This document shows positions 1-12,364 of a stretch of DNA of 12,364 nucleotides, one piece after another. This stretch comes from Nitrospinota bacterium. Lineage in GTDB: Bacteria; UBA8248. The stretch spans positions 1 to 12,364 of the forward strand of contig JAYGFR010000086.1 in the NCBI GenBank assembly GCA_046581755.1, given 5' to 3'. Position 1 is the stretch's first letter, and the number at the start of each line of letters is the position of its first letter. The position numbers and the translations under genes are program-made. The notes under the pieces were generated by a model, which searched no databases, was not told where the DNA came from, and saw nothing but the letters and a program-made list of their open reading frames with translations.

Positions 1-605
1 CCATTCAAATCGACGCCGATGGAATCCGGCAGCTATTTCCCGAAGTGGACCAAATCCAGGATCAACGCCTCCGGGACGGGGTTGTGGAGATCTGGCTGGA
101 GGTCGCCGCCGAAACCGCATGGGAGCGGTTCGAGGATATTCCGAAAAACCTCACCCTGGAAAAACACATGACCCTGACCGGCCATATTCAGGGCGTCACC
201 CGGATGGCACTCGCCATGGCCGACATCGCCGAGGATCTGCACGGCATCGCGGTGGATCGGGACCTCCTCATCGCCTCGTGCCTGCTGCACGATATTTCCA
301 AGCCACTCGAATGCGAGGCCGACCCCGGCGGGCCGCCGGGCGGGGGCAGCGCCCTCCCCGCCAAAAAAACCGAGTTCGGCGAGAAGATTCAGCACGGTGT
401 CTACGGAGCGCACAAAATTTGGGAAAAAAATCTGCCCAAGGCGACCGAGCTCGCCCATCTGGTGATCACCCACACGCGGGCGAGCAACACCCGCTCGGCG
501 TCCTACGAGGCGTCGCTGCTCTTCTACGCCGACTGGGGGGACTCGGACGCGGGAATCGTCATGGGCGGGGGCAAGCCCTTCGGAGCGCGGTGGGTGGAAG
601 GATAA
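1..605 (+). CDS. HD-domain (HDIG-type) metal-dependent phosphohydrolase-family protein, 5'-truncated by the window edge
   Basis: HD-superfamily ligand pattern: GHIQGV, LLHDISK, QHGVYGAH, LVITH, YADWGD. The frame is open to the left edge (first full codon at 3: IQIDADGIRQLFPEVDQIQD...), so the true start probably lies just outside the window rather than at GTG 45. Stop TAA at 603-605. Confidence 0.85.
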   Translation, partial: IQIDADGIRQLFPEVDQIQDQRLRDGVVEIWLEVAAETAWERFEDIPKNLTLEKHMTLTGHIQGVTRMALAMADIAEDLHGIAVDRDLLIASCLLHDISKPLECEADPGGPPGGGSALPAKKTEFGEKIQHGVYGAHKIWEKNLPKATELAHLVITHTRASNTRSASYEASLLFYADWGDSDAGIVMGGGKPFGARWVEG

Positions 606-636
606 CCGGTATGCCCGGCGGGCGCCGGGCCGGCGC

Positions 637-1908
637 TCAGGCCTTCACGCGCCGATCGGCGAGGCGAAGAATTGCCGAAGCCAACACCTCGGCCCCGGCC
701 ACGATATCCGGAAAGCGCGTAAACTCCTCGGGGGTGTGGGAGAGCCCCTTCACCGAGGGGACGAACACCATCCCGACGGGACACAGGGCGGCGATGCGGC
801 AGGCGTCGTGAATTCCTCCGCTCGAAAGGGTGAGGGAGGCGTGGCCCGTTTCCCCGGCGGCGCGATCCAGCGCCCGCCTAATTCCGCGCGAGGCCGGACA
901 GGGAACGTACTTCACCTTGCGCTGGAGGCGGCTCTTCACCCCGCGCTTTTTTCGGATCCGCCCGAGCGCCTTTTTCATCCGCTCCAGCATCGCCTCGGAC
1001 GCCTTCGCACTCTTGCTCCGCAGGTCGAACGAGATGCTCGCCCCGCCCGGCACGATCGAGTACCACCCCGGCCGGGCCGACATCATCCCGAAGGTCAGTG
1101 TCATTCGCTGGCCCTCGGGCGCGCGGCGCGCCATCGCCTCGGCCTCGACCATGAAATCGGCGGCGGCCATGGCCGCATCGCGGCGGTAGGACATGGGCTG
1201 CCCGCCCGAGTGGGCCGTCTGGCCCTCGAAATGAATGTCGCCCCGGAGCGCGCCCACGATGGTATCGACGATGCCGATCGGAACCTTTGCGGCTTCGAGA
1301 ACGGGGCCCTGTTCGATATGAAGCTCTACGAACGCCTTCAGGGATTTTCGGGGGAGGCGGCATCCGGCCACCCGGGCGGGGTTCCCCCCCGCCAGGCGGA
1401 CCGCCTCGTAAACCGATTTTCCCGTCGGCGGATGAATCGCCGCCTTCATCCCGGCGGCCCCCAGCTGCCCGGCAAGGACGCTGCTCCCGAACGTGACGAT
1501 GCCGCAGGCGGATTCTTCGCCGACGAAGGCAACGACCTCGAGGGGATGATCGTGGGCGGCGCCAACCTCGGCGATCCGGCGCACGGCCTCGAGCGCGGTG
1601 AGCACCCCGGCAGGGCCGTCGAAGCGCCCTCCCGGATTCTGGGAATCCAGGTGGGAGCCCGCCATCACCGCCGGCAACCCCTTCACCCGGCCCTCCTTGC
1701 GGCCAAACAGATTCCCCACCGCGTCCACCCGCGTCCCGAGCCCCGCCGCCTCCATCCAGCCCCGGACGAGTTTCCGGACCCGGTTGTACTCGGGAGTGAG
1801 CGCGATCCGCGCGAGGCCCGTTTTTCCGGCCCGGCCGACTTGCGACTGCGCAGTGAACTCTTTTTTCATGCGGGCGCGGTTCGCCCGGATGGGCTTGTTT
1901 CGGCTCAT
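637..1908 (-). CDS. Zn-dependent M20-family amidohydrolase (allantoate amidohydrolase / N-carbamoyl-L-amino-acid hydrolase / beta-ureidopropionase type)
   Basis: Motifs DAVGN, GSHLDS, GGRFDG, GEE, ELHIEQGP, GQTAHSG..PM..RRDA, SGGIHDA and GLSHTPEE. Length 423 aa is typical of the family. Confidence 0.92.
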   Translation of the reverse strand: MSRNKPIRANRARMKKEFTAQSQVGRAGKTGLARIALTPEYNRVRKLVRGWMEAAGLGTRVDAVGNLFGRKEGRVKGLPAVMAGSHLDSQNPGGRFDGPAGVLTALEAVRRIAEVGAAHDHPLEVVAFVGEESACGIVTFGSSVLAGQLGAAGMKAAIHPPTGKSVYEAVRLAGGNPARVAGCRLPRKSLKAFVELHIEQGPVLEAAKVPIGIVDTIVGALRGDIHFEGQTAHSGGQPMSYRRDAAMAAADFMVEAEAMARRAPEGQRMTLTFGMMSARPGWYSIVPGGASISFDLRSKSAKASEAMLERMKKALGRIRKKRGVKSRLQRKVKYVPCPASRGIRRALDRAAGETGHASLTLSSGGIHDACRIAALCPVGMVFVPSVKGLSHTPEEFTRFPDIVAGAEVLASAILRLADRRVKA

Positions 1909-1955
1909 TTCTTTATTCCGCCGGAATTTGAAAGTCCGGACCTGAAGGGGCCGGA

Positions 1956-2645
1956 TCAGAAAACTTCGTCCTCGGGGTTATGCATCTCGCCCATCCGCTT
2001 GAGAATGGGTGGGGGGAGATCCTCGTAGAGCCCTTTGAGCTCTTTGTTCGTCTCCTTCTGGGTCATCTGGTAGAGGCTGTTCCCGTCCGTGTCGCATTCG
2101 ACGAGGAAGGGCCCGAAATTTTTCACCCGGAGCACCCACATCGCCTGGGCGATGCCCAGCTCCTCCAGCCAGTGCACCGCCTCCACTTTTTCGATGCCCC
2201 GCCCGTACTGGGCGCCGATGCCGTATCCCACCGTGTTGAGGAACACCGCTCCGAGGCGCTTGAAGTGGTTCCGATAAAATTCGGAGGACATCCCCCCCTT
2301 TCCGATGACGCAGCGGACCCCGTACTGATCCATGAGCAAGGGCAGGTGCTTATCGAACCGAAAGCTCGCCGTCGCCGTCACGGCCGAGATCTCCCACTCG
2401 CCCGGCCCCTTCTCGCTCACCGCGGGCGAGCAGTGGAAGGTGACGTTCGTCAGGGATTCGATATCGAGCGGAGGCTCGGCTCCCTCGTCGAAGAGTTTTT
2501 TATAGACTCCGATCCTCCCGGTGAAGATCACCCCGTCGATACGGACAATATCGCCCAGCTTGAGGCGGGCAAGCGCCTCGGCCGAGAACGGCGTTTCGAG
2601 CCGGTGCTCGTCCATCGCCAGATCGGATGAGCTCATATCTGCCAT
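1956..2645 (-). CDS. Fe-S hydro-lyase beta subunit (class I fumarate hydratase C-terminal / L-tartrate dehydratase beta family)
   Basis: Motifs LETP..LKLGDIVRIDG.IFTGR, HCSP, IGKGGM, WLEELG.AQAMWVLRVKNFGP.LV..DTDGNSLY. The ATG at 2645 is preceded by GGGGGA about 10 nt upstream and is preferred over TTG 2663. Adjacent to the alpha subunit. Confidence 0.88.
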   Translation of the reverse strand: MADMSSSDLAMDEHRLETPFSAEALARLKLGDIVRIDGVIFTGRIGVYKKLFDEGAEPPLDIESLTNVTFHCSPAVSEKGPGEWEISAVTATASFRFDKHLPLLMDQYGVRCVIGKGGMSSEFYRNHFKRLGAVFLNTVGYGIGAQYGRGIEKVEAVHWLEELGIAQAMWVLRVKNFGPFLVECDTDGNSLYQMTQKETNKELKGLYEDLPPPILKRMGEMHNPEDEVF

Positions 2646-2667
2646 GCGAATGGATTCCCCCAAAAGG

Positions 2668-3618
2668 TCAACTCACCGAATCGCGGCGGTAATACTCGGT
2701 GAACCACCGCGGGTCCTCGCGGTACTCGACTTCGCCGTCGGGGTGAATCCGCGCGGTGCATCTCCTGAGGGCGAAGCATTGATGGTGGATGGAGACGGGC
2801 ATCCCGCCCGTGTGGGTGTAGGCGACCTCGATGTGCGCGTCCATGACGGCGCCCTGTCCCTTGAAGCCCATCGCGCTCAGGCTGGTCCGCCGGCCCAGCT
2901 CGATTAACTCCTCCTCGAGGGCGGCGATCTGCGGGTCCGGATTCCGGTTCCCCACCACGCGCAGGCAGGCCGCCTCCTTGGCGAGTTTTACGCAGGTGTC
3001 CTTGGTCCCCCCGATGCCGATGCCGACGATGGCCGGCTGGCAGGAAAGCCCGCGCTTGAAAAATTCGCTGATCACGTCGAGATAAAAGCGGCGGATGCCG
3101 TCGATCCCGTCTCCGGGGAAGAGCATCCGGTAGTCGCCCCCGAAGAGGCCTCCCTTGTGAAACGCCGTTATCTCGACCCAATCGGCCCCCGGCTCCCAGG
3201 AGTAGTCCACGGTCGGTGCGTGGATGCCGACGTTGTTGTTGTGGTCTTTCCGCGTGAGCGGGTGGACGCGATTCGGGCGGAGGGGAATCTCGGCCGTCGC
3301 GCGGGCCGTCGCCTCGCGGATGCTGCGCTCGAAGGCGACGAAACCGCCCTCGATGCGCGCCTCGTTTCCGATCTTTGCGTAGAAACGCGGAAGCCCGGTA
3401 TCGGCGCACATGGGACGCTGGTCCTCGTCGGCCACCTCGTAGTTGTTGACGATTTCGAGCAGGACGAATTTCGAGAGCTTTTCGGTCTCGCGCTCGGCCA
3501 TGCCGCGGATGCTGGTCCGGACATCGTTCGGAATGTGAATGGCGGCCCGGCGGTTGAGCTCGAAGGCCACCTCGCGAATCAGGTCGGCGCCGATGGATGT
3601 TCCGGTTGTGACCGGCAT
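2668..3618 (-). CDS. Fe-S hydro-lyase alpha subunit (class I fumarate hydratase N-terminal / L-tartrate dehydratase alpha family)
   Basis: Three cluster Cys in PMCADTG, SCQP..VGIGIGG and QCFALRR; also PLRPNRVHPL, LEEEL and MGFKG. Strong RBS GGAGGAG upstream of ATG 3618. Confidence 0.92.
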   Translation of the reverse strand: MPVTTGTSIGADLIREVAFELNRRAAIHIPNDVRTSIRGMAERETEKLSKFVLLEIVNNYEVADEDQRPMCADTGLPRFYAKIGNEARIEGGFVAFERSIREATARATAEIPLRPNRVHPLTRKDHNNNVGIHAPTVDYSWEPGADWVEITAFHKGGLFGGDYRMLFPGDGIDGIRRFYLDVISEFFKRGLSCQPAIVGIGIGGTKDTCVKLAKEAACLRVVGNRNPDPQIAALEEELIELGRRTSLSAMGFKGQGAVMDAHIEVAYTHTGGMPVSIHHQCFALRRCTARIHPDGEVEYREDPRWFTEYYRRDSVS

Positions 3619-3635
3619 GGCTCACTCCTCCTCCA

Positions 3636-3656
3636 ATCCCCCGCGCGGCGGGAGAT
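3636..3656 (-). promoter_or_regulatory. Intergenic stem-loop immediately 5' of the hydratase-alpha RBS
   Basis: mRNA AUCUCCCGC-CGC-GCGGGGGAU forms a 9-bp stem with one G:U pair. There is no U-tract, so it is more likely a stability or processing element than a terminator. Confidence 0.35.
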
Positions 3657-3665
3657 GCAAATATT

Positions 3666-4442
3666 TTAGCTGCCCCGGGCGCGTTCTCCGCCGGGGGCCC
3701 GGCCCCCGAGAAGGGCCGAGACGAAATCCCGCGCTCCTCCCGCCGCGGCGCGGCGCTTGAGAGCCTGGATGGCGGTGGCCGGGCTGATCCCCTTGGGGCA
3801 GGCCTCGGTGCAGTTGAACTGGCTGTGGCACCGCCAGACGCCGTGCTCTCCGGCCACCTCGGCCAATCGCTCCGCACCTTCCGCCTCGCGGCTGTCGCAC
3901 ACCAGCGTGTAGGCGCGGTTCAAGGCCGCGGGGCCCAGGAAGGCCGGGTCATGCCCCACCATGGTGCAGGCAGAATAACATATCCCGCAGGTGATGCATT
4001 CGATATGCGGGTCGATCCGGCCCCGCTCGCGCCCGAGCGGGGAAATCCGGGCAGGCGCCTGGGCCGCCTCCCCGGAAGGTTCGGCCCATCCGCGCGCCCG
4101 GTTCATCTTGTTGAAAAACGGGTCCATGTCCACCGCCAGATCGCGCAGGACGGGGAAATTCGCCAGGGGCTCAAGGGTGACGTTCTCCCCCAGCCCATCG
4201 AGGCGGGTCCGGCAGGCCCAGCGGGGGCGGCCATTCACCCGGAGGGCGCAGGTGCCGCACATGCCCACCCGGCAGGAATACCGGAATCCGAGGGTGGCGT
4301 CCTGCCCGTTCTGGATGGCGGTCAGCGCATCGAGGACGGTCATCCGCGGGCGCGGTGTGATCGCGTAGGCCTGGAACCGCTCGCCGGGGTCATCGGCCCC
4401 TCCGCCGCGCCGGATGCGGAATATCACGCCGTTTGCCGCCAT
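3666..4442 (-). CDS. sdhB: Succinate dehydrogenase/fumarate reductase-family iron-sulfur subunit (258 aa)
   Basis: [2Fe-2S] SCRVGMCGTC...WAC, PLANFPVLRDLAVD, [4Fe-4S] CITCGICYSAC, FLGPAAL, [3Fe-4S] CHSQFNCTEACPKG. The true start is ATG 4442 (MAANGVIF), overlapping the upstream stop as TGATG. The symbol is family-level only. Confidence 0.93.
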   Translation of the reverse strand: MAANGVIFRIRRGGGADDPGERFQAYAITPRPRMTVLDALTAIQNGQDATLGFRYSCRVGMCGTCALRVNGRPRWACRTRLDGLGENVTLEPLANFPVLRDLAVDMDPFFNKMNRARGWAEPSGEAAQAPARISPLGRERGRIDPHIECITCGICYSACTMVGHDPAFLGPAALNRAYTLVCDSREAEGAERLAEVAGEHGVWRCHSQFNCTEACPKGISPATAIQALKRRAAAGGARDFVSALLGGRAPGGERARGS

Positions 4443-4786
4443 CAGAAAAACCCCCAGGTGACCTTGCGCAGGTAGGCCAGCCAGAAAAAGCCCGCCACGC
4501 CCATCGCCGTCAGCGCCCAGAGGAGCTTCCGCTGATGGCGGGCCGGGAACCCGAAGTCGGTCAGGATCACCTTGAGGCCGTGCATCCCGTGAAGGATCAC
4601 GAGCGCCAGGACCGCCGCCCGGAGCCACGCCTTGTAGGGGTTCAGCACATGGAACGGAAACAGGACGAGCAGAACGACCGCCGAGAGGCGCTGGAGCACC
4701 CAGGCCCACATACCCGGATACATGGAGCGCCACGCCCTCAAATCCCAAAAGGGCGGGCGGACCGGGGGGCCGGCCGGCGTGTCCAT
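4442..4786 (-). CDS. sdhC: Small SdhC/SdhD-like membrane anchor (cytochrome b-type, about 3 TM, 114 aa)
   Basis: GMWAWVLQRLSAV (QR/HR motif), HGMHGLKVILTDFG (heme His and GL.x.IL.D.G motif) and three hydrophobic segments. RBS GGGAGG upstream of ATG 4786. Lies between the flavoprotein and Fe-S genes. The symbol is family-level only. Confidence 0.85.
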   Translation of the reverse strand: MDTPAGPPVRPPFWDLRAWRSMYPGMWAWVLQRLSAVVLLVLFPFHVLNPYKAWLRAAVLALVILHGMHGLKVILTDFGFPARHQRKLLWALTAMGVAGFFWLAYLRKVTWGFF

Positions 4787-4818
4787 TACATTTCCTCCCG
4801 GGCGCGTCGTTTCATGTC

Positions 4819-6567
4819 TCAATCCACAAACGATTCGGGCGCCGTCGGGGCGGACGCCTGGTCCATGCCCGGCTCGACCCGCGTGAAGCGGACGGGCCGG
4901 CGCTCGACGGCAGCCTCCCCCTCCCGCTTCGATATGAAAACATTGTACAGCCCATCGCCGTTTGTTTCCGGAATATCGTCCCGGTAGTGGCTGCCCCGGC
5001 TTTCGTCCCGCTCGATGGCGCTTCGTGCGATCAGCTTCGCGGTGGCGATTTGATTGCGCACGTCGAGCACATTTTGCCACGCCAGGTTGTAGGCACGGCC
5101 GCTCCCGCCCCGGGCCGCCGCCGCCTGCTCCCCGAGCGCTTCGAGCCCGGCCAGGCCCGCTTCGAGATCGGCTCCGCTGCGCCGGAGGCCGATTTTCTCC
5201 CACATCAAATCCTTGAGCTCCGCCCGGATGGGATAGGGGGAGTCCCCCTCGCCGAGCGCGGCAATTGCGCCCTCCGCCGCCTCATCGGCGGCGGCGCGGG
5301 CGAATTTTTTCAGCGGAACGGCCCGGGCCTCCGCCGCCATGGCCTCACCGGCCACCTCTCCGAAAACGGTGGAGTTCGCCACCCCGTTTCCGCCGAGGCG
5401 GTTAGCGCCGTGGGTTCCGCCCGCATCCTCGCCCGCCGCGAAAAGGCCGGGAAGGTTCGTGCGGCAGACGGTGTCGATCTTCACCCCGCCCATCATGTAG
5501 TGCGCCGTCGGGGTGACCTCCACCGGGCCGCCGGCGAGATCGAAGCCCAGGTCCGCACAGCGATCCACCATCCCCTTGAAATTTTTCCGGACGAAATCCG
5601 CTCCCAGGTGGCTCACGTCGATGAAGACGCCGCCGCTCGCCGTGCCCCGGCCCTCCCGGATTTCGGTGTACCCCGCCCGGGACACGAGGTCGCGCGTGGA
5701 GCGCTCCATCCGCTCCGGGTCGTAGCGCTCCATGTAGCGCTCGCCCCGCTCGTTCAGAAGGTAGCCGCCCGCCCCGCGCACCCCCTCCTCGAGCAACGTC
5801 CCGGTGATCTGCAGGCCATCGCCCGTGAGAATGCCGGTCGGGTGGAACTGGACCATCTCCATGTCGCAGAAATCCGCCCCCCCCTCCCATGCCATCGCCA
5901 TCCCGTCGGTGGCGAGCTCCTGGGCGCAGGCCGAATATTTATAAAATGTGGGGCCGCCGCCGGTGGCGAGGAGGGTACATTTCGCGGCCACGGCGGTGAA
6001 CGCACCGCTCCGGATATCGAGGAGCATCGCCCCGGCGATTCGGCCCTCATCCCCGCTGGCGGGAAGGAGGGAGAGGGCTCGGTACTCTTCGAGGACGGGA
6101 ATGGCGCGGCGGGCGATCTGCTCGGCGACGCGGTTCGTCAGCTCGATGCCGGTCAGATCGCCCTTGTGGACGGTGCGGTCGAAGCTTTGGCCGGCAAATG
6201 CCTTCTGGTGGATGGCCCCGTCCGCGCTCCGGTCGAAGAACGCGCCGCAAACGGTCTCCAGCCTGCGGACGCAGTCGGGCGCCCGGCTGACGAGGAGCCA
6301 GGCAAGATCTTGATCGTTGAGCCAGGCTCCGGCCCGGATCGTGTCCATAAAATGGTTTTCAACCGAATCGCCCTCCGAGAGGGCGACGTTGTAGCCGCCC
6401 TGGACCATGCGCGTGCATCCGCTTTTTCCAAAAAGGCCCTTGACGGCGATGAGGATATCCAGAGAGGGGGCCGCCTCGTAGGCCGAAAGAGCCGCCAACA
6501 GGCCCGCGCCGCCGGATCCCAGGATGAGCACATCGCACTTTCGAACCTGATACGCGGGGCCGCCCAC
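4819..6567 (-). CDS. sdhA: Succinate dehydrogenase/fumarate reductase-family flavoprotein subunit (TfrA-like SGCT signature, atypical active site)
   Basis: Rossmann GSGGAG, QFHPTG, EG.RG.GG.L.N..GERYM, RD.VSR, HYMMGG, GLFAAGE, HGANRLGGN and ESRGSHYR. GTG start with AGGAG RBS. The symbol is family-level only and the substrate is probably not succinate. Confidence 0.92.
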   Translation of the reverse strand: MGGPAYQVRKCDVLILGSGGAGLLAALSAYEAAPSLDILIAVKGLFGKSGCTRMVQGGYNVALSEGDSVENHFMDTIRAGAWLNDQDLAWLLVSRAPDCVRRLETVCGAFFDRSADGAIHQKAFAGQSFDRTVHKGDLTGIELTNRVAEQIARRAIPVLEEYRALSLLPASGDEGRIAGAMLLDIRSGAFTAVAAKCTLLATGGGPTFYKYSACAQELATDGMAMAWEGGADFCDMEMVQFHPTGILTGDGLQITGTLLEEGVRGAGGYLLNERGERYMERYDPERMERSTRDLVSRAGYTEIREGRGTASGGVFIDVSHLGADFVRKNFKGMVDRCADLGFDLAGGPVEVTPTAHYMMGGVKIDTVCRTNLPGLFAAGEDAGGTHGANRLGGNGVANSTVFGEVAGEAMAAEARAVPLKKFARAAADEAAEGAIAALGEGDSPYPIRAELKDLMWEKIGLRRSGADLEAGLAGLEALGEQAAAARGGSGRAYNLAWQNVLDVRNQIATAKLIARSAIERDESRGSHYRDDIPETNGDGLYNVFISKREGEAAVERRPVRFTRVEPGMDQASAPTAPESFVD

Positions 6568-6579
6568 GAGGCTCTCCTC

Positions 6580-7110
6580 TTAAGAAGATTTCGCCGCGAG
6601 CCTGCCGGCGATCGCATCGAGCGCATCGAGCGCCAGCCGATCGATCTCGGCTCGTTCCATGTGCGCGACCGGATGGACAGTGGAGACGATTGGATAGGGT
6701 TCGCTGAACAGGGCCTTGGCCTGAAATTCCCCGGCCTGGAGAAATTCACCCGTCACGACCGGCGCCGCCGGCACCCCCCACCGCTCGAAAAAAGCCGCAT
6801 CGTGCAGACTGCACGTTGTGCAGCTTCCTCAGTAGGCGAGGCCTTCCACGACGCCATCGCACCGCCGGGCGATTTCCTCGGCCATTTCGGCCGGAGCCGG
6901 TTTCGCGTGGGTCGGTTTTTTGTAATAGACCGTCTCGGCCACACCGTAATTTTTCTGGAGCAGGCGGCCCACGGCCTCGAGAAACAGGTCTCCCTTGGGC
7001 TTGCCGATATCGAGCAACCCGATCACCTTGCCCTCCAGGCTCCCAGGGCGCAGCGCCAGTTTTTCGAGGCGGCGTTTGGGTTTTGCGGTCGGATCAAAAA
7101 GCTCGGGCAT
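6580..7110 (-). CDS. UGSC-family selenoprotein (176 aa, Sec at codon 94, TGA 6829-6831)
   Basis: ORFs 6829..7110 and 6580..6774 are in the same frame. Reading through the TGA gives ...VVEGLAY-U-GSCTTCSLHDAAFFERWGVPAAPVVTGEF...HPV..., the UGSC family signature. RBS AAGGGAG upstream of ATG 7110. A SECIS-like hairpin lies directly downstream of the TGA. Confidence 0.9.
6792..6826 (-). promoter_or_regulatory. Bacterial SECIS element
   Basis: mRNA after UGA reads GG-AAGCUGCA-CAA-CGUGCA-GUC-UGCACG-A-UGCGGCUU: an 8-bp lower stem (one G:U), an internal loop and a 6-bp upper stem, with a G opening the apical loop at +20. The core UGCAGUCUGCAC resembles the E. coli fdhF SECIS core UGCAGGUCUGCAC. Confidence 0.8.
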
Positions 7111-8158
7111 TCCTGTCTCCCTTCGTTCGCGTCTTCGCGGTGGCGCTCACCCCGCCGTTTTTATTCCGCTTATCCCCTAGATTGCTGACCGGCCGGGTAA
7201 CCATGTTCGTCCCCATGTAGTCGGCGATGCCGGGCATGAGCATGCTGTATATTCCCCCGGTCCCGCCCGCCACGACTATCGTCAGCGCCTCGGGCGCCTG
7301 GAATTTGCGCCGGGGGTGTCCTCCTTTTTCGCCGGGCATGAGCGCCGCCTGATAAATGACGTTGCGCGTGGCGTTCTTGCTCCACCCGGCGCGGCCGAAG
7401 ATGCTGGCGTGAAGTGGGCCCAGCGCGAGGATTACCCCGCTCGTCCCGATCAGGTGCCTGTCCGCCGACCAGATGGTGCACATCGAGCGCCCCAGGATAT
7501 CCGCCATCTCCTCGGCGCCGGTCACTCCTTCGATTCGAATTTCGCGGGGCGCCTCGCAGGGAAAGAGAGTCACCGCCCCCATCTCCGCTTTCAACCCCCG
7601 ATCGGCGTGAAGCGGCTCCCAGGGGCTTTCTTCTTCGTTCTCGCCGATGCAGTAGGTGTACCGGGCGGGAGAGCCGAACATGGTCCGGGAAATTCCCCCC
7701 GGCCGGGAGCCGCCGATGTTGGCCAGCACCAGCATCAGGGCGCGGCCGACGACCGCATTGCCCCGGGTTCCGTTTCCGAATACGCCGCTCCCGCAGTTGA
7801 TTCCGCCCGCCTCCCGCGCGAGTCCGTTTACGATGACGAGGGGGGACGCGGAATCGGTCATTCCCCCCACCGCGTGGAGGTTGAACTTTTCATCCACCAT
7901 GGCCCGCACGCACGCCGCGACCAGCGGCATGTGCTCGGGCGCGCAGCCCGCCATGACGGCGTTGATGGCGACCTTCTCCGCCGTGGCGTCGCCGTAGTTG
8001 GGCGCTACCTCTCCCATAATCTCATCCGGCGCGAGCCCAGCCGCCCGGAGGAGAGCGTTCACCTTCTCCCGCGTCGGCGGGACGACGGGAAGGCCGTCGG
8101 TCCATCCTTTTTCGTAATAAGCCTCGACGAGATCGTTCTCGTCCCGCTCGAAGGGCAT
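7094..8158 (-). CDS. Conserved uncharacterised protein of the 'GWTDGLPVVPPT' family, a UGSC-selenoprotein partner (354 aa)
   Basis: Motifs GWTDGLPVVPPT, ATAEKVAINAVMAGC.P, PLVIVNG, NAVVGRAL.L.L.NIGG, G.P.RYT.CIGENEEESPWEPLH..RG and IVVAGG. From recall, this family commonly neighbours or fuses with UGSC proteins. ATG 8158 has RBS GGGAG. The stop overlaps the UGSC start by 17 nt. Confidence 0.82.
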   Translation of the reverse strand: MPFERDENDLVEAYYEKGWTDGLPVVPPTREKVNALLRAAGLAPDEIMGEVAPNYGDATAEKVAINAVMAGCAPEHMPLVAACVRAMVDEKFNLHAVGGMTDSASPLVIVNGLAREAGGINCGSGVFGNGTRGNAVVGRALMLVLANIGGSRPGGISRTMFGSPARYTYCIGENEEESPWEPLHADRGLKAEMGAVTLFPCEAPREIRIEGVTGAEEMADILGRSMCTIWSADRHLIGTSGVILALGPLHASIFGRAGWSKNATRNVIYQAALMPGEKGGHPRRKFQAPEALTIVVAGGTGGIYSMLMPGIADYMGTNMVTRPVSNLGDKRNKNGGVSATAKTRTKGDRNARAF

Positions 8159-8211
8159 AACTGCTCCCGATTTTAAAGAAATTGGAAAAAATCGCCCCTG
8201 TCCCTGACCCG

Positions 8212-8242
8212 AGTATGCCCGCCTACGGCCTCGGCATGTCAA
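8212..8242 (-). promoter_or_regulatory. Putative sigma70 promoter for the leftward operon
   Basis: Perfect -35 TTGACA (8242-8237) and -10-like CATACT (8217-8212). The spacer is 19 nt, longer than optimal. Lies about 55 nt upstream of ATG 8158. Confidence 0.4.
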
Positions 8243-8274
8243 CCGCCCGGATAGTACCGACGGGCCCGGGCGAA

Positions 8275-8303
8275 TCGATTCCGCGCCCCGATGGGGGTAG
8301 AAT
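8275..8303 (+). promoter_or_regulatory. Putative sigma70 promoter for the transporter gene
   Basis: -10 TAGAAT (8298-8303), 17-nt spacer and weak -35 TCGATT (8275-8280). Confidence 0.3.
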
Positions 8304-8389
8304 TCGCGGATCGAAGGTTCGACCGGACCCTTCCGCTCCTCACCGGAGTTCCAGCGCCGGATCCGTCCTGAACCCGTGGAGGGGCGAGG

Positions 8390-9793
8390 ATGAGCGCACT
8401 GCCAGAGTCCATTCGCCCCGGCCCCGCTGGCTGGGTGTATGCTGCCCTTTTCGCGGCCCTTTTCCTGTTCCTCTTCCTTCCCCCGCCGCCCGGCCTCTCG
8501 GTCCAGGGCTACCGGACGCTTCTCGTTTGCGCCACCGCCGTCGTCCTGTGGACGAGGGAGATCCTGCCGCCCGGGCTGACCGGCGGGCTCGTCATCCTGC
8601 TCCTGATCCTGACGGGCGCCTCGTCGTCGGTGAACGAGGCCCTTGTCGGATTCTCCCAGCCCGTGATTTATTTTCTCATCGGCGTCTTCACGATCGCCAT
8701 CGCCGTCGAGCGGGTCGGCCTCGCCGAAAGGATCGGGCGGTATTTCCTGCGCTACTCAGGAGGAAAGAGCCGCTCGCTCTTCTGGTTCATGGTGCTCTCG
8801 TTTCCTCCGATGGCGCTGATCATGCCCTCCTCGAACAGCCGCTCCATCATCCTGGCCGAGGTGTTCGACCGCACATTTTCCCTCGCGGGCGTCGAAAAAG
8901 GGGCGCCCCTCGCCCGCGCCATCATGATGGCCCTCCATTCGCTGAACCGCCTCGCCTCCTCCGCCCTGCTCACTGGCGGGATGACCTCCATCGTGGCGGC
9001 GAATCTAATCGGCGGATTGGGCTGGACCCGGTGGTTTCTCCTTCTGGGGGTCCCCTACTACCTGACGCTGTGCATCGGCTCCCTCGGCCTGCATCTGAAG
9101 TACCTTCGCGGCGGGGACCGGCGGCTCACCCTTCCTCCTCAGGAGAAAAAGCCGCTGAACGGCGGGGAGATCCGCACCAGCCTGATCATTCTCATGGCCT
9201 CGCTCCTTTGGCTGTCTGACGCGGTGCACGGCCTCCACCCCGCCGTCCCGGCCATGATGGCCTGGACGCTCCTTCTGCTGCCCGGCATCGGCGTTCTGAA
9301 ATGGGGAGATTTCGAATCCCGGTTCTCCTGGGCGACGTTTTTTCTCCTCGGCGCCTCGCTCTCCCTGGGCTGGACGCTGGCCCATACCGGGGCGGCGAAA
9401 TGGCTGGCGCTGAGCCTCCTCCATCTGGCCCCGGCCCTCGCCGGGCACCCCTATTTTCTCTTCGCCGCGATCCTGATCGTCAGCGTTCCGATCCGCATCC
9501 TCGTTCCCAACATCACCGGCTACCTCGCCATCACCATCCCGATCAGCATCGAAATCGGACAGGGAGGCGGCCTGAACCCGCTGGCCTGCGCCCTGGGCGT
9601 TCTGCTCATGGGCGATTCGATTCTCTTCTACCCGGCGCAGAGCCCGGGCAGCCTCGCCGTCTACGAGCGCGGCCACCTCACGGCGGGCGAGATCTTCCGC
9701 TTCGGCCTGTTCATGACCGGGGTGTCGTTCGTGACCACCCTGACGACCACCCTCCTCTGGTGGCGCATCGCGGGGTTGGACTGGCTCCAGTAG
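8390..9793 (+). CDS. DASS/SLC13-family anion transporter (Na+:dicarboxylate/sulfate symporter or CitT/TtdT-like antiporter)
   Basis: 467 aa, highly hydrophobic. Motifs GFSQPVIYFLIG.F.I..A....GLAERI, MPSSNSR hairpin, SSALLTGG, LW.....HG, LPGIGVL.W......W.TFFLLGA.LSLG..L..TGAAKWLA and YPAQS......Y..G. RBS GGAGG/GAGG. Confidence 0.9.
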   Translation: MSALPESIRPGPAGWVYAALFAALFLFLFLPPPPGLSVQGYRTLLVCATAVVLWTREILPPGLTGGLVILLLILTGASSSVNEALVGFSQPVIYFLIGVFTIAIAVERVGLAERIGRYFLRYSGGKSRSLFWFMVLSFPPMALIMPSSNSRSIILAEVFDRTFSLAGVEKGAPLARAIMMALHSLNRLASSALLTGGMTSIVAANLIGGLGWTRWFLLLGVPYYLTLCIGSLGLHLKYLRGGDRRLTLPPQEKKPLNGGEIRTSLIILMASLLWLSDAVHGLHPAVPAMMAWTLLLLPGIGVLKWGDFESRFSWATFFLLGASLSLGWTLAHTGAAKWLALSLLHLAPALAGHPYFLFAAILIVSVPIRILVPNITGYLAITIPISIEIGQGGGLNPLACALGVLLMGDSILFYPAQSPGSLAVYERGHLTAGEIFRFGLFMTGVSFVTTLTTTLLWWRIAGLDWLQ

Positions 9794-9828
9794 GCGAAAT
9801 CGGTCGGGGGACCGCCCCCGCGCCCGGC

Positions 9829-11019
9829 CTAGATGCGCATGAACTTCATGGGAAATTTCTGGAGCGAGCGGGCGCCGTTTTTCGTCACCTCGACGAGGTT
9901 GCCCACCTGAAGGCCGCGCTTGCTGTCCGGGGTGACGAGGTTGGGCTGGATCACCATGAGCATCCCCTCCCGGAAAACGATTTCGTTCTGGGGCCGTTCG
10001 ATGAGGGTGGCATCGACATCCACGCGCGGGTTTTCGATGAGCAGCCCCCAGCCGTGGAAGGTCGTGTCGAAGGTGGTGAAGCCTTCCTCGCCGATGATCG
10101 ACCCCGCCCGTCGCACATCGTCCTGATTCGCGCCGGGTTTGACCGCCCGGAGAATCCGCTCGTAGGCCTCAACCGCCACCTCGTAGAGCCGCCGGTAAAC
10201 GGGGGTGGGGCCTGCGCCCGCCGATATCGGGCGGTGGGCCTGGCCCGAATGCATGTGATAGCCGGCCGAGAGTTCGGTCAGCACGATGTCGCCCTTTCGG
10301 GTCCTCCGGTGGGTGGGAAACTGGTTCGGAAAGATCAGGTGAGGCCGCGCCATCGAGGTGGAACCGATGAAGATGAGCTGTTGCCCGCCGCCGCTGGGCA
10401 TGTAAGCGTTCGATACGATCGCCGCCAGCTCGTAGTCGGTCATGCCGGGCCGGGCCATTTTCTCAAGCGCCTCGAACGCCATGTCGGTCAGGGCGGCGCC
10501 TCGCCGGAACCACTTGAGTTCTTCCTTGCTCTTCACGGCGCGGACCTCGTGGAGGAGTTCCGTCGCCTCGGCGAACGAGGCCCCCGGGAGCGCCCGCCGC
10601 CAGTGGTCCATCACGCTGAAGGGGATCGAGGTCTTCAAAATTCCCCGGTAACCGACCACGCCGATCGCCCCCTTCTCGAGGCCCAGCTCGCGGATGCGCC
10701 GCTCCACCTTGGCCCCCGGATCGTAATCGACCGCCTCGGTGCGTCCGAAAACGCTCATCTGCTTCGCGTAGGGCAGGTAGAGCCTGTTCGAGATATACAG
10801 GGCAGGCGCCCCCTTCAGGGGGAAGACGGCGAAGCTGCTGACCGGGTCCTGGTAGTTCGTCACGTATTTGATACTGGCCTGATTTCCCCCGTGGCTTCCC
10901 GAATCGCCGTACATGACGAGAACGTCGAGCCCCCGCGCGCGCATCCGTTTACGAATCTCGCGGTAGCGGCGGCTGTATTCCTCTTTCGGGAAGCGGGGAT
11001 GATCCTTCGCGGCGGACAT
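9829..11019 (-). CDS. M24 (Xaa-Pro aminopeptidase/creatinase) family hydrolase, creatinase-like with metal ligands degenerate (396 aa)
   Basis: N-terminal FPKEEYSRRY..IR..M...GLD.L creatinase_N pattern; VRAVKS.EEL, RPGMTDYEL, KGDIVL.E, FHGWGL and FREGM..VIQPN. The ATG at 11019 has RBS AAGGAG and is preferred over 11046. Confidence 0.88.
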   Translation of the reverse strand: MSAAKDHPRFPKEEYSRRYREIRKRMRARGLDVLVMYGDSGSHGGNQASIKYVTNYQDPVSSFAVFPLKGAPALYISNRLYLPYAKQMSVFGRTEAVDYDPGAKVERRIRELGLEKGAIGVVGYRGILKTSIPFSVMDHWRRALPGASFAEATELLHEVRAVKSKEELKWFRRGAALTDMAFEALEKMARPGMTDYELAAIVSNAYMPSGGGQQLIFIGSTSMARPHLIFPNQFPTHRRTRKGDIVLTELSAGYHMHSGQAHRPISAGAGPTPVYRRLYEVAVEAYERILRAVKPGANQDDVRRAGSIIGEEGFTTFDTTFHGWGLLIENPRVDVDATLIERPQNEIVFREGMLMVIQPNLVTPDSKRGLQVGNLVEVTKNGARSLQKFPMKFMRI

Positions 11020-11030
11020 TCGGCGATTCT

Positions 11031-11062
11031 CCTTCTTGCATTCCAACCTTCTTGCATTCCAA
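11031..11062. repeat. Perfect 16-bp tandem direct repeat CCTTCTTGCATTCCAA x2
   Basis: Positions 11031-11046 and 11047-11062 are identical. The repeat lies between the terminator and the M24 gene RBS. Confidence 0.9.
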
Positions 11063-11097
11063 AAAAAAACGCGGGGGGCCGTCTCCGGCCCCCCGCG
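11061..11097 (-). terminator. Rho-independent terminator after the ABC substrate-binding protein gene
   Basis: Minus strand CGCGGGGGGCCG-GAGA-CGGCCCCCCGCG followed by T9: a perfect 12-bp GC stem with a GNRA tetraloop, 25 nt after the stop codon. Confidence 0.9.
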
Positions 11098-11122
11098 CGC
11101 GCATGCTGTGTTCGGATGCGTC

Positions 11123-12364
11123 CTAGTTCGACGCCTTCATGCTGATCTCCCACGGATAGAGCGTCTCGTCGTGCCGGGGAGTCCAGTTGATGCGGTTGCT
11201 GTAGCCGAGCACGTCGTGAATCTTCGCCACGACCTTGGCCGTCGCTTTTGCCTTCGTCATCCCGACTACCTTGTCATATTCTATCCACTGCTGTTTGGGA
11301 TCGGCGGTCGCATTCGCCTTCATCACCTGAGCGTCGATATCCTTGAAGCAGTGACCGCTCCAGGAGCCGCCGCACATTGTCGTGCCTGAGAACAGGAGGC
11401 CCGGCTCGCCGCCGCCATTGCCGAATCCCATGTAGTACATCGCGGCGCCCTTGCGTTTTCCTGCCTGGTAGGCGCGGTGATACTTCTTGAAGAGCGGGAA
11501 GCGCTGGGAGTTGCAGGTGGTGTCGATCTTTATCTTCTTGAGCATTCCGGCGATGGCCTCACACGTCGGCTTATCGCCCGGGTAGCGGCCGTTCGTCGCG
11601 ATGAGCTCGGCCTTGAAGCCGTTGGCGAAACCTGCTTCATTCATCAGGCTCTTCGCCTTCGCCACATCGTAGCCCCACCACTTGCGCTTCGGATTATAGC
11701 CCGAGAAGTTCCAGGGATGGAGTTGGCCGCCGATGGCATCGGCGCGCCCGCCCAGGATCGTCTTGCGGATGAGCGCATCGTCGATGGCAAAGTTGACCGC
11801 GAGGCGCACCTTCCGGTTCGCGAACGGGCCGCCGTGCTTGGTGAAAAAGCTCAGGAACATGATCCGGACGGCCGGAACCGCTTTCACGTTCGTTTTCGGG
11901 TTCTTCTCAAGGGCCGCTACATACTGCGGAAGAACGCCCCAGGCAACATCGACCTCGCCGGCTTCAAGCGCCTTCACGCGCGTCGCCGCTTCCTTGATTC
12001 GCCTGAGGACAACCGTATTTGGCATATCGGGAAACTGCTTCCTGCCCCACCACTTCTTATTCGCCACGAACACCATCTTGTTGCCCTTGGTCCAGGACTT
12101 GAGCACATAGGGGCCCGAGCCGTAGGTGTTCCGCGAAAGGTGGGCCTTCTTCTTGCCCTTGGCATTGAGGCTCATCAGGCCCGCCCAGCGGCTGACCCGG
12201 GACAGGACGCCGTTATCGTGCGTCTTGTTGTGCCAGATGAAGGTCTTATCGTCGATGATCTCAATCCGGTCGAAGGAGGCAAAATACTTCTTCTGACGCG
12301 CGGCCTTGAGCACGCGGCTGATCGACCAGACCATCGCCTGCGAGGTGACGGGCGAGCCGTCGGC
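11123..12364 (-). CDS. ABC transporter substrate-binding protein, family 5 (DppA/OppA/NikA-like), 5'-truncated by the window edge
   Basis: Motifs GSGPYVLKSW, N..WWG, EAATRV.AL.AGEVD, PFANRKVRLAVNFAID, YDVAKAK.L..EAG and EAIA.ML.KI.I. The frame is open to the right edge (ADGSPVTSQAMVWS matches the DG.P.T..DV..S consensus), so ATG 12334 is internal. Confidence 0.92.
   Translation of the reverse strand, partial: ADGSPVTSQAMVWSISRVLKAARQKKYFASFDRIEIIDDKTFIWHNKTHDNGVLSRVSRWAGLMSLNAKGKKKAHLSRNTYGSGPYVLKSWTKGNKMVFVANKKWWGRKQFPDMPNTVVLRRIKEAATRVKALEAGEVDVAWGVLPQYVAALEKNPKTNVKAVPAVRIMFLSFFTKHGGPFANRKVRLAVNFAIDDALIRKTILGGRADAIGGQLHPWNFSGYNPKRKWWGYDVAKAKSLMNEAGFANGFKAELIATNGRYPGDKPTCEAIAGMLKKIKIDTTCNSQRFPLFKKYHRAYQAGKRKGAAMYYMGFGNGGGEPGLLFSGTTMCGGSWSGHCFKDIDAQVMKANATADPKQQWIEYDKVVGMTKAKATAKVVAKIHDVLGYSNRINWTPRHDETLYPWEISMKASN

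Follow-up and report, generated by a model that had tools for sequence, protein, structure and literature searches.

The locus described here raises the question of whether eight genes arranged in tandem in a Nitrospinota bacterium, among them a selenoprotein pair, a succinate dehydrogenase (SDH)-like complex, a fumarase-like hydratase, and an M20 amidase, constitute a single pathway, and on what substrate they act. The window, i.e., the whole 12,364-nucleotide stretch of DNA analyzed (contig JAYGFR010000086.1), had been read from its sequence alone as encoding a pathway for a succinate analogue with an amide, ureido, amino, or sulfur substituent; the M20 enzyme would strip off the N-group, and redox or C-S/C-N cleavage chemistry would come from the Sec protein.

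Layout of the locus and its conserved unit

The minus-strand run comprises eight genes from position 8158 down to 637, as the sequence-only reading had it, and both coordinates and families were confirmed, the latter by Pfam and NCBIfam. The intergenic gaps along the run are, in order, -17, 12, 32, -1, 47, 28, and 47 nt, the 28-nt gap between hydratase alpha and beta being a function of the start codon chosen for beta. The further claim that the genes are not separated by terminators was upheld: no terminator-like site was found in any minus-strand gap, and the weak minus-strand matches near 6807, 4961, 4682, and 2298 are all intragenic. Two sigma-70-like hexamers at 19 nt spacing (8212..8242, minus strand) are a likely operon promoter, which was overlooked by the automated scan because the latter accepts only 16-18 nt spacing. 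Both hexamers are retained in the window, in its closest relative (L165), and in L133, and the spacer between them diverges. Coverage by RNA reads from four of 13 runs was low and in contigs alone, and it extended over the divergent intergenic region too, so that it gives no evidence of transcription or co-transcription of the run.

The conserved unit consists of five genes, not one eight-gene pathway. On the minus strand these are the SdhA-family flavoprotein (4819..6567), predicted to be a 3-sulfopropionate dehydrogenase subunit; an SdhC-like membrane anchor (4442..4786; 114 aa, PF01127); the SdhB iron-sulfur subunit (3666..4442; TIGR00384); and a split class I Fe-S hydro-lyase, with an alpha subunit of the type II clade (2668..3618; TIGR00722) and a beta subunit (about 1956..2645, start codon uncertain; PF05683). 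The remaining genes are local to the host and its kin.

Selenoprotein pair, amidase, and transporter

The identification of the second gene (6580..7110, minus strand; 176 aa) as a UGSC selenoprotein was correct. Its read-through product contains the UGSC motif and scores 153.7 bits against PF24696 (cut-off 25), and we found no difference from the other members of this family (PF24696, NF041046; PMC2398784). The in-frame TGA at codon 94 is most likely read as selenocysteine because of that score, a hairpin behind the UGA, the presence of TGA in all eight copies of the gene in the host genome, and the SelA, SelB, and tRNA-Sec genes found there. The hairpin (6788..6830, minus strand) lies directly 3' of the UGA, has a predicted fold of -24.4 kcal/mol over 62 nt from the UGA, and is likely a SECIS element. 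No real match to the protein was found among PDB sequences; there may be a resemblance to GrdB/PrdB. The partner gene (7094..8158, minus strand; 354 aa) matched no Pfam or NCBIfam family, yielded 6312 homologues among 7997 scored as well as 16 tblastn pieces within its own genome, and presumably represents the 'Unknown_1' domain. A fusion of that domain with the UGSC family is on record in a passage of PMC2398784, and the family's function is still called uncharacterized in a passage of PMC13188914. The AlphaFold model of the partner (pLDDT 83) found class I fumarase alpha as its top Foldseek matches (E 2e-5, but TM only 0.24-0.28), and the best Z in the VIA structure comparison was 4.8, with none at or above 5. 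The likeness was read as a common subdomain only, implying no function.

The distribution of the UGSC pair does not follow that of the module. The recurrence that a neighborhood check might have revealed was seen among kin only: the pair adjoins 0/118 non-kin module loci, none of a set of 80 flavoprotein loci, and 4/34 kin loci (4/26 if only those having at least 1.8 kb of upstream sequence are counted). In L165, the pair is deleted, its partner gene surviving as a decayed stub, and every other neighbor is retained. All 24 genomes of the family carry two to eight UGSC copies, those elsewhere sitting beside unrelated enzymes, and in G011 and G024, among other near-complete genomes, the copies are unlinked to the module. 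The link is thus at the level of the genus only, and the pair is probably a dispensable passenger at the module. The context, which had been taken as a functional lead for the UGSC family, provides none, and a false lead is thereby removed.

The M20 hydantoinase/carbamoylase-family amidase (637..1908, minus strand) scores 349 bits against TIGR01879 (cut-off 204), with the AllC, ErtE, and PRK12893 models below cut-off. Roles in ergothioneine or ureidosuccinate metabolism were dropped because no specific model passed and no partner enzymes were nearby. The gene occurs at 9/34 kin loci and 0/118 others, which does not bear out its assignment to the pathway, and a further genus (G009) likewise has it behind the hydratase. 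The divergent transporter had been plausibly described: it is a probable DASS-type anion transporter (8390..9793, plus strand; PF00939 passed, TIGR00785 133 against a cut-off of 198.6), has VcINDY-type proteins as its nearest solved relatives, and is a candidate importer. It is found at 5/34 kin loci and 0/118 others and is retained in L165 after the loss of UGSC. Both the M20 and DASS genes are local neighbors outside the conserved unit. The single pathway originally proposed, taken as one for an N-substituted succinate analogue, would be consistent with the tight gene spacing and the one likely promoter, with the complete arrangement recurring in three further genomes of the genus, and with the position of M20 in G009; however, the deletion in L165 largely refutes it and, given also the distribution of UGSC copies, we consider it decidedly improbable.

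Altered residues in the SDH-like complex and the hydratase

Both enzymes of the conserved unit were found, as had been noted, to be altered at substrate motifs. The flavoprotein has Cys at the position of the covalent-FAD His (E. coli H45) in the window and in 150/150 relatives, and Glu at Thr254 and Gly at Ser404 in the same 150/150, whereas H242, E255, R286, H354, and R399 are all retained. We take Thr254 to be a dicarboxylate-binding residue and the five retained residues to have catalytic roles. Respiratory complex II (E. coli SdhCDAB 1NEK and FrdABCD; Sdh1 7D6V) is alike in flavoprotein, Fe-S subunit, heme-type anchor, and catalytic residues, but differs from the window at those three substituted positions, and the window has one anchor gene and its own dedicated hydratase. 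The anchor is encoded by a single gene rather than a C/D pair and is the only one in 29/29 kin loci; it is predicted to form a homodimer (model 0.62 versus 0.00 for the best control). The Fe-S subunit passes TIGR00384 (199 bits, cut-off 88) but not the TfrB equivalog (133, cut-off 385). The flavoprotein likewise falls below the cut-offs of the TfrA equivalog (551.6 against 718), nonetheless its best NCBIfam model, and of L-aspartate oxidase NadB (TIGR00551; 335 against 452.75). In the flavoprotein tree, a long branch sets apart a group (68 of 161 rows) that holds the copies of both hydratase types, of the haloarchaea, and of the kin, with type I and type II copies interleaved.

Hydratase alpha scores 228.9 against TIGR00722 (cut-off 100.65) and retains the cluster residues Cys71, Cys193, and Cys281, as well as Asp62, Arg102, and His257; Gln61 is replaced by Ala, and the KGxGS loop is rebuilt, the alignment column of its Gly147 being ambiguous because of a 2-residue deletion there. 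The beta subunit retains Arg32, Thr80, Arg84, and Lys104, with Thr81 replaced by Ala. Gln61, Thr81, and the loop are altered in all type II hydratases and retained in type I, to which the window enzyme is 34% identical and from which it forms a separate clade. Non-polar mutants of Gln61, Thr81, and Gly147 in the Methanocaldococcus jannaschii fumarase are described as inactive in a passage of bioRxiv 10.1101/2022.09.03.506457; as aligned, the type II hydratase lacks these three residues essential to fumarase. It shares with that two-subunit class I enzyme (7XKY) and with TtdAB the split alpha/beta Fe-S hydro-lyase architecture, the three Cys, Asp62, His257, Thr80, and the arginines, but differs at Gln61, Thr81, and the loop, and it scores below the fumarase and TtdA/TtdB equivalog cut-offs. 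An attempt to place the residue changes at one substrate end was not decisive because they fall on both sides. The type II gene was found in 26/401 Alphaproteobacteria and 8/401 genomes of a second proteobacterial class.

Candidate substrate and route of desulfonation

Hydratase beta was present in 76, and alpha in 69, of 80 flavoprotein loci; other neighbors were TauE-like (35), ComC-like (32), SuyB-like (30), and SuyA-like (28) genes. The neighbors of the flavoprotein's relatives are of sulfolactate-lyase-like, sulfite-export, and sulfite-oxidation type. These sulfonate-type neighbors led us to read the substrate as 3-sulfopropionate, oxidized to 3-sulfoacrylate. At two haloarchaeal loci, the Fe-S hydratase is replaced by a lyase of aspartase/fumarase fold, and a UxaA pair and TauE still adjoin. 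Among 401 Alphaproteobacteria (genome completeness not given), a SuyB-like gene occurs in 8/8 type I, 8/26 type II, and 18/367 other genomes. On plasmids, type II islands include genes for importers, for TauE or YeiH, and for sulfite dehydrogenase; of 54 type II loci, six have TauE, six YeiH, and three sulfite dehydrogenase, and most are without an informative neighbor. The earlier idea of a parallel module that desaturates and hydrates a succinate analogue was sustained: a sulfur-substituted analogue is the option favored by the evidence, whereas amide, ureido, and amino substrates found no support in gene neighborhoods. That the module oxidizes 3-sulfopropionate, with UGSC as a passenger, is the account to which we give modest preference. 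The flavoprotein complex would, as its neighborhoods suggest, convert 3-sulfopropionate to 3-sulfoacrylate, passing electrons through the Fe-S subunit and the homodimeric anchor to quinone, the oxidative direction likewise being suggested by neighborhoods. In what is the most speculative step, the hydratase would add water at the sulfur-bearing carbon of 3-sulfoacrylate, which would give sulfite and malonate semialdehyde.

3-Sulfopropionate arises when sulfoquinovose or DHPS is fermented and when homotaurine is used. In the open literature, we found no published genes for its conversion to 3-sulfoacrylate. According to a passage in a 2024 paper (PMC11489063), its degradation by bacteria had gone unreported apart from one thesis (Mayer), in which Roseovarius nubinhibens ISM is reported to proceed via sulfoacrylate to sulfolactate; the oxidation and subsequent hydration are like those proposed here, but that passage names no genes, and for the window we favor direct release. 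The corresponding mechanism in B. wadsworthia is still called unclear in part of a January 2026 review (PMC12890257). For the 3-sulfopropionate step, the locus offers candidate enzymes that can be named and signatures by which to recognize their sequences, and it sets right what is likely a mis-annotation, in many marine genomes, as a surplus SDH or fumarase. XcbC and XcbD of bacterial coenzyme M synthesis are also of the fumarase superfamily and make or use sulfoacrylic acid (PMC9457059) but differ from the window hydratase in being class II in fold, biosynthetic, and without a complex II partner.

Three other accounts of the module were weighed. An ordinary second succinate dehydrogenase and fumarase might be suspected from the retained catalytic His, Arg, and Glu of the flavoprotein and the acid, base, and three Cys of the hydratase, but Glu at Thr254 and the changes at essential Gln61, Thr81, and Gly147 make this very improbable indeed; moreover, the check for canonical genes located an SdhA and a FumC elsewhere in the genome, along with another class I pair. 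Alternatively, the module could run in reverse as an electron sink, reducing sulfoacrylate derived from sulfolactate and exporting 3-sulfopropionate. Loss of the covalent-FAD His favors reduction in canonical complex II, among NCBIfam models the fumarate reductase TfrA scores best (albeit below cut-off), and HpsN-like genes lie near 6/80 loci; nevertheless, the Cys exactly at the His position is a candidate for carrying FAD, the importers and sulfite export and oxidation genes fit catabolism, and the route on record is, in the passage cited, degradative (PMC11489063), so that we judge reversal quite improbable. Less easily set aside, though still unlikely, is that in the host, and in most carriers of type II, the module serves a different succinate analogue, be it 3-sulfinopropionate, sulfosuccinate, or a non-sulfur acid. 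No sulfonate gene is present in the window or at any of 34/34 kin loci (which are not independent of one another), the hydratase site is strongly remodeled, and one type II locus has a gene for 3-sulfinopropanoyl-CoA desulfinase ~9 kb away, a homologue of which is present at another. Against this, the flavoprotein signature is the same as in SuyB-linked copies, types I and II interleave on its tree, and type II islands carry genes for sulfite export and oxidation.

If 3-sulfopropionate is indeed the substrate, direct sulfite release has a little better than an even chance and sulfolactate formation a little worse. In the latter case, which overall we regard as rather doubtful, the first step would be the same, the type II hydratase would yield sulfolactate (possibly the other enantiomer), and unlinked SuyAB-like, ComC/ComDE/Xsc, or CuyA enzymes would desulfonate it. 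The thesis route, as cited in PMC11489063, runs this way; in addition, Ldh_2 and a hydroxyacid dehydrogenase at the Paracoccus versutus type II locus are 63% and 68% identical to their counterparts at a type I locus, SuyB is found in 8/26 type II genomes, and Xsc is over cut-off in 18/34. Three distant UxaA-type pairs of the host lie in sulfonate-like settings, with Ldh_2, ComDE-like, or TauE genes adjoining, and its SuyAB homologues are only 35-36% identical; haloarchaeal UxaA pairs are equally distant from the SuyB query (34-36%), and so a verdict of 'no SuyB' is soft. Xsc, MmsA (malonate-semialdehyde dehydrogenase), and ComD were none over cut-off in the host genome, and TIGR01275 had no match; the lack of such an MmsA is a limit on the direct-release reading.

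The two hydratase clades keep different gene company. Fisher p-values overstate significance here, the kin not being independent. The sulfolactate mineralization system of SuyAB with ComC/SlcC and TauE, which adjoins the same flavoprotein subfamily at type I loci, is found neither in the window nor at any of the 88 type II loci; SuyB-like neighbors number 0/54 at non-kin and 0/34 at kin type II loci versus 28/64 at type I. The type I sulfopropionate module thus shares the flavoprotein signature, but the window hydratase, of the other clade, has no neighboring SuyAB-like genes. Nor was a SuyB orthologue or Xsc found on 5/5 type II plasmids tested, in 7/26 type II genomes none of the three lyase routes (SuyB, Xsc, or the CuyA-containing family) gave a match, and ComD was over cut-off in only 3/34, all of which argue against the sulfolactate branch, as do islands that are self-contained, having MmsA and sulfite dehydrogenase and no lyase. 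We therefore put forward, tentatively, that the type II hydratase may represent a novel type of C-S lyase, with a [4Fe-4S] cluster in a fumarase fold, releasing sulfite and malonate semialdehyde from 3-sulfoacrylate, which together with a cysteinyl-FAD, homodimer-anchored complex II would effect a two-enzyme desulfonation without SuyAB, Xsc, or CuyA. Direct release, if true, would be a new way of breaking the C-S bond. Full-length MmsA adjoins type II in three records, two of them from Cupriavidus, and 0/64 type I loci.

Gene run, flavoprotein and anchor

The window adds a division of the split class I Fe-S hydratase into two clades (types I and II; the window and the host's relatives, or kin, carry type II), the hypothesis of direct desulfonation, a single anchor gene in the module, and a natural deletion uncoupling the UGSC selenoprotein from that module. 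The eight co-directional genes described from sequence alone, with gaps of -17 to +47 nt and a divergent DASS transporter gene, were all confirmed; as had also been claimed, no terminator-like site lies in any minus-strand gap of the run. Two promoter-like hexamers upstream of its first gene are conserved across three aligned loci.

Aligned with E. coli SdhA, the flavoprotein retains H242, E255, R286, H354, and R399, whereas the covalent-FAD His is Cys, Thr254 is Glu, and Ser404 is Gly. This signature was invariant in 150/150 relatives (28 kin, 44 type II, 64 type I, 2 haloarchaeal, and 12 other), and a rapid tree built from 68 of the 161 rows set these flavoproteins apart behind a very long branch, the hydratase types being interleaved; a single dehydrogenase activity is thus likely to be common to the type I, type II, kin, and haloarchaeal copies. 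The module is proposed to work as complex II and fumarase do, on a sulfonate analogue, but it belongs to neither canonical family. The sequence-only reading had taken both enzymes to be altered for a succinate analogue: the alterations are real, and desaturation and hydration of an analogue is supported, but not a place for UGSC in the pathway. The check it proposed for a canonical sdh/fum locus elsewhere found a canonical SdhA on host contig C48 plus FumC; in the host genome (96.5% complete), C323 also encodes a second SdhA that has the His, and a further class I hydratase pair carries canonical motifs. The active sites of eight more SdhA-family flavoproteins (contigs C193, C212, C63, C225, C306, C259, C309, and C191; loci L002, L011-L016, and L018) are divergent and non-canonical, and these proteins may represent a pool of uncharacterised enoate oxidoreductases.

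Proteobacterial loci have two anchor genes; in kin, 29/29 loci with the three SDH genes leave space for no more than one anchor of 114 aa (window 4442-4786, minus strand). Modelled as two copies with heme, this anchor scored 0.62 versus 0.00 for the best control, with 100% contact agreement between runs and pLDDT of at least 76; that score mark was reached by 20/30 solved homodimers and 1/23 monomers. The anchor is therefore predicted to work as a homodimer, although this score may reflect resemblance to SdhC/SdhD pairs of solved structure.

Downstream, an HD-domain gene (window 3-605, plus strand) converges on the M20 amidase gene; its synteny is kept in the genus, and a 65% paralogue is on C311. 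At the other end (window 9829-12364, minus strand) are genes for an M24 ectoine-hydrolase-like peptidase, with about 20 paralogue matches in the host, and a family-5 binding protein, with a 94.6% copy on C199; a strong terminator-like hairpin (11069-11098) separates them.

Linkage and loss of the UGSC pair

Searching species genomes with the flavoprotein yielded 587 confirmed loci, the best 80 of which were taken, some on short contigs. In these 80, hydratase beta was found in 76, alpha in 69, and SdhB in 64, a distant M20 in one, and UGSC, its partner, and DASS in none. Among related genomes, the flavoprotein is present in 29/61, host counted. Over all classified loci, UGSC, M20, and DASS each scored 0/64 in type I and 0/54 in non-kin type II, but 4/34, 9/34, and 5/34, respectively, in kin, a set including at least three duplicate pairs.

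The UGSC gene (PF24696) most likely encodes a genuine selenoprotein; SelA, SelB, and tRNA-Sec are all present in the host. It had been read as a pathway member, which did not hold: UGSC occurs in 0/118 non-kin loci, and the pair is gone from L165, the closest relative with its upstream region covered (flavoprotein 87% and alpha 93% identical to the window), with the neighbours intact. The binding protein, M24, DASS, the full set of five core genes, M20, and HD all remain in L165, their order unchanged, but partner start to flavoprotein start is 157 nt rather than the window's 1591 nt, and the partner stub contains two stops. UGSC matches number 2-8 per genome in all 24 other family genomes searched, and the host's other copies adjoin unrelated enzymes and transporters; together with the deletion, this places the pair outside the conserved pathway, although in the window it probably shares a transcript with the module. 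Wide regions of 20 flavoprotein-bearing relatives had the pair adjacent in three, all of the host's genus, and genome G002 showed no UGSC within 436 nt of upstream sequence. Source records give the label Nitrospinota to partner homologues of 77-80% identity. A structure model of the partner (window 7094-8158, minus strand) matched class I fumarase alpha with a Foldseek E of 2e-5, but TM was only 0.24-0.28 and Z at most 4.4. Host contig C167 (L001 8125-15433) has a tandem array of four partner genes, one of them broken in two; a molybdoenzyme gene on the opposite strand stands between the array and its UGSC gene.

Because DASS is kept despite the UGSC deletion, it is a plausible local importer; module loci of other lineages have TTT, TRAP, or ABC importers. 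M20 has the metal-binding motifs of its family, and its nearest relatives are N-carbamoyl-amino-acid hydrolases; a speculative link from beta-alanine to malonate semialdehyde could tie it to the module.

Sulfonate neighbours

In sulfonate terms, 3-sulfopropionate corresponds to succinate, sulfoacrylate to fumarate, and sulfolactate to malate. Recurrent neighbours were found by ORF clustering over 100 loci and counted when at least 40% identical to a single representative per family; UxaA-family neighbours are presumed to be SuyAB and HisD-family ones HpsN. In the best 80 of 587 loci, TauE-like genes numbered 35, ComC-like 32, SuyB-like 30, SuyA-like 28, HpsN-like 6, and YeiH 5, with at least one in 50/80. 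Across 401 evenly drawn Alphaproteobacteria, one being the search centre, a SuyB-like gene was found in 8/8 genomes with type I (including G217, where a split 50% match accompanies type I), 8/26 with type II, and 18/367 with neither. An unnamed thiamine-diphosphate enzyme family, not Xsc, occurs at 34/64 type I versus 5/54 type II loci (e.g., L158 13721-15346 and L162 4647-6248).

At two haloarchaeal loci, the flavoprotein is accompanied by an argH-annotated lyase, a UxaA pair, and TauE; on these plasmids (L155 10299-14552 and L164 9377-13515), there is no Fe-S hydratase and no adjoining anchor gene, and the lyase is likely a third hydratase solution. XcbC, an argininosuccinate-lyase homologue, produces sulfoacrylic acid (PMC9457059, in excerpt). 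According to excerpts of PMC11489063, a thesis has R. nubinhibens breaking down 3-sulfopropionate via sulfoacrylate and sulfolactate, its degradation being otherwise unreported; those of PMC12890257 call the B. wadsworthia mechanism unclear, and those of PMC11659671, PMC12330013, and PMC13436972 contributed no genes.

Two hydratase clades and the fate of sulfoacrylate

The window alpha subunit shares about 35% identity with type I and 55-65% with type II, and it groups with the latter in one clade (99 SH-aLRT, 52 sampled rows). All nine residues that contact substrate in M. jannaschii fumarase are kept in type I. Type II retains the acid, base, arginines, and three Cys but is changed at Gln61 (85/85), Thr81 (83/83), and the KGxGS loop (85/85), bearing out the claim of altered substrate-contacting motifs. 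Non-polar mutants at Gln61, Gly147, and Thr81 inactivate MjFH (bioRxiv 10.1101/2022.09.03.506457, in excerpt). A SuyB-like neighbour occurs at 28/64 type I versus 0/88 type II loci, or 23/43 versus 0/60 among loci of at least 15 kb.

We hypothesize that type II is a direct desulfonation enzyme. Water would be added at the sulfonate carbon of sulfoacrylate, and the resulting bisulfite adduct of malonate semialdehyde should, on chemical reasoning, fall apart unaided; this would account for type II loci lacking SuyB and for some of them carrying MmsA and sulfite genes. On the Pseudomonas MPC6 island, the module is accompanied by an importer, a porin, TauE, MmsA, YeiH, and SorT sulfite dehydrogenase; two Cupriavidus records likewise have full-length MmsA beside type II, and M. 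nodulans has a 75-residue piece. A search of plasmid sequence alone found neither a SuyB orthologue nor Xsc on five of five type II plasmids, and 12 of the 26 type II Alphaproteobacteria lack SuyB and Xsc, seven of these also lacking a TIGR01275 match. Informative neighbours are scarce, however, at the 54 non-kin type II loci (TauE 6, YeiH 6, sulfite dehydrogenase 3, MmsA 3), and sulfolactate as the type II product is a close rival. Ldh_2 and hydroxyacid dehydrogenase genes resembling those of type I occur at the P. versutus type II locus, Xsc is over cut-off in 18/34 type II genomes, and the host, with no MmsA over cut-off, has three UxaA-type pairs (35-36% to the SuyB query) beside Ldh_2, ComDE-like, or TauE genes. 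None of the 41 relatives searched has a match to that query closer than 40%, but haloarchaeal UxaA pairs are as distant from it.

Four type II islands (L153, L156, L160, and L230) have a small NIPSNAP protein after YeiH or MmsA, and at alphaproteobacterial locus L102, type I and type II hydratases both lie beside the flavoprotein. The host's UxaA/SuyAB-like genes or pairs, distant from the SuyB query, are on contigs C75, C331, and C198 (L227-L229): one is flanked by an Ldh_2 gene on either side, another adjoins ComDE-like genes, and the third lies next to TauE and an ABC importer.

Follow-up and report, generated by a model that had tools for sequence, protein, structure and literature searches.

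What is known of the systems closest to the gene analysed here comes from three groups of proteins. The UGSC family (PF24696, NF041046) is already catalogued as a selenoprotein family, and as far as the accessible text of PMC1976440 and PMC2398784 goes, our gene shares with it a full-length match, the UGSC motif, a TGA with a SECIS element, Cys homologues and the association with a protein designated 'Unknown_1', differing by Tyr for Asp before Sec and by Ile for Asn at residue 35. The second group comprises GrdB of glycine/sarcosine/betaine reductase (PF07355) and PrdB. For glycine and proline reductase, the accessible part of PMC10298544 describes a selenoether mechanism of reductive C-N cleavage, and that of PMC10838667 reports a variety of leaving groups for GrdB-type sets, C-F cleavage having been proposed as well. 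The several UGSC paralogues per genome resemble the substrate-specific protein B sets of the latter account. However, UGSC is devoid of the N-terminal part of about 340 residues that is modelled by PF07355, its partner shows no relationship to GrdE/PrdA, and no grdA, grdC or grdE lies beside the UGSC gene, the true grd genes of the genome being located on other contigs. Third, UGSC shares with Trx/Prx-like UxxC selenoproteins the UxxC at a helix N-terminus and probably thiol recycling, but the best matches of its model are Rossmann/flavodoxin-like, and its similarity to Trx/AhpC profiles is at most 11.4%. A Trx-like fold was the guess in the accessible text of PMC2398784; the confident model obtained here instead finds its best matches among Rossmann/flavodoxin-like structures. 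In the accessible text of six accounts of UGSC (PMC2398784, PMC13188914, PMC1976440, PMC9312934, PMC9402790, PMC7539508) we found neither a link between UGSC and GrdB nor a function for UGSC, and subscription papers or supplements may hold such a link.

The window, i.e. the whole stretch of 12,364 nucleotides analysed here, holds a further member of this catalogued family, a hidden gene that is ordinary for a Sec-rich genome. A preliminary description had noticed two same-frame ORFs parted by one TGA, with a GSCTTC motif in the read-through, though without naming the strand, and minus-strand translation of 7110..6580 bears this out, yielding 176 residues and a TAA with a single TGA in the context LAY-U-GSCTTCSLHD (Table 1). 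ORF calling with table 11 cuts the gene into a 93-aa ORF (6829-7110) and a 64-aa ORF (6580-6774), the latter beginning at a GTG at residue 113, so that GSCTTC is lost. The downstream half had been said to have no convincing start, and indeed there is no start codon for the whole second half, the in-frame starts past the TGA being those at residues 113, 119 and 151. Membership of the UGSC family, likewise proposed, is confirmed over both halves: the joined protein matches PF24696 over positions 2-170 of 172 with 153.7 bits (cut-off 25) and NF041046 with 132.8 bits, whereas the separate halves score 53 and 61.8 bits with NF041046, leaving only the joined form above its cut-off of 125. The expectation that standard annotation would miss the gene was also correct. 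The database relatives P0003 and P0004 stop exactly at the TGA, showing that gene callers truncate UGSC Sec genes, and when the read-through protein served as query in a word-index protein search, the only matches were two N-terminal fragments, because databases cut at the TGA. A PDB sequence search with UGSC gave no significant match (best E 0.069). At the DNA level, the TGA is unchanged in three of four public runs, the fourth (X21) having no reads on the stretch. RNA-library contigs, which are no proof of transcription, span parts of the locus, and one of them, X18 (6534-6988), crosses the TGA unchanged.

Table 1. Features of the locus, in window positions.
Feature	Position	Strand	Basis
UGSC-family selenoprotein gene, 176 aa	7110..6580 (ATG 7110, TAA 6582-6580)	minus	translation, PF24696 and NF041046 matches, model pLDDT 96.5
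In-frame TGA, codon 94, predicted Sec94, in Y-U-G-S-C-T-T-C	6831-6829	minus	translation, orthologues, metagenome loci, DNA runs
Upper stem-loop of a bacterial SECIS, with a 3-nt loop (first base G) on a 6-bp stem	6801..6815; lower stem 6788-6830	minus	folding, alignment, consensus criteria
Shine-Dalgarno-like AAGGGAG, 6 nt 5' of UGSC ATG	7117..7123	minus	sequence; similar purine runs in orthologues
Partner gene ('Unknown_1'), 354 aa, overlapping the UGSC start by 17 nt	8158..7094	minus	ORF, Pfam/NCBIfam scans, relatives, complex model
SdhA/FrdA/TfrA-like flavoprotein, starting 12 nt past the UGSC stop	4819..6567	minus	ORF, Pfam/NCBIfam scans
Two-subunit class I fumarate hydratase-like pair	1956-3618	minus	NCBIfam, below equivalog cut-offs

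Is the TGA decoded as Sec? The genome, which is 96.5% complete, holds selA, selB and selD above their cut-offs together with tRNA-SeC. It encodes eight copies of UGSC, all eight with one TGA, and the family occurs in 43 of the 51 genomes of the phylum, where one TGA is present in all 150 matches listed out of 239. Five orthologues of this gene share 65-81% identity with it. In the four extracted (L064 was left out), Y-TGA is kept throughout, and an ungapped comparison shows dN to be much lower than dS in either part of the gene, with dN of 0.14-0.23 against dS of 0.63-1.02 in the part after the TGA. The aligned column is occupied by Cys in 145 of 150 full-length database relatives, some of these possibly being Sec written as C. 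Among 120 metagenome loci, which were chosen by a protein-level motif and form a test set separate from the training set, the codon in this column is TGA in 112 and TGC or TGT in eight; as the motif demanded Asp before the Sec codon, this set says nothing on the frequency of Tyr. Homology over both halves, Cys at the aligned column and the sel genes argue strongly for Sec insertion, in line with the single Sec protein put forward in the preliminary description, and the two ORFs very likely constitute one 176-aa UGSC selenoprotein. Elsewhere in this Sec-rich genome, a TGA is present in each of two GrdB genes, one PrdB-like gene, GrdA and SelD (C60, C256, C208, C268), and ten of the 19 AhpC-TSA matches have one TGA.

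Three elements are additions to that earlier account: a SECIS hairpin, the upstream partner gene and the homology to GrdB. The hairpin starts 13 nt past the UGA, its loop 19 nt past it, and it has a folding energy of -22.4 kcal/mol (47 nt) and a z-score of -4.2. It agrees with all four bacterial SECIS criteria in the accessible text of PMC13188914 (section 5), which specify a loop of 3-9 nt on a stem of 4-16 bp, G in the first two loop positions, a distance of 16-37 nt from the UGA and an MFE of at most -7.5 kcal/mol. One stem pair shows a compensatory change from C-G to G-C in four of 14 sequences. A hairpin at this fixed position is found at 101 of the 112 TGA-type metagenome loci versus none of the eight Cys-type loci, and at 0.34% of the 110,861 TGA triplets of the genome. 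The sole variant within it, at position 6802, comes from a single contig of run X7; it leaves the encoded residue unchanged, and the G-C pair concerned becomes G-U. An Rfam scan of 6500-8500 gave no match to a SECIS family, even with E values up to 10 allowed. We consider it virtually certain that UGA94 is read as Sec by SelB and tRNA-Sec under the guidance of this hairpin.

The residues around the Sec are in part particular to this gene. Tyr before Sec had been remarked upon as unusual and Asp as usual, and this holds: Asp precedes the Sec column in 140 and Tyr in none of the 150 full-length relatives, Tyr93 being retained in all four orthologues compared; the other seven paralogues have D in five cases, G in one and V in one. 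Residue 35 is Asn in 142 of the 150 relatives, and Ile here and in the orthologues. Judged from these alignments, Tyr93 and Ile35 mark a divergent sub-clade of UGSC. The UxxCxxC motif of the preliminary description is present in this protein, but its third Cys, C100, is no constant of the family, with C in 35 and W in 62 of the 150 relatives. Similarly, H103 is present in 48 of them, and in 75 of 112 TGA-type versus one of eight Cys-type loci. The conservation of C100 and H103 in Sec-type genes follows from the location of their codons in the SECIS stem. Cys97 is replaced in 11 of the 150 relatives.

An AlphaFold2 model of UGSC, computed from 109 sequences, has a pLDDT of 96.5. In it, strands and helices alternate in five units, and Sec94 opens the helix that follows strand 3. 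The structures most similar to the model are Rossmann/flavodoxin-like, with Z 9.2-11.6 and an rmsd of ~3 A over 113-165 residues, none of them outstanding; no thioredoxin-fold chain is among the listed rows of two fold searches, an absence that does not exclude this fold. Profile comparison by hhalign with the Sec region of GrdB aligns UGSC residues 72-173 with a probability of 95.5% and a pairwise E of 1.5e-8 over 95 columns, Sec on Sec. The GrdB profile represents the Sec-bearing C-terminal region of ten GrdB/PrdB-type proteins, all from this phylum (10 of 31 after an 80% identity filter). With UGSC residues 92-104 masked, the match is still at 92.2%; the reversed alignment yields 0.6%, 20 shuffles at most 1.2%, and control profiles for Trx, AhpC, receiver and GrdA 0.2-11.4%, the Trx and AhpC-TSA sets of the genome accounting for 5.4-11.4%. 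UGSC and GrdB/PrdB have in common a U-G-[ST]-C-T pattern and the motifs E-x-x-G-[IV]-P and H-P. Residues 1-88 of UGSC give no match to GrdB (1.0%), the lone PrdB-like copy compared with UGSC yields 1.6%, and a Pfam scan at E 0.01 found PF24696 only and no PF07355. Thus, by profile comparison, the Sec half of UGSC is homologous to the Sec end of GrdB, and UGSC is GrdB-like in its working at best and no member of the GrdB family.

The gene upstream of UGSC encodes a protein for which no Pfam or NCBIfam family was found but which has at least 6,312 relatives. Its AINAVMAGC stretch appears, in the accessible part of the 2008 GOS paper (PMC2398784, Fig. S1A), as 'Unknown_1' fused to UGSC. In our genome, the partner adjoins or is fused to seven of the eight UGSC paralogues, the eighth having an array of partner genes within 3 kb. 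Among 23 metagenome loci flanked by 1.5 kb or more in both directions it is present at 21 and lacking at two, and UGSC-partner fusions occur in 18 of 150 representatives and at nine of 112 TGA loci. The model of the partner has a pLDDT of 85.5; it gave no clear solved fold in a search with the whole protein, the best hit being a chorismate mutase with Z 6.1 over 90 residues. We discarded a relationship to GrdE/PrdA (PF09338), as the comparison with 16 GrdE-like sequences gave 0.1%, and likewise Sec in the partner, for the TGA in the C89 copy is at a non-Cys position beside a frameshift and none of 41 metagenome copies has a TGA at the Cys of the partner. Orthologous partners measure 328-329 aa; the copy here has a 26-aa C-terminal extension beyond the 328-aa orthologues. 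At 7142-7165, variants as well as a deletion of 1 nt are seen in public runs. Elsewhere in the assembly, C167 carries a tandem array of four partner copies (11238-15604), parted from its UGSC gene by one opposite-strand gene (~750 aa), and broken copies, reflecting either decay or assembly error, are found on C89 (2473-3310, premature TGA and frameshift) and C167 (11238-12289, frameshift).

In complex modelling, the window's partner and a Cys homologue of UGSC reached a score of 0.78, the best of three controls 0.32. Of 157 solved complexes, 116 attain the score mark used, as against two of 215 mismatched pairs. The stand-in, P0131, is a non-cognate Cys homologue with 64 identical columns, folded without alignment, rather than the UGSC of the window. 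Contact agreement between runs was at least 87% and the pLDDT of the partner at least 88. In the predicted interface, the N-terminal arm of UGSC, around P7, lies on I65, N66, M69, L143 and N147 of the partner, and the Sec-equivalent Cys with the two residues after it is included together with a variable partner loop, 93-101. UGSC is thus predicted to dock on the 354-aa upstream partner with its Sec position in the interface.

What might such a pair do? We propose that UGSC and its partner form a two-subunit Sec-dependent reductase, a reading to which we give an even chance. Following the nearly assured decoding of UGA94 as Sec by SelB and tRNA-Sec under hairpin guidance, the N-terminal D-P arm of UGSC would, as the model makes likely, dock into a groove that is conserved in the partner, placing Sec94 against the variable loop 93-101. 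By analogy to GrdB, and about evenly poised between right and wrong, the selenolate would then attack a carbon of the substrate held at the interface and free an N, S or O leaving group, whereupon Cys97 would resolve the selenoether to a selenenylsulfide. A thioredoxin-type system would re-reduce the latter, as suggested by fusions: one UGSC protein carries a fused Pyr_redox_2 domain, and one partner protein a fused ferredoxin-thioredoxin reductase domain. These fusions and the AhpC/Redoxin domains present in some partner clusters point to a thiol electron supply. Each paralogous UGSC-partner pair might have its own substrate, which fits the differing gene neighbourhoods of the eight pairs, as far as these can be judged from crude ORF picks. 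As the partner is unrelated to GrdE/PrdA, there is no visible counterpart to the pyruvoyl/Schiff-base activation of glycine and proline. In a wider reading, tentative and somewhat short of an even chance, UGSC and its partner would represent an undescribed and very widespread class of two-subunit selenoenzymes, in which a Sec module of GrdB type, reduced to a minimum, docks on substrate-binding subunits that are interchangeable and belong to no described family, and performs reductive C-N, C-S or C-O cleavage without pyruvoyl or GrdA/GrdC machinery, the Tyr-Sec sub-clade feeding a C4-dicarboxylate pathway in marine bacteria. With the homology to GrdB, the regular partner and the modelled interface, UGSC would no longer be an orphan family but part of a defined enzyme of two proteins, in which individual residues can be named.

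The strongest alternative accepts UGSC as a true selenoprotein but sees in it a dedicated shuttle or activator in thiol-disulfide redox chemistry, with the role but not the fold of a thioredoxin, which would reduce a Cys or cofactor of the partner and leave the chemistry to the latter. The UxxC at the helix start in the model and the fusions with thioredoxin-reductase-like and FTR domains are in accord with this, and a redox role for the conserved partner Cys is proposed in the accessible text of PMC2398784. However, this residue, Cys72, lies outside the predicted interface and is replaced by Ala or Gly in three of the 41 metagenome copies as well as in the two copies on C14 and C74 of this genome, and GrdB, the closest detectable relative, is a substrate-attacking subunit. 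We regard a shuttle as unlikely, although it merits consideration.

Less probable still is a metal or Fe-S cluster at the interface with Sec94 and Cys97, and perhaps also Cys100 and His103, as its ligands, which would make the pair a metal-dependent hydro-lyase or a metal/sulfur carrier. In favour of this, Foldseek matches the partner best to Fe-S fumarate hydratases of class I (E 7e-4, TM 0.29), and some Cys-type relatives are fused to a small CxxC domain. Yet the fold matches are weak, with an rmsd of ~16 A and a best Z of 6.1, and C100 and H103 vary as described, the SECIS stem accounting for their conservation in Sec-type genes. The fused CxxC domain, seen in the Cys-type UGSC proteins P0161, P0218, P0256 and P0269, is ~80 aa long and without a Pfam match in the three that were scanned; it may resemble the C-terminal domains of NifU.

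That the TGA is instead a true stop or a sequencing error, in a pseudogene or between two small genes, is hardly credible: the N-terminal half is indeed stored as a separate protein in databases and broken genes do occur in the assembly, such as the partner on C89, but the same TGA recurs in all paralogues, in the orthologues, at 112 of 120 metagenome loci and in three public DNA runs, purifying selection persists past it, the SECIS accompanies TGA-type genes only, and a full second half follows without a start codon.

For the two-subunit reductase that we favour, the gene neighbourhood offers a hint at the substrate. The pair heads a same-strand run of genes for the SdhA-like flavoprotein, a membrane anchor, an SdhB-like protein, class I fumarase-like alpha and beta subunits and a Zn amidohydrolase; on its other side are a DASS transporter, an M24 hydrolase and an ABC binding protein. 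From these neighbours, the substrate of this copy may be a compound that yields a C4-dicarboxylate, an improbable guess as it stands. The whole Sdh/fumarase block is kept at all three same-genus orthologues but absent beside two more distant ones, whose contigs are short (6.8 and 9.9 kb), which makes a substituted succinate only a weak lead for this pair. The beta subunit of the fumarate hydratase-like pair has no paralogue in the assembly at E 1e-15. The SdhA-like flavoprotein has its best NCBIfam match in TfrA, at 551.6 below the cut-off of 718, and about ten paralogues in the genome. It carries a Cys in the context G-C-T-R-M-V-Q-G-G where the canonical copy on C48 has a His in S-H-T-V-A-A-E-G-G, which we take to be the site of covalent FAD attachment.
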